A stretch of DNA of 64,000 bases from Kiritimatiellia bacterium. Its GTDB lineage: Bacteria > Verrucomicrobiota > Kiritimatiellia > RFP12 > UBA1067. Location of the stretch: contig JBJEWD010000056.1 in NCBI GenBank assembly GCA_051884875.1, forward strand, positions 23,223 through 87,222, in the 5' to 3' direction. Below the pieces are notes generated by a model. That model saw nothing but the letters and a program-made list of their open reading frames with translations. It was not told the origin of the DNA and made no database searches. The position numbers and the translations under genes are program-made. Of this stretch, positions 1-64,000 are shown piece by piece. Numbering within the stretch: position 1 is the stretch's first letter; the number at the start of each line of letters is the position of its first letter.

Positions 1-2826
1 CTTATCGTCAATTTCCTGACCGAAGCCGCCCGAGAACGCGCGGCGGCGGATCTGGCGCGCGTGCCCGGCGGTGTGCTTTCCGCCGAAGAGTCGGATCTTT
101 CGCGGGCGGCGGCCGGCGTATGGGGGACGGCGCGGCCGACCACGCGCACCCGTGCCGCATCGCATGTGGTCGGTTGGATTCTCGCGCTTGCGGCGACGGC
201 CGGGCTGATTGGGTGGGGTTTTCTCCACCGGCGGTGGTCGGCGTACGTGCTCGCGGCGCTGGTGCTCGTGGCGCTGATACGTCCGTACTGGACGCTCGCC
301 GATCCGGGCGGCACTCTGGTGGTGCTCGCTGATCGCTCGCTTTCGCTTGACGATACGCTTCTGCGTGAGGAGGAGTTCATCCTCAAGTCGCTCGCGCGCA
401 CACGTCCGGCGGGGGCGAAACTGGCGGTCGTGGATTTCGCTGCATCCGCCCGGGTCGCCCCGGCGCTCAATTTTCCGATCTTCCGGCCCTCCGAGTTCCC
501 CGCGTCCTTCCGGACGGCATCGGATGCCGAGGCGGCCTTCCTCACGGCGGCGGGAATGATGAAGGGAGACGTGAATACGCGCTATCTGATGCTGTCGGAC
601 GGGCTTTTCACCGTGCCGCCGTCGCTCACGGCGCCGATGCCGCCCGTGGACGTGCTGGCGCTGGCGCGCCCGTTTTCGAACGATCTCGCGATCATCCGCG
701 TCGCCGCGCCGTCGGACGTCGCGCCCGAAGCATCCGTGCCCGTCTCGGTCTGGGTGCGCAGCGACACCGAGGTGACGGCGAAATGGCGCTTTGGCGAAGG
801 AACGAACGAGCTCGCGCGCGGCGTACGCACCTTTCGGCGCGGCCTTACGCCCATTGCGCTTCGCGATCGCGCGCCGAAGTTGGGCGCGAACCGGCGCTAC
901 CGCTTCGAGCTGGAGACGCCCGCCGGCGATCCGATTCCGGAGAACAACGTCGCGCGCTTCCTCGTGCGGACGTCGGCGCGCAAGCCCGTGCTTGTTGTGC
1001 GGGCACGGCACGAGAGTTCGCTCGCAGGTTTCCTGAACGCCTCGGGCGTTCCGGCGGAAGCGGTCGATCCGTCGGCGTTCGATACATCCCTGGCGGCCTT
1101 GTCGGGCTATGCGGGCGTAATCCTCGAAGACCAGCCTACGGCAGGCCTCGGCGCGGCGGACTTCCGGCGGCTTGGCGATTGGGTGGAACGGCTCGGCGGG
1201 GGATTGGCGATGACGGGCGGCGCGCATACATTCGGTCCCGGCGGCTGGCACGGCTCGGCGGTGGAGGAGATTCTGCCTGTGACGCTCGAACGACGGCAGG
1301 ATGAGCGCAAAAGCGCGATTTCGCTGGCGATCGTGATGGATCGTTCGGGGTCGATGTCCATGCAGGCGACGGCCGGCGGGCGAACCAAGATGGATATGGC
1401 GAACCTTGGCGCGGCCGGGGCGATCGATATGCTTCTTCCCGGAGATCTCGTTTCCGTCATCGCGGTAGACGAGACGCCGCACCTCATTCTGAAGATGCAA
1501 CGCGTCGAGGAGGCGCGCCGGAACATGGACGACGTGCTGGGAATCGTCCCGGACGGCGGTGGCATCTATGTCGAACAAGGCCTTCTCGCAGGGCTCCGCG
1601 AGCTAGCGAAGACTGACACGCCGCTCAAGCATCTCGTCCTCTTCGCCGATGCGTCCGATTCGGAGGAGCCGGGGAACTACCTTGAACTGCTCGAGAAGGC
1701 GGCGGGCGCGGGTATTACGGTGAGTGTCATCGGTCTTGGTTCGCCGATGGACGGCGATGCGGCTTTGCTCAAGCAGATTGCCGTGGCGGGACGGGGCGAC
1801 TGCTATTTCGAAGACGACGCGCGGGAGATCCCGCGGATCTTCCTGCAGGATACCTTCATGGCGACGAAGATGCTGATGGTGACCAACCCGACGCCACTCA
1901 TGGTGACATCGGCTCTGCGGCCGCTGACCGACGCCACGCCGCCGCCGGGGACGACGCCCGTTGCGGGCGGCTACAATCTTCTCTATGCGCGACCGGAGGC
2001 TTCCGTCGCGGTGACGACCGCCGATGAGGATGCCGCGCCGTTCATCGCCTATCGGTCGGTGGGGCTGGGGCGGACCGCCGTATTCGCGGGTGAAGTCGAG
2101 GGTCCCCATGCCGCGCCGCTCATGGAAACGCGTTTCGGGTCCGAGCTTCTCGCGGCGCTCGGACGTTACGTGGCGGGAGCGGGCGCGGCGCCACTGCACG
2201 GTTTTGCGTGCGATATCCGGCTCGTTCGCGGCGGCGCACGGGTGACGGCGGTGCCGGAGGCGCCCTCGGGGACGACGGCATGGTCGAACGACGGACTGCG
2301 CGTGCGCGTGCTGCGCGATCCGGGCGGCACGAACGAGATCAGGCGTCTGCAGTGGGTGTCCGAGGACGTGCTTGAGGCGTTCATCCCGATGCGGGGCGGC
2401 GAGACGGTCGTGGGTGTGGTGGAGTGCCCGGATGGCGGATGCGAGGTGCTGCCGCCCGTCTGCCTCATGTATCCCGCCGAGTTCCTGCCCTGCGAAGATC
2501 CGAAGGAAGGCGAAAGGGCGCTTGAGCGGATAGCCGCCCGGACGGGCGGTCGGGTGGTTTCATCCATTGCCGGGCTTTGGGAGGGGCTGAAGGGACGTCC
2601 GCGCCGCTGCGAGCTGGCGCCGGGGCTTTATCTGCTCGCTGCCGCGCTCTTTCTGCTGCCTGTTGCCCGGCGGTTGCGCGGCGGAATGACGAGAGGTCGC
2701 GCTGTTCCGGCAACGGCCGATCGTCATGCGTCCGAATCGCAGAAGGCCGTCAGGCCGCCGGCGGATAACGTCGCCACGCCACGCATCTCGGCACTCCAAC
2801 GCGCCAAGCGCCGCGCCCGGGTCTAG
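1..2826 (+). CDS. vWA-domain / glutamine-amidotransferase-like (DUF1355-type) membrane protein, 5'-truncated by the window
   Basis: The frame is open from base 1. It has two MIDAS-like motifs (DRSLS, DRSGSM), a GGGLAMTGG...FGPGGW..LPV GATase-like segment and hydrophobic TM stretches. Confidence 0.8.
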   Translation, partial: LIVNFLTEAARERAAADLARVPGGVLSAEESDLSRAAAGVWGTARPTTRTRAASHVVGWILALAATAGLIGWGFLHRRWSAYVLAALVLVALIRPYWTLADPGGTLVVLADRSLSLDDTLLREEEFILKSLARTRPAGAKLAVVDFAASARVAPALNFPIFRPSEFPASFRTASDAEAAFLTAAGMMKGDVNTRYLMLSDGLFTVPPSLTAPMPPVDVLALARPFSNDLAIIRVAAPSDVAPEASVPVSVWVRSDTEVTAKWRFGEGTNELARGVRTFRRGLTPIALRDRAPKLGANRRYRFELETPAGDPIPENNVARFLVRTSARKPVLVVRARHESSLAGFLNASGVPAEAVDPSAFDTSLAALSGYAGVILEDQPTAGLGAADFRRLGDWVERLGGGLAMTGGAHTFGPGGWHGSAVEEILPVTLERRQDERKSAISLAIVMDRSGSMSMQATAGGRTKMDMANLGAAGAIDMLLPGDLVSVIAVDETPHLILKMQRVEEARRNMDDVLGIVPDGGGIYVEQGLLAGLRELAKTDTPLKHLVLFADASDSEEPGNYLELLEKAAGAGITVSVIGLGSPMDGDAALLKQIAVAGRGDCYFEDDAREIPRIFLQDTFMATKMLMVTNPTPLMVTSALRPLTDATPPPGTTPVAGGYNLLYARPEASVAVTTADEDAAPFIAYRSVGLGRTAVFAGEVEGPHAAPLMETRFGSELLAALGRYVAGAGAAPLHGFACDIRLVRGGARVTAVPEAPSGTTAWSNDGLRVRVLRDPGGTNEIRRLQWVSEDVLEAFIPMRGGETVVGVVECPDGGCEVLPPVCLMYPAEFLPCEDPKEGERALERIAARTGGRVVSSIAGLWEGLKGRPRRCELAPGLYLLAAALFLLPVARRLRGGMTRGRAVPATADRHASESQKAVRPPADNVATPRISALQRAKRRARV

Positions 2827-2978
2827 GGAGAAGTCTCGGGAGAAATCTCCGGGGTTCCCGCGCGCATCTCGTGGGTTGCACATGATTTAGACATGTATAT
2901 TTTATAATTGACGCAACTTGCGGACTTATGGTAACCTTGTGGCGTAAACGGTGTTAAGGAACTGTCAGAGGAGTGCCT

Positions 2979-5255
2979 ATGAAAACTCATGCGATAATGG
3001 GAATGTTGACGTCCGTGGCGCTTGGCGCGGGGATGGCGGGAGCAGAGGATGCCGTTGGCTGGATTACGCCGTTGACGACGGGCAACTATTATTGGAATGA
3101 CGCTGACAATTGGGAGCATGGCGTTGTCAATGGCGTGTTCGGCAGCAATCTCTCGGGGTCCGGAAAGACCTATCCAACCGTTCTCATAACCGGAGACGTT
3201 GCGCTCACACATGGATTGAACTTCTCGTACACCAATTCCGAGCAGTATTTGACGTTTTGTGGCGAGAGCAGTGCGCATACGCTCACGCTGGGTGACGATA
3301 TCCTTGTCGCGCTGATGGGGAGTACAGGAAAGGGGCAGATCGCGTTTGGCACAACCGACTCGACCAAAAACCTCAATCTTGATCTGAACGGGAATCGCAC
3401 GTTTCGGCTGGATACCACGGGCTTCTGCGCCTATGGTGCCATTTACGGGGGCGATCTGCGGGTGACGGGCGATGCGGCCAATAATGCCCATCTGACCTTG
3501 TCGGGGAATGACGGGCATATTGATGCGGCGGCGAAGGTTACCTTTACGACGGGGCGGGGACTTTTCATCACGGAGAAGAGTTTGTATCTCAAAGGTTGCC
3601 CGCGTGCGGGCGACGTGCGGCTTGAAAGTGGTTATCTCATGTACGAGGGAACGGACAAGGGGGAGGCGACTGAGGATTCCATCGCGCGGCTGACGCTGGC
3701 CCCCGGGGCAAATGGCGGTGGTCTGGTGCGCTTCCAGAATTACGGCAGTTCATCCTACAAGGCGGCACATCTTAGCATCGGCGAAATCGTGCGTGAAGAG
3801 GAGACGATGCTGGACGTCCATACCGCCAATTCGACGCTTGGCGCGGGTGTCGTGGGGACGGCGGGATCGGTCAATGTCACGGTTGACAACGGGGTCGCCG
3901 CAGTCGGTAGCGGTACATTCGGCACGCCTACCGCGCCCGTCGTGCCGTGGGCGCGCGGATCGGTGGTAGCCAGTCAGACGACCGATCAACGCTATTCGTC
4001 GCTCGTGACGTATGAACCCGAGAAAGGCTTTCGCCTTCTAGATTCGGAGACGGAATACGAAGCGTATACGGGGGGCTATACGGGATCGGTGGTTACGGCT
4101 GGGGCAAACGTCTGCGTCATCCCGGATGGCGTGGTCGACTTCAGGGGGAATTGTACGGTGAATTCGATTCTCCTCTCGTCAACCGACACGTGGAAGTATC
4201 TGGTGGCGACCAATGGAACGCTTACGGTCACCTCAGGCGCCGTGGATATGAGTTCAGGACTGGATAACCTGGTCCTAAACGCCAACCTTGATTTCGGAGA
4301 CAGAACGGGCTACATCACATCCTACAGCCAGAAGCGGCGTTATCTGGAAGGCACGATCACCGGCTCGGCCGGTGTTGTCTATGCCGACCAGATAATTCGC
4401 TCGCGGAACGCCGGCGCCCCATTGGCGGTCTCGGCACAGGCCCTCTATACCGGAAACGCCTATATCAACGGGTACGTTGCCGCCAATTCCGCCGATGCCG
4501 TGCCGCATGGTGCGGGTAAAGGCGACTTCTACGTCAACGGACGCTTCCAGCCGACGGTCGGCGGCGGCGTGACGGTCAATGGTCTTTACGGGCGAGGCAA
4601 GATCGATTACGCAAACTCCTACCTTAGCGGGTTCACCTTTGGCGGCAATGATGCGAATGGCGACTTCAGCGGAGAAATCAGCAGCACGCAGACCGGTAAG
4701 TTGCCAGTGACGAAAATTGGTGCCGGTTGTCAGCGTCTGGGTGGTGACGTGTCGATTGCTGGAAGTCCGTTCGCCATCAATGCGGGAACGCTCATTGTTG
4801 ACGGCGCGGTGGCCGCGTCGGAAGTGACGGTTGCCGAGAACGCCACTCTCGGCGGCAGTGGCACCTTCGAGCCGTTGGTGACACTGAAGGACGGAGCGAT
4901 CCTGGAGGCGGGATCCAAGGAGAACGGCAAATTCACCGTCGCCTGCAACGGCGGGCTTGCCTTTCACGGCGATGCATCTCTCAACCTTGTCTGCAGGGAT
5001 CGCGAGACGGTCGGTCGTGTGGACGTGGCAGGAGGCGTGGCCTTTGCCGAGGGGAGGAAAGTCACGGTCAACATACTGCTGGATGAGGGCATCAAGCTGC
5101 GGGGCGGCCGTACGCATGTGGTGTTGACCTCCACCCAGCCGCTCGCGCTGGCGAGTCTCCGGCGGGGTTCGGGATGCGGTCGTCTTTCGTTGAGTGAGGA
5201 TAATCTGCAGCTGCTCATGTGCGTGAGTGACGGGCTATGCTTGGTCATAAGGTGA
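2979..5255 (+). CDS. Secreted protein with autotransporter-associated beta-strand repeats, no beta-barrel
   Basis: RBS GAGGAG at 2968-2973, ATG at 2979, signal peptide, Gly/Thr/Asn-rich, a VTKIGAG..L.G..INAGTL repeat, and the end GLCLVIR. Confidence 0.75.
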   Translation: MKTHAIMGMLTSVALGAGMAGAEDAVGWITPLTTGNYYWNDADNWEHGVVNGVFGSNLSGSGKTYPTVLITGDVALTHGLNFSYTNSEQYLTFCGESSAHTLTLGDDILVALMGSTGKGQIAFGTTDSTKNLNLDLNGNRTFRLDTTGFCAYGAIYGGDLRVTGDAANNAHLTLSGNDGHIDAAAKVTFTTGRGLFITEKSLYLKGCPRAGDVRLESGYLMYEGTDKGEATEDSIARLTLAPGANGGGLVRFQNYGSSSYKAAHLSIGEIVREEETMLDVHTANSTLGAGVVGTAGSVNVTVDNGVAAVGSGTFGTPTAPVVPWARGSVVASQTTDQRYSSLVTYEPEKGFRLLDSETEYEAYTGGYTGSVVTAGANVCVIPDGVVDFRGNCTVNSILLSSTDTWKYLVATNGTLTVTSGAVDMSSGLDNLVLNANLDFGDRTGYITSYSQKRRYLEGTITGSAGVVYADQIIRSRNAGAPLAVSAQALYTGNAYINGYVAANSADAVPHGAGKGDFYVNGRFQPTVGGGVTVNGLYGRGKIDYANSYLSGFTFGGNDANGDFSGEISSTQTGKLPVTKIGAGCQRLGGDVSIAGSPFAINAGTLIVDGAVAASEVTVAENATLGGSGTFEPLVTLKDGAILEAGSKENGKFTVACNGGLAFHGDASLNLVCRDRETVGRVDVAGGVAFAEGRKVTVNILLDEGIKLRGGRTHVVLTSTQPLALASLRRGSGCGRLSLSEDNLQLLMCVSDGLCLVIR

Positions 5256-5278
5256 TTTGACCGGAAAGGGCTGTCGAG

Positions 5279-7333
5279 ATGCGAACGATGATGACGCTGC
5301 TCGCGGCGGCGCTGGCCTTTGCCGCGTGCGCCGAGAATCTGGTGCCGGCCGACAAGCGCGCGTTTGACGTGCCGTTCAAGGGCGCGGGAAAGATGGGTCT
5401 CGTCTACCAGCCCGTCTTCTTTCCGAAAGGGACAGAGGGCGCCGTCGTTTCAGCGGAGGTCAGGATCGAGGGTGTGGAAAAGGGCGACAAGCCCTGGTTC
5501 GACGCGCGCATCATGATGGACTTCATCACCGCTGAGTGCAAGAAGGTTAAGGGTGGTCCGGCACTCGGCGGCTGGAAGGGCACGAAGGACTGGTTTCCGG
5601 TCCGGAAAACCGTGCGGATCCCCGACGGCGCTGCGGGTCTTGCGCTGATGCCATGCCTTTTCAACGTGAAGTCGGGCGCAATGTCCGTCCGCAGCCTGTC
5701 CGTCGAGCCGCAGGAGAAGTTCGTCGAAGATTCCGAGGAAAGGGCGCGGCGCGAGGCCGGTGAAAAGAAACGAGCCGCGTCACTTGAACAACGGCGCCTC
5801 CGGGCCGCGAAGGCATTGGCGGAGGGCGCGCTCATTCCACCTGTTAAGGATGGTGCGCCGTACGCCAGACTCGTGGCCGCCCGGCCCGGCAGGCTCGTCA
5901 ACCACTACCGCGAGTACGATCTGCCGGCGAATGTCGAGGCGCTCAAGATGTCCTGGCGGTGGGAGGTCCGGAACCTCAAGACGGGCGTGAAGCCGTGGTT
6001 CGACGCGCGCGTGATCCTGAAGTTCAAAGATGCGGACGGCAAGGAGCTGAAGGCGCCGGCGCCCGTCTACACGCAGCGGAACACGCCGGGGTTCGTCGCG
6101 CACTCGACCTCCTTCCTCGTACCGGCGGAGGCGATGACGCTCGTCGTTATGCCGTGTCTCTTCCAGGTGACGTCGGGCGAGATGGAGATTCGGGACGTGA
6201 CGCTTGTGCCGACCGATCCGCAGCCGCTTCGCGAAGCCGCCGCCGCGCACGAACGCCAGATCAGGGCGCGCCATGTGCCGGACGAACCGGAGAACCGTTC
6301 CCGATGGCCGATGATGGTCAGGGTGCAGGGGAATCGTCTTGTCGATCCCGAGGGTCGGGAGGTCTGGCTGCAGGGCGTCAATGCGGGTGGCATGGAGACG
6401 ATCCCGGATGGCGAGCAGGAGACGAAATCGACTGTTGTCGCCATCGATGTATGGAAGTCGAACTGCATCCGTCTGCCGATTAACGAGGCCCACTGGTTTG
6501 GCACGGGCGTCTATTCGAAACCCGACGGCGGTGCATCCTTCCGCGCGGCCTGCGACAAGATCGTCCGTCTCGCGGCAAACCGCGGCGCGTACGTGGTCAT
6601 CGACCTGCACCGTTTCCGTGCGCCGAAGGCGGAGCATGTCGCATTCTGGAGGGATTGCGCTGCGCACTACATGAATCATCCCGCCGTGCTGTTCGATCTC
6701 TTCAACGAGCCGCATGGCGTCAGCTGGGAGGTCTGGCGCAACGGCGGTTGGGTTGGCGAAGCCGACACGGTCGATGAGTCCGCGTTCCTTTCCGCCGAAG
6801 AGAAGCGTAAGAACCAGGGCTTCGAATCCGTCGGCATGCAGGCGCTCGTCGACGCCGTTCGTTCCACGGGCGCGAAGAACGTCGTCATCGCGGGCGGGCT
6901 TTTCTGGGCGAACGACCTGACGGGCATCGAGAGCGAGGCGATTGAGAAGGGCGAGAAGCCGTCCTATCGGCTGGAGGACAAGACGGGAAATGGCATCATG
7001 TACGCCTGGCACGCCTACCATTGGCACAAGGGGTGGAACCGCATTCTGCCGGTCGCGGCGAGGCATCCGGTCTTCCTCGGCGAAGTTGGCGCCGCGCCGC
7101 GCGGGGTGATGAACTTCATTCCCGATGAGGATCAGGAGGATCCGTACACGTTCGTACCCGATATGCTCGGCTTCATCCAGAAGTACCGACTCAACTGGAC
7201 GGGCTGGTGCTTCCATCCCAAGGCCGCACCGGTGATGATCACGAGCTGGGACTACGAGCCGACGCCGTACTGGGGCGAGTTCGCGCGGCGGGCACTCCGC
7301 GGCGAACCGTTCGAGATGAAGCGGATGCGATAG
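5279..7333 (+). CDS. Glycoside hydrolase family 5 with two N-terminal CBM-like modules
   Basis: Signal peptide, GH5 motifs IRLP, IDLH, LFNEPH (acid/base) and FLGEVG (nucleophile), and a duplicated KPWFDAR module. Confidence 0.85.
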   Translation: MRTMMTLLAAALAFAACAENLVPADKRAFDVPFKGAGKMGLVYQPVFFPKGTEGAVVSAEVRIEGVEKGDKPWFDARIMMDFITAECKKVKGGPALGGWKGTKDWFPVRKTVRIPDGAAGLALMPCLFNVKSGAMSVRSLSVEPQEKFVEDSEERARREAGEKKRAASLEQRRLRAAKALAEGALIPPVKDGAPYARLVAARPGRLVNHYREYDLPANVEALKMSWRWEVRNLKTGVKPWFDARVILKFKDADGKELKAPAPVYTQRNTPGFVAHSTSFLVPAEAMTLVVMPCLFQVTSGEMEIRDVTLVPTDPQPLREAAAAHERQIRARHVPDEPENRSRWPMMVRVQGNRLVDPEGREVWLQGVNAGGMETIPDGEQETKSTVVAIDVWKSNCIRLPINEAHWFGTGVYSKPDGGASFRAACDKIVRLAANRGAYVVIDLHRFRAPKAEHVAFWRDCAAHYMNHPAVLFDLFNEPHGVSWEVWRNGGWVGEADTVDESAFLSAEEKRKNQGFESVGMQALVDAVRSTGAKNVVIAGGLFWANDLTGIESEAIEKGEKPSYRLEDKTGNGIMYAWHAYHWHKGWNRILPVAARHPVFLGEVGAAPRGVMNFIPDEDQEDPYTFVPDMLGFIQKYRLNWTGWCFHPKAAPVMITSWDYEPTPYWGEFARRALRGEPFEMKRMR

Positions 7334-7342
7334 GAGGAGACC

Positions 7343-9544
7343 GTGCTGGGTTACCTGTTGGCCATGCTGGCGGTGACGAACATGCCGCCGCCGTATTACA
7401 CGGTGTATGCCGAGGCGGTGGGTGCGCCGCTGGCGAAGCAGATCGAATTCCTGGCGATGCCGCAGCGCGAGAACGTTCGCGCGAATTCGACCTACGTCAA
7501 CACGCGGCGCTATCTGCTCGGGCCGGACAATCCGGGTTTCGTGGTGACGCCCGACGGCAGCGGACTAGGCGCACACGGCACGATCAGCATGGCGGCGCTG
7601 GAAGTTCAGGCGGCGACGACCGAGAACGCCGCCGAAGCCGCACGTTGCCGTACGCTCGCGCAATGGCTCGCGCATCCGCAGGGCGAGAGTCCGCGTGCGC
7701 GGATCGTCGGGCAGACCCGATCCTCCCTCGCGCGGGCGGCCCGGATGCCGCATCCGCGCGTGTTTGCGACGGCGGCGGATTTCGCCGCGCTTGGGGAGCG
7801 TGCGAAGACGGACGCGCTGGTGAAGGCGGGTGTCGACCGCGTGCTGGCCGAAGCCGCGCGGTGGCGCGGCAGACCCGTATCGACGTACGAGTTGACGGGG
7901 TATCACCTGCTTGCCGTTTCGCGTCAGAGCATGTCGCGCTTGGTGTCGAATGCCTTTGCCTATCGCCTGACGGGAGAGCGGCAGTATGTCGACGATGCGG
8001 TATCGGAACTGCGGGCCGTCTGCGCATTCCCGGACTGGAATCCGCGCCACACGATCGATACGGGTGAGATGATGCTGGCGGTTGCGACGGCCTACGATTG
8101 GCTCCATGAAACGCTGCCGGACGACGTGCGTGAACAGGCGGCGCGCGCCCTCATCGAGAAGGGAATTTGCGCCGACGTGCCGAATGCCGGGTGGACGCGG
8201 CTTCAGAACAACTGGGTGCAGGTCGTCGCCGGCGGATTGACGGCCGCTGCGGTCGCGGTCGCCGATCGCGCGGCCGATTTGTGCGTGCCGTATCTTGTCG
8301 CCGTGGTCGAATCGCTACCCGAGGCGGAGTCGGTGTGCGGACCCGACGGTATCTTCCCCGAAGGGCCCGTCTACTGGAACTACGGCTGGAGCTTCAATGC
8401 GATTGCGCTTGATGTGATGCGGACGGCGTTCGGTGGCGACTTCGGGCTCTCCGACGTGCCGGGCGTTCGGGCGACGGGGCTTTATCCGGCGCAGGTGACG
8501 GGGCCGTCGGGCGATTGGTTCAACTACAGCGACTGCCATGGTTCGCGCGGCAGTTCGCCGGCGGTCTGGTGGTTCGCGCGGCGTTTCGGCGCTACGGCCG
8601 CCGTAACGGCGAATGAGGTCACCGCCTTGCGCGCAGTCTGTGCGGATTGCGCAAAACCCCTGGACCGGACCTTTCCGTTCACGCTCTTCTGGACGGGCGA
8701 TGATCTGGCGAAGGCCGCTTCACCGCTTCCGGATGTCTGGGTAGGACGGGGCGAGGTCCCGATTGGCGTTCTTCGGATGCCGTCGGGCGCCTATCTCGCC
8801 ATCAAGGGTGGTTCGCCCTCCTATAATCACGGACACGCCGATGCGGGCGGCTTCGTCCTGGACCTGCAGGGCGAGCGCTGGGGTTATGATCTCGGTGCCG
8901 AGAACTATCATGCGGTCGAACGGCACATCGGCCCGAGCGGCCTCTGGTCGCCCGAACCGGAATCCAAGCGCTGGTCGGTCTTCCGTCTCGGCACGCAGGG
9001 TCACAATACGCTTATGATCGGCGGCAAGGGACAGGACGCACGTGGATTTGCGCTCCTGACGCGCGCCGGTGAGACGGTCGTCGCCGATCTCTCGTCGATC
9101 TATCCGCAGGCGCGGCGGGTCGTCCGTACGGTGGCGCGTGGGCCGCAGGGATTTGCAATCACCGATGAAATTGAAGGGGCAGAGCCCGGGTCGTCCGTGC
9201 GCTGGGCGATGAACACCAACGCGCGAATTGGGATTGGCGCGGACGGTATGGTCACGCTCCGCAAAAACGGGAAATCCATCCGCCTGTTCGAGACGACGGG
9301 CGGCGGCGTCTGGTCGGAAGCTTCGGCGCAGCCGCCGAACGACTGGGAGTCGCCGAATCCGGGGATGCGTCAGCTCGTCTACACCGCGCCCGTGCCGCCA
9401 TCCGGCCGACTGGTGCTGTCCGTGCGATTCCAGGACGACGGGAACTCCTGCGCTCTTCCCGTCAATGCGTTCACCGACGTGGCAAAGAGGGAGGGGAGGA
9501 CGGCGCACGCGCCGGGTCTTCGGGCGTTTCCCCTTTTGCTATAA
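7343..9544 (+). CDS. Heparinase II/III-like polysaccharide lyase (DUF4962-type)
   Basis: HPR motif, NNW, EGPVYWNY, NHGHADAGGF and GHNTL motifs; RBS AGGAG before the GTG start. Confidence 0.8.
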   Translation: MLGYLLAMLAVTNMPPPYYTVYAEAVGAPLAKQIEFLAMPQRENVRANSTYVNTRRYLLGPDNPGFVVTPDGSGLGAHGTISMAALEVQAATTENAAEAARCRTLAQWLAHPQGESPRARIVGQTRSSLARAARMPHPRVFATAADFAALGERAKTDALVKAGVDRVLAEAARWRGRPVSTYELTGYHLLAVSRQSMSRLVSNAFAYRLTGERQYVDDAVSELRAVCAFPDWNPRHTIDTGEMMLAVATAYDWLHETLPDDVREQAARALIEKGICADVPNAGWTRLQNNWVQVVAGGLTAAAVAVADRAADLCVPYLVAVVESLPEAESVCGPDGIFPEGPVYWNYGWSFNAIALDVMRTAFGGDFGLSDVPGVRATGLYPAQVTGPSGDWFNYSDCHGSRGSSPAVWWFARRFGATAAVTANEVTALRAVCADCAKPLDRTFPFTLFWTGDDLAKAASPLPDVWVGRGEVPIGVLRMPSGAYLAIKGGSPSYNHGHADAGGFVLDLQGERWGYDLGAENYHAVERHIGPSGLWSPEPESKRWSVFRLGTQGHNTLMIGGKGQDARGFALLTRAGETVVADLSSIYPQARRVVRTVARGPQGFAITDEIEGAEPGSSVRWAMNTNARIGIGADGMVTLRKNGKSIRLFETTGGGVWSEASAQPPNDWESPNPGMRQLVYTAPVPPSGRLVLSVRFQDDGNSCALPVNAFTDVAKREGRTAHAPGLRAFPLLL

Positions 9545-9545
9545 T
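9537..9545 (+). promoter_or_regulatory. Extended -10 promoter (TGCTATAAT), probably leaderless mutY
   Basis: TGnTATAAT lies 6 nt before ATG 9552, with no room for an SD. Confidence 0.6.
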
Positions 9546-9551
9546 ACGGAC

Positions 9552-10475
9552 ATGACATCCGAGCTGAAACCCCTCATTACCTGGTACCGGCGCGCGAAGC
9601 GTCCGATGCCGTGGCGCCTGAAGGTTGAACCGTATGCCTGCTGGCTGTCGGAGATCATGCTGCAGCAGACGACCTACGAGCAGGCGTTGCCTTACTATAC
9701 CCGCTTCCGCGCGCGTTTCCCCGATGTCCACGCGCTCGCGGCGGCGGATGAGCAGGACGTGCTGAAGGCCTGGGAAGGGCTCGGCTACTACGCCCGCGCG
9801 CGCAATCTCCTCAAGGCCGCACGGCAGTTCGCGACGACGGGCTGGCCGACGACACTCGCGGACTGGCGGGCGGTGCCCGGCGTCGGGCCTTATACGGCGG
9901 CCGCCCTCGCGTCGGTCCTCGATGGTGTTGAAGTCTGTGTCGTCGATGGCAATGTCGCACGGGTCTTCGCCCGCTACTGGAAGCTGACGGACGACTTCCG
10001 GAAGCTGCCGCCGCGTGAACAGCTTGCCGAACGGCTGCGGCCACTGATGTGCGCAAGGCCTGGTGATTTCAATCAGGCGATGATGGAGCTGGGTGCGCTC
10101 ATCTGTACGCCGAAGAGTCCGCGGTGCGGCGACTGTCCCCTGCGCACGCGCTGTCTTGCCGCAGCCGATGGAACGCCGGAGGCTTATCCCGTACGGAAGG
10201 CAAGGAAGACGCCCCCCGTGCGACGACAGCAGGTGGTCATCGTGACGAGTGGCGACGGAAAGGTTCTCCTCGTCCGTCGCCGGGCGGATGGCCTTCTGGG
10301 CGGACTTTGGGATTTGCCGTCGGTCGAGCCGGCGGGCGAGCACGTGCAGACCTTCAGCCACTTCAAGCTCGAACTTTCGCTTCTTCGGGCGACGACGGAG
10401 GCTGCCTTCGTCAATCCGCGCGAAGTTCCCCTGACGACTGCCGCGCGCAAGGTGCTGCAAAACATTGCGGTTTGA
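9552..10475 (+). CDS. mutY: A/G-specific adenine glycosylase MutY
   Basis: WLSEIMLQQT, WEGLGYYARARNL, HhH PGVGPYTA, VDGNVARV, FeS motif CTPKSPRCGDCPLRTRC, C-terminal HVQTFSHF. The start is moved from the ORF-track 9228 to ATG 9552. Confidence 0.95.
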   Translation: MTSELKPLITWYRRAKRPMPWRLKVEPYACWLSEIMLQQTTYEQALPYYTRFRARFPDVHALAAADEQDVLKAWEGLGYYARARNLLKAARQFATTGWPTTLADWRAVPGVGPYTAAALASVLDGVEVCVVDGNVARVFARYWKLTDDFRKLPPREQLAERLRPLMCARPGDFNQAMMELGALICTPKSPRCGDCPLRTRCLAAADGTPEAYPVRKARKTPPVRRQQVVIVTSGDGKVLLVRRRADGLLGGLWDLPSVEPAGEHVQTFSHFKLELSLLRATTEAAFVNPREVPLTTAARKVLQNIAV

Positions 10476-10640
10476 GGGACCACCCGTTCGGGTGGCGGTT
10501 TGTAGTTTACTCGCCGCCGGTGAATCTAACTGGTTGGGGGCTTCCGCTACCGCACCAGTTACTTCCGAATGCCGCAGTTATCTTTTCTGGTGTAGAGGCG
10601 CTGACCCCTAAATTTCCGTCCGTTATGGGGCGTGGAAATG

Positions 10641-10649
10641 TGGTATAAT
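10641..10649 (+). promoter_or_regulatory. Extended -10 promoter (TGGTATAAT) upstream of the structured RNA
   Basis: Same TGnTATAAT motif as upstream of many genes in this window. Confidence 0.6.
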
Positions 10650-10654
10650 AAGCG

Positions 10655-10925
10655 GCGGAAGCGTTGAAATGCGCCCGGATGGCGGCAAGGCCGCTGGGAA
10701 CGGCGCAGGATAACGCATCAATATACCGGTCGTGCGGCAACGGCGGCCAGCTTCTCCACGGGGCGACTCGGAGCGAGAGGTGCGCGGGGTGGGCAACCTA
10801 ACCCGTGCAGCGTACGCAATCTTGCGTATTTGGCTTTGACAGAAAACGACCAAATTTCCAAACCGAAGCTGGATATGTGGGATGCGTCACGTGGTCATCA
10901 CGTGGCGTGTCTTCTATTTCTTTTG
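10655..10925 (+). ncRNA. Unassigned structured RNA / cis-regulatory leader
   Basis: Multiple stems whose non-Watson-Crick pairs are G-U on the + strand, three GNRA tetraloops (GCAA, GCGA, GCAA), a long-range AGCTTC/GAAGCT closure and a terminal terminator hairpin. Confidence 0.6.
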
Positions 10926-10928
10926 TTT
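10881..10928 (+). terminator. Intrinsic terminator-like hairpin
   Basis: 14-bp stem GATGCGTCACGTGG / TCACGTGGCGTGTC followed by T-rich TTCTATTTCTTTTGTTT. Confidence 0.6.
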
Positions 10929-11058
10929 CGGTTAAGGCGCTTGGTCGTGCCTCTGTCAGAACATTGATGTAGGAGCACGCCACTTCCTTTTTCGCGCCGG
11001 GTGGTCGGGCCATTGTCAGGGGGCGCGGAATGCAGAGGGTAGAAAAGGAGAGTGTGGC

Positions 11059-12588
11059 ATGAGACTGTTTAAGCAGTGTATTGTCTGTGACCGAAAGTTT
11101 ATCGGGATGATCAATAAAAATCATTACGATTTATATCATGATGCTCTGCTTGCATTGAAAAAAGGTACTCCGTTTGCTCGCGGTTTTGTATGCGAGGACT
11201 GTGCTCATGCTGCAGCGACTGTTAAATGTTCGGTCTGTGGAAAAAACAAAGATGATATTTTCTATCATGTATCAAGAGGTGATGTATCAGGAGGGCTTTC
11301 GCAATACCTGCGTGAATATCATTTGCGTGCCCAAAAACTGCTTAATGATATAGGATCTTCTTTCAGGATAAGCGCCAAGTCGGTCTTTGTCTGTGATGAT
11401 TGTTTAATCCAGGCGTTTAATCAGGCTAGAAGCACCGCCATCGAAAAAGTTGGACAACCTGATGATACAAAGCAGACATTGTGGCTCAATTATGGTTTGG
11501 TGACGGATTCTAAATGCTGTTGTAGATGTGGAAATGAAATTCGTGAGAATTACGCAAAATTGTTTCATGCGTTCGTTGATTTTTTCTTTGTACCGATTCA
11601 CGAAAATGACAGGTCTGGATATTCCGTATGGGAAGGTGCCCATGGATACCTATGCGATCCGAACGGCGAGGGGAGGAAAGAGTTTTTTCGCAAACAGCTC
11701 GAGGAATGTTATTTCTATGATAATTGTTCATCTCTTGGCGTTCGCAGAGAACATGAACACTGGTACACACAGTTTCGGAAGGTTGTGCAGCCTTTTCTCA
11801 AAGAGAAGGTGTTATGCAGAAATTGTTGTGCATATTTGATGTCTGACAAGTTCCGTCAGGATTATTTTCGTCGGTCAGAGCGAAAGTGGCTTGGATTTGG
11901 ATGCCAAAAAGACGATTCAATGCTTGGCTTCTCCAAACAAATAATTTTTGATAAAGTGGCGCTCGAACAGATGTCCGGGGCGGATGCTCTTCGCATCCTT
12001 AAGTCCGAGGCATGGGAGATGGGAGCCAATGGCATTGTCAATCTGACGCGAACGAATAATGGTTATGAAGTGCGTCTGGAACCTGACTGGTATTTGACGA
12101 GCAAACTATACGACTGGTCAGGCGTCCCTGTTTTTTGGAGGAAGGAGGGGTCTATCGGTAAGATTTATGGTAAGGTTATCGTAGATGGATCAAACATCGT
12201 TTTCGCCGATAAGAGTAAGCTGACCACTGGTCTATCAACATGTTTGAAAGGGCTTAAGTTACGTAAGTTAAAGAGTTTCGTTTTTCTTGACGCCAATATT
12301 TATCACAAGTTAGAGGAGTTGGAGAATGGGTCAAAGTATGTGAAGGAACTGAAGGGCCTAATTGAGAACGCCAAGGGGTCGATTGCCATTGTCCCTGCTG
12401 GAACTAGAGCAGATGATTTTATATTGAAGAAGGCAGACACTGATGGATGTCATGTTTTGTCAAACGACCGATATAAGCCGTATACTGAGCGATATCCTTG
12501 GATCAAACAAGATCGAGTACATAGATTTTCCTTTGTTGATGGTCGCCTGATGATTCCGGATTTCGATATTGACATAGAAAACAAGTGA
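11059..12588 (+). CDS. Multi-Zn-ribbon, YbjQ-like, Zc3h12a/NYN-type PIN ribonuclease
   Basis: Six CxxC pairs (CIVC, CEDC, CSVC, CDDC, CCRC, CRNC), an AWEMGANGIVNL YbjQ-like motif, and PIN motifs VIVDGSN, FLDAN, ADDFIL, LSNDRY. RBS AAGGAG; AT-richer than the flanks. Confidence 0.75.
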   Translation: MRLFKQCIVCDRKFIGMINKNHYDLYHDALLALKKGTPFARGFVCEDCAHAAATVKCSVCGKNKDDIFYHVSRGDVSGGLSQYLREYHLRAQKLLNDIGSSFRISAKSVFVCDDCLIQAFNQARSTAIEKVGQPDDTKQTLWLNYGLVTDSKCCCRCGNEIRENYAKLFHAFVDFFFVPIHENDRSGYSVWEGAHGYLCDPNGEGRKEFFRKQLEECYFYDNCSSLGVRREHEHWYTQFRKVVQPFLKEKVLCRNCCAYLMSDKFRQDYFRRSERKWLGFGCQKDDSMLGFSKQIIFDKVALEQMSGADALRILKSEAWEMGANGIVNLTRTNNGYEVRLEPDWYLTSKLYDWSGVPVFWRKEGSIGKIYGKVIVDGSNIVFADKSKLTTGLSTCLKGLKLRKLKSFVFLDANIYHKLEELENGSKYVKELKGLIENAKGSIAIVPAGTRADDFILKKADTDGCHVLSNDRYKPYTERYPWIKQDRVHRFSFVDGRLMIPDFDIDIENK

Positions 12589-12597
12589 GGTTCTATT

Positions 12598-12882
12598 ATG
12601 CATGGAACACAGACTACAAGAAGAAATCGAAAGTGGTATAAGCTAACAGATGAGTTGATTAAAAGGAGGATGAACGCTACAATGCATCCTCTTCAGATTG
12701 AATTGTCTGATCAGGAAATTAGGGAAATAGTGGGCAGCGTCGACAAAAGCGATCCGCTGCCACTCGATAATGAGTATGACCCGCTGAACAGTATCAGGAT
12801 CCGTGCTGAGTACGCTTCATTTTCTGTCCGTTATAAAAGTGATGCCGAACGAAACATAAAGGTCTTTACTGAAAAAATGTGA
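12598..12882 (+). CDS. Hypothetical protein (94 aa)
   Basis: ORF 9 nt after the PIN gene with GAGG upstream; no family recognised. Confidence 0.5.
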   Translation: MHGTQTTRRNRKWYKLTDELIKRRMNATMHPLQIELSDQEIREIVGSVDKSDPLPLDNEYDPLNSIRIRAEYASFSVRYKSDAERNIKVFTEKM

Positions 12883-12894
12883 TAGGGTCTATTT

Positions 12895-13059
12895 ATGCGG
12901 CTGAATATAAAATTACCCCCGTATATAGGAAAGCTGCAGAGGAGAGCGCCTGTCTTAGACGAAGATGTTGACGCGCTGCTCGTTCGAGGTGTTGATTATG
13001 TCTGGTATTGTCACAGGAAAGATATTTCAGTTAAAAAGCGTTGCAGGAGGCGGCAATGA
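12895..13059 (+). CDS. 54-aa RHH-like protein, absent from the ORF track, paralog of the downstream small protein
   Basis: Hand translation: MRLNIKLPPYIGKLQRRAPVLDEDVDALLVRGVDYVWYCHRKDISVKKRCRRRQ. Its TGA overlaps the next ATG (ATGA), and it aligns by eye with the 70-aa protein. Confidence 0.55.
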   Translation: MRLNIKLPPYIGKLQRRAPVLDEDVDALLVRGVDYVWYCHRKDISVKKRCRRRQ

Positions 13060-13255
13060 AACTGGAGCTCGAACTGTCCAAGACGGACGAACGGCGCTGG
13101 TGTCGTTTGGCGAGATACTGGGGCGACGATATTGATTTGCTGTTCGCCGCCGTGCTCGACGAGATGTGGCAGAAGTGCGGCAAGGATGTTGCCGCGCAGG
13201 AGCGGTTGCAGAAGCGCTTGAATGGCCGGGTGAAACAGGTCCGGACGGACTTGGG
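13032..13255 (+). repeat. 224-bp direct repeat, copy 1
   Basis: Matches 15272-15495 with 8 substitutions counted by hand. Confidence 0.95.
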
Positions 13256-13268
13256 GCGAAGCGATTGA
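13056..13268 (+). CDS. Small ribbon-helix-helix-like protein (70 aa), copy 1
   Basis: RBS AGGAGG; MKLELEL alternating strand, helix, G turn, helix DIDLLFAAVLDEMW. Confidence 0.6.
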   Translation: MKLELELSKTDERRWCRLARYWGDDIDLLFAAVLDEMWQKCGKDVAAQERLQKRLNGRVKQVRTDLGRSD

Positions 13269-13298
13269 ATCAGCCATGCGCAACGGGAATATCACCGA

Positions 13299-13336
13299 GC
13301 TTTATTATGCGGATTAGTGCTTTATTATGCGGATTA
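13299..13336. repeat. Tandem 18-bp direct repeat GCTTTATTATGCGGATTA x2 (period 20)
   Basis: Exact copies at 13299-13316 and 13319-13336. Confidence 0.9.
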
Positions 13337-13639
13337 TTCCGTCTGTCAGGTCTTGGCCCTCGGATGGTATACCGTCACGGTGTGCGGGAAATAGGCCGTC
13401 TGCACCCTGTACGCATACTCCCGAGCGCAAGGCAAATGTACGTTGATCGGACGCAAGCTCTCGCGCCGACCCTCGGCAAAGCACCTGCGGCGCCCTCGCT
13501 GCGTGGCGTGGTAACCGCCACCGAAGAACCGTGGGGACAATCCCAAATTTCTCGGTGCGCACTTTCCCGGTACACCCGTGTAGTGTGTATTTGGTATAAG
13601 TACAGTATGTGAAAATGAGGAAGAAAGGAGGTGATAACA

Positions 13640-13750
13640 ATGATTGAACTGGAATGGACGGAAAACGTCCCCATGCAAGCAGGATACAGCTACATTGGGG
13701 CGGCGATGCGCGATTGCTCGTGCGGTAACGGTGATATTTATTGGGATTAA
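13640..13750 (+). CDS. Putative RiPP precursor peptide (36 aa), absent from the ORF track
   Basis: Strong SD AAAGGAGGTGA upstream; MIELEWTENVPMQAGYSYIGAAMRDCSCGNGDIYWD*; directly upstream of the rSAM/SPASM gene; TGGTATAAG -10-like element near 13592. Confidence 0.8.
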   Translation: MIELEWTENVPMQAGYSYIGAAMRDCSCGNGDIYWD

Positions 13751-13813
13751 ATGATGCTAAGGGCCTGGCATGTTCGGGCTTGCTCATTCGTGCCAGGTCC
13801 TTGTGGAATCCTT

Positions 13814-15124
13814 ATGATGAATAGAAGATTCGCAGTTTCGCCCGATACGATTCTAAAGTTTCCGACTGAAATCGCGACATATCATTCTGGCGATGACGTA
13901 GTTGTTGTTTCGCCCAAGGATGGAAATTGGCTCGTAATCACTGATCAGCAGGTCAAGCTCATTGAACAACTGATGCAGGGAAGATCGGTGGGGGTCGTTT
14001 TATCTGATAGTGACGACAAGAATGCCTGCTTGGCTTTACTAAAGCAAATCGTAGCGCGCAATTTCACAGACAGGGCATTGGTGGTTTCCGATCGAACGTC
14101 AACGGCCATGTTTTATCTTACATACGATTGCAACCTGCAATGTGAACATTGTTATATGTACGCGCAAAAGAGGCGTGGCGCGCCATTAACCGTTGCTGAA
14201 TATAGCGATATCTTTGCCTCTTTGCGAGGTGGTGGCGTCGATGAGGCGACATTCTCTGGTGGTGAGCCGTTGATGCGAAAAGATTTTTGGGAGATCATTA
14301 GCGCGTCTCATGAGAATGGATTGACTTCAAAAGTGTTTTCAAATGGTACCCTGTGGACTGATGCGGACATTGAGAATGCAAGGTCTCGCGAGATCAAGGT
14401 GCAGATTTCGATCGATGGGGTTGATGAGAGGTCGTCCTCAGCGGTCAGGGGTGTACATGCCTTTAAAAAGGCGAGATCGACTGCCGTGAAGCTGGCTAAG
14501 GCGGGTATAGAAGTCGAAGTAGCCACCACGCCTCTTATGACAAATATCGAGTTGATTGAGGCTGGTTATCGCGATTTTGTCAGAGAACTTCAGGATGAGA
14601 CGGAGGGGGCGATCAAGTTTAAGGTTTCGCTCAATTTGTTACCAGGCCGGAATGTTGGAAGGCTTTCATTGGACGAGAAGCGAGAATATGAACAGCGGGG
14701 AATTCGTCTGTACGCAATATCGAATCCAGGTGGAACGCAAATACCTTTTTTCGAAGAGTATAGAAATGGTCGAGGGCGCATTGCATGCGGACTAGGTAGA
14801 TTAGTGTTTTCTCCCGATGGATTTGCATATGTGTGTAGCCGAATCGATTCTTTCCCGCCGCTTGGGAATGTTAGGGATGTTGGCGTACCATTCTTGCTTG
14901 AAGTGGCGAGGAAACGTTTGGTCGCTGCGTCCGTAGACAATTCGATTCCATGTCGCGAATGCCCGCTGCGCCATATTTGCGGCGGAGGCTGTCGGGTCGA
15001 TCGGTTTGAGAAGGTGTCAAGTTCAGAACAATTCTTATCTGTGCACAAGCCATGCTCCGAGGGATATAAGGCCGCCTTGCTCAAAATGATGGTGCAAGCA
15101 ACGAAAGAATGTTATACGTGGTAG
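13814..15124 (+). CDS. Radical SAM/SPASM peptide maturase with N-terminal RRE-like domain
   Basis: CNLQCEHC, FSGGEPL, QISIDG and a 7-Cys SPASM domain (ACGLG..DG..YVC..CRECPLRHICGGGC..PC). An N-terminal extension of about 90 aa resembles a PqqD/RRE fold. Confidence 0.88.
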   Translation: MMNRRFAVSPDTILKFPTEIATYHSGDDVVVVSPKDGNWLVITDQQVKLIEQLMQGRSVGVVLSDSDDKNACLALLKQIVARNFTDRALVVSDRTSTAMFYLTYDCNLQCEHCYMYAQKRRGAPLTVAEYSDIFASLRGGGVDEATFSGGEPLMRKDFWEIISASHENGLTSKVFSNGTLWTDADIENARSREIKVQISIDGVDERSSSAVRGVHAFKKARSTAVKLAKAGIEVEVATTPLMTNIELIEAGYRDFVRELQDETEGAIKFKVSLNLLPGRNVGRLSLDEKREYEQRGIRLYAISNPGGTQIPFFEEYRNGRGRIACGLGRLVFSPDGFAYVCSRIDSFPPLGNVRDVGVPFLLEVARKRLVAASVDNSIPCRECPLRHICGGGCRVDRFEKVSSSEQFLSVHKPCSEGYKAALLKMMVQATKECYTW

Positions 15125-15271
15125 AGCGTTGGTCTGATTCATAAAAGGCTGACAGGTTCGATCGCGTAGATAAGCCTGCTGAAGTGTACCTTCGCCGCGC
15201 TTCAACTATGCGTTGAGCGACGACAAGGCTGAACGGTTGCGCCTGGAGGGGCGACGGTTGGACGCGACGGA

Positions 15272-15495
15272 TAAAAAGCGTTGCAGGAGGCGGCAATGAA
15301 ACTGGAGCTCGAACTGTCCAAGACGGACGAACGGCGCTGGCGGCGTTTGGCGAGATACTGGGGCGACGACATTGATTTGCTGTTCGCCGCCGTGCTCGAC
15401 GAGATGTGGCAAAAGTGCGGCAAGGATGTTGCCGCGCAGGAGCGGTTGCAGCAGCGCTTGAATGGCCGGGTGAAACAGGCCCGGGCGGCCTTGGG
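15272..15495 (+). repeat. 224-bp direct repeat, copy 2
   Basis: Matches 13032-13255 at an offset of 2240 bp. Confidence 0.95.
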
Positions 15496-15517
15496 CGGAG
15501 TCGGGCGGCCTGGTTGA
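15296..15517 (+). CDS. Small ribbon-helix-helix-like protein (73 aa), copy 2
   Basis: Near-identical to 13056-13268 with the same RBS and a divergent C-terminal tail. Confidence 0.6.
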   Translation: MKLELELSKTDERRWRRLARYWGDDIDLLFAAVLDEMWQKCGKDVAAQERLQQRLNGRVKQARAALGGVGRPG

Positions 15518-15708
15518 TTTTTTTTCTTTCAGGAGGGCCGCGCTCAAATAAAATTTCTTCTTTTCTGGTGTAGGGCGACAATCTAGATTCTTGCGCGTTG
15601 CGGTAATGCGATGAAAAGAGTATAATACCGCCCCATCCGCTCACTTGATAATCTCTCGGGCGGACAAACGGAACAAAACAGATAAACTCTAATGAAAGGC
15701 TCTGAATA

Positions 15709-16800
15709 ATGGCGCGTGCATTCAACTTCTCGGCGGGTCCCGCTACACTACCCCTCGAGGTCCTTCAGCAAATCCAGAACGATCTCGTCGACTACAAGGG
15801 GACGGGTATGTCGGTGATGGAGATGTCACATCGTGGAAAGGACTATCCGACCATCCATGCCGAGGCAAAGGCGAATTTCAAGGAGCTTTGCGGCATTGGC
15901 GACGATTATGAAGTCGTCTTCATCCAGGGCGGCGGCAGCCAGCAGTTTGCGATGATCCCGATGAATTTCCTCCCTGCCGGCGCATCGGCCGATTACGCCA
16001 ATCAGGGCACCTGGTCGGGCAAGGCGCTCAAGGAGGCGAAGGTTATCGCCGCGTGCCGTGGCGCCAACGTCAACGTGGTCGCCAACTGCGCAAAGGACAT
16101 CCCCACGCGTATGCCGACCGAGGCCGAATGGCAGTTCTCCGACAACGCCGCCTACACCCATATCTGCACGAATGAAACGATTTCGGGCGCGCAGCTCAAG
16201 AAGATTCCGCAGGTGAAGGGGCCGCTTATCGCCGATATGTCGTCCGACATCCTCGGCATCGACCGTGATTTCACAAAGTTCGATATGTTCTACGCCGGTG
16301 CGCAGAAGAACCTCGGTCCTGCGGGCATGGCGGTCGTTGCGATCAAGAAGGAACTGGCCGCGAAGGGTCTCGACACGATCCCGACGCTGTTCCAGTACCG
16401 TACGCACGTCGACAACGACTCGCTCTACAATACGCCGCCGACCTTCACGATTTACGTGTTCGGCGAGGTGATGAAGTGGGTCAAGAAGGTCGGCAAGCAG
16501 AACCTCTTCGCGCGCAATGACGCCAAGGCCCGGAAGATCTACGACGTCATCGATTCGACCGGATTCTACAAGGGCACGGCGTTGCCCGAGTACCGCTCGA
16601 ACATGAACGTCACCTTCCGTCTCGCCACCGAGGAGCTGGAGAAGAAGTTCGTCGAAGAGGCGAAGAAGCTGGGCATGAGTTCGCTCAAGGGGCACCGTTC
16701 GGTCGGCGGCATCCGCGCGACGATCTACAATGCGTTTCCGATGGAAGGCGTCGATGCTCTCGTTCAGTTCATGAAGGATTTCGAAAAGGCCAACGGCTGA
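15709..16800 (+). CDS. serC: Phosphoserine aminotransferase
   Basis: FNFSAGPA, EMSHR, ADMSSDIL, YAGAQKNLGPAG, NTPP, KGHRSVGGIRA. Confidence 0.97.
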   Translation: MARAFNFSAGPATLPLEVLQQIQNDLVDYKGTGMSVMEMSHRGKDYPTIHAEAKANFKELCGIGDDYEVVFIQGGGSQQFAMIPMNFLPAGASADYANQGTWSGKALKEAKVIAACRGANVNVVANCAKDIPTRMPTEAEWQFSDNAAYTHICTNETISGAQLKKIPQVKGPLIADMSSDILGIDRDFTKFDMFYAGAQKNLGPAGMAVVAIKKELAAKGLDTIPTLFQYRTHVDNDSLYNTPPTFTIYVFGEVMKWVKKVGKQNLFARNDAKARKIYDVIDSTGFYKGTALPEYRSNMNVTFRLATEELEKKFVEEAKKLGMSSLKGHRSVGGIRATIYNAFPMEGVDALVQFMKDFEKANG

Positions 16801-16827
16801 TTGCGCCGTGCACCGATGCAACTAACG

Positions 16828-16862
16828 ACGGTCGACTGTTCCGCAGCCGACCGTTCTGTTTT
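16828..16862 (+). terminator. Possible serC terminator
   Basis: ACGGTCG.CTG / CAG.CGACCGT stem followed by TCTGTTTT. Confidence 0.4.
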
Positions 16863-16949
16863 CCGGGACGGTTCCCGCCGGTTCGCACCGGTCTCGTGAA
16901 TGTGGCGCGGGCGCGACAAATCCAGAGCGCGTTTGGTATAATAAGCTGG

Positions 16950-17990
16950 ATGTCTTCACTGGCTACGCGCGGGACGGTGACGAGGATGATGATGATCCTC
17001 GCGGTTTTTCTCGCCCTGACGCCGGCCGAGGCGCTGGAGATCTCCAACCGCTACCGCAGTCCGCGCAGCGCCGAACGCAAGATCCGTCCATCGACCGATT
17101 TCATCATCCTGCATACGACCGAAGCGCCGGCGCGCAGTTCCCTCAACAAGGTTTCGGAGCGCGGCGAGTGCCACTACTGCGTGACCGAAGAAGGGACGGT
17201 CTACCGCATCGTCGATCGCGACCGCGAGGCATTCCATGCGGGACGTTCGATGTGGAATGGCCGCACGGACATCGACAAATATTCCATCGGCATCGAGTGC
17301 GTGGGGTATCACAACCGGCAGATGCCGCTCGTGCAGCTCTATGCGATCCGTGATCTCGTGAAGGAACTCAAGTCCCTCTACCGATTGCGCGACGATCAGG
17401 TCATGTCGCACAGCATGGTTGCCTACGGCGAGCCGAACAAGTGGCAGAAGTACCGGCACCGCGGGCGCAAGCGATGCGGCATGCTCTTTGCGATGCCGAG
17501 CGTCCGCCGCGTTCTCGATCTCAAGACGCGGGTGCGCGTCGATCCCGATACGACGGCGAAGCGGCTCGCGGTAGGCGACCCCTATCTGCAAAAGGTACTC
17601 TACGGCAACGTCGATACGATGCGTGCGGCCTATGCCAACGTGCCGGTCCGTTCGCCCGTGAAACCGTCGTCGGGCGGCATTTTCGGATGGTTCCGAAAAG
17701 CCGACCCCGCGCCGCCCCCACCTGTCCCGCCGACGCCCGCCTCGACCCGACGCCCTCCCGGCGGCGCCCGGACGTCCCGTGCGCGTGCACCGACAAGCAT
17801 CGCCGAGCTTAAGGCGCAGGGCTACACCATTCGCGGCGTCATCCAGAAGGGCGGACGCACGGCCTCGGGCATTGCGGGTTCGCGCTGGAATTCGGCAACA
17901 ACCTACTACACCATCCGCAACAAGGTGATTCCCGGCAATGCGATCAATCCCGCGAAGATTGAAGTCGGAATGGCCATTTGGATGAAATAG
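16950..17990 (+). CDS. N-acetylmuramoyl-L-alanine amidase (Amidase_2) with Pro-rich linker and C-terminal domain
   Basis: IILHTTE, CHY, AFHAG, SIGIE, SHS; signal peptide. The start is uncertain (16950 follows TGGTATAAT; later Met codons are possible). Confidence 0.85.
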   Translation: MSSLATRGTVTRMMMILAVFLALTPAEALEISNRYRSPRSAERKIRPSTDFIILHTTEAPARSSLNKVSERGECHYCVTEEGTVYRIVDRDREAFHAGRSMWNGRTDIDKYSIGIECVGYHNRQMPLVQLYAIRDLVKELKSLYRLRDDQVMSHSMVAYGEPNKWQKYRHRGRKRCGMLFAMPSVRRVLDLKTRVRVDPDTTAKRLAVGDPYLQKVLYGNVDTMRAAYANVPVRSPVKPSSGGIFGWFRKADPAPPPPVPPTPASTRRPPGGARTSRARAPTSIAELKAQGYTIRGVIQKGGRTASGIAGSRWNSATTYYTIRNKVIPGNAINPAKIEVGMAIWMK

Positions 17991-18016
17991 CCCCCTCTTT
18001 TTGGTATAATGGGGGC

Positions 18017-21000
18017 ATGAAGAGACTTATGTTCGCACTGGTCTGCGGTCTTCTTGCCGCAGGGGTCATGGGGGAGCCGATTACGGGGAAGCATACGTTT
18101 GCCGTTGGTGACGACGCCTTCCTGCTGGACGGCCAGCCGTTCGTCATCCGTTGCGGCGAGATGCATTTCGCGCGCATTCCGCGCGCCCTGTGGCGCCACC
18201 GCATCCAGATGGTGAAGGCGTGCGGCTTCAACGCCGTCTGCGCCTACATGTTCTGGAACAACCATGAGCCCGTGCGCGGCCGCTACGAATTCACAGGCGA
18301 AAAGGACGTGGCGGAATTCTGCCGCATCGCCCAGGAGGAAGGCATGTGGGTCGTCCTCCGCCCCGGTCCCTACACCTGCGCCGAGTGGGAATTCGGCGGG
18401 CTTCCGTGGTGGCTGCTGAAGGAAGACGGCATCCAGTTGCGCACGCGTGACGCGCGCTATCTGAAGCCGGCGTGCGAATACCTCTCCGCCGTGGCCAAGA
18501 CCCTCAAGAAAAGCCAGGTGACGCACGGCGGAAACATCCTGATGGTTCAGGTCGAGAACGAATACGGCTTCTGGGGCAACGACAAGGAGTATATCCGCAG
18601 CCTCTACGAGGCGATTCGCAAGGCGGGCTTCGACGTGCCGGGCTTCTACTGCAATCCCGCCTACAACATTCCGAACGGCCTCATCGACGAGCTGACCCCG
18701 GTTGTCAACTTCGGCTCGAATCCGCAGAACGCCTTCACGCAGCTCAGAAAGGCCCGCGCGAAAGGTCCGCTCATGTGCGGCGAATACTATCCCGCCTGGT
18801 TCGACAGCTGGGGTGAACCGCACCACGTGAAGGGCGCCCGGCAGTGTCTCAACGACCTTGAGTACATGCTGCAGCGCAAGGCCAGCTTCTCCGTCTACAT
18901 GGCGCATGGCGGCACGACCTTCGCCTGGTGGAACGGGTGCAACGCGCCGTTCCGTCCACAGACGTCGAGCTATGACTACGACGCTCCCGTCTCCGAGGCG
19001 GGCTGGCCGCATCCTGAGAAGTTCGGCGCGATGAAAGCGCTTTTCGCGCGCTATCTGAATCCGGGCGAGACGATTCCCGAACCGCCGGCGAGAAACCCCG
19101 TTCAGTCGGGGATCCGCCCTGCGGTGCCGACATCGGCGCGCCTCTGGTCCGTTGCCGACGACGTGCCCGCGTCCGAGGATCCCGTCACCTTTGAGAAGGC
19201 CGATCTCGGCTATGGCTATGCCGTCTACCGCACGACGCTACCCGCCGGCAAGGGAGGCGATCTCGCGGCTGACGTGCGCGATCTCGGCGTCGTGCGCGTG
19301 GACGGGCGGGATATCGGTTTCTTCGATCGTCGCCACAAGAAGGCAAAGGTTCGGATAGAACCCGCCGACAAGGTGCGCACGCTCGAAATCCTCGTCGAGG
19401 AGATGAGCCGCTACAATTTCGGTAAGATCATGCATGAGTCCATGAAGGGCATCATCGGTCCCGTCACGCTCAACGGTGTGCCGCTCAGGGGCTGGACGAT
19501 GGCGCGCATCAACCTCAACGAGGATGCGGCCGACGGTCTCGCGCGTCTCGGCACGTTCGCAGCGGATGATGCGCAGGCTAAGTCCGGCACGGCCTACCGC
19601 TACCTGATTGACCTTGAGGCGAAGGATACGTTCCTCGACATGCGCGACTGGAAGCGCGGCATGGTGCGGGTGAACGGCCGCTGGATCGGCCGCTACTGGT
19701 CGATCGGCCCGACCCAGACGATGTACGTGCCGGGATGCTGGCTCAAGAACGGCGTGAACGAATTCGTCATCCTCGATGTCGTCGGCGTCGCGCCGGCGAA
19801 CGCGCTCAAGTTCCTCGCGACGCCGATCCTGGGCGAGATGCGCCCCGAGACGGACTATTTTGCGTTCCAGCCGCGCCCGAAGCTGGCAAAGCCGCTGGAG
19901 GCGGGGCAGGCCGTCCAGGAAGGCGAATTCGCGAACGAGACCAAGCGTCAGGACGTCCGTTTCGGCAAGTCGGTGAAGGGGCGCTACTTCGCGTTCGAGG
20001 CTCTGAGCGCCTGGGATGGGAGGCCGTTCGCCGCGTGCGGTGAAATCGATCTCGTGGACGGTCAGGGCAAGAACATTCCGCACTCGAAGTGGACGATCGC
20101 CGCGTGTGATTCCGAAGAACGCATGGCCGAGGACGGCAGCGCCGAGAATCTGATCGACGGGCAGACCGCCAACCTGTGGCATACGGAGTGGAAGAACGCC
20201 CAGCCCGGTTTCCCGCACTACTTCGTGATCGATCTCGGCAAGGAGGAGCGCGTGGGAGGATTTAACTTCACGCCCCGCCAGTCTGACGGCGCGGGTCGCG
20301 TGAAGAACTACCGTGTCTATGTGCTCCCCGCGATCGCCATCAGGGAGGTTCCGAAGCCGGGCCCAGCCCTCGTCCCCTATCCGCGGGAAGTGACGATGAA
20401 GAAGGGTTTCGTCACGCTTGGTTCGCTGGACGAGGCGACGGTCAGGAGGGTGCCGGCGGGGAAACTTCCCGCGAATGGTTATGCCATTCGCGTCACGCCA
20501 ACAGGCGTGGCGATGATTGCGGCCGCCGACGAAGCCGGCGCATTTTATGCGCGGCAGACCTTGAAGCAGCTCGCCGAAAAGACGGCGGACGGCTTCTCGG
20601 TGCCGTGCTGCGAAATCAAGGACTGGCCGACATTCGGCTGGCGCGGCATCATGTGGGACGACTGCCGTCATTTTTTCGGCAAGGAAGCGATTCTGAAGAC
20701 GCTCGATGCGATGGCCGCGCACAAGATGAACGTCTTCCACTGGCATCTCACCGAGGATCAGGCCTGGCGGCTTGACATCCCGAAGTATCCCGATCTCGTG
20801 AAATACGGCGCCGTGCGGTCGCGCTCCGCCCATCCCGATGGACTCGGACGTCAGGGATTTGACGAGAATCCCTACGGTCCGTTCTTCTACACCGAGGCGG
20901 ACGTCAGGGAAATCGTCGCCTACGCCAAGGCCCGCCACATCCGCATTGTTCCGGAAATCGAGATACCCGGTCACGCGCTTGCGGCGATTGCGGCATATCC

Positions 21001-21799
21001 TGAGCTCTGCTGTCGCGGCAAGGCCGTCTTCGACGGACGCGACCATGGCGAACCCTGGCCCCAATGGGGCGTCTCGAAGGATATTTTCTGTGCGGGCAAT
21101 GACGCGACGATCGAGTTTCTGGAGAATGTCCTTGACCATGTGGTGGCGCTTTTCCCCGACGAGGTCATTCATATCGGCGGCGACGAGGCCCCGAAGGACC
21201 GTTGGCAAGAATGCCCGAAGTGCCAGGCCCGCATCAAACAGCTCGGCCTCAAGAACGCCCATGAGCTGCAGGGCTGGGTGACGAAGCATTTCACCGAATA
21301 TCTCGCCAAGAAAGGGCGGCGGGCGATCGGCTGGGACGAAATCGCCGAATGCGAACTCCCGCAGCAGACGATGGTCATGAATTGGCATGGCGTCCAAAAG
21401 GGCGTTACGGCGGCGAAGAAAGGGCATGACGTCGTCTTCACGCCGATGAGCAACTGCTATCTCGACTATCGTCAGTGCTCGAAAGAGGAGCATCTGGCCA
21501 AAGGCTACGGTTTTCCGAGTTGGGCCGGCGAGCTGAATCTCCAGAGGGTTTATTCGCTCGATCCACTTGCGGGGATCCCCGCAGAGCAGCGGAAACATGT
21601 CTGCGGCGTGCAGGGGAATCTCTGGACCGAGTCCGTCGTGACGCCTGCCGAGATGGAGTGGAAACTCTGGCCACGCGCGGCGGCCCTTGCCGAGATCGGC
21701 TGGAGCGGCGGTTCGGCGCATCCCTACGCCGACTTCAAACGTCGCGTTGATGTGGATATGAAGCGTATGGCTGATGCGGGCTACAACGTGCGGCGATAG
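18017..21799 (+). CDS. Bifunctional GH35 beta-galactosidase - F5/8 (CBM32) - GH20 beta-hexosaminidase
   Basis: GH35: GEMHFARIP, RPGPYTCAEWEFGG, QVENEYG. F5/8: NLIDG..LWHT..PH..IDLG. GH20: WRGIMWDDCRHFF, HWHLTEDQ, HIGGDE. Signal peptide from ATG 18017. Confidence 0.92.
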   Translation: MKRLMFALVCGLLAAGVMGEPITGKHTFAVGDDAFLLDGQPFVIRCGEMHFARIPRALWRHRIQMVKACGFNAVCAYMFWNNHEPVRGRYEFTGEKDVAEFCRIAQEEGMWVVLRPGPYTCAEWEFGGLPWWLLKEDGIQLRTRDARYLKPACEYLSAVAKTLKKSQVTHGGNILMVQVENEYGFWGNDKEYIRSLYEAIRKAGFDVPGFYCNPAYNIPNGLIDELTPVVNFGSNPQNAFTQLRKARAKGPLMCGEYYPAWFDSWGEPHHVKGARQCLNDLEYMLQRKASFSVYMAHGGTTFAWWNGCNAPFRPQTSSYDYDAPVSEAGWPHPEKFGAMKALFARYLNPGETIPEPPARNPVQSGIRPAVPTSARLWSVADDVPASEDPVTFEKADLGYGYAVYRTTLPAGKGGDLAADVRDLGVVRVDGRDIGFFDRRHKKAKVRIEPADKVRTLEILVEEMSRYNFGKIMHESMKGIIGPVTLNGVPLRGWTMARINLNEDAADGLARLGTFAADDAQAKSGTAYRYLIDLEAKDTFLDMRDWKRGMVRVNGRWIGRYWSIGPTQTMYVPGCWLKNGVNEFVILDVVGVAPANALKFLATPILGEMRPETDYFAFQPRPKLAKPLEAGQAVQEGEFANETKRQDVRFGKSVKGRYFAFEALSAWDGRPFAACGEIDLVDGQGKNIPHSKWTIAACDSEERMAEDGSAENLIDGQTANLWHTEWKNAQPGFPHYFVIDLGKEERVGGFNFTPRQSDGAGRVKNYRVYVLPAIAIREVPKPGPALVPYPREVTMKKGFVTLGSLDEATVRRVPAGKLPANGYAIRVTPTGVAMIAAADEAGAFYARQTLKQLAEKTADGFSVPCCEIKDWPTFGWRGIMWDDCRHFFGKEAILKTLDAMAAHKMNVFHWHLTEDQAWRLDIPKYPDLVKYGAVRSRSAHPDGLGRQGFDENPYGPFFYTEADVREIVAYAKARHIRIVPEIEIPGHALAAIAAYPELCCRGKAVFDGRDHGEPWPQWGVSKDIFCAGNDATIEFLENVLDHVVALFPDEVIHIGGDEAPKDRWQECPKCQARIKQLGLKNAHELQGWVTKHFTEYLAKKGRRAIGWDEIAECELPQQTMVMNWHGVQKGVTAAKKGHDVVFTPMSNCYLDYRQCSKEEHLAKGYGFPSWAGELNLQRVYSLDPLAGIPAEQRKHVCGVQGNLWTESVVTPAEMEWKLWPRAAALAEIGWSGGSAHPYADFKRRVDVDMKRMADAGYNVRR

Positions 21800-21846
21800 G
21801 CGGGCTCTGCCCGACTATGCGATGATCGAATGGAACGCGCACCTCG

Positions 21847-22968
21847 TCAACTGAGGCGTCCTTTGAAATCGGAATAGCCGAAGCGGCGCAGCATCCTTAT
21901 GCCGCCGCGCTTGGTCTTCAGCGCGATGGCCGGCAGCTTCATGCCGTTGAAGGTGTTGTTCTTCACCATGGAGTAGATCGCCATGTCCTCAAAGACGATC
22001 CGGTCGCCTGCTTTCAGCGGACGGTCGAACGAATACTCGCCGATGACGTCGCCCGCGAGGCAGGTCGGCCCGCCGAGGCGGTAGGCAAAGGGTTTCTCGC
22101 CCTTCTCCCCCGCCCCGGTGACGCGCGGACGATACGGCATTTCAAGCACGTCCGGCATGTGGCATTCGGCGCTGGCGTCGAGGATGGCGAACGGTTCGCC
22201 CCAGTCGTTCGTTTCAAGCACCGACGCCACCAGGACGCCGGCGTTCAGCGCCACCGCTTCGCCGGGCTCCAGATAGACGTCGAGACGGGGCCAGCGTTTT
22301 CTGAAGTCCTTGAGCGTTTTCACGAGCAGTTCGACGTCGTAGCCCGGGCGCGTGATGTGATGACCGCCGCCGAAGTTCACCCACTTCAGCCGGGGCAGGA
22401 ACGCGCCGAACTGCGCCTCGAAGCGCGGCAGCGTCCGGGCCAGGGCGTCGGCGTCCTGTTCGCAGAGCGAATGGAAGTGCAGGCCGTCCAGCAGACCGAT
22501 TGTCTGTTCGTCGACGAACTGTTGCGGCGTCCCGAGCCGCGACGACGGCGAGGAGGGGTCGTAGAGGGCGCACGCGACTTCGCTGTAGCGGTGGTTGACC
22601 CTGAGGCCGGGCGAGACGCCGGCGCGTTTTGCGCGCCGGGCGTAGCGCGCGACCTGGCGCGGCGAGTTGAAGACGACGTGGTCGCAGAGCTTCAGGATCT
22701 CGCGGAAGTCGCCCTCGGTGAAGGCGGGATTGAAGACGTGGTTCTCCCGGTGCGGCATCTCCTCGGCGGCGAGACGCGCCTCGAAGAGGCCGCTCGCCGT
22801 GGTGCCGTCGAGATATTTCGCCACGAGCGGATAGGTCTTCCAGGCGCTGAAGGCCTTTTGCGCGAGCAGGATCTTCACGCCGGCGCGCGTCTTCACCCGG
22901 TGGAGCAGCTTCAGGTTGCGCTCCAGCGCCGCTTCGTCGATCAGGTAGTAGGGCGTCTGCGGCTTCAC
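21847..22968 (-). CDS. nspC: Carboxy(nor)spermidine decarboxylase
   Basis: TPYYLID, LLAQKAF, GLHFHSLCEQ, NFGGGHHIT, EPGEA, HMPDVLEMPY; the GTG start overlaps the upstream stop. Confidence 0.93.
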   Translation of the reverse strand: MKPQTPYYLIDEAALERNLKLLHRVKTRAGVKILLAQKAFSAWKTYPLVAKYLDGTTASGLFEARLAAEEMPHRENHVFNPAFTEGDFREILKLCDHVVFNSPRQVARYARRAKRAGVSPGLRVNHRYSEVACALYDPSSPSSRLGTPQQFVDEQTIGLLDGLHFHSLCEQDADALARTLPRFEAQFGAFLPRLKWVNFGGGHHITRPGYDVELLVKTLKDFRKRWPRLDVYLEPGEAVALNAGVLVASVLETNDWGEPFAILDASAECHMPDVLEMPYRPRVTGAGEKGEKPFAYRLGGPTCLAGDVIGEYSFDRPLKAGDRIVFEDMAIYSMVKNNTFNGMKLPAIALKTKRGGIRMLRRFGYSDFKGRLS

Positions 22969-24170
22969 GGCACCAGGACGGGGTCGAAGGACTCTTTCCA
23001 GGGCAGGCCGCACCGGTTGAGCTCGGCCATGAAGGGATCGGGGTCGAATTCCTCGGCGGTGTAGACGCCGGGTTTGTTCCAGCGCCCCTCCAGGAACATC
23101 TTCGCGCCGATCATGGCCGGCACGCCGGTCGTGTAGCTGATGGCCTGCGATCCCACCTCCTTGTAGCATTCCTGGTGGTCGCAGATGTTGTAGACGTAGT
23201 ACTTCACGTCTTTGCCGTCCTTCACGCCGGTGAAGATGCAGCCGATGTTCGTTTTGCCGACCGTGCGCGGACCCAGCGTCGCCGGGTCCGGCAGCAGCGC
23301 CTTGAGGAATTGGATGGGGACGATCTCGCGACCCTCGTACAGGATGGGCTTGATCGACGTCAGCCCGATGTTCTCGAAGCACTTGAGGTGGGTGAGATAG
23401 CTTTGCCCAAAGGTCATGAAGAAGCGGATGCGCCGGATGCCTTTCAGGTGGAGGGCGAGCGATTCGATCTCTTCATGATGCAGCAGATACATGTCCTTCC
23501 GTCCGACGCCGTCGAAGTCGTATTCGCGCTTGATTTCCATCGGCTCGGTTTCGACCCATTTGCCGTCCTGCCAGTAGCTTCCCTTGGCGGAGACTTCGCG
23601 GATGTTGATCTCCGGATTGAAGTTGGTGGCGAAGGGGTAGCCGTGGTCGCCGCCGTTGCAGTCGAGGATGTCGAGGCTGTGGATCTCGTCGAAATAGTGC
23701 TTCTGGGCGTAGGCGGAGAAGACCTGGGTGACGCCGGGATCAAAGCCGCAGCCGAGGATCGCGGTCAGCCCCGCTTTCTCGAAGCGCTCGCGATAGGCCC
23801 ATTGCCAGGAGTACTCGAAGTGGGCGGTGTCCGGCGGCTCGTAGTTGGCGGTGTCGAGATAGCTGACGCCGGCCTTGAGGCAGGCGTCCATGATGGCCAG
23901 GTCCTGGTAGGGCAGGGCGATGTTCATCACGAGCTTCGGCCGGAACTCCCCGATCATCTTGACCAGGGCTTCCGTGTCCATCGCATCGATCGCGGCGGTG
24001 GTTATGACGGACGCGCTGCCGCGCTTTTCGATGGATTCCCTTATCGCGTCACACCTGGCCTTGGTGCGCGAGGCGATGAGGATTTCGCCGAACGTCTCCG
24101 GGTGCTGGGCGCATTTGGCCGCGACGACGCCGGCGACGCCGCCGGCTCCGATGATCATTACCTTATTCAT
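22965..24170 (-). CDS. Carboxy(nor)spermidine dehydrogenase (saccharopine dehydrogenase family)
   Basis: IIGAGGV, YLDTANYE, GCGFDPGVT, FATNFNPEINIRE; adjacent to nspC. Confidence 0.93.
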   Translation of the reverse strand: MNKVMIIGAGGVAGVVAAKCAQHPETFGEILIASRTKARCDAIRESIEKRGSASVITTAAIDAMDTEALVKMIGEFRPKLVMNIALPYQDLAIMDACLKAGVSYLDTANYEPPDTAHFEYSWQWAYRERFEKAGLTAILGCGFDPGVTQVFSAYAQKHYFDEIHSLDILDCNGGDHGYPFATNFNPEINIREVSAKGSYWQDGKWVETEPMEIKREYDFDGVGRKDMYLLHHEEIESLALHLKGIRRIRFFMTFGQSYLTHLKCFENIGLTSIKPILYEGREIVPIQFLKALLPDPATLGPRTVGKTNIGCIFTGVKDGKDVKYYVYNICDHQECYKEVGSQAISYTTGVPAMIGAKMFLEGRWNKPGVYTAEEFDPDPFMAELNRCGLPWKESFDPVLVP

Positions 24171-24173
24171 GGC

Positions 24174-25034
24174 TCATTCTCCTTGGACAATCATTTTGTG
24201 GGCCGCGACGAGTTCTTCGCGCAGCAGTTTGCACGCCAGGGCGGTGGAACGCCCGGAGGCGTCGAGCATGGGCGAAAGTTCGACGTTGTCGAACGCCACG
24301 ACGTTGAAACGCGCGAACACGCCGCGCAGGGCGTCCGCCAGCGCGCCGTATGACACGCCGCCGGCCTCCGGCGTGCCGGTGCCGGGGAACTCGCCCGGGT
24401 CGAGCACGTCCAGGTCGACGCTGAGATAGACCGGCGTGCCGCTTTCGAGCGCTAGCGCGGACAGCTCGTCGATTCGGAAGGGGCGGGTCGTGACGTGGCC
24501 GTCTTTCATGAACTGGAACTCCTCCCGGGTGCCGGAGCGAATGCCGAACTGGAAGATCCGGCCGTCGCCGAGCAAATCGTGGCAGCGCCGCATCACGCAG
24601 GCGTGGGAGAACCGGACCCCGAGATAGTCCTCACGCAGGTCCGCATGCGCGTCCAGGTGGATGATATGGAGTCCGGGATGCTTCTCCGCGACGGCGCGGA
24701 CCGCGCCGAAGGTGACCAGGTGCTCGCCGCCGATCAGCGCCGGCAGCTTGCCGTCGGCGAGGATCTGCCGCGTCCGCCGGTAGATCATGTCGAGCGGTTT
24801 CATGGGATCGCCGAACGGCAGTTCGAGGTCGCCGGCGTCATGGACGCGGCAGTCTTCGAGATCCTCGTCCTGATACGGCGAGTAGGTTTCGATGCCGAAC
24901 GACTCCGCCCGCATGGCGGAGCCGGCGAACCTCGCGCCGGGCCGGAAGGAGGTGGTGGAATCGTAGGGCGCCCCGAAGAGGACGATGCGCGCCGCTTCGT
25001 AGGACGCCGTGCAGGCGATGAAGGAGTCGGACAT
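24174..25034 (-). CDS. speB: Agmatinase
   Basis: GGEHLVT, LDAHADLR, SVDLDVLDP..PGTGTPEAGG; ATG at 25034. Confidence 0.92.
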   Translation of the reverse strand: MSDSFIACTASYEAARIVLFGAPYDSTTSFRPGARFAGSAMRAESFGIETYSPYQDEDLEDCRVHDAGDLELPFGDPMKPLDMIYRRTRQILADGKLPALIGGEHLVTFGAVRAVAEKHPGLHIIHLDAHADLREDYLGVRFSHACVMRRCHDLLGDGRIFQFGIRSGTREEFQFMKDGHVTTRPFRIDELSALALESGTPVYLSVDLDVLDPGEFPGTGTPEAGGVSYGALADALRGVFARFNVVAFDNVELSPMLDASGRSTALACKLLREELVAAHKMIVQGE

Positions 25035-25057
25035 CTTATTGTTCTCCGATGGCCGGC

Positions 25058-25915
25058 TTACCGGATGGTCATCTGCCCGAGCAGTTCGCGCACGTAGTTC
25101 GGCAGGGCGAAGCAGCCTTTGTGCAGATCGGGGTTGTAGTAACGGGTGCGGATCTTGTACTGATTCCATCGCTTCGCGTGCAGATCCTTCAGCGGATGGT
25201 ACTTCTTGGAGGCGAAGCCGAAGAGCCAGTGGCCGGACGGATAGGACGGAATGTGCGCCTGGTAGAGCATGGAGATGTCGAACGCCGTGGCGATGTGCTT
25301 GTGGGCCCGCTGCACGGTCTGGGAGTGGCCGGAGTAGAAGGGCGATTCATGCTGGTTGATCAGGATGCCGTCCGCGTGCATCGCCTTCCAGCAGTTGCCG
25401 TAGAACTCGCGCGTGAACAGGCCTTCCGCCGGACCATAGGGGTCGGCCGAGTCGACGATGATCAGGTCGTATTCGTTCACCTGGCCGCGCACGAAGCGCA
25501 GGCCCTCCTCGACGTGGATGTGGACGCGCTTGTCGCGGAACGCCGAACTGCAGAAGCCGAGGTGGGCCATCGCCAGGGTGAAGAGATCCTTGTCGGGCTG
25601 GACGACGTCGATGCGGCAGATCGACCGGTACTTGATCAGCTCACGGACCGTTCCGCCGTCGCCCGCGCCGATGACCAGGACGCTGCGCACGTTCGGATGG
25701 ACCGCCATCGGCACGTGGGCGAGCATCTCGTGATAGATGAATTCGTCCTTCTCCGTGAGGAAGAGCTCGCCGTCGAGTACCAGGACTCTCCCGTATTCAA
25801 CGGTGTCGAGGATCTCGATGACCTCGTTGTCGCTTTTCTGCGAGGCGATCTGACGCAGGACCTTCATCGAGAAACGGCAGTCCTTCGTGTGCTGGTCGGT
25901 ATACCACAGTTCCAT
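25058..25915 (-). CDS. speE: Spermidine synthase-like aminopropyltransferase
   Basis: LDG...TEKDEFIYHEMLAH, VLVIGAGDGG, YDLIIVDSADP. Confidence 0.88.
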   Translation of the reverse strand: MELWYTDQHTKDCRFSMKVLRQIASQKSDNEVIEILDTVEYGRVLVLDGELFLTEKDEFIYHEMLAHVPMAVHPNVRSVLVIGAGDGGTVRELIKYRSICRIDVVQPDKDLFTLAMAHLGFCSSAFRDKRVHIHVEEGLRFVRGQVNEYDLIIVDSADPYGPAEGLFTREFYGNCWKAMHADGILINQHESPFYSGHSQTVQRAHKHIATAFDISMLYQAHIPSYPSGHWLFGFASKKYHPLKDLHAKRWNQYKIRTRYYNPDLHKGCFALPNYVRELLGQMTIR

Positions 25916-25916
25916 C

Positions 25917-27365
25917 TTATTTCACCACGTTGATGTTGTTGATCTTCATGTCCGCCGGGCCGGTCATGAAGCAGCCTTTGGACTTGGCGTACAGGACGTA
26001 GTCGAGGACTTCGCGGGTGATGCGCTCGCCCGGCGCGAGAATCGGGATGCCCGGTGGATAGCACATCACGAATTCCGCCGCAATCTTTCCTTCGCTCCGG
26101 GTGATGGCGACGGATTTTTTCTGGGCGTAGAAGGCCGCCTGCGGCGACATCTCGACGACCGGCGCGACGTATTCGTGGTCGAAGAGACCGGCGGGCGACT
26201 TCTCGTGGAGGCGCTTGATCTCCGAAAGCGCCGAGATGAGGCGCTCGATGTCGAGCGTTCGGTCGCCGGACGACAGGATGCAGAGGATGTTGCCGACGTC
26301 GCCGAATTCGATCTGGATGCCGTATTCGTCGCGCAGGTAGTCATAGACCTCGATGCCCGCCAGGCCGATGTTCCGGGTGTGGATCGACAGCTTCGTGGTG
26401 TCGAAGCCGCAGACGGAGTCGTTGTTCACCAGTTCCGGGCCGAAGGCGTAGTAGCCGCCGATGTCGTTGATCTCGGAGCGGGCGTAGTCCGCCATCTGGA
26501 TGGTCTTCTCGTACATGGCGCGGCCGTTGAAATACAGGTTCTTGCGCGCGATGTCGAGCGAGACCAGGAGGAGATAGGAGGCGGAGGTCGTCTGGGTCAG
26601 GTTGATGACCTGGCGGATGTAGTCGGGGTTGACGGGGCGCTTCGTCAGCAGCAGCGACGACTGGGTGAGCGAACCGCCGGTCTTGTGGATCGAGCAGGCC
26701 GCCATGTCGGCGCCGGCCTCCATCGCCGAGACCGGCAGCTGGTCCGAGAAGTAGAAGTGGGTTCCGTGCGCCTCGTCGACGAGCACCAGCATGCCGTGGG
26801 CGTGCGCCAGCCCGACGATCGAACGCAGGTCGGAGCAGATGCCGTAGTAGGTCGGATTGTTGACCAGCACCGCCTTGGCGTCGGGATTGGCTTCGATCGC
26901 CGCCTCCAGGTCGGAGAGCGCCATGCCCAGCGGAATGCCCAGGTCGGCGTTGACCTGGGGGTTAACGTAGACCGGGATCGCACCGTTCACCACCAGCGCG
27001 TTGATCGCCGAGCGATGGACGTTGCGCGGCAGAATGACTTTCTGCCCGGCCTGGACCGAGGCGAAGATCATGGTCTGGACTGCGGCGGTCGTGCCGTTGA
27101 CGATGAAAAACGCATTGTCCGCCTTGAAGGCTTCGGCCGCCAGACTCTGCGCGTCTTTGATGACCGATACGGGGTGGGCCAGATTGTCCAGCGGCTTCAT
27201 CGAGTTCACGTCCAGGGTCATCAGCTTGGCGCCGAAGTAGTCGTTCAACGCCGGATTCATCCGGCCGCCCTTGTGCCCAGGCACGTCGAAATGCGCCAAC
27301 CGGTTGACCCGTTGCTCTTCCAGAGCGTTGGCGACAGGTGTATCAGACTGCTTGAGAAGCTTCAT
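25917..27365 (-). CDS. Orn/Lys/Arg decarboxylase (aspartate aminotransferase fold), probably arginine decarboxylase
   Basis: FDVPGHK, VNGTT, PRNVH, VDEAHG, SIHK (PLP Lys), YPPGIP; heads the polyamine operon. Confidence 0.9.
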   Translation of the reverse strand: MKLLKQSDTPVANALEEQRVNRLAHFDVPGHKGGRMNPALNDYFGAKLMTLDVNSMKPLDNLAHPVSVIKDAQSLAAEAFKADNAFFIVNGTTAAVQTMIFASVQAGQKVILPRNVHRSAINALVVNGAIPVYVNPQVNADLGIPLGMALSDLEAAIEANPDAKAVLVNNPTYYGICSDLRSIVGLAHAHGMLVLVDEAHGTHFYFSDQLPVSAMEAGADMAACSIHKTGGSLTQSSLLLTKRPVNPDYIRQVINLTQTTSASYLLLVSLDIARKNLYFNGRAMYEKTIQMADYARSEINDIGGYYAFGPELVNNDSVCGFDTTKLSIHTRNIGLAGIEVYDYLRDEYGIQIEFGDVGNILCILSSGDRTLDIERLISALSEIKRLHEKSPAGLFDHEYVAPVVEMSPQAAFYAQKKSVAITRSEGKIAAEFVMCYPPGIPILAPGERITREVLDYVLYAKSKGCFMTGPADMKINNINVVK

Positions 27366-27464
27366 CCTTTCGAGTCCCTACAATTTGTTACCCTTGACGA
27401 TGGATGGTCCCGTGACTCCCGCCCCGCTACCGCCGCTCCATCATCCACTTCGGCTTTAGAATTG

Positions 27465-27565
27465 CGCACATTATAGCATAATTTGATTCCGGGGGGCGGC
27501 CTCCCGCGACGTGCTGTGGCGGACTGCGGCGGACGGGGCCGGTGGGAGATGTGCTATAATGTGCG
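27465..27565. promoter_or_regulatory. Divergent promoters sharing TGCTATAATGTGCG (14-bp inverted repeat)
   Basis: 27465-27478 (minus strand) and 27552-27565 (plus strand) are identical 14-mers containing an extended -10. Confidence 0.65.
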
Positions 27566-27644
27566 GCATAGGGTTCTTGCATGGCGATGGGACTGGCGGG
27601 CGTTTACACCCCGGCCGTATCGCCCCTGGGTCTGGAGGCCGTTT

Positions 27645-28451
27645 ATGAAAATCGCGTTGACGCAGATGGATATTGCGTGGGAAGATCCTGCGGCGAACGA
27701 ATCGACCGTCCGCCGGCTCGTTGCCGCGGCGGCGGCGGCCGGCACCGACATGGTCGTCTTTCCGGAGTTTACCTTTGTCGGTTTCACGAAACGGCCGGAG
27801 CTGTTCTGTGATACGCCCCGTCGGGCGCGGCAACTGGAATTCCTGTGCGAGCTGTCGCGCGAGCATGCCCCGGCGATCGTCGCCGGGCGCATCGTCGCAT
27901 CTCCGACGCGTCCGCGCAACAATCTCACGCTCGTGCGCGGCGGCGAGGTCGTGCTGTCGTATGACAAGCTCCATTCCTATTCCCATGGCGGCGAAGATGC
28001 CGTCTACTCGAGCGGCGACCGGATCGCCACCGCCGCGCTGGCGGGAATGGAACTGGGTGCGTTCATCTGCTACGATCTGCGATTCCCCGAGATCTTCCAG
28101 GTGGCCGCGCGCAAGGCCGAGGCGATCGTCGTGATCGGCAACTGGCCGCAGGATCGTCTTGAGAACTGGTTGACGCTGCTGCGCGCCCGTGCGCTGGAGA
28201 CCCAGACCTACATGGTGGGCGTCAACCGCACGGGCGCGGGCGGTGGCGTTGTCTACGGGCCGAGTTCGGTCGTCTTCGATCCTGCGGGCCGGCGCCTGAC
28301 GCCGGCGACGGCGGACGAGCTCTTCTGCTGCGAGGTCGAGAGCGGCGTGGTGGCTGCGGTGCGCGAGAGCTTCCCGCTCCGCCGCGACCGGCGCGAAGAT
28401 CTATATTCCACCCTGCTTTTCCGCGATCCAGCGCACGGGCGTATAGGTTAG
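27645..28451 (+). CDS. Carbon-nitrogen hydrolase (nitrilase/omega-amidase family)
   Basis: E-K-C triad (FPE, YDKLH, ICYDLRFPE); RBS GGAGG. Confidence 0.9.
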   Translation: MKIALTQMDIAWEDPAANESTVRRLVAAAAAAGTDMVVFPEFTFVGFTKRPELFCDTPRRARQLEFLCELSREHAPAIVAGRIVASPTRPRNNLTLVRGGEVVLSYDKLHSYSHGGEDAVYSSGDRIATAALAGMELGAFICYDLRFPEIFQVAARKAEAIVVIGNWPQDRLENWLTLLRARALETQTYMVGVNRTGAGGGVVYGPSSVVFDPAGRRLTPATADELFCCEVESGVVAAVRESFPLRRDRREDLYSTLLFRDPAHGRIG

Positions 28452-29174
28452 CGGGATGGTTCCGTCGCGCCGGAGCGTTTCGTAGCGCGCGAGGAAGCGC
28501 CGCGTCTGGCGATAGTCGCGCATCGTCGGGATGAGCACCCCCGTCCGCTTGAGATGGCGCAAGGCCTCCAGCGCACTCGGGAAATGCAAGATCGACGTCT
28601 CCGCCTCCAGCCGCCTGATGACGAAACCGCTTTCTTCCAGAAGCTGCCGCCAGGTCTCGACCGACGGACATGGCAGGGGCGTGCCGCCGCAGAGACCGAG
28701 CTCGTTCAGGTTTCCTTCGGAGAAGGTGGAGGCCGCGAAGAGTCCTCCCGAATGCAGCGAGGCGCAGATCGTCCTGAACAGGCGAAGCGGATTCCTGATC
28801 CATTGCAGGCAGGAGGCCGACACCACGAGTTCGGTCGCCGGCAGCGACTGCAATTCGTCGAGATCGGCGACGGCAAAAGAGTCGTAGGCGATGTCGCGGA
28901 GATAGTCCGGGCAGTTCGCGACGATGTCGAAAAGCGCGAGTTTTCCGATTGCAAAGCGCTTGATCAGGCCCCGGGTGAGCAGACCCGTTCCGCAGCCGAG
29001 TTCGGTTGCGGCGGAGAAGTGCGTCCGCCCCGACGTTTCCGCCAGCAGCTCCACCAGTGCTTCGGCCGCGCGCCTCTGCACCTGCGCGGCATCGGCGTAG
29101 GTTGGAAAGTTCCGCGCGAACTGCCGCGCGGTATTCTCCGAAGATGGGAAAGTCTGCCGACCTGGGTTGGACAT
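28401..29174 (-). CDS. bioC: Malonyl-ACP O-methyltransferase BioC-like
   Basis: ARQF..Y...A.VQR, ELGCGTG, CLQW, STF..GNL.EL, LRHLKRTG, LTY.P. Start uncertain. Confidence 0.8.
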   Translation of the reverse strand: MSNPGRQTFPSSENTARQFARNFPTYADAAQVQRRAAEALVELLAETSGRTHFSAATELGCGTGLLTRGLIKRFAIGKLALFDIVANCPDYLRDIAYDSFAVADLDELQSLPATELVVSASCLQWIRNPLRLFRTICASLHSGGLFAASTFSEGNLNELGLCGGTPLPCPSVETWRQLLEESGFVIRRLEAETSILHFPSALEALRHLKRTGVLIPTMRDYRQTRRFLARYETLRRDGTIPLTYTPVRWIAEKQGGI

Positions 29175-29324
29175 GGCCGGGAAGTCTACCACAAGCCATT
29201 CACTCCTGCAACCCGGAAATGCGCGAATGCAGGGCGATAGGCGTTTCGCCGTGCCATTTCAAGCGCATCCGTTTTAACGGATTTGCTATAATATGCGCCA
29301 AATACGCGAATAAGGAAATTGGAA

Positions 29325-29822
29325 ATGGCGCAGACATTAGTCGGTATCGTGATGGGCAGTGATTCGGATTGGCCGCTGGTGAAGAAGGCGTGCGAGACGC
29401 TGGAGAAGTTCGGCGTCGGCTACGAGACGCGCGTTATTTCTGCGCACCGCACGCCCGACGTGGCGATTGAGTACTCCAGGACGGCTGAGATGCGTGGACT
29501 CAAGGTCATCATTGCGGCGGCAGGCGGCGCGGCGCACCTCGGTGGCGTTCTGGCGGCGGCCACGGTTCTGCCGGTCATCGGCATTCCGGTTGCGGGCGGG
29601 GCCTTGAACGGGCTTGATGCGCTTTATGCGACGGTGCAGATGCCTTCGGGCGTGCCGGTGGCGACGGTGGCGGTCGGTTCGGCGGGGCCGACGAACGCGG
29701 CGCTTCTCGCGGTGCAGATTCTCGGCACGGCCGATGCGGATTTGCGCGCGAAGTTCCATGCCCATAAGGAGGATCTGCGTGCGAAGGTGTCTGCCGCGAA
29801 CGACAGGATCCACGCGGAATGA
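29325..29822 (+). CDS. purE: N5-CAIR mutase
   Basis: [34 protein letters not shown]. Confidence 0.97.
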
Positions 29823-30796
29823 AGAAGGCGCTGGTTACCGGAGGCGCGGGTTTCCTCGGCAGTCATCTGTGCCGGCGGCTGCTGGATGACGGCTATGAGG
29901 TGACGGCGCTCGACAATCTCTTCACGGGGACGAAAGCAAACATCTATCCGCTGATGACGAATCTCCGTTTTTCGTTCGTCCTTCATGACGTGACCGAGCC
30001 GTTTCGTGGGCAGTTCGACGAGATCTACAATCTGGCGTGTCCGGCAAGTCCTATCCATTATCAGAGGAATTCGATTGAGACTTTGCGCACGTCGGTGCTC
30101 GGCGTGATGCACATGCTGGATCTCGCCCACGATACGGGTGCAAAGATGCTGCACGCCTCGACGAGCGAAATCTACGGCGACCCGCTGGTGCATCCGCAGG
30201 TTGAGGCCTACTGGGGCAATGTGAATCCGATTGGCATTCGCAGCTGCTATGACGAGGGCAAGCGCGTCGCCGAGACGATGGCGGCCGACTACCGCCGGAT
30301 CTATGGAACGGACGTGCGTCTCGTGCGCATCTTCAACACCTACGGGCCGAACATGCACCCGCAGGACGGACGGGTGATCTCGAACTTCATCATGCAGGCG
30401 TTGCAGAATCGCGACATTACGATCTACGGGGATGGTTCGCAGACGCGCAGCTTCCAGTACTGCGACGATCTCGTTGAGGCGATGCGCCGCTACATGGAGA
30501 AGCCGAAAACCGAGATTGATGCGTTCGTGGCGCGGCACGGTCTCGGCGCGGCCGTCGTCAATACCGGCAATCCCGGCGAATACACGATCCGCGAACTTGC
30601 CGAAGAGACGCTGGCGCTCATCCCTGATTCGACGTCCAGAATCGTCTTCAGGCCGCTGCCGGGCGATGATCCGAAGAAACGCCGCCCCGACATCACCCTG
30701 GCGAAGGAACTCCTGGACTGGGAACCTCGCGTGTCTTTGCAGGAAGGGCTGGTGAAGACGATTGCCTATTTCAAGGCGCAGCACGGCGAGAAATAG
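29819..30796 (+). CDS. UDP-glucuronate decarboxylase (UXS-like SDR)
   Basis: [39 protein letters not shown]. Confidence 0.92.
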
Positions 30797-30896
30797 CCGT
30801 TGGCCCTAAGGTTTCGTTCATCCGCCTGATGTTGCGCGTTCCGGATCCGGCGCGTTTTGCATCCGGGCACCGGATTTTGATATACTATTCGAACAA

Positions 30897-31385
30897 ATGG
30901 TGGCAGAGAGAAAAGATCCACGTCCCTCGTGGGACGAGTACTTCATGGGGATTGCGGCGGTGGTGGCGACGCGCAGCAACTGTGTGCGTCGCCACGTTGC
31001 GGCGGTCATCGTGAAAGACCGTCACATCCTCTCGACCGGCTACAACGGCACGCCGCATGGCACGAAGAACTGCTTTGAAGGCGGATGCCCGCGTTGTTCG
31101 GGTAAAGTGAAGAGCGGCACGCATCTTGAGGAATGCCTGTGCGTGCATGCCGAACAGAACGCCATCTGCCAGGCCGCGTTCCACGGCTCGGCCGTGCAGG
31201 GTGCGACCATCTACATTACGATCTCACCATGTCTCACCTGTGCGAAGCTGATTGTGAATTCGGGCATCGCGGAGGTCGTCTACGGTGGCGACTATGCGTT
31301 TCTCGACACGGTCACGAAGATGTTTGAGGACGCGGGTGTGAAGGTTCGCCGGTACGCGCCGGCGGAGGTGGCCGCCAAAACATGA
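30897..31385 (+). CDS. dCMP deaminase (ComEB-like)
   Basis: RPSWDEYFM, TGYNG, HAEQNAI, PCLTC. Confidence 0.92.
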   Translation: MVAERKDPRPSWDEYFMGIAAVVATRSNCVRRHVAAVIVKDRHILSTGYNGTPHGTKNCFEGGCPRCSGKVKSGTHLEECLCVHAEQNAICQAAFHGSAVQGATIYITISPCLTCAKLIVNSGIAEVVYGGDYAFLDTVTKMFEDAGVKVRRYAPAEVAAKT

Positions 31386-31418
31386 TTTCAACCCACAAAT
31401 GATCCGAGGAAGATAAAA

Positions 31419-32186
31419 ATGCGCAAGAAAATCATCGCTGGTAACTGGAAGATGAACATCAAGCCGTCGGAGACCGCGGCGCTCATCAAGGCCGTCGCGG
31501 AAGCGACGAAGGATTACGCGGACGTCGAGATCGTGTGCTGCACGCCGGCGATCGACGTGTCGGCCGCCGTCGCGGCGGCGGCGGGTACTCAGGTTGGCGT
31601 CGGCACCGAGAACTGCCACTGGAAGGAAAGCGGTGCGTACACGGGCGAGATCTCCACGGGGATGATCGTCGATGCGGGCTGCAAGTACGTGATTACCGGC
31701 CACTCCGAGCGTCGTCAGTACTTCGGCGAGACCGATGAGACGGTGAATCTCCGCACGCGCGCGGCAATTGCCGCCGGTCTCACGGTCATGATGTGCATCG
31801 GCGAGACGCTGGAAGAACGTGACGCGGGCAAGCTTGAGGAAGTCATCGTCCGCCAGTTGAATGTCGGTCTCAAGGACGTCACCGCCGCCGACTGCGCGAA
31901 ACTCGTCATCGCCTACGAGCCCGTGTGGGCGATCGGAACCGGTCGTACCGCGACCCCGGATCAGGCACAGGAGGTCCACGCGCTCATCCGTGCGACGCTG
32001 GCGAAGCTCGTGGGTGCCGACACGGCCGAGACGATCCGCATCCAGTACGGCGGCTCCATGAAGCCCGGCAATGCGGCGGAGCTTCTCGCCAAGAAGGATA
32101 TCGATGGGGGTCTCATCGGTGGTGCGGCGCTCAAGGCCGTCGACTTCGCCGGTATCATCGCTGCGGCAGCCGCAGCGTCGAAGTAA
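31419..32186 (+). CDS. tpiA: Triosephosphate isomerase
   Basis: AGNWKMN, GHSERR, AYEPVWAIGTG, YGGS. Confidence 0.98.
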   Translation: MRKKIIAGNWKMNIKPSETAALIKAVAEATKDYADVEIVCCTPAIDVSAAVAAAAGTQVGVGTENCHWKESGAYTGEISTGMIVDAGCKYVITGHSERRQYFGETDETVNLRTRAAIAAGLTVMMCIGETLEERDAGKLEEVIVRQLNVGLKDVTAADCAKLVIAYEPVWAIGTGRTATPDQAQEVHALIRATLAKLVGADTAETIRIQYGGSMKPGNAAELLAKKDIDGGLIGGAALKAVDFAGIIAAAAAASK

Positions 32187-32239
32187 ACGCCGGAAAGGGC
32201 ACAGCGAAGGGAAGGGCAGGAGGAAAGACGAGGCTGGAA

Positions 32240-32962
32240 ATGAAGACGACGATTCCGCACTTTCTTACTTTTTCCCTTTCCCTTTCGCTGTTATTATGCG
32301 GTTGTTTTGAAGAGCCGGTTCCGGCGTACACCCAGGTGGCGCCGGAGATGCGGGTGTATCTGCAGGAGAAGGGGATCCGGGTCCTGACGCCGGAAGTCGT
32401 CTATGCCGAGGGTATGGTTTTCGTGGATGCGGCGCGGGCGGCTGACGATGCGTACAACGGGCGCGGAGCGCGCGCCCAAGGCGCATGGACGAATCTTTCC
32501 GCGCGTGTTGCGACGTTCGAGGCCGCTACGCTCGATTATCTAAATCTTGACCGCAATGCGCTGACGAACGTGGATGCGCTGGCGGGCTTCACGGGACTGA
32601 AGTGGCTGCGTCTCAACGAGAACAGCCTGACGTCCCTGCCGGATCTTGCGGGCCTTGTGCAGCTGCGGCGCATCTATCTGCGCGGCAATCGTCTGACGGA
32701 GGTTCCCGTGACGCTGAAGAATCTCCCGGCTCTTACCGACATTGATCTTTCGGAGAATCCGATTCGGGAAGTCCCCGTCTGGCTCGCCGAGAAGGAGGGG
32801 CTTGAGGCGGTTTCGCTTTCGCGCACGCGGATCGTGCGTCTGCCCGAAGATCTTTCGGCCTGGCGGTCGCTGAAGCAGCTTCAGCTCGGCGATCTGCATC
32901 TCTCCCGGGAGGAAATGAAACGTATCCGCGCGGCGTTGCCGAAGACGGCCGTCGTGTTCTAG
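32240..32962 (+). CDS. Leucine-rich-repeat lipoprotein
   Basis: Lipobox LCGC and LxxLxLxxNxL repeats. Confidence 0.85.
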   Translation: MKTTIPHFLTFSLSLSLLLCGCFEEPVPAYTQVAPEMRVYLQEKGIRVLTPEVVYAEGMVFVDAARAADDAYNGRGARAQGAWTNLSARVATFEAATLDYLNLDRNALTNVDALAGFTGLKWLRLNENSLTSLPDLAGLVQLRRIYLRGNRLTEVPVTLKNLPALTDIDLSENPIREVPVWLAEKEGLEAVSLSRTRIVRLPEDLSAWRSLKQLQLGDLHLSREEMKRIRAALPKTAVVF

Positions 32963-32969
32963 ACCTGCG

Positions 32970-34409
32970 ATGATAAAGTCGGAACACGTTGCGGAAATGG
33001 CCAGGGGCGGCCTCGGCCGTTTGCTGTTCAAATACTCCTGGCCGGCGCTGGTGGCGATGAGCCTCAACGCGCTCTATTCGGTCGTGGACCGCGTATTCAT
33101 CGGTCAGGGCTGCGGGGTGGACGCCATGGCGGGCTTGCAGCTCGCGATGCCGGTGATGATGTTCCTCGTGTCGTTCGGCCCGCTCATCGGCGTCGGTCAT
33201 GCGGCGGTTCTGTCGATCAAGCTTGGCGAAGGGGATCGGGCGACGTGTGAGAAACTCGTGGGCGAGACCGTGGCACTCAAGGTCTTCCTGTATGCCGTCC
33301 TGATTCCGCTGATCTACATTTTCCTGGAGGAGATACTCGCGCTGTGCGGCGCCGACAAGGTGACGCCGCAGGCCCATGCGGAGGCGCGCCGCTATCTCAT
33401 GATCGTCCTCACGTCGCATCTCTTCTCGCATCTCGCATTCGGCCTTTCCGCGCTCCAGCGAGCGGAAGGCGGGGCCATTCAGTCCATGAGATGCATGGTC
33501 GTCGGCTTCGGCATCAACCTCATTCTCGACCCCATCCTTATCTTCGGCTTCGACTTCTCGCTTTTCGGCATTCATTTCGCCCTGCCGGCCTTCGGGGTTG
33601 CGGGCGCGGCATGGGCGACGAACGTGGCGATGTTCGCGTCGTGTCTCTGGGCGTTCGGCTACTACTGGCGCGGCAAGACGCTCGTGCGGCTCCGCATCAG
33701 ACGCATCTGGATTTATCCGAAGCTGCTGAAGCGCGCGCTTTCGATTGGTCTCGCGCCGTTTCTCCAGCAACTGATGGGCTCCATCATCATCGCCTCGCTG
33801 CAGATTGCATTCACGCGATGGATGCCGGATGCGGCGTCGCGCACGGCGGAGATCGCCTCGCTCGGCGTCTTCAACGGCGCGCTTATCCTTATCCTTATGC
33901 CGATCCTCGGCTGTCAGCAGGGGTTGCAGCCGATTCTCGGATACAACTGGGGCGCACGCAACTTCCGCCGCGTCCTCGCGGCATTCAAGCTCGGCTTCTG
34001 GACAACGACCGTGCTGACGACTGTCGCCTTCGTGATTCAAGTCGTTCCGCCGTTCCCGACGTGGATCGCGGCCATGTTCGTCGAGTCGGACAATTCGGAG
34101 ATCATCGCGCTTGCCGCGCACGACCTGCAGGTCTCGAACTGCATGATCTGGTGCATTTCGATCAATATCACGGCGACGACCTACTTTCAGGCCATCGGGC
34201 GGCCCTGGATGGCCGTGTCGCTCTCGATGCTGCGACAGGGTATCGTGATGCTGCCGATCATCTGGCTCCTGCCGCACCTACTGGACGACAAGCCGTTCGC
34301 CATCTGGCTGTCGATGCCCGTCTCTGACGTCATCTGCAACCTCGTGACGATTCTCCCCATCGCGCTTCACCTGCGCTTTCTTGCGCGCGTCCGCGAACGA
34401 CGATACTAG
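32970..34409 (+). CDS. MATE family efflux transporter
   Basis: LYSVVDRVFIG, NLILDPILIFG, GVAGAAWAT; multiple TM segments. Confidence 0.92.
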   Translation: MIKSEHVAEMARGGLGRLLFKYSWPALVAMSLNALYSVVDRVFIGQGCGVDAMAGLQLAMPVMMFLVSFGPLIGVGHAAVLSIKLGEGDRATCEKLVGETVALKVFLYAVLIPLIYIFLEEILALCGADKVTPQAHAEARRYLMIVLTSHLFSHLAFGLSALQRAEGGAIQSMRCMVVGFGINLILDPILIFGFDFSLFGIHFALPAFGVAGAAWATNVAMFASCLWAFGYYWRGKTLVRLRIRRIWIYPKLLKRALSIGLAPFLQQLMGSIIIASLQIAFTRWMPDAASRTAEIASLGVFNGALILILMPILGCQQGLQPILGYNWGARNFRRVLAAFKLGFWTTTVLTTVAFVIQVVPPFPTWIAAMFVESDNSEIIALAAHDLQVSNCMIWCISINITATTYFQAIGRPWMAVSLSMLRQGIVMLPIIWLLPHLLDDKPFAIWLSMPVSDVICNLVTILPIALHLRFLARVRERRY

Positions 34410-34573
34410 AGATGCGCACGTGCGCATCCGGCATCCTCGCCTTTGCGGCTTCTGTCGCGTCGGCGCCCGCAAAGCAGGTGTTGTCGGCAACAGGGCGAGA
34501 AACGGGTGAGCGCGCATTGCAAAGGCGAATCCGGAAACGACGAGTGACGCTGAATTTGATATAATTTCCCAAG

Positions 34574-35947
34574 ATGAAGTTCTTGATCCATACGTACGGG
34601 TGCCAGATGAACGTCCGCGATTCGCAGGCGGTAGAGGCGCTTATGCTGGCGGCGGGACATGAACTGGCCGCGACGGAGGATGCGGCGGAGATCGTCATCA
34701 TCAACAGCTGCACCGTCCGTCAGAAGGCCGAGGAAAAGGCGGTCGGCAAGGCAGGCAACCTGATCGCCGCCGGAAAGCTGACGGGCCTGATGGGTTGCGC
34801 GGTGAAACGCATGGGCGCGGACGTCTTCCGGAGGCTGCCGAAGCTTGATTTTGCGGTGGGGCCGCGGCGGTTCGGCCTCATTCCCCACGTAATCGACCGA
34901 ATCGTACAGAATGGCGAGAAGCGCATCCTGGAGGTCGGCGATGACGAGGTGCCGACGGGGTTGGATGCTCATCCGGATATCCGGCGCGACGGTACGACCG
35001 GTGCGTTTCAGAGCTACGTGACGATTCTAATCGGCTGCGACAACCGCTGCAGCTACTGCATCGTGCCCGATGTGCGCGGCCATGAGTATTCGCGTCCCGC
35101 CCGCGAGGTCATCGCCGAGATCCGGGCGCTTGCCGAACGCGGCGTGAAGGAGGTCTGCCTCCTGGGGCAGAGCGTCTTGCGCTATGGTGTCCGCAACCCG
35201 GCGTGGGATGTGACCGATGCCCCGAGCCCCGGCGGCTACACCGAGGCGTTCCCGCGCCTGCTGGAAGCCGTTGCTTCGATTCCCGGCATCAAACGCATTC
35301 GCTTCACGAGTGCGCATCCGAAAGGCTGCACGGACGAACTCATCCGCATCTACCGGACGTTCCCGCAGGTCTGCCGCCATCTGCATCTGCCGGTGCAGTC
35401 CGGCTCCGACCGCATCCTTGCCGATATGGGACGCCGCTACACGCGCGCGGAGTATCTCGCCGCCGTGCGGAAGCTTCGCGCGTTCGATCCCGAGTTCGCG
35501 CTGACGACCGATGTCATCGTCGGCTATCCGGGCGAGACCGAGGCCGATTTTGAGGCGACCCGGTCGCTCATGGAGGAGGCGGGCTTCGACAACGCCTTCG
35601 TCTTCAAGTATTCGCCGCGTCCGGGTACGCGCAGCGCGGCCTTGCCGGACGATGTGCCGACGGCTGAGAAGGAACGGCGCGATCAGGTGCTGCTGGCGGA
35701 TCAGGAGGTGCGCGGCCAGCGCAACAACAATCGGCTCGTGGGTACGGTTCGCGAGGTGATGGTCGAAGGCCCCTCGAAGCGCAACCGGATGCGCTGGTCG
35801 GGGCGCGATTCGGGCAACCGCATCGTCGTCTGGGACATGGACGCGAAGGAGAATGATGAAAAGGCGGCCGCAGGGTGCCTTGTCAAAATCCGCGTAACCG
35901 AAGCGCATCCCCAGATTCTCCTTGGCGAACGCCTATTGCATCTCTGA
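34574..35947 (+). CDS. miaB: tRNA-2-methylthio-N6-dimethylallyladenosine synthase
   Basis: TYGCQMN, NSCTVR, GCDNRCSYCIVP, HLPVQSGSD, TRAM domain. Confidence 0.95.
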   Translation: MKFLIHTYGCQMNVRDSQAVEALMLAAGHELAATEDAAEIVIINSCTVRQKAEEKAVGKAGNLIAAGKLTGLMGCAVKRMGADVFRRLPKLDFAVGPRRFGLIPHVIDRIVQNGEKRILEVGDDEVPTGLDAHPDIRRDGTTGAFQSYVTILIGCDNRCSYCIVPDVRGHEYSRPAREVIAEIRALAERGVKEVCLLGQSVLRYGVRNPAWDVTDAPSPGGYTEAFPRLLEAVASIPGIKRIRFTSAHPKGCTDELIRIYRTFPQVCRHLHLPVQSGSDRILADMGRRYTRAEYLAAVRKLRAFDPEFALTTDVIVGYPGETEADFEATRSLMEEAGFDNAFVFKYSPRPGTRSAALPDDVPTAEKERRDQVLLADQEVRGQRNNNRLVGTVREVMVEGPSKRNRMRWSGRDSGNRIVVWDMDAKENDEKAAAGCLVKIRVTEAHPQILLGERLLHL

Positions 35948-35995
35948 TATTTCAGCACCTCAACGTTTCAACAACCCAACATCTCAACAACCAAC

Positions 35996-36736
35996 ATGAA
36001 GATCGCAATTATTGGCGCCGCCGGGCGCATGGGCAGAAAACTGATTGAACTCGCGCAAGAGGCCGGACTCGAAGTCGCCTATAAGGTCGATGTGGCCGAG
36101 GGGTATGAAAAGACCTGGGGTACGGGCTGCGCAGGGGTCGTTGATTTCTCCTGCCATACGGGTCTGCCGTCAGCCATTGCCAAGGCGGCGGAGGAGGGAA
36201 TTCCCTATGTGATCGGCACGACAGGCATCACGGACGAGGAGCAGAAGACCGTGGATGCGGCGGCGACCAGGATCCCCGTCGTCCAGAGCGGCAACTATTC
36301 GCTGGGGGTGAATCTTCTCCTCGAACTCGTCCGGAAAGCGGCGACGATCCTGGGGCCACAGTACGACGTCGAGGTGACCGAAATGCACCACCGGCACAAG
36401 AAGGACGCACCGTCGGGGACGGCGCTTATGCTGGCGAAGGCCGCAGCCGAAGGACGGGGCGTCAATCTGGCGGAGAAGGCCGTCTACGGCCGTAAAGGCG
36501 ATATCGGCGCGCGTCCCGTGGGCGAAATCGCCATTCATGCGCTGCGCGGCGGATCCGTCGTGGGCGACCACACGGTGATGTTCGCGGGGGAGCTCGAGCG
36601 CGTCGAAATCACGCATAAGGCGCAGGACCGCGCCGCTTTTGCCGCCGGTGCGCTGGAGGCGCTTAAGTGGGCCGTCGGCAAGCACCCTGGTATTTATACC
36701 ATGCGCGACGTCCTGGGCTTTGTTGCGAAATCCTAA
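35996..36736 (+). CDS. dapB: 4-hydroxy-tetrahydrodipicolinate reductase
   Basis: GAAGRMG, GTTG, EMHHRHKKDAPSGTA. Confidence 0.97.
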   Translation: MKIAIIGAAGRMGRKLIELAQEAGLEVAYKVDVAEGYEKTWGTGCAGVVDFSCHTGLPSAIAKAAEEGIPYVIGTTGITDEEQKTVDAAATRIPVVQSGNYSLGVNLLLELVRKAATILGPQYDVEVTEMHHRHKKDAPSGTALMLAKAAAEGRGVNLAEKAVYGRKGDIGARPVGEIAIHALRGGSVVGDHTVMFAGELERVEITHKAQDRAAFAAGALEALKWAVGKHPGIYTMRDVLGFVAKS

Positions 36737-36752
36737 AAAGGGGCAAACCGAT

Positions 36753-37955
36753 ATGCAGACTGTAACCGATCCATTTCATGCCGCCGCCGGCAAATCCAGT
36801 TTCATTCGCAGGATGTTCGAGAAGGGCCTTGAGCTCCGGCAGCAGTATGGCGATGACGCCGTGTGCGATTTCTCACTCGGCAACCCCGACGTTCCGCCGC
36901 CCGAAGCGGCCCGCGCCGTACTGCATCGAATCGCGGATGACGCGATCCGGCCGCTCGGTCTCGGCTACTGCCCGAATGCCGGCATTCCCGACTGCCGCGC
37001 GGCCATCGCCGATTACCTTTCCAGACAGCAGCAGCTTCCGCTGACCGGCAAGGACGTCATCCTGACCGTCGGTGCGGCATCGGCGCTCGTCGGCTTCTTC
37101 CGGGCGACGCTGGATGCGGGCGACGAGGTCATCGTTCCGAGTCCGTACTTCGTCGAATACGGCAACTACTGCGGACACTTCGGCGGCGTGCTGAAGCCCG
37201 TGCCCACGCGCGAGGACTTCACGCTCGATATTCCGGCGATTGCCGCCGCCATCACGCCCAAGACGCGCGCCATCCTCGTCAACTCCCCGAACAACCCGAC
37301 GGGCACGATCTACACCCGCACCGAACTCGAGGCCTTGGCCGCGTGCGTCGAGAAGGCCAACGCCGCGCGCGGCGAGGGCGAGCGGCCGCTCTTCATCCTC
37401 TCCGACGAGCCCTACCGCGCCTTCGCCTACGATGGGGTCGAGGTGCCGGCGGTTTTGCCGCTTTCGAAGTATGTGCTGGTAGTCGGCAGCTTCTCGAAAA
37501 CGCTGTCGATGGCCGGCGAACGTCTCGGCTACATCGCTGTCCATCCCGAACTCTCAAAGGCCGATTGCGGTGCCTTGCTGGCAACGCTCACGCTCGTCAA
37601 CCGTACGCTCGGCTACGTCAATGCGCCGGTCATCGGACAGAGACTTGCGGCGGCAATCTGCAACGAGACGATCGATCTCGCCATCTACAAGCGCCGCCAT
37701 GATCTGATGGCCCGCGTGCTGACGGCGGCCGGCATCGAATTCACGATGCCGCGCGGCGCGTTCTACTTCTTCCCGAAGGCGCCGGGCGGGGATGACGCGA
37801 AGTTCGTCGATGCGCTGCTCGCGGAAAAGATTCTCGCCGTGCCAGGCGCCGGTTTCGGGCGGGCGGGTTACTTCCGGCTCAGCTGTGCCGTCGACGAGAA
37901 AATCATCGCCCGCAGTGCCGGAGGGTTCGCACGCGCGGCGGAGGCTTGCCGATGA
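36753..37955 (+). CDS. PLP-dependent aminotransferase class I/II (aspartate aminotransferase-like)
   Basis: FSLGNP, NSPNNPTG, SDEPY, SFSKTLSMAGERLGY. Confidence 0.92.
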   Translation: MQTVTDPFHAAAGKSSFIRRMFEKGLELRQQYGDDAVCDFSLGNPDVPPPEAARAVLHRIADDAIRPLGLGYCPNAGIPDCRAAIADYLSRQQQLPLTGKDVILTVGAASALVGFFRATLDAGDEVIVPSPYFVEYGNYCGHFGGVLKPVPTREDFTLDIPAIAAAITPKTRAILVNSPNNPTGTIYTRTELEALAACVEKANAARGEGERPLFILSDEPYRAFAYDGVEVPAVLPLSKYVLVVGSFSKTLSMAGERLGYIAVHPELSKADCGALLATLTLVNRTLGYVNAPVIGQRLAAAICNETIDLAIYKRRHDLMARVLTAAGIEFTMPRGAFYFFPKAPGGDDAKFVDALLAEKILAVPGAGFGRAGYFRLSCAVDEKIIARSAGGFARAAEACR

Positions 37956-39079
37956 GAAGGGCGTGGGCTATGCTGTTCGTTGCGGCGGCAACGGCGGTTT
38001 CGGACGGCGCGGCACCGGTTTCCTATGACGCCGGGAAGCACCGCGTGACGTTCTCCATCGTCTCCACGGACTGCGGTCTCGACGCTCAACTCGAATTCCT
38101 GTTCGTGGGGCCAACCTCCGACCGCGATTACGAGTCCATGTTCGTGACGGAGGCGTCCGTACAGGCGATTGCCGATGCCTTCGACAAGGCCGGCTTCCCG
38201 AGGGGCGTTCCCATCGATGTGCGCACATGCCGCTTCTGGCCGGTGGGCAATGCCGTCGAGATGGAGCCGAGTTTCACCAATCTCGTGCGGGAAATGCGAG
38301 GCGAACCGCTCCCGAAGGTCATCTATACGGGTGGGCTGCGCGACGCGGCAGGCGTTCCCGAGGCGCAGACGAATATGCCGAGCGCCGTCTTCGCCCTGTA
38401 CAACTGCGGGCAGTCACTCATCACGCTGAACGATACGCTGGAGCAATCCGTGACGTATGGGCGTTTTCAGCCGGCGATCAAGATACCGAAAGGGGAGAAG
38501 CGTTCGGTGACGTTCACCTGGAAGGGGAATACCGATACGGCGCCGCTGATGCTCGGGCTCAGACCCGGCAACCTCGCGGAGGCCATGGCCACGCTTCGGG
38601 AAAAATCCGCGACCGCCGAACTTGACGTGCGAACCGACTTCGCACCTGAACTGACGGTCAAGGAGGCCGGTGCCTGTGCGCAGGCTCTCGCGCTGCTGGA
38701 TTCCACGCGCATCAAGCTGAACGGCTTCCGCGAAGGACAGCTCTTCTACCGGGCGTTCCTGCCGCTGGAGAAATGGCGCGACCGCAAGGAAAGGCTGGCC
38801 CAACCGCCCGAAGTCCATTTCAAGACCGACGGATCTGTTCTCGTCAATGAAATCATCGAGGATTGGAGCGGTGACGAGGAGACGATCGAGCCGAAACTCA
38901 GCGTCAGGGAGCATCCGTGCGCCGACCTCGCCGCTGCCGCCCAGCTCTGCGACACGCTGAGCGCGCGTACGCAGACCATCTTCGTCTTTACGTCGCCCGA
39001 AACGAAACTCGCCGATATCTACGCCTTCCGGAAGGGGATGGCGAACCCGCCCCTCAACTGGTACGTCTTCACGGAATGA
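37952..39079 (+). CDS. Secreted hypothetical protein (YdjY-like domain possible)
   Basis: Signal peptide, coupled to both neighbours by ATGA overlaps, with an LEFLFV...YESMF segment. Confidence 0.65.
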   Translation: MRRAWAMLFVAAATAVSDGAAPVSYDAGKHRVTFSIVSTDCGLDAQLEFLFVGPTSDRDYESMFVTEASVQAIADAFDKAGFPRGVPIDVRTCRFWPVGNAVEMEPSFTNLVREMRGEPLPKVIYTGGLRDAAGVPEAQTNMPSAVFALYNCGQSLITLNDTLEQSVTYGRFQPAIKIPKGEKRSVTFTWKGNTDTAPLMLGLRPGNLAEAMATLREKSATAELDVRTDFAPELTVKEAGACAQALALLDSTRIKLNGFREGQLFYRAFLPLEKWRDRKERLAQPPEVHFKTDGSVLVNEIIEDWSGDEETIEPKLSVREHPCADLAAAAQLCDTLSARTQTIFVFTSPETKLADIYAFRKGMANPPLNWYVFTE

Positions 39080-40350
39080 GTGTGGTCTCGACAGAGCCCC
39101 TTGCCGCGCGCATGCGCCCGACGACGCTCGACGAAGTCGTCGGGCAGGAGCATATCCTCGGTGCCGGCAAGTTGCTTCGGCGGGTCATCGAGGCCGACCG
39201 ACTCACGAACATCATCCTCTACGGACCGCCCGGCTGCGGCAAGACTACGCTGGCGGAAGTGATCGCCCGGACGACGAAACGCAACTTCGTGCGCCTGTCC
39301 GGCGTCGTCTCCGGGGTGGCGGACATTCGTGAGATCTGCAACCGTGCCCGAAACGAGTTGGGCGGCGAAGGCACGATTCTCTTCATCGATGAAATCCATC
39401 GCTTTAACAAATCGCAACAGGATGTTCTGCTTCCCTATGTCGAAAACGGTACGGTTGTTCTCATCGGCGCGACGACGCATAACCCCAATTTCTTCATCAA
39501 TACGCCGCTGACCTCGCGTTCGCTCGTCTTCGAACTGCACGCCCTGTCGCCCGAAGCGGTGTCGCGGCTGTTGGAAAGGGCGCTTACGGACGCGAAAAGG
39601 GGCTACGGGCGCCTCCCTTCCGAATTAGACCCGGACGCACGCGATTTCCTTGCAACCATCTGCGATGGCGACGCCCGCCATGCGCTGACGGCCCTTGAGA
39701 TTGCCATGCGTTCGACACCGACGGATGAAAAGGGCGTCATCCACTTGACGCTAGACGTCATCCAGGAATGTGTCCAAAGACGGCAGGTGCGATATGACAA
39801 AAAGGAAGATGGCCACTACGACACCATCTCGGCCTTCATCAAGTCCATTCGCGGTAGCGATCCCGATGCAGCCGTCTACTGGCTCGGCAAGATGCTGTCG
39901 GCGGGGGAAGATCCGCGCTTCATCGCGCGGCGACTCGTCATCAGTGCCAGTGAGGATGTCGGTAACGCCGATCCGCGGGGGCTGACGGTCGCCGTGGCGG
40001 CCATGCAGGCCTGCGAATTCGTCGGCATGCCCGAGTGTGCGATCAACCTGTCCCAGGCGACGACCTATCTAGCGTCAGCGCCCAAATCCAATGCGAGCTG
40101 CATGGCCATCAGCGAAGCGATGGCGGATATCGAATCCAACGCCGTCCAGCCCGTGCCCGAGCACCTCAAGAACAAGCACGTGAACGCCATCGGCAGCGGC
40201 AGGGTCACGGCGTACAAATATCCGCACGCCTTCGCCAACCATTTCGTCGAACAGGCGTATCTGGACATACCAAAGAAATATTACCGTCCAACCGAACAGG
40301 GGTACGAGGCAACCATCCAGAAGCGTTTGGACTTCCTGCATCATAGTTAA
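39076..40350 (+). CDS. rarA: Replication-associated recombination protein A (MgsA)
   Basis: PLAARMRP, GPPGCGKTT, FIDEIHRFNKSQQD, ISAFIKSIRGSDPDA, SEDVGNADP. Confidence 0.96.
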   Translation: MSVVSTEPLAARMRPTTLDEVVGQEHILGAGKLLRRVIEADRLTNIILYGPPGCGKTTLAEVIARTTKRNFVRLSGVVSGVADIREICNRARNELGGEGTILFIDEIHRFNKSQQDVLLPYVENGTVVLIGATTHNPNFFINTPLTSRSLVFELHALSPEAVSRLLERALTDAKRGYGRLPSELDPDARDFLATICDGDARHALTALEIAMRSTPTDEKGVIHLTLDVIQECVQRRQVRYDKKEDGHYDTISAFIKSIRGSDPDAAVYWLGKMLSAGEDPRFIARRLVISASEDVGNADPRGLTVAVAAMQACEFVGMPECAINLSQATTYLASAPKSNASCMAISEAMADIESNAVQPVPEHLKNKHVNAIGSGRVTAYKYPHAFANHFVEQAYLDIPKKYYRPTEQGYEATIQKRLDFLHHS

Positions 40351-40372
40351 CATAATACGCATTATGCGAGAT
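40345..40372 (-). other. Chromosomal dif site (XerC/XerD)
   Basis: Minus strand reads ATCTCGCATAA-TGCGTA-TTATGTTAACT, against E. coli dif GGTGCGCATAA-TGTATA-TTATGTTAAAT. Gene orientation switches nearby. Confidence 0.85.
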
Positions 40373-40441
40373 AGCTACGCGGGCGCATTTCTGGTCTTGT
40401 TATGGCAAAATACCAGATGATTTATATGCTATAATACTCCC

Positions 40442-41419
40442 ATGAACGATTCCAAGATTCCTAACGTCGAGCCAGGTATTCCCGAAGAAGGTGCGGTCAG
40501 CGTCTACGGACAGGCTGACGCAATGGGCGATTTTCCTGTCCTCAAGGCTTTTCAGCAATATATTGACGCCGAACAGGCCAAAGCGCAGAAACGCATGACG
40601 ACGCTCTGCGTCTTCTTCGCCATCATCCTCACGATTGTCGTGGGCGTGTTCGTGGCACTCCTGATAGCCATGAGCACCTCTAGGAACGACACCAACGACA
40701 AGCTGATTCAGTATATGCTTCAGGAGCGCGAACGCCAGCATGCGGCGTTGCAGGCGCCTTCGGCGAACCCGCAGAACGAAGCCGCGTTCAAGGTTCTGAC
40801 CGACACCGTCAGTGCGCTTCAGAAGCAGCTCGCCGACCAACAGCTCAAACTGATCGAGGAAAAGCAGAAAGCCGCCGAAGAAGCCGTCAGGAAAGCGGCG
40901 GAAGCCGCCGCCGCACAGGTCAAGGCCAAACAGCAGCCGATCGCCCCCCCTTCTTCCGAGCAACTGGAACTGGAGAAGAAGAACAAGGCCGAGCGCGCAC
41001 GAATTACCAAGGAAAAGGAAGAGTTGGCCAAGGAGAAGGAACGGCTGCGTCAGCAGGAGATTGAACTTCACCGCCGCCGTCTCTATCCGGATTATTACCG
41101 GAAACTCGATGCCGAGAAGAATTCTCCGCGAAAGAGCGTTCCCGTCACCCGGGAAGCTTACACGTATCTGGCTGACGACGATGAAGATGGAGCGGATGAG
41201 GATCTTCGGGATAATCCCCTTCCCGCCAAACCCGTTCCCGCCGCCGTTCAGAAAAAGCCCGATGGCGTCAAGCCCATTCGTCGCGCCGACGGTTCGCTCC
41301 GCTACTTTGAGGATGACGAAGAAGAAGACGAAACCACGCCACCCGCCGACAAAGCGCCGACGCGCGATGCCCAGCCGACGGATCACGCTTCATCGGGCTG
41401 GTCGATTCCCCTCGACTGA
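40442..41419 (+). CDS. Single-pass membrane coiled-coil hypothetical protein
   Basis: One TM helix, an E/K/Q/A-rich coiled coil and an acidic disordered tail; TGCTATAAT lies 6 nt upstream of the ATG. Confidence 0.75.
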   Translation: MNDSKIPNVEPGIPEEGAVSVYGQADAMGDFPVLKAFQQYIDAEQAKAQKRMTTLCVFFAIILTIVVGVFVALLIAMSTSRNDTNDKLIQYMLQERERQHAALQAPSANPQNEAAFKVLTDTVSALQKQLADQQLKLIEEKQKAAEEAVRKAAEAAAAQVKAKQQPIAPPSSEQLELEKKNKAERARITKEKEELAKEKERLRQQEIELHRRRLYPDYYRKLDAEKNSPRKSVPVTREAYTYLADDDEDGADEDLRDNPLPAKPVPAAVQKKPDGVKPIRRADGSLRYFEDDEEEDETTPPADKAPTRDAQPTDHASSGWSIPLD

Positions 41420-41448
41420 TTCGACTTTTAGCACGTCACCGAAGGAAT

Positions 41449-41480
41449 AAAACACCCCCGGCGCAAGCCGGGGGTGTTTT
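41449..41480. terminator. Bidirectional intrinsic terminator
   Basis: AAAACACCCCCGGC-GCAA-GCCGGGGGTGTTTT between convergent genes. Confidence 0.88.
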
Positions 41481-41505
41481 CTCCATGTTTGCAGGAAGCG
41501 AATCG

Positions 41506-43308
41506 TCAGCGGTTGGTCGCGTAGAGCGGACCGAAGTTCTTGCAGGCGCGGAAGTCGGCACCCGTCGGATCGTCCGACGCGCCGAAGAGCCCCCAGCAGT
41601 GCGGCGTGAAGACCTGCTCTTCCGGGACGTTGTGCATCGCAACCGGGATGCGCAGCATCGAGGCGAGCGTAATGAGATCGGCACCGATGTGCCCGTAGGC
41701 GATGGCACCATGGTTGGCGGCCCAGGCGTTCATGACGCTGTAGACGTCCTTGAAATAGCCCTTGCCCGTCAGCCGCGGCGTGAACCACGTGCACGGCCAT
41801 TCGGGGTTTGTGCGCGCCATCAGTGCCTTCTGCTGCTGCGCGGCCAGTTCAACGGACCAGCCTTCGGCAATCTGCAGAACGGGACCCTGGCCCTTGACGA
41901 TGGAAATGCGAATCATCGTCAACGGCATGCCCTTCGGAGTGAGGAAGGAACTGGAGAAACCGCCGCCGCGGAAATATTCGACACCCGCCGGCACCCACTT
42001 CGTGGCCTTGAGCGTGGCATCGATGTCCTTCTGCGTGACTTCCCACCAGTTCTTGAAGACGCTCTTCTCCTTTTCCTTCATCTCGCCCGCCGCATCGAGG
42101 CAGCACGAACCTGAGTTGAGGAGGTGGATGATGCCCTGCTTCGCCTCCTTCGGCAGACCCTTTCCCGTTGCGCGCCTGACGGCCGCATCCGACCAGTAGG
42201 TGCGCACGTCGGCGAACATCGAGGCTTTATTCGTCAGAAGCCACATGAGGAGCATGCAGATGCCATTGAGCGAGTCGTTTTCGGTCGCCAGAATCTGCGG
42301 CATCTTCCTGCCGTTCCAGTCGAATGAACTGTTGCACATGACTTCAGCGACGTCGCCGTTCGGCCAATGGTCGGTCCACTGGCGCTGACCCTGGAAGCCG
42401 CCGGCGATGGCGTTGCGACCGACGGCCTCTTCGCCGAAACCCATCTCCTTGAGCTTTTCATTGCCAACCATCATATCACGGATGATGATCGCCATCTTGG
42501 CGATGAATTCCCAGTCGCGGTCTTTCTCGGCGCGCGACTTCTGGATCTTGACGGGATTGTAGTCCGGACCTTCCTTGAGGTTCTTGCGCATCCACGCGAG
42601 GGCCTTCTCGTACTCCTCCTTGTCGTAGATGCCCTCTTCGACGCGACGGAGAATTTCGCACTCGTCCATGTTCTCCGGTGCCAGCCCAAGGTAGTCCTGC
42701 ATGAAATCGACGTCGACGAACGAACCGGCAATGCCCATTGAGCTGGTGCCGATCGAGAGATAGCTCTTGCCCTTCATCATCGCGACCGCGAGCCCCGCCT
42801 TGGTGAAACGCAGGATCTTCTCTGCGACATCGGAGGGAATTTTCGCGGACTCGTCGCGGTTCTGCACCTCGCGGCCGTAGATACCATAGGCCGGCATACC
42901 GCGCTGTGCATAGCCCGCGAGCATGCAGGCGAGATAAACGGCACCCGGACGCTCCGTGCCATTGAAGCCCCACACGGCCTTCGGAATCTGCGGATCGAGA
43001 TCCATCGTCTCCGTTCCGTAGCACCAGCACGGAGTGACGGAGAGCGAGACGCCGACATTGTTATCGCGGAACTTATTCGCGCACATCGCCGCCTCAAAGC
43101 GTCCACCGATCGTGGTATCGGCGATGACGCACTCTACGGGCGTACCATCTGGATACGTGAGATTGTCGCGAATGAGCCGGGCGGCGGCCTTCGCCATCTC
43201 CATCGTCTGATCTTCGAGCGATTCGCGTACGCCGCGCCGACGCCCGTCGATAATCGGCCGAATGCCCACCTTGGGATAGCCATTCGCCGAGAAAACAGTC
43301 TGAGCCAT
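41506..43308 (-). CDS. fucI: L-fucose isomerase
   Basis: [52 protein letters not shown]. Confidence 0.96.
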
Positions 43309-43451
43309 AACTTATTCCTTTCCCTATTTTTCTATCTCCCGTTTGTTGGGATTTGTACGACGCGCAGTATTATAGCACGATACGCACGTTCGATAAAAGG
43401 CCTTTGCCTCACCTCACAATATCTTCCGCCGCCCGGAATCGCCTAATTGCG

Positions 43452-44825
43452 TCATTTGCGCTCCCGCGAAAAGATGAGGGCGTAGACGAGAACGACGGCG
43501 AAGCAGATCGCCGGTACGACGAACGACGCGCGCAGCGACACCTGGGAGAGCCGAAGGTTCGCGTCCCACGTGGGATCGAAGAAACCCGTGAGCGAGCACC
43601 ATGTTGAATTGGCATCGCCGATGATTTTCGCCATCCACGGCGTGAGCAGCGCCCCGCCGACGATCGCCATGATCAGCCCTGCGGCGCCAAGCTTGTGGGC
43701 GCGCTGGTCGATACCGCCGAGGGCGATGCCGTAGATCGTCGGAAACATCAGCGACATGCAGCCCGACATGAGCACGAGACAGATCACGTTGTACGAGAAA
43801 GGCAGCCCGCCGACGGAGAACACGATTTTTGTCGGCAGATACATGACGCCGGCGGTGCAGAGAATGGCGAGGAACGCGAACAACGCCATGAGTTTGGCCG
43901 GACTGCAGTATTTCATCGCGAAAGTCGCCGCCCACCGGCAGACGATGAACACGGAAATGGCGATAAGATAGTAGCTGGCCGCCTTGGCCGCGGAAATTCC
44001 CAGCTCCTTCTGGCAGTAGACGTTCATCCAGGTCCACGCGGCGATCTGCACGCCCACGTAGAAGCACTGGGTGACGACCCCAAGATACCACCTGGGGCTA
44101 CAGGCGAGAATCCGGCAGATTGCCGCATAATCGGTTTTCTCCGCCGACACCCGGTCGACATCGGTCGGTTTGGAGACAAAACAGAATATCCAGATCGCCG
44201 CGCAGATTGCGCAAAGGCCAACGTACGGAACGCAAACCCAGAAAAGCTCTTTGTCGACAACGGCCTTGAGCGCCTCGCCGGCCATTTGCTGGCGCTCTTC
44301 GATCGATGCCGGATCGAGTTTGGCCAGAATCAGCTCCTTGGCGAGCAGTATGCCCGCGAGCGACCCCAGCGGATTGAACATCTGCGCGAAATTAAGCCGC
44401 CGCACCGCAGTCGACTCGTCACCGAGGGCGAGCACGTAGGGGTTGCAGGTCGTCTCAAGCACCGCGCATCCGCCGGCCACGATGAAGATGCCGACGATAT
44501 ACACCCAAAAGCTCTGCAGCACGCAGGCGGGAATGTAGAGCAAGGCGCCGATCACGTAGACCCCCAGCCCCGTCAGCACGCCGGCGCGGTAGCCCGCCTT
44601 CTGGATCAGCAGCGAAGCGAAGAGCGCAACCGCCGAATAGGCCCCGTAGAACGAGATCTGCACGTAGCCGGCGGTTGACTGGCTGGTCATGAAGATCTTC
44701 TGGAACGCCGGAACCAGATTGTCGGTCATGTTGTTCAAGAGCCCCCAGAGCGCAAAACAACTCACCAGCAGAATGAAGATGGCTAGATACTTTTTCGGAA
44801 CAATCGGCGTTCTCGCATCAGACAT
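43452..44825 (-). CDS. fucP: L-fucose:H+ symporter
   Basis: FALWG, LETTCNPY, RRLNFAQMFNPLG, SLMFPTIYG, MAIVGGA; upstream of fucI. Confidence 0.88.
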   Translation of the reverse strand: MSDARTPIVPKKYLAIFILLVSCFALWGLLNNMTDNLVPAFQKIFMTSQSTAGYVQISFYGAYSAVALFASLLIQKAGYRAGVLTGLGVYVIGALLYIPACVLQSFWVYIVGIFIVAGGCAVLETTCNPYVLALGDESTAVRRLNFAQMFNPLGSLAGILLAKELILAKLDPASIEERQQMAGEALKAVVDKELFWVCVPYVGLCAICAAIWIFCFVSKPTDVDRVSAEKTDYAAICRILACSPRWYLGVVTQCFYVGVQIAAWTWMNVYCQKELGISAAKAASYYLIAISVFIVCRWAATFAMKYCSPAKLMALFAFLAILCTAGVMYLPTKIVFSVGGLPFSYNVICLVLMSGCMSLMFPTIYGIALGGIDQRAHKLGAAGLIMAIVGGALLTPWMAKIIGDANSTWCSLTGFFDPTWDANLRLSQVSLRASFVVPAICFAVVLVYALIFSRERK

Positions 44826-44984
44826 TCGGAATTCCCCCACTTGTTTTAACGAAAATTATAGTAAAAAATTCTGAAACATACAAGTGACAGCCGAAGGTAA
44901 TTCTGCATTGCCCCACCCGGGACAAACTTACGGTAAAAAGAATGGAATGGCGCAAGGAGAAATGTGATATACTACGCTCCAATC

Positions 44985-46169
44985 ATGGATAAGACCGTTT
45001 ATCTCGACAACAACGCTACGACCGCCGTGGCACCCGAAGTGCGGGACGTGATGATGCCCTTCTTCGACAAGCTCTACGGCAACCCCAGCTCGATGCATGC
45101 CTTTGGCGGACAGGTCGCCAAATTCGTCGCGCGCGCACGTGAGGAAGTTGCCGCGTTCCTGAACTGCTCGCCCGAGGAGATCATCTTCACCTCCTGCGCG
45201 ACGGAATCCGACAATGCGGCGATTCGTGGCACGGCTGACTACTACGGCAGGGCTACGAAGATCGTCACGACGGCGGTTGAACATCCCGCCGTCCTCCAAC
45301 CGTGCCGTCGGCTCAAGGCACTGGGTTACACGGAGGTTGAACTGCCCGTCAACGGGGTCGGGCAAATGGATCTCGACCAGCTCCGCGCCGAACTCAAGGG
45401 TACGAAGAACGCTTTCGTTTCCATCATGTGGGCGAATAACGAAACCGGCACCGTCTTCCCCATCGAGAAGATTGCCGAGATCTGCAGGGAATATGGCGCC
45501 ATACTCCATACGGATGCCGTTCAGGTCGCGGGCAAGATTCCCGTCGATGTCTCCAAGGTTCCCGTCGATATGCTGTCGATGAGCGGGCACAAGTTCCATG
45601 CCCCCAAGGGAATCGGCATCTTCTATGTCCGCAAGGGTACGAAACTCAAGCCTTTCATGCTGGGCGGCCATCAGGAGTCGGGGCGTCGCGCCGGGACCGA
45701 GAACGTGCCGTACATCATCGGTCTCGCAAAGGCATGCGAACTCGCGCGGCTCGGCATGGCGGCGGAGGGCGAGACGTTGACGAGGCTCCGCGATAAGCTT
45801 GAGGCGGGCATTCTCGCCCGATGCCCGAATGTGCGCGTCAACGGCGACCGTGCGAACCGTCTGCCGAATACGCTCAACCTCAGCTTCGAATACATCGAGG
45901 GCGAGGCCATCGCCTATCACCTCTCCGATCTCGGCATCTGCATCTCGACCGGTAGCGCCTGTGCTTCCGGTTCGCTCGACCCAAGCCACGTCATCCGCGC
46001 GATGGGCGTGCCGTTCATCGCCGTCCACGGTTCCGTCCGCTTCTCGCTGTCGCGCTACAACACGATGGAAGAGGTCGATTACGTGCTGGAGAAGCTGCCG
46101 CCGGTTATCAAGAAACTGCGCGAACTTTCGCCCTTCGGCCCTGATGTGGATCCGACGACGTTCAAATGA
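44985..46169 (+). CDS. nifS: Cysteine desulfurase (NifS/IscS group I)
   Basis: YLDNNATT, GNPSS, HTDAVQ, SGHKFH, STGSACASG. Confidence 0.9.
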   Translation: MDKTVYLDNNATTAVAPEVRDVMMPFFDKLYGNPSSMHAFGGQVAKFVARAREEVAAFLNCSPEEIIFTSCATESDNAAIRGTADYYGRATKIVTTAVEHPAVLQPCRRLKALGYTEVELPVNGVGQMDLDQLRAELKGTKNAFVSIMWANNETGTVFPIEKIAEICREYGAILHTDAVQVAGKIPVDVSKVPVDMLSMSGHKFHAPKGIGIFYVRKGTKLKPFMLGGHQESGRRAGTENVPYIIGLAKACELARLGMAAEGETLTRLRDKLEAGILARCPNVRVNGDRANRLPNTLNLSFEYIEGEAIAYHLSDLGICISTGSACASGSLDPSHVIRAMGVPFIAVHGSVRFSLSRYNTMEEVDYVLEKLPPVIKKLRELSPFGPDVDPTTFK

Positions 46170-46189
46170 GACAGGGGAAAGGAAGGAAA

Positions 46190-46555
46190 ATGAAGACCGT
46201 CAGATGTTCCCATTGGATTCTTCCGTGCGTTCTGTTCCTGGGGCTGTTCGCCGGTTGCCGCCGCGAGGACATCCGCACCTGCGACATCGAGATTCAGGGC
46301 ATGACGCTGGATGACGCCATTCGGATGAAGCGGGCGACGCGTGCGCTCGAACGCTATCAGGGCGTTCTAAAGGATTCCTATCACTGGGACATGGCCGCGA
46401 ACGGCAATCTCGTCCTGACGCTCAAATACGACTCCATGCAGGTGGCGCAGACGAACCTGCGCATGTCGATTGCCGAGACGGGCGCGACAGTCGTCTTCCC
46501 GACCAAGACGGGTCCGGCGGGCTACGTCAACGAGAAGCCCGCCGGGGTGGAGTAG
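46190..46555 (+). CDS. Small lipoprotein with HMA-like fold lacking CxxC
   Basis: Lipobox FAGC; an IEIQGM...LKYDS pattern. Confidence 0.6.
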   Translation: MKTVRCSHWILPCVLFLGLFAGCRREDIRTCDIEIQGMTLDDAIRMKRATRALERYQGVLKDSYHWDMAANGNLVLTLKYDSMQVAQTNLRMSIAETGATVVFPTKTGPAGYVNEKPAGVE

Positions 46556-46567
46556 TGAGATCGGGTG

Positions 46568-46594
46568 CCTGGCGCCCCGTGCCGTGGCGCCAGG
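46568..46594. terminator. Hairpin between convergent genes
   Basis: CCTGGCGCC / GGCGCCAGG stem with no U tract. Confidence 0.35.
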
Positions 46595-46598
46595 ACAA

Positions 46599-48557
46599 TC
46601 ACTTGTTTACGCTGAGCGTCATCCTGCCGATGACGTAGCCTTGGTTGGAGTAGTCGGATGCGCTGGCGCAACCGCCGTGGTAGTTGCCTTTGGTTGCGAA
46701 GTTGATTCCGTAATCCTCGCAGTTGAAACGGTAGCGGTTCCACAGCACACGGCCAAGGACATCGCCGTTGAATTCCTGTTTGAGCTCGATGGCGATCACG
46801 CGCATGCACTTGTCCTGCGGCGAGCAACTCTGCAGCTGGCACGTATAGGTCTTCGTTTCGGGGTCGTAGTCCTCAAAATGAACCTGACAGTCGTACGGCC
46901 CGCCCGGCACCCAACCGCCGCCGAGCTTCGCGGACGTAACCTTGACCTTGGCGATATCCGTCCCCTTAAGCACGACCTGCTCGGTCGAGGAAAGAAACTT
47001 CGTCACGACGACATCCTTCGCCGTGCCGTCGTCCGTAAAGATCATCTTCTTGTCTTTCAGCAGCTCCGCGTCGGGGAAGACTTTCATCATCGTCTTGGCA
47101 AGGATGTTAGCCATGCGTTGATAGCCCGCGTCGTTCGGATGAAGCGCCACGTCGATAGAAAGGCCCGCCAGTTCGTCCTGCTCGCCGCACGTCGCGTAGA
47201 AGTCCGCCAGCGGCAGATTCTCCTTCTTCGCAATGGCGCGGACGAGTTCCGCGTATTCCCTGAGATAGTAGCCGGGTTTGCCGTCGTCGCCCGCACGCTG
47301 CTGCGCGTCGCACGTCGCGGGAAGATAATCGCCGAAGCCGTAGCCCTTGCGCGGCGTGCAGAGGATGATTGTCGCCTTCGGATTCGTCGCGCGGAGCTTG
47401 TCGATGATCTGACGGTAGGTTGCCGCGAAGGTGCCGTTGTCGGTGTTGTGCTCGTAGTCGGCCATCGTACCCGGTGCAACGCGGTTTCCCCAGTCATTGA
47501 TGCCGTGCTCGATGGTATAGAGGTCGGCGTCCTCAATGCACCATAGCGTGGACTTGAGACAGGCGCCGCTGATGCCCTTGTTCGTGAAGCCCGCGAACTT
47601 GATCTGATCCATGAGCCACGACTGGTAACCTTTCTGGAACAGCCCGCCCGCATGGCTATTGTACCACGTGATGGACGTACCAAGGCTCAGCCACCTGAGC
47701 GGCAGATAGCGCGGCGATCCGATTGTCGTCTTCGAATCTTCCGCCGTCAGCACATCCGGAATCGCCTTCTGGACGGACTTCACCCCCAGAGCGGTCTCGG
47801 CCTTTCCCGCCGAAGCCTTCCGCGTCATCCGCGTGGACGCCGGCCGCGTCGGCTTGTTGGCCTTGACTCCGTATTTCCGCGCATTTTTCTGGATATACGC
47901 CAGCACCGCTTCGGAGATCGCCTTCATGCCGGCAACGGTCGGATGCCCGTCCATTTTCTCGCACGATTCCGGAATATTCACCACGGGAATCTGATAGTGT
48001 TTGCAGATCTCGGCCACCGAGGCCGGGACGACGCTTCCAATCCCGCTGTTGAGCACGAAGACGATCTTCGCCTGCGGGTATTTCTTCTTCAGCGTCACGA
48101 GCATCTTGGCGCAGGCCGGACGGAAGGATTTGAGATCCTCCGTTTTCCAGCCGTTGTACTTGAATTCGCCGATCGGCGATTGAGCCCAGGCGTCATTCGT
48201 GCCACCGCAGACCAGAATGACATCCGGCTTGCCCAGCGCCTCCGCCCGGGTGACGAAGCACGTCTGCAGACAGTCCTTTCCACCATAGCCGGTCGAGCAG
48301 ATCGTGGAACCCGAGAAGGAATTGTTCACCTCAAGGGTTCCGCCCATGCCTTTGATGACCTGCATCCACCAGGTCTGTTCGACGGATTCCAGTCCGGCGG
48401 TCTTCCGTTCGGCATGGTACCAGACGGCATTGCCGGCCGGCGTCACATATCCCGTAAAGGTCGAGTAGCTATCGCCAAGAATGGACACCTTCGGTCCTGC
48501 CGCCTCTACGAACAAAGCCGTCAACACCGATAAACCAATCAATGCAACCTTCCTCAT
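46599..48557 (-). CDS. Tandem SGNH/GDSL esterase with unknown C-terminal domain
   Basis: Domain 1: GDSYS, GGTND, DGHP. Domain 2: GTSIT, HGIND, ALHP. Signal peptide. Confidence 0.88.
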   Translation of the reverse strand: MRKVALIGLSVLTALFVEAAGPKVSILGDSYSTFTGYVTPAGNAVWYHAERKTAGLESVEQTWWMQVIKGMGGTLEVNNSFSGSTICSTGYGGKDCLQTCFVTRAEALGKPDVILVCGGTNDAWAQSPIGEFKYNGWKTEDLKSFRPACAKMLVTLKKKYPQAKIVFVLNSGIGSVVPASVAEICKHYQIPVVNIPESCEKMDGHPTVAGMKAISEAVLAYIQKNARKYGVKANKPTRPASTRMTRKASAGKAETALGVKSVQKAIPDVLTAEDSKTTIGSPRYLPLRWLSLGTSITWYNSHAGGLFQKGYQSWLMDQIKFAGFTNKGISGACLKSTLWCIEDADLYTIEHGINDWGNRVAPGTMADYEHNTDNGTFAATYRQIIDKLRATNPKATIILCTPRKGYGFGDYLPATCDAQQRAGDDGKPGYYLREYAELVRAIAKKENLPLADFYATCGEQDELAGLSIDVALHPNDAGYQRMANILAKTMMKVFPDAELLKDKKMIFTDDGTAKDVVVTKFLSSTEQVVLKGTDIAKVKVTSAKLGGGWVPGGPYDCQVHFEDYDPETKTYTCQLQSCSPQDKCMRVIAIELKQEFNGDVLGRVLWNRYRFNCEDYGINFATKGNYHGGCASASDYSNQGYVIGRMTLSVNK

Positions 48558-48646
48558 GATCCCGTCTTTTCCTTTCCCTGTATCCGTTTATTGCGTCCCT
48601 ATCTCCGTTTATTGCGCATCCCGTTGACATCATCATTCGGCCGTTT

Positions 48647-51343
48647 CTACCGAAGGAAGATCCGCGTACCTTGCGCGGGCGGCTGGAGATAGCCTTCCGC
48701 ATCAATGGTCAGCGGACGCGCCTTGCCGTCGGCGCGCACATACCGAATCGCCGCGAGCTGGGTATCCGTCAGCGCCGCCGCGCCAGTACCCACGCGCACG
48801 GATGTACGCCCGAAATCACCCGTGAACGAGAGCGTCGCCCCGTCCGCCCAGACCATCGATGACGAATCGTCGAACGTCACCTTCGCGCCCCACGCCACAT
48901 CAATCGTTGCATCGCCGTTGACAATGAGTGTCGAAGCGCCGAAAACCGCCGCCGGACCAAATGCGACCGTACCCGCCTCCATGGTCAGCGAGGCTCCATA
49001 CTCCGGAGACGCACCCGTGAACAACACCATGCCCGCCCCTTGCTTGACCATGCCGAAGAAGGCCTCGGCCCCCTCTTCGCAAGTCGCTGTCGCATTCTTG
49101 TAGAGCGTGGAGGAAATCGTCAGGTCGGCTCCGGAATCGCCCGTCACGTCGTTGACAAGCAGATTCTCCAGCATCTTCTTGGAGGACGCCGCAGTGACGC
49201 CGGCCTGGCCGAAACGGATCTTTTCCAACGAGACGGTGGACGCAGACGTTCCATCGACCGTCAAGGTGCAGGTTGTCTGGTTCCAACCCCAAGTCATCAT
49301 GATTCCGGCCAAAGATCCGCCATTCTTCAGAACGATGGACTTCATTGCAGTATCAGAATTCGAAGTCGAATAATCGGCCGTAAAGTTTCCGGTGCCGCCA
49401 TCAAATGTCGCCGTGTTATCCGCACGGCCCATGGACTGAACCGTTGTATAGTTGACAATTCCTCCGGCAAGGCACGTTAAAATCTGGTCGCGATGGCCGT
49501 ATTCCCCGTAACCGGTGCCCAAATTGAGCACGCCGCCGTCATGGATGGTCATGCCATATGTATTTTCGTTGAAAAAGTGATAGTTCCCGTTCTCCACCGT
49601 CACCGTTCCGTAGATGTCGACGCCATTGTAAAACCGGTGCAGACCTTCGGAAGAACATTTGAATGTAACCCCGCGCGCATGCGGCCCGATCGCGAAACGC
49701 CCGTTCGTGACGCATTTCTTGATCGTGCCATATCCGGACCCTTCATTGGTCGCGTTCAACAGCGTCGCAAAGACCTGCGCAGCCGTCGAATCGAACAAGA
49801 ACGAGCCTTCGTCCCCAAGAATGATGGGAGTCGCACAACTGCTTCCCGTTTCGACAAAACTGCCGCCGAAAAGCGTGCCTTCGCCAATCACTGCAATGGT
49901 TCCGGCATTGACCATCATCGGCCCCGTCGCCGTATAATCGCCCGTGAATTCCGTCAGGGGAGAGACGACCCCTTCGGCGGCATTCTGCGTAAGGCCGGCC
50001 GTGCCGCCGATGCCGTTGTTGAACGTGACAGTGGCCGTTGTGTCATACCGCAACTCCGCCGAACCCGTGAAAATGAACGGATCGCCCGAGAAAGAGACCT
50101 TCGACGCATTGAACAAAATAACGATGCCGCCGACCGTCTGCTCTCCGGAAATTGTTATCTCCCCCGAGTTCGAAATGAGGGCAGTCGAACCCGCTTTCCA
50201 CTTCGTGGCGACACCGTTCGACGTATACCATGTCTTGCTGTCCGAATTCCAAATCTGATCGTCCGCGCCAAAAATCAGAGCGTCCGAAAGCCCCTCCAAC
50301 AGGCCGCTGTCGATAAGCTCCTGGACAAAATCCGGAGGGTCGCCGTACAGCGCCGTCACGACCAAATCCCCGGTCACGACGTCAAAGTCCGTATCCTATG
50401 CCAAAAAGCCTTCCTTGTCCGTCATGTCCGGTGCCGTGGCACCATAGGTTTCCTCGACAGTCTCGGTCTTCAAAACGCTTCCGTCCGCATCCTTGAACGT
50501 CACCGTGCAAAGCCGATGGTAGAGAGCCGTTACGGTCATCGAATCCGTGATATTCGAAAAGTCCGCATCCCATTTCCAGAACACATAACCCTCGACCGCC
50601 GGCGGATCCGGCGCTACGGCAGCTTCACCGTAAGCCACTTCCTGCGGCTCGCCGATTACGGCACCATCCATCCCGACAAATGTGACCGTATAGGCTGCGC
50701 CCTCCGGCAGACGGTAGGCGACGAAATCCTGCAATGAGTAATTCGCGACCTCATGTCCCGAATTCATCGCATCATCGTCATAGTAATACTTGTTGACATT
50801 GTTGTTCCCTTTCGTCGTGCAGTCATCGCCGTAACTGGCGCCATAGCAGTACTTCATGCCGCGGACGCAACCCCAAACGTCATCCCCCTCTTGCCGCAAG
50901 ATGACAAATTCCGTCATGTGCAAATTCCCATTATAGCCCTTGGCCTTCGTCTGCACCTGCAATGTTGCGGTCTGCCCGTCTTCCGCCACGGTGAAGAAAT
51001 AAAAACCGTTGTAATCATAATTGTCCTGCGAGGGCTGCTCGGGTTTCTCCGTATAAACGATGTCGATGGCGTATGATTCGAAAAGATTGCCGCCAAATGC
51101 GCGATAGCTTGTCGCGGAAAATCCGACGATCTCCGTCAATTTCAGATTCTTGAAGAGACAGACCTCGACCGCATCAGCTTTGGTTGTCTGCTGATTTCCC
51201 CATGTCGTGAAAGCCGTATCGTTGACATACGGAACGGTCTTTACCTCGCAGGTAAACGCTTCAGCCCCTTGCGGCAGACTGGAATACGCCGCCAAGCAAC
51301 TGAAAAGCACCCACATGCCCGCCATCAGTCTACCCAGTTTCAT
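48647..51343 (-). pseudogene. Large secreted protein (InlB B-like repeats plus beta-strand repeats) interrupted by one in-frame TAG
   Basis: ORFs 50396-51343 and 48647-50377 are in the same frame. The TAG at 50396-50398 sits where the first repeat has Trp (FWKWDADF vs FLA*DTDF). Confidence 0.8.
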
Positions 51344-51507
51344 TCACGACTCCTTTTGTTTTCCATGAAACAACCCGACCCCTCGAATGATAACAAACAT
51401 CCACGAGCCGAACAATGCCAATATGCGCAAAATAACCTACTTAAACGCGCAAATCCGCGAGGTCTGATGGAATCCACGGGGAACAGTCCCCGAATGCATC
51501 CGGATTT

Positions 51508-52128
51508 TCAGAAGTGGAGAAGCCCCTTCTTAAGACCGATGACGACGGCGTCGACGCGATCCTTGGCGCCGAGTTTTTCGTTGACGTGCTTGAGATGAAT
51601 CTTGGCACCGTCTTCGGAGATGCCGAGCCGTGCGGCAATCTCGCGGTTGGAAAGTCCCTTGGACAGGAGTGTCAGCGACTCGCGTTCGCGTGGCGTGAGT
51701 TCGGGCGAGGTCGCCCGCGCGGCATAGAGGTCGCGGACATCCGTCGGAATGTAGGTGCCGCCCCCGGCCACGGCGCGGATCGCGTCCACGATATGGTTTG
51801 GCGCCGAGTCCTTCATCACATAACCCTTCGCACCGGCGTTAAGCGCCTGATAGACAGACTCTTCGGTGCCGACCGTCGTCAGCATGACGACCTTCTGTTC
51901 GGGTTGTGCCGCGAGGATCTCGCGCAGGGCCTCGATACCCCCCTTCCCCGGCATGCGGATATCCATGAGAACTATATCGGGCTTCGTCTTCTCAACGAAC
52001 GCGCAGGCACCCTCGCCGTCGGGATGCTCACCGACGAGTTCGAGATCCTTGAAGACGGACAGCGCATACTTCAATCCCATCCGCATGACCGCGTGATCGT
52101 CCACGACCGCAACCCTGATTTTCTTCAT
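51508..52128 (-). CDS. NarL/LuxR-family response regulator
   Basis: VVDDH, LMDIRMP, LTPRE..L...GLSNREIA. Confidence 0.93.
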   Translation of the reverse strand: MKKIRVAVVDDHAVMRMGLKYALSVFKDLELVGEHPDGEGACAFVEKTKPDIVLMDIRMPGKGGIEALREILAAQPEQKVVMLTTVGTEESVYQALNAGAKGYVMKDSAPNHIVDAIRAVAGGGTYIPTDVRDLYAARATSPELTPRERESLTLLSKGLSNREIAARLGISEDGAKIHLKHVNEKLGAKDRVDAVVIGLKKGLLHF

Positions 52129-54194
52129 TGCCTTTTCCTTTCAAGACGAACTTCCGTCCAGCCCTTCCGTTCGCCGAAGGTCAGCGTAAAGCCGTTGCGC
52201 GTCGCCCGTTCGCGCATGCTCGAAAGTCCGAAATGCCCCGTCTCGGGCCCCAGCGCGGCTGCGGCGTCGAACTTCGCGCCGTCGTTGAGGATGCTGAGTG
52301 CAAAGCCAAACGGAACAATCGGATCGGACACGATGACGATGCGCCGCGCATGCCCGTGTTTGATGGCATTCGAAATCGCCTCCTGCACCGTCGCCAGAAG
52401 ATCATTCTTCATCTGGGCGGAGATGTCGGCGGGAAGTCCGCGCAGACGCGTGCGCACGCGCGCCCCGCTCACGACGTTCGTTCGGGTGGCAATCTCCTTC
52501 AGCAGCTGCGCGAGCGGACGCGTCAGCAGTTCATCGCTCTGCAGATTGAGGATTTTATCCCGCAGTTCGCGCCGGGCGGTCTCCAGGATATCGCCCGCCA
52601 TCGATACGGCGCCACGCGCCGCCGGTGAAAGCGCTGCTTCCGCCTCGCCCTGCACCGAAAACAGCAGGAGCCGTGCGCCTGACAGATACTGCGCGATGGT
52701 GTCGTGGAGCTCTTCGGCCATGCGTCGGCGATCGGCGGAGACGGCGCGTGCCCGCTCATGCTGCCGGGTCATGCGCACCCACATCCACAACGCGAGCGCG
52801 GCCAACGGCAGCAGCAGCCAGAGCCCGAGACGTGTCGCCAGGCGCGCAACCCGCCGTCGGATCGTCGCCGCATCGGACAGCACCGTAAGATCGTTCCGAT
52901 CGCGCATGAGCAGGGTAAATCCTTCGATTCCCAGGCCGCGCCCCAGTTTGTTCCGCATGTCGTAGCGCACCTTTAATACGCCTGAGACGACAACCGGCGG
53001 ATTGTCGAACAACGCTTCGGGAAGTTCCCCGGCACCAGCATTCAGCCGCACGGCGACGCGATGCGCACCCACCGCCAGCGTCAGTTCCGCCGCGTCAACC
53101 GGCAGACGGTCGACCGAGACGATGCGGCCGGCGATCTTCACGAGGCGGTAGTGGCAATCGTATTCGCCGGCGTCGCCGCTATGGAGAATCTGGGTGAGCG
53201 CCCCGGTGGCGAGCGGTTGCGGCGCCAGACGGGTGGCGACCGTACCGAGACGCCGGAAGCGCCCTGCGTCCAGCACGCCGCAGTCGTCGGACACCGTCGG
53301 GAATCCATCGGCCTCCACGAGATCCCCCACCTGTGGCAGATCGTCCTCATCCAGATTGACGCGCACGGCGGTTCCGCTCTGCAAGACGAAGAAACCCTGC
53401 GCTGGATTCACGTAGGTCACTTCGCCATTCAGCTTGCGCAGATGCCCGTCATAGCCGCTTGGACTCCAGGCCACGACACCGAACGGCCGGCCGGCGTCCT
53501 TCTGGACCGCGCGCACCGGTTGGCGGGAGGGGATTACGTGAATCGCCTCCCGGGAGATCGCCTCGACCTCGGGTCGCAGGAATTCGGCACGCGAATTGTA
53601 GTTCGGCGTGCACACGCCGTTCACCGCCAGCTCGGCATCACGGAACTCGGCGAGCTCCGGCCAGGCGCCGCGCACATGTACCTTGATGACGCCATCGGGC
53701 GTCCCCAGCTCCAGGAGCGTCACCGAATCCTGGACGTGAACGCACCGCAGAATGCCCGTCACGCACACGCGGCGGTTGTTGTAGCGCCCCGTCATGAGAT
53801 CCGCCAAGCGAATCTCCGGCGGCGCATCCAGCGTCTGGCGCCCCGTCACCGTGATTCGCGCGGCCGCGACGCCCGGTTCGAGCATCAGCGGCAGGATGCA
53901 CCCGCGAATATGCACGACATCGCCGGGTTCGGGCTTCTGCGCACCGACCAGCTCCGCCAGCGGATATCCGGGAATGTCACCGCCCACGTAGATCGCCGGG
54001 CCGTCAGGATCGGCGACATCCGCCAGGGTAAAGGAATTCTCCTGCCACTGGAAGGCGCAGGTAACGACTCCCGTAAGCACGCATGACGGCCGGTCCCAGG
54101 CTTCTGCGCGCGTCATCTGGGCAATATCCGAGACGGTGACGGCATCCGCTGTCATCGCCCCGACCGAAAGCAGTACTCCCAGTGAAAATCGCAT
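52125..54194 (-). CDS. HisKA_3 sensor histidine kinase with large extracytoplasmic region
   Basis: AEELHDTIAQ, QEAISNAIKHG, NDG..F, GHFGL; signal peptide, and a TM segment before the kinase domain. Confidence 0.9.
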   Translation of the reverse strand: MRFSLGVLLSVGAMTADAVTVSDIAQMTRAEAWDRPSCVLTGVVTCAFQWQENSFTLADVADPDGPAIYVGGDIPGYPLAELVGAQKPEPGDVVHIRGCILPLMLEPGVAAARITVTGRQTLDAPPEIRLADLMTGRYNNRRVCVTGILRCVHVQDSVTLLELGTPDGVIKVHVRGAWPELAEFRDAELAVNGVCTPNYNSRAEFLRPEVEAISREAIHVIPSRQPVRAVQKDAGRPFGVVAWSPSGYDGHLRKLNGEVTYVNPAQGFFVLQSGTAVRVNLDEDDLPQVGDLVEADGFPTVSDDCGVLDAGRFRRLGTVATRLAPQPLATGALTQILHSGDAGEYDCHYRLVKIAGRIVSVDRLPVDAAELTLAVGAHRVAVRLNAGAGELPEALFDNPPVVVSGVLKVRYDMRNKLGRGLGIEGFTLLMRDRNDLTVLSDAATIRRRVARLATRLGLWLLLPLAALALWMWVRMTRQHERARAVSADRRRMAEELHDTIAQYLSGARLLLFSVQGEAEAALSPAARGAVSMAGDILETARRELRDKILNLQSDELLTRPLAQLLKEIATRTNVVSGARVRTRLRGLPADISAQMKNDLLATVQEAISNAIKHGHARRIVIVSDPIVPFGFALSILNDGAKFDAAAALGPETGHFGLSSMRERATRNGFTLTFGERKGWTEVRLERKRQ

Positions 54195-54209
54195 GGCGGA
54201 GATTATAGC

Positions 54210-54250
54210 AAAAAGAAAACCCGCCGACCAAAGTCGACGGATTTTCTTTT
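54210..54250. terminator. gap terminator
   Basis: AAAAGAAAACCCGCCGAC-CAAA-GTCGACGGATTTTCTTTT imperfect stem with T tracts. Confidence 0.65.
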
Positions 54251-54270
54251 GATTCGCAAGTCGCAAGGAC

Positions 54271-55628
<1,358 letters not shown>

Positions 55629-55655
55629 TTTCGTGTTCCTTTCGTTTGAAGTAGA

Positions 55656-57395
55656 CTAATTGCCGGGCTGCCATTCGACATTCGCGAACGCGGCCTCGAA
55701 CGCATTGCCGAGGTTTTCGCTGCCCGCCGTCCTGACGTTGGTCGGCGCCGACGTTTCGCCTGCGGCACCCGCCTCAAGCTTCCTGATCTCATCTTCGGTC
55801 ATCGTCATCGCACGGATGGAGAGACCGATGCGACGCTCGCCGCGATCGACCTTGACGACGCGGGCCTCGACCTCCTGGCCGACGTCCAGCGCGTCCTTGA
55901 CCTTCTCGATGCGCTGATCGGAGATCTGGGAGATGTGGACAAGACCGTCGACACCGTCCTCAAGTTCGATGAACGCGCCGAACGAGGCGATTTTGGAGAC
56001 CTTGCCCTTGACGACCGAACCGACCGCGTACTTGGCGGCGATGTCCGACCAGGGATCGTTCTGGGCCTGCTTGAGACCGAGCGAAATGCGCTGCTCCGTC
56101 GGATTGACGTCAAGCACGACCGCCTCGACTTCCTGACCCTTCTGGAGGCACTCCGACGGATGGTTGATCTTGCGCGTCCAGCTCATGTCGCTGACGTGGA
56201 TCATGCCGTCGATGCCCTCTTCGAGCTCGACGAACGCACCATACGTCGTGAAGTTGCGGACCTTGCCCTTGACCTTCGAGCCGACCGGGAAGCGATCCTG
56301 CACCGTATCCCACGGATTGGCCTGGGTCTGGCGGATGCCGAGCGCAATCTTCTGGTTCTCGACGTCAATCGAAAGGACGACGACCTGAACCTCGTCGCCG
56401 ATGGCGAGCATATCGCTCGCGCGGGCAACGCGCTTGGTCCAGCTGAACTCGGAGATGTGGACGAGACCTTCGATGCCAGGGGCGATTTCGACGAACGCAC
56501 CGTAGGCGGCGAGATTGACGACCTTGCCCGAGACGCGGGAGCCAACCGGGAACTGATCCTGGATCGCATCCCACGGATTGGGCTGCGTCTGCTTGAGACC
56601 GAGGCTGACGCGCTCGCGGTCACGGTCGACTTCGAGGACCATGACGTCGAGCTCCTGCCCGACCTTGAGCATTTCACTCGGATGCTTGATGCGGCCCCAG
56701 CTCATATCGGTGATGTGGAGGAGACCGTCGAGGCCATCGAGATCGATGAACGCGCCGAAGTCCGTAATGTTCTTCACGCGGCCCTTCTTGATCTCGCCGA
56801 CCTGGAGGGACGCGAGCAGCTCGGCCTTCTTTTCGGCCAGCGTACCTTCGATGAGTTCGCGGCGCGAAACGATGAGATTACGGCGCTCGTTGGAAATCTT
56901 GATGACCTTGAAATCGAACGTCTGACCGACGTAGGGTTCGAGCTCCTTGACCGGAGTGACCTCGACCTGGCTGCCGGGGAGGAACGCCTCGACGTCGTCG
57001 ATCGCAACGAGCAGACCGCCGCGAACCGCGCTCTTGATCGTGCCGGTGACGACACAGCCCTCGACATAACGCTCGAGGATCTTCTCCCAACGGATCTTGT
57101 CGTCGGCGGCCTTCTTGGAGAGGACGACCGTGCCGGACTTGTCGTTCTCGAGCTCGCGGAGCATGACCATGACCTTGTCGCCGGGCTTGACTTCGGCACC
57201 CTCGCCGAACTCGGAGATGTCGATGGTACCCGCGCTCTTGTAGCCGATGTCGACGATTACGTCGTCGCCATTGACGCTGGTGACGGTGCCCTCGACGAGG
57301 CAGCCGTTCTTGAACTTGGATTCTCCTGCGGCGTCGAGCATAGCGGCCATGACGGCCGACTTCTCACCAGCAGGGGTTGGCTTGCGAATTGCCAT
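55656..57395 (-). CDS. rpsA: 30S ribosomal protein S1
   Basis: Six S1 repeats (DIGYK, FLPGSQ, FGAFID..DGLLHITDMSW etc.); ATG 57395 preferred as start. Confidence 0.97.
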   Translation of the reverse strand: MAIRKPTPAGEKSAVMAAMLDAAGESKFKNGCLVEGTVTSVNGDDVIVDIGYKSAGTIDISEFGEGAEVKPGDKVMVMLRELENDKSGTVVLSKKAADDKIRWEKILERYVEGCVVTGTIKSAVRGGLLVAIDDVEAFLPGSQVEVTPVKELEPYVGQTFDFKVIKISNERRNLIVSRRELIEGTLAEKKAELLASLQVGEIKKGRVKNITDFGAFIDLDGLDGLLHITDMSWGRIKHPSEMLKVGQELDVMVLEVDRDRERVSLGLKQTQPNPWDAIQDQFPVGSRVSGKVVNLAAYGAFVEIAPGIEGLVHISEFSWTKRVARASDMLAIGDEVQVVVLSIDVENQKIALGIRQTQANPWDTVQDRFPVGSKVKGKVRNFTTYGAFVELEEGIDGMIHVSDMSWTRKINHPSECLQKGQEVEAVVLDVNPTEQRISLGLKQAQNDPWSDIAAKYAVGSVVKGKVSKIASFGAFIELEDGVDGLVHISQISDQRIEKVKDALDVGQEVEARVVKVDRGERRIGLSIRAMTMTEDEIRKLEAGAAGETSAPTNVRTAGSENLGNAFEAAFANVEWQPGN

Positions 57396-57920
57396 GTGTA
57401 CTTTGTCTGTTTGGTGTTTGTTAGTGTTCACGGTTTTCAGCCGTGTCCACCCCGTAGGTGGGCGTGGAAAGCATAGTATACCAACTTTTTGGTAAATCGG
57501 GCAATGGGAAAATGCGGGGGATTATCCCCAATTTTGGAAATGGCTACCGGACCCTCGCGAATCCTCGCGCGGTCTTGAGCTGATTCTGCCGTTTCTGGGC
57601 AGTCGAACCCGTCTGCCGCTATCCGCTCGGGAATTCGAACTCCATCTGCAGCTATACACGGGTGTCAAATAGCGGAAGGAAACCACATGGGAAATGATTG
57701 CATGACGTCATTCAGAACGCGAGAGCAGCTGCGCAAATTCCTGGGGAGGATTGCGGCGAGCTGCACGGAGACAGGAGCGAAACCACTTTTTTCACTTTCT
57801 GGGACTGAAAATGACGACCGCACCCTTGGTTCTATTGGGTACGGTCGATTTTAGGGGTCAGAAACCGGGGATATTTGAGTGTGCTGTGCTGCGCATTTCG
57901 TAGGAAATTATAATATCTGT

Positions 57921-58080
57921 CGAAAGGGAACGGCGGCAAGGCCGGTATGGGTGAACCGTCGTCAACCTAATCCTCCGACGCTCGCTCAAGGGAGACTCCG
58001 CACAGGGATACCATTCACGCCTGGCCAAGGCGGCTTGAGCTTTCACCGCGTCACTTCACCTGAGAGTCGCCGGGAGATGG
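57921..58080 (+). ncRNA. Candidate 6S RNA
   Basis: TATAAT at 57909-57914. Rod-like fold: CGGCGGC/GTCGCCG, GGGTGAA/TTCACCT, a central bubble, GCTCAAG/CTTGAGC and an apical CCGC..CAGG/CCTG..GCGG. G-U pairs favour the + strand. Confidence 0.5.
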
Positions 58081-58094
58081 CGAATCTGATCTTG

Positions 58095-58907
58095 TCAGGT
58101 ACCCCGGTTCAGAAGATAGACGACGCCAATGGCGAAGCGCTCGAAGAGTACGCCCGCGAAAAGAAACGGGTGACGAAGAACCTTGCGCCATTTCCCCCGT
58201 TCCAGAAACACGCCAAAGAAACGATACCAGGGGGAGAATTGCCGCCGGACGATCGGATCGTCCGGCCACTTTCGACGATAGGCCTCCATTGTCCCCGAAT
58301 AGTATTTCTTCTTCGCCATCAGTTTACCGAAGGACAGCTCCTCTTCGTGATGGTAGAGCGCACCGCGCGTAATGGCCGTACGGGCGCCCCAATCCCGGAT
58401 TCGATGGTCGAGATCCCAATCCTCACAGGCGACCAACCCCTCGTCGTAGCCGCCGATCGTCTCCAGCAGCGTCCGGCGGATGACGCGCAGGCCGTCGATG
58501 CACGTTCCATCGTAAAACGAACGTTCGTAGTTGCGGACCTTCGTACGAAACCCCTTGCCGATGCGCGTTTCGCGCACGAAAAGCGCGTCCACCCCGCCGG
58601 CATCCATACGGGAAAGGATCTCCTGTTGCGTTGCGACGGGAACCTCCATGTCCGCGTCCACGAAAAGCACCGCATCCCCGCGCGCTTCGCGCCAGCCGCG
58701 ATTCCGCTGCGCACACCGCTCGGGGCCTTGTTCAAACACGCGCGCACCTGCCGCCCGCGCCCGTGCCCGCGTATCATCGGAAGAGAAATTATCGACGACA
58801 ATCACCTCCCCTTCTCCCCGTTCGACCAATGCCGCAAAGGCCTTGACCGCCCGTGCGATGGTGGCGGATTCGTTTTTCGTAGGGATGACGACCGAGAGTC
58901 TGATCAC
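58095..58907 (-). CDS. Glycosyltransferase family 2
   Basis: SVVIPTKNE, VVDNFSSDDT, FVDAD, GGYDE, EDWDL. Confidence 0.9.
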   Translation of the reverse strand: MIRLSVVIPTKNESATIARAVKAFAALVERGEGEVIVVDNFSSDDTRARARAAGARVFEQGPERCAQRNRGWREARGDAVLFVDADMEVPVATQQEILSRMDAGGVDALFVRETRIGKGFRTKVRNYERSFYDGTCIDGLRVIRRTLLETIGGYDEGLVACEDWDLDHRIRDWGARTAITRGALYHHEEELSFGKLMAKKKYYSGTMEAYRRKWPDDPIVRRQFSPWYRFFGVFLERGKWRKVLRHPFLFAGVLFERFAIGVVYLLNRGT

Positions 58908-58954
58908 AACAACATTTCCGATACGATTTTTGATATAATCTAGGGACTTTTTCC

Positions 58955-59031
58955 GGGCGGTTAGCTCAGTTGGTTAGAGCAGGACCTTTACACGGTCAAG
59001 GTCGGGGGTTCGAGTCCCTCACCGCCCACCA
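58955..59031 (+). tRNA. tRNA-Val (TAC)
   Basis: GGGCGGT/ACCGCCC acceptor stem, D-arm TAGCTCAGTTGGTTAGAGC, anticodon loop TTTACAC, GGTTCGAGTCC, encoded CCA; TGATATAAT upstream. Confidence 0.96.
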
Positions 59032-59880
59032 TCAGCGACACGTGAGGAGGTTCATGTACCAGCTGACGAGTTCGGTTCCCCGGAACATCCAGACGAGACA
59101 GCCGAGACAGATGTAAGGTCCGTACGGAATCGCCGTGCAGCCGCCGAGCCGCGTTTTCTTCAGAAGAATCATCCCCATGCCGACGACCGTACCGGCGACG
59201 GCCGAGAGGATCAGCGTCAGGGACGCGGCGACGGGTCCGAACAGTGCGCCCACGGCCCCCATCAGTAAGACATCCCCCATGCCCATCGCCTCGCGCCGAA
59301 AGGCCACGCCTCCGAGCCAGCGGACGACCCACAGCAGTCCGAAGCCGAATGCCAGGCCAAGAAGCGATTGGAATGGAGTGATGAAGAACATATCCTGCTC
59401 CGGCAGCAGATTGTGGAAGTGGTACGGCGTGTACGCGCCAATCACCCAGAAGACGACGGATGTCGCGACGCCGAAGATCATGCCGCCCACGGTCACAAAG
59501 TCGGGCAGTAGCTGCAGGTCGTAATCGATGAACGATCCGACGATCATCAGCGAAATCCACACCCAGGCGAGCGGCGCGAAATAGCCATACCGCCAGAAGG
59601 CGGCGAGAAAGAGCAGGCCGCCGATCGTCTCCACGAGAAGATAGCGCGGCGAAATTGGCGCCTTGCATGCGGCGCACTTGCCCCGCAAGGCCAGCCAGGA
59701 GAGAATCGGCAGGTTCTGATACCACCTGATTGGCGCCTGACACTTCGGGCAGTGCGACGGCGGCCAAACGACCGATTCGCCGCGCGGCACGCGGTAGACG
59801 ACGACGTTGAGAAACGACGCAATGAGCGTACCAAGCAGAAAGGCGAAAACCGAACCGATGGCCATCAGATGCCGTTCCAT
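59032..59880 (-). CDS. pilD: Prepilin peptidase (A24)
   Basis: SFLNVVVYRVP, SHCPKC, RGKCAAC, FIDYD..LPD, MGMGDV, IPYGPY. Confidence 0.93.
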   Translation of the reverse strand: MERHLMAIGSVFAFLLGTLIASFLNVVVYRVPRGESVVWPPSHCPKCQAPIRWYQNLPILSWLALRGKCAACKAPISPRYLLVETIGGLLFLAAFWRYGYFAPLAWVWISLMIVGSFIDYDLQLLPDFVTVGGMIFGVATSVVFWVIGAYTPYHFHNLLPEQDMFFITPFQSLLGLAFGFGLLWVVRWLGGVAFRREAMGMGDVLLMGAVGALFGPVAASLTLILSAVAGTVVGMGMILLKKTRLGGCTAIPYGPYICLGCLVWMFRGTELVSWYMNLLTCR

Positions 59881-59899
59881 GCGCGTGTCCCCTTTCCGC

Positions 59900-60886
59900 C
59901 TATTCGCTCTTCAGTTCGCGCGACATCATCGCCGAAACCGCCTCGCGCGCATCGAAGCCCTCGTGACAGAGCCGGTAGACGAGTTCGCAGATGGGCATTT
60001 CGACGCCGAACCGGGCGGCGATCTCGTGCACCACCCTGGAGTTCCATACGCCTTCGGCGACCATCTGCATCGAGCCGAGGATGTCGGCGATCTTCTCGCC
60101 TTTGCCCAGCCGCTCGCCGACGGAATGGTTGCGCGAATGGACGGAGGTGCAGGTGACGATCAGATCGCCGATTCCGGCCAGCCCCGAAAGCGTCTCAGGC
60201 GCGCCGCCGTAGGCGAGCACGAAACGCTTCATCTCCACCAGCCCGCGGGTGATGAGCGCCGCGCGCGTGTTGTCGCCGAAGCCGAGTCCGTCGGAGCAGC
60301 CGACCGCGATCGCGAGCACGTTCTTGACCGCGCCGCCGATTTCGACGCCGACGGGGTCTTTCGAGGTGTAGACTCTGAACAGCGGACCCGACCAGATCTC
60401 CTGCACGCGCCGGGCCTTCGCTTCGTCGGCGCAGGCCGCGACGATCGCCGTGGGGATCCCCCGCGCCACCTCTTCGGCGTGGGTCGGGCCCGCGAGCGCC
60501 ACGATCGGCCCGCAGCCGAGGATTTCCTCGCCAAGTTCGGTCATGCGCCGGCTGGTCTTCTCGCACAGGCCCTTGGTGATGGAAACGACAAGCATCTCCG
60601 GCGAGATCAGCCCCTTGAAACCCTCCGCGACGCCCGCGAAGAACTTCGACGGCGGCGCCAGCACCGCCACTTCGGCCCCGGTGAGCGCTTCGGCGCGGTC
60701 GGACGTCAGCTTCAGCGCCACAGGCAGTTCCACGCCCTTGAGAAAGCGATCGTTGCGGCGGGTGCGCCGCTGCTGCTCGATGTAGTCCGGGAACGCCCCC
60801 CACAGCGTGACGTCGTGTCCGTAGCCGCAGAGCAGAAGCGCGTTCGCCGTACCCCATCCGCCGTCGCCGATAACTGCAATCTTCAT
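59900..60886 (-). CDS. gpsA: NAD(P)H-dependent glycerol-3-phosphate dehydrogenase
   Basis: GDGGWGTA, TKG, GPTHAEEV, GGAVKNVLAI, GLAGIGDLIVTC..SRN. Confidence 0.96.
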   Translation of the reverse strand: MKIAVIGDGGWGTANALLLCGYGHDVTLWGAFPDYIEQQRRTRRNDRFLKGVELPVALKLTSDRAEALTGAEVAVLAPPSKFFAGVAEGFKGLISPEMLVVSITKGLCEKTSRRMTELGEEILGCGPIVALAGPTHAEEVARGIPTAIVAACADEAKARRVQEIWSGPLFRVYTSKDPVGVEIGGAVKNVLAIAVGCSDGLGFGDNTRAALITRGLVEMKRFVLAYGGAPETLSGLAGIGDLIVTCTSVHSRNHSVGERLGKGEKIADILGSMQMVAEGVWNSRVVHEIAARFGVEMPICELVYRLCHEGFDAREAVSAMMSRELKSE

Positions 60887-60944
60887 GAATATACCAGCTT
60901 TCCAAACACTTATCTCAGCTTTCCTCTACCAATACGGATTCAAT

Positions 60945-61817
60945 CTAGCAAGACAGATCCAACGACAAATCAGAAATATCCTTTAGACGTTTTCCGTCAA
61001 TCAAGGTCTCGAGCATTTCAACGACATCCTGACGATCATTACGTCCAAACTCCCGCACGGACTCAAGCAACTCGTATAAGGCGAAGTGATAGACACAATC
61101 AACGTCTCCGGTGCCAAGAGCGAGAGAGGCTATCCGCGACGGAAGTACTTCTCCTGTGACGACGACAACGTGTGGCAACCTACCTTTGCGGTTCCGGATG
61201 AGATTAAGCGCTTCGGTACGTGAATTCTGAGCTCGATCGCTACGCATCGTCCACTTGACGGAGACCGATGCGTGCAATATGGGCAAACCACCGTTCCTCT
61301 TACGCAAATCCGCCCTGCAACAGACGCTATCATCGATAAAGGCATGACCCTTGTTGATTTCAGTGTCTTCGCAAAGTTCTCTTGAAATGACGATGTCAGG
61401 TGCTATCACATAGCCGTTTCCAACCGCTGCTTTCATTCTTCGGTCGGCATCGATAATCTCCATCAAATGCGCCAAATGCTCGTACTGCGAGAAGGACGAC
61501 GTCTTGGTTTTGCTATGATTACCAAGGTCTTGTATATTCCACTTCCCCGGTCGCAAGTGCTGCAAGAGCGGGAAAGTACGGGAAAGATAAGTGCATATCT
61601 CGCGCTCGAAGAGTTTTCCGGCCTTCTGACCGTCCAACTTCTTTGCAGTCCTGGCACCTAACTTTTTAGCAAGTAACTGTGCGATGGCAACGGATGGTTT
61701 GTTGTCCTTGTCCGCAACAGACGGCAACCCGCTAGGGCTGACGGAAAACACCAGCTTTTTGACCAGTTCGTGATGAAGAGACTTGCGCTCTTCGGCAAAC
61801 AGGATTTTTTTACTCAT
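60945..61817 (-). CDS. NgoMIV-family type II restriction endonuclease
   Basis: PDIVI and LHASVSVKWTMRSDRAQNSRTEALNLIRNRKG, matching the NgoMIV PD..SxK..E signature. Confidence 0.88.
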   Translation of the reverse strand: MSKKILFAEERKSLHHELVKKLVFSVSPSGLPSVADKDNKPSVAIAQLLAKKLGARTAKKLDGQKAGKLFEREICTYLSRTFPLLQHLRPGKWNIQDLGNHSKTKTSSFSQYEHLAHLMEIIDADRRMKAAVGNGYVIAPDIVISRELCEDTEINKGHAFIDDSVCCRADLRKRNGGLPILHASVSVKWTMRSDRAQNSRTEALNLIRNRKGRLPHVVVVTGEVLPSRIASLALGTGDVDCVYHFALYELLESVREFGRNDRQDVVEMLETLIDGKRLKDISDLSLDLSC

Positions 61818-63315
61818 GATTTAGGCACCTCCTAATCTGCAGTCCGACAGCTTGGGCAACCGGCGGCGGGAAAGCGTTTCCTATCATGCGACAAGCCGCC
61901 GTTTTCCGAGAGCCGAAATTCCACTCAGCCGGGAAACCCTGAATGCGCGCAATCATTTCTCGCGTCAATCTCGGAGCACCAACAAAATCGCGATCAGGCG
62001 GTTCGTTGGCTACGCCCAACCCATCAACCCCCAGTTCAGCCCAAGCGCGACGTGCGCGCGTCGGGCCAAGATCAGGTCCGCCATGCTTCTTGCTTCCGCC
62101 GACAATCGTCGGTGCAATGGCATTTGCTTTTTTAACCCAAGACGAAAGTCCAGTCCAACCGCGTGCTCCCATCATCTCGGCCAAGGCGACGCCAACCGAA
62201 GGGGCGGGCGTCAAGGATGCCTGCGGGTAGGCAAATGACGTGTTCTCGTCTTTTCGAATGGCCACGATGACGACCCGTGGCCTAACTTGCGGAACGCCAT
62301 AGTCGCTTGCCTGAAGCAACTTAATCTGCGTGTCGTATCCAAGGCGAGAAATGGAGCGAAGGATGCCCGACCGGTATTTCTCGAACTTAGGGTCAAGAAA
62401 ACCTCGTACATTTTCCAGCATGATGGCACGCGGCCGCATTTCCGCGATCAGTCGAATCGCCTGGGGAAACAGGTCTCGCTCGTCATTCTCGCCTAATTGT
62501 TTCGACGCAACCGAAAACGGCGGGCATGGGACACCGCCGGCCAACAGGTCTATTCCTTGATACGGCGCACCATCAAATTCGTGAACATCACCGCAAATGA
62601 CATTCCACTCCGGTTTATTCCTGCGCAACACCGCACAATACTCGCTTTCGTACTCGACAAGGGCCACATGACGAAATCCAGCACGGTCAAGTCCGATAGC
62701 CTGGCCGCCGGCACCGGCACAGATCTCAACGCAAGTCAACTCTCCATTGGCTTTTGATCTCCGAATCTGTTCCCGTGCGATGCATGCGCCGTAATCAAAG
62801 GAGAATGTTGACGAAAAGAAATCATCGCGTACGGGGTCGAATGTGGTGGCGCTCTTCCATTTACGGAAATATGGCTTTAGGCAGTCAAACACGAACGGCA
62901 TTGACGCACCACCCGTAACCGGATAGGGCCTTGTGAAGAAATCCGCGTCAATCTTCACTTTCGGGCATCGCGCGGAACTGACATACACCTCAGCCGTCTT
63001 CATCCCCAACATTCTAGCCGGGGTCGAGGCCGCATCGAGTTTATACAACGCATAAGAATCGCCGTGTGGCGTCGCGGACGCTCGGTAGCCCGTTGCGCTC
63101 AGTTCCGCTACGGTGATATCACGCAGGAAGTGTGCCGTACAGGCGTAGCCGGGCCTTCCTTCGGCAAAAAGGACAATGCCGCAGATCTGCTCGTGGAACG
63201 CCAATCTGCCGCATTTCGGAAGCGGCAGGTTGAAGAGTTTCCGATCGCGAATCCAATTCTCGTTTTCAGGGCGGTATGTCCCGACGAGAATGATATTGCG
63301 GCGCGTTCTTCTCAT
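61810..63315 (-). CDS. C5-cytosine DNA methyltransferase (M.NgoMIV-like) with extra N-terminal domain
   Basis: EICAGAGG, GGVPCPPFS, LENVRG, YGVPQ.R.R, GGSKKHGGPDLGPTR, IGNAFPPPVA; the ATG at 63315 overlaps the ribBA stop. Confidence 0.9.
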   Translation of the reverse strand: MRRTRRNIILVGTYRPENENWIRDRKLFNLPLPKCGRLAFHEQICGIVLFAEGRPGYACTAHFLRDITVAELSATGYRASATPHGDSYALYKLDAASTPARMLGMKTAEVYVSSARCPKVKIDADFFTRPYPVTGGASMPFVFDCLKPYFRKWKSATTFDPVRDDFFSSTFSFDYGACIAREQIRRSKANGELTCVEICAGAGGQAIGLDRAGFRHVALVEYESEYCAVLRRNKPEWNVICGDVHEFDGAPYQGIDLLAGGVPCPPFSVASKQLGENDERDLFPQAIRLIAEMRPRAIMLENVRGFLDPKFEKYRSGILRSISRLGYDTQIKLLQASDYGVPQVRPRVVIVAIRKDENTSFAYPQASLTPAPSVGVALAEMMGARGWTGLSSWVKKANAIAPTIVGGSKKHGGPDLGPTRARRAWAELGVDGLGVANEPPDRDFVGAPRLTREMIARIQGFPAEWNFGSRKTAACRMIGNAFPPPVAQAVGLQIRRCLNHE

Positions 63316-64000
63316 ATCAGGTGGCCCATTTTGCTTTTCTTGGTGTCGAGATAGCGCCGGTCGTGACGGTTCGGCGGAATGACGATCGGCACGCGTTCGA
63401 CGATTTCCAGTCCGTAGCCCTCCAGCCCGGCGATCTTGCAGGGATTGTTGGTCATCAGCCGCAGTTTGCGGATGCCCAGATCGACGAGCATCTGCGCGCC
63501 TTCGCCGTAGTCGCGCAGGTCGGGCGCGAAGCCGAGCGCGAGATTCGCCTCGACGGTGTCGAGGCCTTCCTCCTGCTTCTTGTAGGCGTGCAGCTTGTTC
63601 TCCAGGCCGATGCCGCGTCCCTCCTGGCGCATGTAGAGAACCGCTCCGCGGCCCTCCTTCTCGATCATGTCCATCGCGGTGTGCAGCTGCGGACCGCAGT
63701 CGCAGCGCTCGCTCCCGAGCACGTCGCCGGTGAAGCATTCGGAATGGACGCGCACCAGCGCCGGCGCGCCGTCGTCGACCTTGCCCTTCACGAGCGCCAG
63801 GTGTTCGAGGCCGCTGATGCGGCTGCGGTACATCTTGAGCCGAAAGTGCCCGCGCCCCGTCGGCAGATCGACGTCTTCGACGAGTTCCACGAGCCGGTCG
63901 TTCTTGCGCCGGTAGGCGATGAGATCGGCGATGGTCGTCATCTTGAGCGCGTGCTTGCGGGCGAAGGCCACAACATCGTCCATGCGCGCCATGTTGCCGT
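63312..64000 (-). CDS. ribBA: Bifunctional DHBP synthase/GTP cyclohydrolase II, 5'-truncated by the window
   Basis: VRVHSECFTGD..GSERCDCG, QEGRGIGL, TNNP; preceded by the RibB C-terminus (DGNMAR..IADLIAYR). Confidence 0.95.
   Translation of the reverse strand, partial: GNMARMDDVVAFARKHALKMTTIADLIAYRRKNDRLVELVEDVDLPTGRGHFRLKMYRSRISGLEHLALVKGKVDDGAPALVRVHSECFTGDVLGSERCDCGPQLHTAMDMIEKEGRGAVLYMRQEGRGIGLENKLHAYKKQEEGLDTVEANLALGFAPDLRDYGEGAQMLVDLGIRKLRLMTNNPCKIAGLEGYGLEIVERVPIVIPPNRHDRRYLDTKKSKMGHLI

Follow-up and report, generated by a model that had tools for sequence, protein, structure and literature searches.

Between mutY and serC, in a 64,000-nt stretch of DNA from a Kiritimatiellia bacterium (the window), lies a low-GC block at positions 10581-15573 (40-50% GC vs ~65% around it). 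The GC content fell from 0.62-0.70 in the flanks to 0.40-0.50 over ~10800-15200, and rebounded to 0.54-0.58 at ~13000-13800 and ~15000-15600. All plausible island genes are on the plus strand. Both island ends carry the exact 15-mer TCTTTTCTGGTGTAG, and these were its only 2 occurrences in the whole 2.41-Mb assembly; by our own arithmetic chance alone would give ~0.02 exact 15-mer pairs in 6.2 kb. Homology with relatives upstream of serC restarts at ~15612-15634. Integrase and transposase families were absent from the 7 plus-strand ORFs and from 10 further ORFs on both strands, and a tRNA/tmRNA scan of the locus returned none. The layout given in the preliminary description, with AT-richer, co-oriented genes inside a 15-bp direct repeat and no integrase or transposase, was borne out. 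The following features were recognized:

10581..10595, plus strand: left copy of the exact 15-nt direct repeat TCTTTTCTGGTGTAG, the island boundary; only 2 copies in the genome
10641..10649, plus strand: candidate extended -10 promoter of the leader RNA, TGGTATAAT, kept in 5 of the 6 leader copies of this genome (alignment A1); putative role
10650..10809, plus strand: leader 5′ domain, ending in a sequence-variable hairpin (alignment of copies)
10810..10983, plus strand: conserved 173-position core of the leader RNA (match of 176.1 bits to model R1; covariation)
10942..10993, plus strand: alternative terminator-like hairpin TGG.CGTGCC...GCACGCCA with a U-rich tail (MFE folding)
11059..12588, plus strand: 509-aa protein with a Cys-rich N-terminal part, a middle part and a C-terminal NYN RNase domain, residues 372-502 (Pfam, alignment, structure model)
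12598..12882, plus strand: 94-aa ORF, 10 nt past the NYN gene, which may start at Met25 (12670); small nameless family
12895..13059, plus strand: 54-aa ORF with its stop overlapping the start of the next ORF (ATGA) (sequence)
13032..13255, plus strand: left copy of a 224-nt direct repeat, holding a 70-aa orphan ORF at 13056-13268 (repeat search)
13299..13336, plus strand: two exact 18-nt tandem copies of GCTTTATTATGCGGATTA, 20 nt start to start, within a 370-nt spacer that precedes the peptide gene
13640..13750, plus strand: precursor-like peptide of 36 aa that contains a CSC motif, preceded at 8 nt by an AGGAGG ribosome site (sequence)
13814..15124, plus strand: radical-SAM (rSAM) peptide maturase, 436 aa from Met22 of a 457-aa ORF opening at 13751 (Pfam, NCBIfam)
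15272..15495, plus strand: right copy of the 224-nt direct repeat, holding a 73-aa ORF at 15296-15517 (repeat search)
15499..15525, plus strand: terminator-like hairpin with T8 at the right island end (terminator scan)
15559..15573, plus strand: right copy of the exact 15-nt direct repeat TCTTTTCTGGTGTAG; only 2 copies in the genome

The RNA that had been entered as the first element of the layout was supported by both structure and covariation. The core folds into a 5′ hairpin and a long stack of five nested helices, the internal loops of which are conserved. In a structure-blind MAFFT alignment 21 of the 45 pairs had compensatory changes, and over 49 distinct leader sequences 97.2% of the cells were paired, with both sides changing in 24 of 48 pairs. 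The covariation score of 0.457 (vs 0.213 in shuffles) was reached by none of 500 shuffles and dropped to 0.06-0.10 when the partners were slid. The frequent G-U pairs are compatible with the plus strand only. No Rfam 15 covariance model matched positions 9000-17000 of the window at E≤1, and none of 4227 Rfam families matched 11 leader copies at the same threshold; with 10 further copies the sole row overlapping the core was a chance-level ALIL hit of 18.4 bits (cut-off 50). The leader RNA is a large, well-supported structure that was previously uncatalogued, being absent from Rfam. Its 5′ domain was ~80% identical to that of 3-4 other copies in this genome and variable across other genomes. 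The candidate promoter TGGTATAAT at 10641..10649 was not called by a simple -35/-10 scan.

The leader is present in 6 copies in this genome and was found in 93 of 117 genomes of the genus, with 1-19 copies each, including 32 of the 32 that are of high quality. Its reach is across the class; a phylum-wide draw returned it from 30 of 151 genomes and 19 of 79 genera. The genes behind the copies were mostly those of BspA-type surface proteins and defence genes, and 12 of the 76 genes behind the copies other than this one were defence-like. The preliminary description had listed the RNA without interpretation; it is the element that recurs before varied cargo.

The core is in competition with a second fold. 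The 5′ arm of the terminator-like hairpin (MFE here −15.2 kcal/mol for the isolated segment) is the 3′ arm of the outer helices of the core, so that the long-range helices of the core and the terminator hairpin use the same strand and only one of them can form. The alternative hairpin formed in 20 of 23 leader copies, distant copies have a canonical GC stem with U7, and 76 of 83 copies have a U-tract. In 63 of the 83 copies an ATG and its ribosome site followed 30-130 nt downstream of the leader (median 66 nt), and in 49 of those 63 the ribosome site was paired. The NYN gene starts 75 nt past the core. The hallmarks of an attenuator leader, namely a conserved covarying structure, a position in the 5′ UTR and a competing terminator, are present, and we read the RNA as a new attenuator-type leader for accessory genes, which would act as a cis-acting switch. 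When the core fold is held, transcription would read through into the cargo, and in the read-through RNA the U-tract may pair with the ribosome-binding site. We infer both this direction of switching and the existence of a signal. Since the core fold is very stable alone, the switch would need a step driven by kinetics or by a factor. With hardly any variation in the terminator arms, their pairing has little covariation support.

In its conserved, covarying 5′ untranslated fold the leader resembles terminating riboswitches and T-box-type leaders. Furthermore, it shares with them closing helices of which the 3′ arm is common to a terminator hairpin followed by a U-tract, and an occurrence in several copies per genome that each lie immediately before a gene. 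It differs from them in matching no Rfam family. Instead of belonging to one pathway, the genes that follow it comprise surface proteins, defence genes and foreign cargo, so that no ligand suggests itself. RfaH with ops/JUMPstart, LoaP leaders, EAR RNA and UpxY of Bacteroides are processive antitermination systems, and leaders of this type precede long operons, often acquired horizontally, that encode surface structures, toxins or antibiotics. The leader is like these in the kind of cargo, whereas the elements of processive antitermination are short DNA or RNA signals or other structures. The single NusG paralogue of this genome adjoins a sugar dehydrogenase gene, and no link to the leader was seen.

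The nuclease of the first cargo module, earlier labelled PIN, carries a NYN domain (PF11977, 39.8 bits vs a cut-off of 23, residues 372-502). The motifs DGSN, DAN, ADDF and SND were recognized in the alignment with all acidic and polar motifs intact, and D376-G-S-N379, D411-A-N413, D452-D453 and S468-N-D470 were invariant in 13 sequences; metal binding presumably lies among these residues. The DGSN and DDFI segments aligned to ZC3H12A (PDB sequence match). Residues 371-509 were modelled with a pLDDT of 66-90 per 10-residue block, and the top PDB fold matches of the domain were ZC3H12B, ZC3H12C and KHNYN, with TM values of 0.58-0.63 over the target. The protein is like the ZC3H12A (Regnase-1)/KHNYN-type NYN RNases in PF11977, conserved motifs and fold, but differs from them in being bacterial and in having a 370-residue N-terminal part for which neither a Pfam family nor a confident structure model was obtained. 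The putative Zn character assigned to it earlier goes back only to CxxC pairs readable in the translation. Six full-length relatives share the 509-aa architecture (45-70% identity, all metagenomic), and a NYN-domain gene was found in 16 of 319 genomes of the order. The family of the 94-aa ORF had 7 representatives at E≤0.001 and no significant Pfam, PHROG or PADLOC match; family searches with the 54-aa ORF were without match. This module would form an operon led by the NYN protein and continued by the small ORFs. The NYN protein would be a conflict-type RNase, either a toxin or a defence effector, and would have a small protein as its partner. No defence family of PADLOC-DB 2.0 fitted the operon.

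The pairing of a peptide with an rSAM enzyme in the second module, as first described, was confirmed by PF04055 (64.2 bits vs a cut-off of 29.5) and by peptide-maturase rows in NCBIfam. The CX3CX2C cluster motif is readable as CNLQCEHC. A PF13186 (SPASM) match was not obtained; the segment CRECPLRHICGGGC (CX2CX5CX3C) is present, and more distant relatives carry PF13186. The best NCBIfam rows were peptide maturases, with StsB on top (E = 2.4e-32, residues 34-280). Membership of the StsB family (NF045574) was rejected at 112.4 bits vs a cut-off of 625, and since the enzyme is far below every NCBIfam family cut-off it belongs to none. The precursor-like ORF stops 1 nt ahead of the maturase ORF. 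Sactipeptide and ranthipeptide cassettes (StsB, SkfB, PapB) likewise have a short Cys-bearing peptide gene directly ahead of the rSAM gene, and their maturases have a C-terminal Cys cluster like the one found here. The module differs from such cassettes in that no family cut-off is reached and in that a Pfam search of the island ORFs returned no transporter, protease or immunity gene. It is presumably a minimal RiPP cassette, the maturase of which would cross-link Cys residues of the 36-aa peptide. At E≤1e-40, relatives of the rSAM protein were found in 2 of the 319 genomes of the order. A survey of 400 other genomes of the phylum returned none. For either cargo module the role is putative.

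The two copies of the 224-nt repeat, which are 96% identical, bracket the RiPP cassette. The RHH label that the small ORFs in them had received found no support in NCBIfam, PHROGs or PADLOC, and Pfam at E≤10 gave NNH6 alone (0.025). The AF2 model consisted of three helices and no strand (pLDDT 62.8) and had no PDB fold match at E≤0.001; since the N-terminus is disordered, a strand might still form there in a dimer. A search of 5.8 billion protein clusters returned 1 relative of the ORF from outside this genome; the ORF was absent from the 319 genomes of the order, and this genome holds these 2 copies only. A cassette between two diverged copies of a 70-73-aa gene would be the expected trace of a circular piece integrated there by homologous recombination.

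The island was supported as composite, as proposed in the preliminary description, and as foreign; the two mechanisms offered for it there, a hotspot and a single system, were not supported. A hotspot at which modules are swapped by recombination at the repeated small gene is unlikely. The two near-identical copies do flank exactly one module, and the right copy has the same C-terminus as the sole outside relative, from which the left copy differs, as would fit one resident and one incoming copy. However, with so few relatives the gene offers no conserved swap site, and neither a DNA-binding nor an RHH family or fold was found for it. Furthermore, mutY and serC were on different contigs in all 18 genus relatives with mutY (14 of them also with a serC match) and their flanks were not syntenic; the interval is therefore absent elsewhere, which leaves no series of alternative cassettes that could be demonstrated. 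We also regard it as improbable that all genes between the repeats act together as one defence or abortive-infection system, with a modified peptide or RNA controlling the NYN nuclease. Such a system would be in keeping with the co-orientation of all genes within one repeat-bounded block, where the only strong terminator-like site is the one at the right end, and with the defence-like genes behind other leader copies. Against this, NYN and rSAM genes occurred together only in the window's own genome: the partner was present in 0 of 15 other NYN-bearing genomes and in 0 of 1 other rSAM-bearing genome, a count that covers the genomes of the order and is weak for the metagenomic relatives. By the yardstick of the preliminary description, that the two should co-occur elsewhere, this argues against one system. 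The only contig size common to the searches with the two proteins was 1700 nt, too short for both. In addition, GC content differs between the modules, and the RiPP cassette is separately bracketed by the 224-nt duplication. In PADLOC-DB 2.0 only the rSAM protein matched, to pVip (viperin) models through its generic radical-SAM core (E 2e-18), and the 6 other proteins gave none. The island is a mosaic of separate parts rather than one system.

That a low-GC piece of another organism was joined into the metagenome-assembled contig is very improbable. The assembly comprises 57 contigs (91% completeness) and GC content changes sharply, but the block lies within a contig of 102,662 nt and has host-like DNA to its left and right, the foreign NYN gene begins at a class-typical distance behind a host-type leader, and an exact 15-nt duplication frames the block. 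Instead of a switch, the leader itself might be a trans-acting small RNA that has its own terminator, or it might belong, as RNA or as DNA, to a mobile element and direct cargo insertion. It is multi-copy, ~1/5 of its listed plus-strand matches begin <600 nt from a contig start in a repeat-like manner, it stands at the left edge of low-GC blocks at 3 places in this genome, and here it lies inside a repeat-bounded unit. We consider this improbable because the leader stands at a fixed distance from the next start codon, with the ribosome site in a paired state, because the copies sampled had no adjoining recombinase, reverse transcriptase or transposase, and because 3 copies here precede ordinary paralogous surface-protein genes of host-like GC and the other copies have no flanking repeats.

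We consider it probable that the locus is a horizontally acquired accessory island of 4,978 bp between mutY and serC, carrying two unrelated cargo modules behind a lineage-native, cis-acting switch leader. Its insertion would be marked by the 15-nt duplication, and the modules would have been placed behind a leader RNA native to the lineage. The foreignness of the cargo is seen in the NYN architecture, present in 1 of the 319 genomes of the order, and in the similar rarity of the rSAM protein. The island is like site-specific genomic islands (attL/attR) in its foreign composition, exact terminal direct repeats and intergenic insertion; it differs from them in having no integrase or other recombinase, tRNA target or mobility gene. 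The left repeat lies upstream of the leader, so that the mobile unit takes in a host-type leader, an odd feature if the DNA came from a distant donor. That the other leader copies in this genome stand without such repeats counts against the island model.

The island itself is of an ordinary kind, with foreign cargo made up of a rarely found nuclease plus a small RiPP kit. A wider role is possible for the leader. Tentatively, and with somewhat less confidence than we place in the island, we propose that it is a new class of signal-responsive RNA switch (a riboswitch or the target of an antitermination factor) which serves as a class-wide expression dock for contingency genes. The cargo of this dock would be BspA-type surface proteins, restriction-modification, BREX and other defence systems as well as foreign genes, with this NYN RNase and a second RiPP cluster among the newly acquired cargo. 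The surface and immunity repertoire of the cell would in that case be set by one signal. The leader occurs in up to 19 copies per genome in a poorly studied, mostly uncultured lineage, and precedes genes that decide how cells meet hosts and phages. If signal-responsive, it would establish both a new regulon and a new class of RNA and would be a handle for predicting co-expressed accessory genes; it would also offer a portable element of natural origin with which foreign genes can be expressed in this lineage.

The main result of this analysis is a structured RNA, the leader, at the left end of the low-GC island between mutY and serC. The same genome (G000) contains five further copies, about 80% identical, of the non-coding stretch in which it lies (10610-11010), plus fragments, and the left edge of a low-GC block is the site of three of the six copies. 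The sequence TGGTATAAT is common to five of the six and lies about 165 nt upstream of the conserved core. The features of the island and its margins are as follows.

10484-10498: terminator-like hairpin after the end of the mutY homology
10581-10595 and 15559-15573: exact 15-nt direct repeat TCTTTTCTGGTGTAG
10810-10983, + strand: leader core
11059-12588, + strand: NYN gene, 509 aa
12598-12882, + strand: 94-aa ORF
12895-13059, + strand: 54-aa ORF
13032-13255 and 15272-15495: 224-nt repeat copies
13299-13336: two tandem exact 18-nt copies
13640-13750, + strand: 36-aa peptide
13814-15124, + strand: radical-SAM enzyme

A consensus fold obtained from a structure-blind MAFFT alignment (23 copies, 19 genomes) comprised 45 pairs, 21 of which carried compensatory changes. 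A covariance model was built on the 173-position core and covariation was scored on 49 distinct sequences. In these, 97.2% of cells were paired and both sides changed in 24 of the 48 pairs (307 cells). For this alignment, which was fitted to the covariance model and is biased in its favour, the covariation score was 0.457 versus 0.213 in shuffles (0 of 500 reached 0.457), and it dropped to 0.06-0.10 when the partners were slid by 1-3 columns; the structure-blind alignment agrees. The fold opens with a small hairpin at the 5' end, after which five helices form a long nested stack whose internal loops are strongly conserved, and the frequent G-U pairs are compatible with the + strand only. An invertible promoter upstream of the leader was rejected, the inverted repeats there being the RNA's own helices or weak pairs. 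A search of Rfam 15 gave no family at E ≤ 1 in the window (9000-17000 searched). Ten other leader copies gave chance-level rows only, one of which (ALIL, 18.4 bits versus 50) overlaps the core. No published description was found in full-text literature searches, which do not show the leader to be unpublished.

Of 117 genomes in the genus, 93 gave a match to the covariance model, among them all 32 with completeness of 90% or more and contamination of 5% or less; copy number ranged from 1 to 19 per genome, with about 330 matches in total. These genomes share ancestry, so that the counts overstate independence. When 151 genomes were drawn evenly from the phylum, 30 of them, representing 19 of 79 genera, had the leader. 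Full-length copies extend to further families of the order and further orders of the class, and matches in other classes were weak and limited to model positions 22-150. Copies at the class level keep the architecture, including the 5' hairpin, despite wholesale sequence change. For many copies in the genus the contig breaks off on the upstream side, no more than a few hundred bases away, and the contig start is less than 600 nt away for roughly one fifth of the leader matches among the + strand matches listed. This suggests repeated or heterogeneous sequence ahead of the core in the assembled populations.

The 3' arms of the two outer core helices can alternatively pair with an almost invariant downstream segment to give a hairpin followed by a U-rich tract. 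On energy folding this competing hairpin formed in 20 of 23 isolated 3' segments. Where the inner helix is changed from ACGAC/GTCGT to ATCGC/GCGAT, pairing with the unchanged downstream arm persists through a shift by one bulged base, which is the behaviour expected of a strand under two pairing constraints. The terminator arms hardly vary, so that the case for their pairing comes from energy and the bulge shift and not from covariation. Distant leader copies end in a textbook GC stem with U7. The U-tract lies at most 16 nt from the core in 76 of 83 copies, and an ATG with a ribosome site follows 30-130 nt downstream in 63 of the 83 (median 66 nt; 75 nt between core and NYN start codon in the window copy). 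Minimum-energy folding of the spacer leaves the ribosome site base-paired in 49 of these 63 copies, mostly with the U-tract. The layout is probably that of a riboswitch-like or T-box-like attenuator. The terminator would be excluded while the core fold holds, and some signal would tip the balance between the two.

Two candidates for the signal or its partner were considered. Cyclic di-GMP was set aside as a ligand; no GGDEF domain was found in G000, which is 91% complete. A second, short NusG-like gene (169 aa; PF02357, 38.5 bits) is located on contig C20 (74558-75067, - strand; L156:1228-1737) beside a nucleotide-sugar dehydrogenase-like gene, a position typical of polysaccharide-locus antiterminators. 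The contig carries no leader copies, and this NusG paralogue was dropped as a partner, no link to the leader being shown.

The first ORF behind 96 leader copies was picked heuristically and 76 of these ORFs were scanned against Pfam. They comprised 42 of 47 in a first sample (two paralogues, one duplicate and two very short ORFs were dropped), 29 of 40 loci in a second sample (ten short ORFs with doubtful starts and one near-duplicate were dropped) and five of nine loci in a wider, phylum-level set.

Pfam families in the first ORF behind the leader
BspA-type leucine-rich-repeat proteins: 15/76
Other surface repeats (PA14, Listeria-Bacteroides repeat): 4/76
TSP3 repeats: 2/76
Defence-like genes: 12/76
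FGE-sulfatase: 2/76
AraC regulators: 2/76
Other single or sub-threshold families: 12/76
No Pfam family: 27/76

The defence-like genes were HsdM_N, N6_Mtase, HSDR_N_2, an MmeI-type methylase, BrxA, PD-(D/E)XK, PLD-SNF2 helicase (two), SRA, FRG (two) and DUF2971. Within G000, one leader copy precedes the NYN gene, three precede paralogous BspA-type genes, and one precedes an unknown ORF and, behind it, a prepilin-type protein. The sixth heads a low-GC block on contig C38 (33454-40400; L153:55-7000) with three small ORFs, two radical-SAM enzymes, a Clp-type peptidase and an ABC transporter, which by its gene content looks like a fuller RiPP cluster. An opposite-strand ORF with a transposase-type HTH_38 domain comes next. 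In the three BspA-type copies (C55, C26 and C22; L005, L006 and L007) the terminator hairpins are weakened, with folding energies of -6.8 and -9.2 kcal/mol versus mostly -13 to -20, as if these copies would be constitutively on.

The island itself stands out by composition. The GC content falls from 0.62-0.70 in mutY and the genes upstream to 0.40-0.50 at about 10800-15200, with two short rebounds around 13000-13800 and 15000-15600, and all plausible genes of the block are on the + strand. The repeat TCTTTTCTGGTGTAG occurs only twice in the whole 2.41-Mb assembly, at the two ends of the island, while the computed chance expectation for such 15-mer pairs in 6.2 kb is about 0.02. Flanking direct repeats of at least 13 nt were absent from the five other leader copies of G000. 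No tRNA or tmRNA was found near the block, and neither seven + strand ORFs nor ten further ORFs on both strands matched integrase or transposase families. The GC, ORF, repeat and family searches thus bear out the preliminary description of a low-GC, co-oriented block bounded by a 15-bp repeat and devoid of integrase or transposase; the sole part not borne out was the label RHH for the small repeated ORFs. Homology to mutY stops near 10451-10456, and homology upstream of serC with five relatives restarts at 15612-15693, just right of the right-hand repeat. Deletion of the block and one repeat copy would leave an intergenic region of 255 nt. With the left repeat located ahead of the leader, what was inserted seems to comprise a leader of host type and the foreign cargo that follows it. 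Exchange between members of the same lineage would explain this combination, as would recombination at the leader at a later stage.

Of 60 relatives in the genus, 52 gave a serC match and 18 a mutY match, and the two were never on one contig. At the eight relatives' loci that were compared, the match to the window was mutY or serC alone and the flanking genes were unmatched. In the closest relative (serC 91% identical) serC is preceded by a different gene, with about 170 nt between the two.

Residues 372-502 of the 509-aa protein match PF11977. The protein has six full-length relatives at 45-70% identity, five shorter ones that share the NYN end only (67-72%) and one distant one, metagenomic without exception and mostly on contigs below 4 kb. 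The DGSN, DAN, ADDF and SND motifs are invariant in all 13 NYN sequences. A profile of the domain matched ZC3H12A, ZC3H12B, ZC3H12C and KHNYN in the PDB, and the NYN part of the AlphaFold model (pLDDT 66-90 per 10-residue block) matches the structures of the same proteins. The first 370 residues, with several CxxC pairs, are mostly without family or confident model, and a fold call for them was rejected at a pLDDT mostly below 50. Some NYN-domain protein occurs in 16 of 319 genomes of the order, the full architecture in G000 only. Two scans of genome contigs yielded no DNA loci of the relatives, a metagenome scan yielded three distant NYN loci (30-36% identity), and phages and plasmids gave no match. 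The 94-aa ORF, 10 nt downstream, starts at Met25 in gene callers and has seven representatives at E ≤ 0.001 among 1.84 billion proteins. Relatives of the 94-aa, 70-aa and 54-aa ORFs were absent beside NYN-domain genes in 20 loci. We infer that this module may be a conflict-type RNase with a small partner, on the grounds that it is rare, foreign in composition and intact in its catalytic motifs, and in view of the genes that the leader precedes elsewhere.

The second module is a RiPP cassette. Its 36-aa ORF carries a CSC motif and is preceded by a strong ribosome site. The enzyme has a CX3CX2C cluster motif and a C-terminal CX2CX5CX3C motif and matches PF04055. Its best NCBIfam rows are peptide maturases, StsB first, every one far below cut-off; PADLOC viperin rows were rejected as generic radical-SAM similarity. 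About 21 metagenomic relatives share 56-67% identity and more, including a Prevotella protein, 32-40%. Within the order, two of 319 genomes carry the enzyme, the one besides G000 at 29% identity. Another 400 genomes from the phylum lacked it, and the best match among phages and plasmids was on a Treponema plasmid (28.7%). The tandem 18-nt copies lie 20 nt apart, start to start, between the 70-aa ORF and the peptide gene and are a possible operator.

The 224-nt copies that flank the cassette are 96% identical and each encodes a 70-73-aa protein. Its low-confidence model has a disordered N-terminus and then three helices. RHH was supported by neither families, ESM Atlas names nor fold matches; in the Atlas the 73-aa and 94-aa ORFs gave unnamed clusters only, or nothing. 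With the repeat as A and the cassette as X, we infer that the A-X-A arrangement would be the product of circle integration by recombination at A. At 15126-15299 the frame ending in the last eight codons of the 54-aa ORF, part of the repeat, is open for about 38 codons upstream of the right copy; the sequence there is unrelated, without a start codon, and appears to be what is left of another upstream gene.

The island had been read either as one defence system uniting nuclease and radical-SAM enzyme or as a hotspot where cassettes are swapped at a conserved RHH repeat. By the criterion set beforehand the single system fails, the two modules having been found together only in G000 among 319 genomes of the order; the contigs of their relatives have one size in common, 1700 nt, too small for both genes, which on such short contigs is a weak test. 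Nor is the repeat a conserved element, its protein having a single relative outside G000 (82% identity) that shares its C-terminus with the right-hand copy. The element that recurs ahead of varied cargo is the leader, and the thread common to the genes that it precedes is that they are variable, accessory genes, not a pathway.

Follow-up and report, generated by a model that had tools for sequence, protein, structure and literature searches.

A structured leader upstream of a NYN ribonuclease gene

The 64,000-nt stretch of Kiritimatiellia DNA analysed here (the window; window position = position on contig C56 minus 23222) carries, downstream of a MutY-like ORF (9228–10475; Pfam HhH-GPD and NUDIX_4 on its 9546–10475 part) and upstream of a nuclease gene, a region in which the original prediction placed an unassigned structured RNA. 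The question raised by the locus is whether this RNA serves the adjoining nuclease, as its switch or as its antitoxin, or has a role that extends beyond it. The + strand of 10650–10925 folds to −117.7 kcal/mol, compared with a mean of −101.8 (sd 5.1) for shuffled sequences (z −3.11, 0/200 as good), whereas the − strand of the same segment gives z −0.58 with 51/200 shuffles as good, which bears out the predicted structured RNA and its strand. The RNA had been taken to measure ~270 nt and to end at 10925, but conservation and covarying helices run on to ~10992, and the leader in full extends over ~400 nt (10641–11058), comprising an extended −10 element, a variable 5′ domain, a ~185-nt core, a last hairpin and a ribosome-binding site:

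10641–10649, + strand: extended −10 promoter-like element, TGGTATAAT, read in the sequence
10661–10716, + strand: hairpin 1, in the MFE fold, lineage-specific
10726–10808, + strand: 'type A' 5′ domain with P2 (10726–10750), P3 (10751–10780) and Pv (10782–10808, GNRA loop 10793–10796)
10809–10992, + strand: conserved core, ~185 nt, in all family members (nhmmer, alignments)
10993–10998 × 11022–11027, + strand: last hairpin, variable, with a predicted extension that pairs the U-tract 10985–10991 with the Shine–Dalgarno region 11043–11049
11045–11050, + strand: Shine–Dalgarno sequence, followed by the ATG at 11059 that starts the cargo ORF
11059–12588, + strand: cargo ORF, 509 aa, 42% GC, with a C-terminal Zc3h12a-like NYN ribonuclease domain (PF11977 match, E 4.8e-10, residues 372–502)

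The promoter-like element that had been read upstream of the hairpins is found at 10641–10649, and the transcript probably starts near 10656. Across the family, TGnTAnWAT occurs in the 400 nt before the core at 51/112 loci, versus 7/112 on the opposite strand and 4.3 in shuffles; a two-hexamer sigma-70 scan of 10300–11300 called no promoter. A box starting GATCTTT follows the −10 element by ~20–60 nt in 49/112 loci (0/112 on the opposite strand), where a 5′ hairpin precedes it and a TTGACA-like word with a G-rich run frequently comes next (e.g. loci L056 and L141), and the window's own leader has merely a weak look-alike near 10663–10670. A strand of the core was considered as the partner of this box and discarded, as inspection by eye gave nothing beyond 4–7-bp matches to several strands and no sign that the box covaries with the core subfamily.

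Copies of the leader vary in their 5′ part. Hairpin 1 was correctly predicted to the extent that it appears in the MFE fold, but it is not conserved: it is found only in copies of the window's genome and in one close relative (L098), and the copy on contig C22 of the same genome is devoid of it. The three GNRA-capped stems that follow are, in contrast, retained with compensatory changes in 28 related leaders. The type A domain is common to ~30 loci, of which 28 were tested (alignment A5) after removal of one row duplicated over the span and one misaligned row; 90.9% of its cells are paired, compared with 42–46% when the partner strand is slid, 18 pairs are changed on both sides (3–7 when slid) and the covariation score is 0.314 (at most 0.109 when slid). 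Other family copies possess 5′ domains different from type A.

The leader represents a new RNA family whose logic, attenuation or switching in a leader, has known precedents. At the gathering threshold, the sole Rfam 15 match in the whole window is a tRNA at 58955–59028, and for 10400–11100 at E up to 10 only MEG3_2 is reported, a chance row of 13.2 bits against a gathering threshold of 60. A set of 15 diverse family loci (82,159 bases) likewise gives 0 Rfam matches, and ARAGORN finds no tmRNA, so that the RNA remains as unassigned as it had been judged by eye. Literature searches on Kiritimatiellia riboswitches and RNA motifs found no description of the leader.

Copies and distribution of the leader

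A search with 10640–10930 returns 7 matches in the window's own genome, with four further long copies of 84–86% identity and two partial ones, and the unit common to these copies extends from ~10610 to ~11010–11015. The leader is matched in 30/61 relatives, often several times per genome and up to 8 times, although the span shared with relatives is mostly just ~10810–11040. By BLAST, the core is present in 85/301 genomes of the order, 79/202 of the family and 53/109 of the genus. A pattern scan over one genome per species recovers at least 118 stretches, nearly all from Kiritimatiellae/Kiritimatiellia MAGs of animal or human gut, and the few matches with other taxon labels are read by us as binning noise. 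Some genomes carry two same-strand leaders close together, as at L050 (5079–5367 and 7483–7772, ~2.4 kb apart), L064 and L109.

An nhmmer search gave 158 rows from 154 loci, 139 of which span the core; 129 were retained after removal of near-duplicates, and omission of two truncated rows left the 127 sequences of alignment A3, in most of whose added sequences parts of 10937–10953 and 10976–10983 were fixed by the scan pattern. Two runs with a 0.04 word share yield only short contigs of relatives over 10707–10979; such contigs, as in the one RNA-labelled run, show neither transcript starts, ends nor strand, and so do not bear on transcription either way.

The core holds two mutually exclusive sets of covarying helices

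The helices of the core are:

10813–10828 (10813–10817/10824–10828), + strand: HA, hairpin TACGC/GCGTA, 5 pairs, 99.8% paired
10815–10837 × 10865–10886, + strand: HB, 22 bp with A10819 bulged, from the RNAalifold consensus
10846–10853 × 10941–10948, + strand: HC, long-range clamp with its 3′ strand beyond the T1 tail
10861–10868 × 10926–10933, + strand: HD, long-range clamp around T1 with its 3′ strand beyond the T1 tail
10879–10893 × 10899–10913, + strand: T1, 15 bp, with U-rich tail 10914–10928, from a terminator scan
10902–10913 × 10972–10983, + strand: HE, re-using the 3′ strand of T1, then U-tract 10984–10992
10935–10940 × 10947–10952, + strand: HF, hairpin enclosed by HE

These helices form a set X (HA, HC, HD and full T1) and a set Y (HB, the T1 apex, HE and HF), the latter being essentially the RNAalifold consensus. 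X and Y are exclusive, since HB takes the 5′ base of T1 and HE takes its 3′ strand. Both sets are nevertheless strongly conserved as helices over the 127 sequences. For X, 94.4% of cells are paired, compared with 28–55% when the 3′ partners are slid, and the covariation score of 0.321 (at most 0.110 when slid) is reached by 0/500 shuffles; for Y, 93.7% of cells are paired compared with 30–62%, and the score of 0.251 (at most 0.082) is likewise reached by 0/500 shuffles. HB and T1, and T1 and HE, share strands and both sets covary, as expected of an attenuator or expression platform.

The individual helices contribute differently to this signal. The HA stem, which competes with HB, is invariant and exhibits no covariation. 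In HB, 11/22 pairs are changed on both sides, and its occupation of the 5′ base of T1 makes HB a candidate antiterminator. HC shows two pair types alternating at three adjacent pairs and is 97–98% canonical, HD shows all four Watson–Crick pair types at four pairs, and the inverted repeat I1 coincides with this HC/HD clamp. Two-sided changes affect 8 pairs in T1 (94.9% paired) and 4 in HE (98.0% paired). A chain of linked changes connects 10821, 10881, 10911 and 10974 (C-G-C in 62 versus T-A-T in 19 sequences; G-C-G in 86 versus A-T-A in 13), many of which stem from one subfamily; the two-state covariation in HB, HC and HF also comes largely from few subfamilies, so that the independent events are fewer than the cell counts suggest. 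A local hairpin 10942–10953 × 10972–10982 was tried as the second terminator and replaced by HE, its lower stem being only 39–46% canonical. In some leader copies the HE 3′ strand is duplicated after the core, and the extra strand has a hairpin and U-tract of its own.

G-U cells far outnumber A-C cells in both sets (739 versus 40 in X, 809 versus 51 in Y), and this excess across the family fits an RNA made from the + strand, extending to the family the G-U mismatches that had been noted on the + strand of the window alone. A leader peptide was considered and rejected, given that indels in the variable 10837–10870 are not multiples of three (alignment A3, by eye).

The predicted switch survives in altered form. 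The terminator-like hairpin is called by the scan at 10879–10913 with its T-rich tail, and mutually exclusive pairings do exist around it, which points to an attenuator or switch logic; the conserved competitor, however, is HB and not the helix 10713–10719 × 10881–10887 that had been put forward, which is 82.9% paired in 6 sequences only, with no double changes. Three other pairings proposed from the window are not kept in the family: ATTTGG/CCAAAT is 63.9% paired across the 127 sequences and shows no compensatory change, and AGCTTC/GAAGCT and ATAT.CC/GGATAT are 69.1% and 54.4% paired in 30 sequences, in a region where covariation follows HB and the local P3 instead.

The balance between the folds shifts with transcript length

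The energies of X and Y were compared by constrained folding of all 127 sequences at growing transcript lengths. In transcripts that stop where HB is complete, Y is the better fold by a median of 8.3 kcal/mol (119/127 sequences). At the T1 tail, X is favoured by 2.9 kcal/mol (113/127), and on arrival of the HC 3′ strand by 18.0 kcal/mol (123/127), whereas at full length the median difference amounts to 1.1 kcal/mol, with X lower in 54 sequences and Y lower in 72. The alternation itself follows in part from the positions of the partner strands, an explanation that does not extend to the near balance seen at the T1 tail and for the full-length core. With the HB/T1 balance near zero, the outcome could plausibly be decided at this step by polymerase speed or by an effector stabilising HA or HB. 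The window's own copy has X as its MFE fold (−73.6, compared with −59.5 kcal/mol for Y), and the helices of X and Y could also partly coexist as pseudoknots rather than alternate.

T1 has the sequence hallmarks of an intrinsic terminator, a hairpin followed by a U-tract, and is predicted to terminate as such. The U content reaches 57% over the 14 nt that follow T1 and 67% over the 12 nt that follow HE, compared with 25% overall, and HE is followed by a run of at least four U in 110/127 sequences. Both U-rich tails double as helix strands, however, that of T1 in HD and that of HE in the extension of the last hairpin. As the U-tracts are paired in conserved helices, and HC/HD require sequence past the T1 tail, T1 and HE may not terminate at all. 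In the MFE fold of the segment from HE to the start codon, the U-tract is base-paired to the purines preceding that codon in 73 of the 78 loci with a core-to-ORF spacing of 45–95 nt; duplexes of the U-tract with the Shine–Dalgarno region average −11.9 kcal/mol for cognate, −10.1 for non-cognate and −8.2 for shuffled partners, so that this pairing is partly generic.

Such paired U-tracts would also be expected of a constitutive structural leader, a stable, possibly pseudoknotted fold or long HC–HD–T1 rod that acts as an mRNA stabiliser, as an RNase III-type processing site, or as an insulator that, together with masking of the Shine–Dalgarno sequence, keeps acquired genes low. X forms a nearly continuous hairpin from 10846 to 10948, and the analysis revealed neither an effector nor an aptamer-like core distinct from the platform, in line with this explanation. 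HB and HE, however, exclude T1 and yet covary and are 89–98% paired, and the X/Y energies are balanced to within ~1 kcal/mol at the median, a balance for which a static element has no need. A purely constitutive role thus appears unlikely.

The leader precedes genes of many unrelated families

A same-strand ORF (at least 60 aa, start within 330 nt of HE) follows the core in 123/127 copies, the other 4 being cut by contig ends. The distance from core to ORF has a median of 63 nt (quartiles 56 and 74) and falls within 45–95 nt in 78/123 cases, with ORFs that were called mechanically in GC-rich DNA. These 123 ORFs fall into 68 Pfam families, as judged from the first 380 aa at most, a span in which C-terminal NYN domains would be missed. 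The most frequent Pfam families and PADLOC models are:

Pfam: LRR_5 (BspA type) 15, LRR_8 13, A2M 5, FNIP 5, FGE-sulfatase 4, Flg_new 4, SNF2 4, ResIII 4, FRG 3, HsdM_N 2, PLDc_2 2, and others
PADLOC: HKD+Snf2 4, DrmD 4, ZorD-like 4, PDC-S15 3, DpdE 3, MTase_I 2, BrxH 2, DrmA 2

The variety of these products suggests a leader that serves accessory genes at large and is not tied to PIN/NYN nucleases. It also bears on the suggestion that the RNA is an antitoxin or cofactor of the adjoining PIN/NYN nuclease, in a manner resembling type III toxin–antitoxin systems. The order of promoter, RNA, terminator and nuclease in the window agrees with a type III layout, and this local order is the one feature shared with ToxI RNAs. 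Unlike these, the leader has no tandem repeats (TRF, 0 arrays in 10500–11100) and is present in multiple copies before unrelated genes, with no single toxin family downstream: the other 6 matches in the window's genome precede genes other than the nuclease, and it is LRR_5 that leads the 68 families. A specific link of the RNA to the PIN/NYN RNase is not supported, and an antitoxin role is very improbable. The NYN ORF, itself with no PADLOC hit, is low-GC cargo and not a specific partner of the leader RNA.

The same regularity of placement weighs on the possibility that the copies are discrete trans-acting small RNAs, either terminated at one of T1 and HE or released from the leader by processing, for which the position upstream of genes would be secondary. 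A layout of promoter, ~260–330-nt RNA and terminator-like hairpins would suit such RNAs, as would the sharp core boundaries of near-identical copies (see below), and the contigs of two relatives in the RNA-labelled run stop at 10917, although contig ends are not true ends. Against this, the copies keep a set orientation and distance relative to the next ORF (123/127, median 63 nt), the U-tract pairs with the Shine–Dalgarno region of the ORF itself, the covarying helices span the first terminator, and no promoter is conserved directly upstream of the core. A role in trans likewise appears unlikely.

A NusG paralogue of the RfaH/LoaP/UpxY type was examined as a protein partner of the leader and rejected. 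The second NusG-domain protein of the window's genome (G000:C20:74561–75067; 1228–1737 of locus L170, − strand; 169 aa) lies directly upstream of a UDP-sugar-dehydrogenase-like gene and resembles the specialised NusG paralogues of polysaccharide loci. Over the 109 genomes of the genus, such a paralogue is found in 25/53 genomes with the leader versus 26/56 without it, showing no association.

Probable exchange of the core between genomes, and the genomic island

The leader in the window opens a stretch of DNA with foreign traits, as GC drops to 43% at 11001–13000. The whole stretch is enclosed by an exact direct repeat:

10581–10595, + strand: left copy of the 15-nt repeat (C56:33803)
15559–15573, + strand: right copy of the 15-nt repeat (C56:38781)

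The repeat pair bounds ~4.98 kb between the mutY-like gene and a serC-like gene, an island that contains the leader, the NYN ORF, small ORFs and a radical-SAM gene. The island ORFs scanned yielded no integrase or transposase domain, and the element is absent within 1.5 kb of the mutY-like loci in 12 other genomes of the genus, to which serC is likewise not adjacent. The radical-SAM protein (13751–15124, + strand, 457 aa) is matched by the PADLOC prokaryotic-viperin models (E 2e-18, over the radical-SAM core only) and may be viperin-like or a generic radical-SAM enzyme. On either side of its ORF lies a 224-nt direct repeat (13032–13255 and 15272–15495, 96% identical), which occurs in two copies only in the genome and holds in each a 75-aa ORF with no family hit.

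A near-identical core at an unrelated locus is seen in L056 (genome G066, of another genus), where a 193-nt core is 98.7–99% identical, with homology confined to 10808–11038 and unrelated flanks. Among 8 near-identical pairs from different genomes, 6 start at 10808–10810 and all end within 10989–11045. We read these observations as leaders that travel with acquired genes, or are recombined onto them, with gene conversion limited to the shared core. A repeat of ~45–85 nt, 94–98% identical, is present at many contig ends of the window's genome (e.g. C56:1–86, C35:1–46, C4:21168–21212) and also just upstream of the leader in L056 (2559–2867), and is probably the end of a high-copy insertion sequence common to the genera.

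Sharing of this kind could also mean that the element acts as DNA, for example as an integration site or the border of a cassette, with a recombinase recognising the folded single strand. The core shared across genera, the common start of 6/8 pairs, a patchy distribution (53/109 genomes of the genus), the 15-nt repeat around the leader and island, and the foreign low-GC cargo directly downstream are all in keeping with a mobile or recombination module. However, the asymmetry of G-U over A-C fits RNA, the core is devoid of terminal inverted repeats, the island holds no integrase or transposase, none of the other 5 copies in this genome has a flanking direct repeat, and the sharp boundaries follow from gene conversion confined to the homologous part. 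A function at the DNA level is accordingly improbable. By the same token, the element does not behave as a MITE or IS-derived repeat, since it has no terminal inverted repeats and a flanking repeat exists only around the window's whole island. A tRNA/tmRNA-type integration target with its integrase was likewise rejected, there being no tmRNA and no integrase domain in the island ORFs scanned, as was a phage or plasmid vector for the leader, with 0 core hits in viral contigs and no match in PLSDB plasmids.

Comparison with known regulatory elements

Protein-dependent attenuators with three structures are known from the pyr operon (PyrR type), and related systems operate with TRAP, LicT/SacY RAT and ANTAR. 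The leader resembles the PyrR type in its nested exclusive structures, i.e. a small hairpin (HA), the antiterminator-like HB and the terminator T1, in its position 5′ of genes and in its several copies per genome, and the invariant HA stem is as expected for a binding site. It differs in that it has no sequence or Rfam relation to these attenuators, that its targets are unrelated accessory genes and not one pathway, that the 3′ strand of T1 is used again in a second terminator-like helix, and that T1 itself is spanned by a clamp. The c-di-GMP-I and c-di-GMP-II riboswitches occur in many copies before surface and adhesion genes, and the leader is likewise a multicopy cis element with alternative folds before surface-protein and other non-housekeeping genes; unlike them, it matches no Rfam riboswitch model even at E up to 10. 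Its conservation is also atypical for riboswitches, as the platform including the terminators is the most conserved part and the 5′ domain is variable.

Correia/CREE, ERIC and REP/BIME elements are transcribed, repeated intergenic elements that alter the expression of neighbouring genes, and with these the leader shares its repeated, intergenic and folded nature as well as near-identical copies at unrelated loci. In contrast to such elements, it has 1–8 matches per genome that always lie 5′ of an ORF at a fixed distance, and it lacks terminal inverted repeats and forms several helices with compensatory changes in place of a single palindrome. What is unusual in the leader is the combination of a conserved platform, a terminator strand used in two hairpins, a clamp over the first terminator and a regulon of unrelated genes.

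A model for co-transcriptional switching

A leader that stands before many unrelated genes and has two exclusive folds probably gates expression and is not a partner of the adjoining nuclease. Hence, we favour, with reasonable if incomplete confidence, the reading in which the RNA in the window represents one member of a family of 5′ leaders in gut Kiritimatiellia that act in cis and work as co-transcriptional attenuators or switches for accessory genes. On this model, the ~400-nt leader would be driven by an extended −10 type promoter. HA would fold first, and HB would displace it once the HB 3′ strand emerges, after which T1 would have to invade HB in competition for the shared strand. If the polymerase moves past T1, the HC/HD clamp would lock T1 and thereby withhold the strand needed by HE and its U-tract. 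Were HB to persist, HE could form beside its U-tract as a second terminator-like helix, and the U-tract of HE could also mask the ribosome-binding site. An effector, be it a small molecule, a protein or the speed of the polymerase, would bias the choice of fold and in this way gate surface-protein and defence genes.

A more far-reaching form of the attenuator reading, which we hold as a tentative possibility, is that of a lineage-wide RNA 'gatekeeper': an undescribed class of ligand- or protein-responsive leaders, recombined before horizontally acquired surface-protein and defence genes. These leaders would act by a folding relay, in which two terminators would depend on one shared strand and the clamp would form only once the first terminator is passed. 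With a gatekeeper of this type, the flexible genes of gut Kiritimatiellia as a whole would answer to a single shared signal at the RNA level.

If the attenuator reading holds, the leader would constitute a new orphan regulatory RNA family with an identifiable effector, and its terminator-like helices on a shared strand, with both folds visible in the covariation, would offer a clean model for co-transcriptional RNA folding. Foreign genes would come under host control by placement behind a conserved leader. Finally, an uncultured and common gut lineage would steer dozens of unrelated accessory genes, among them giant LRR adhesin-like proteins, restriction–modification genes, helicase/PLD-type defence genes and nucleases, by means of one portable RNA module.
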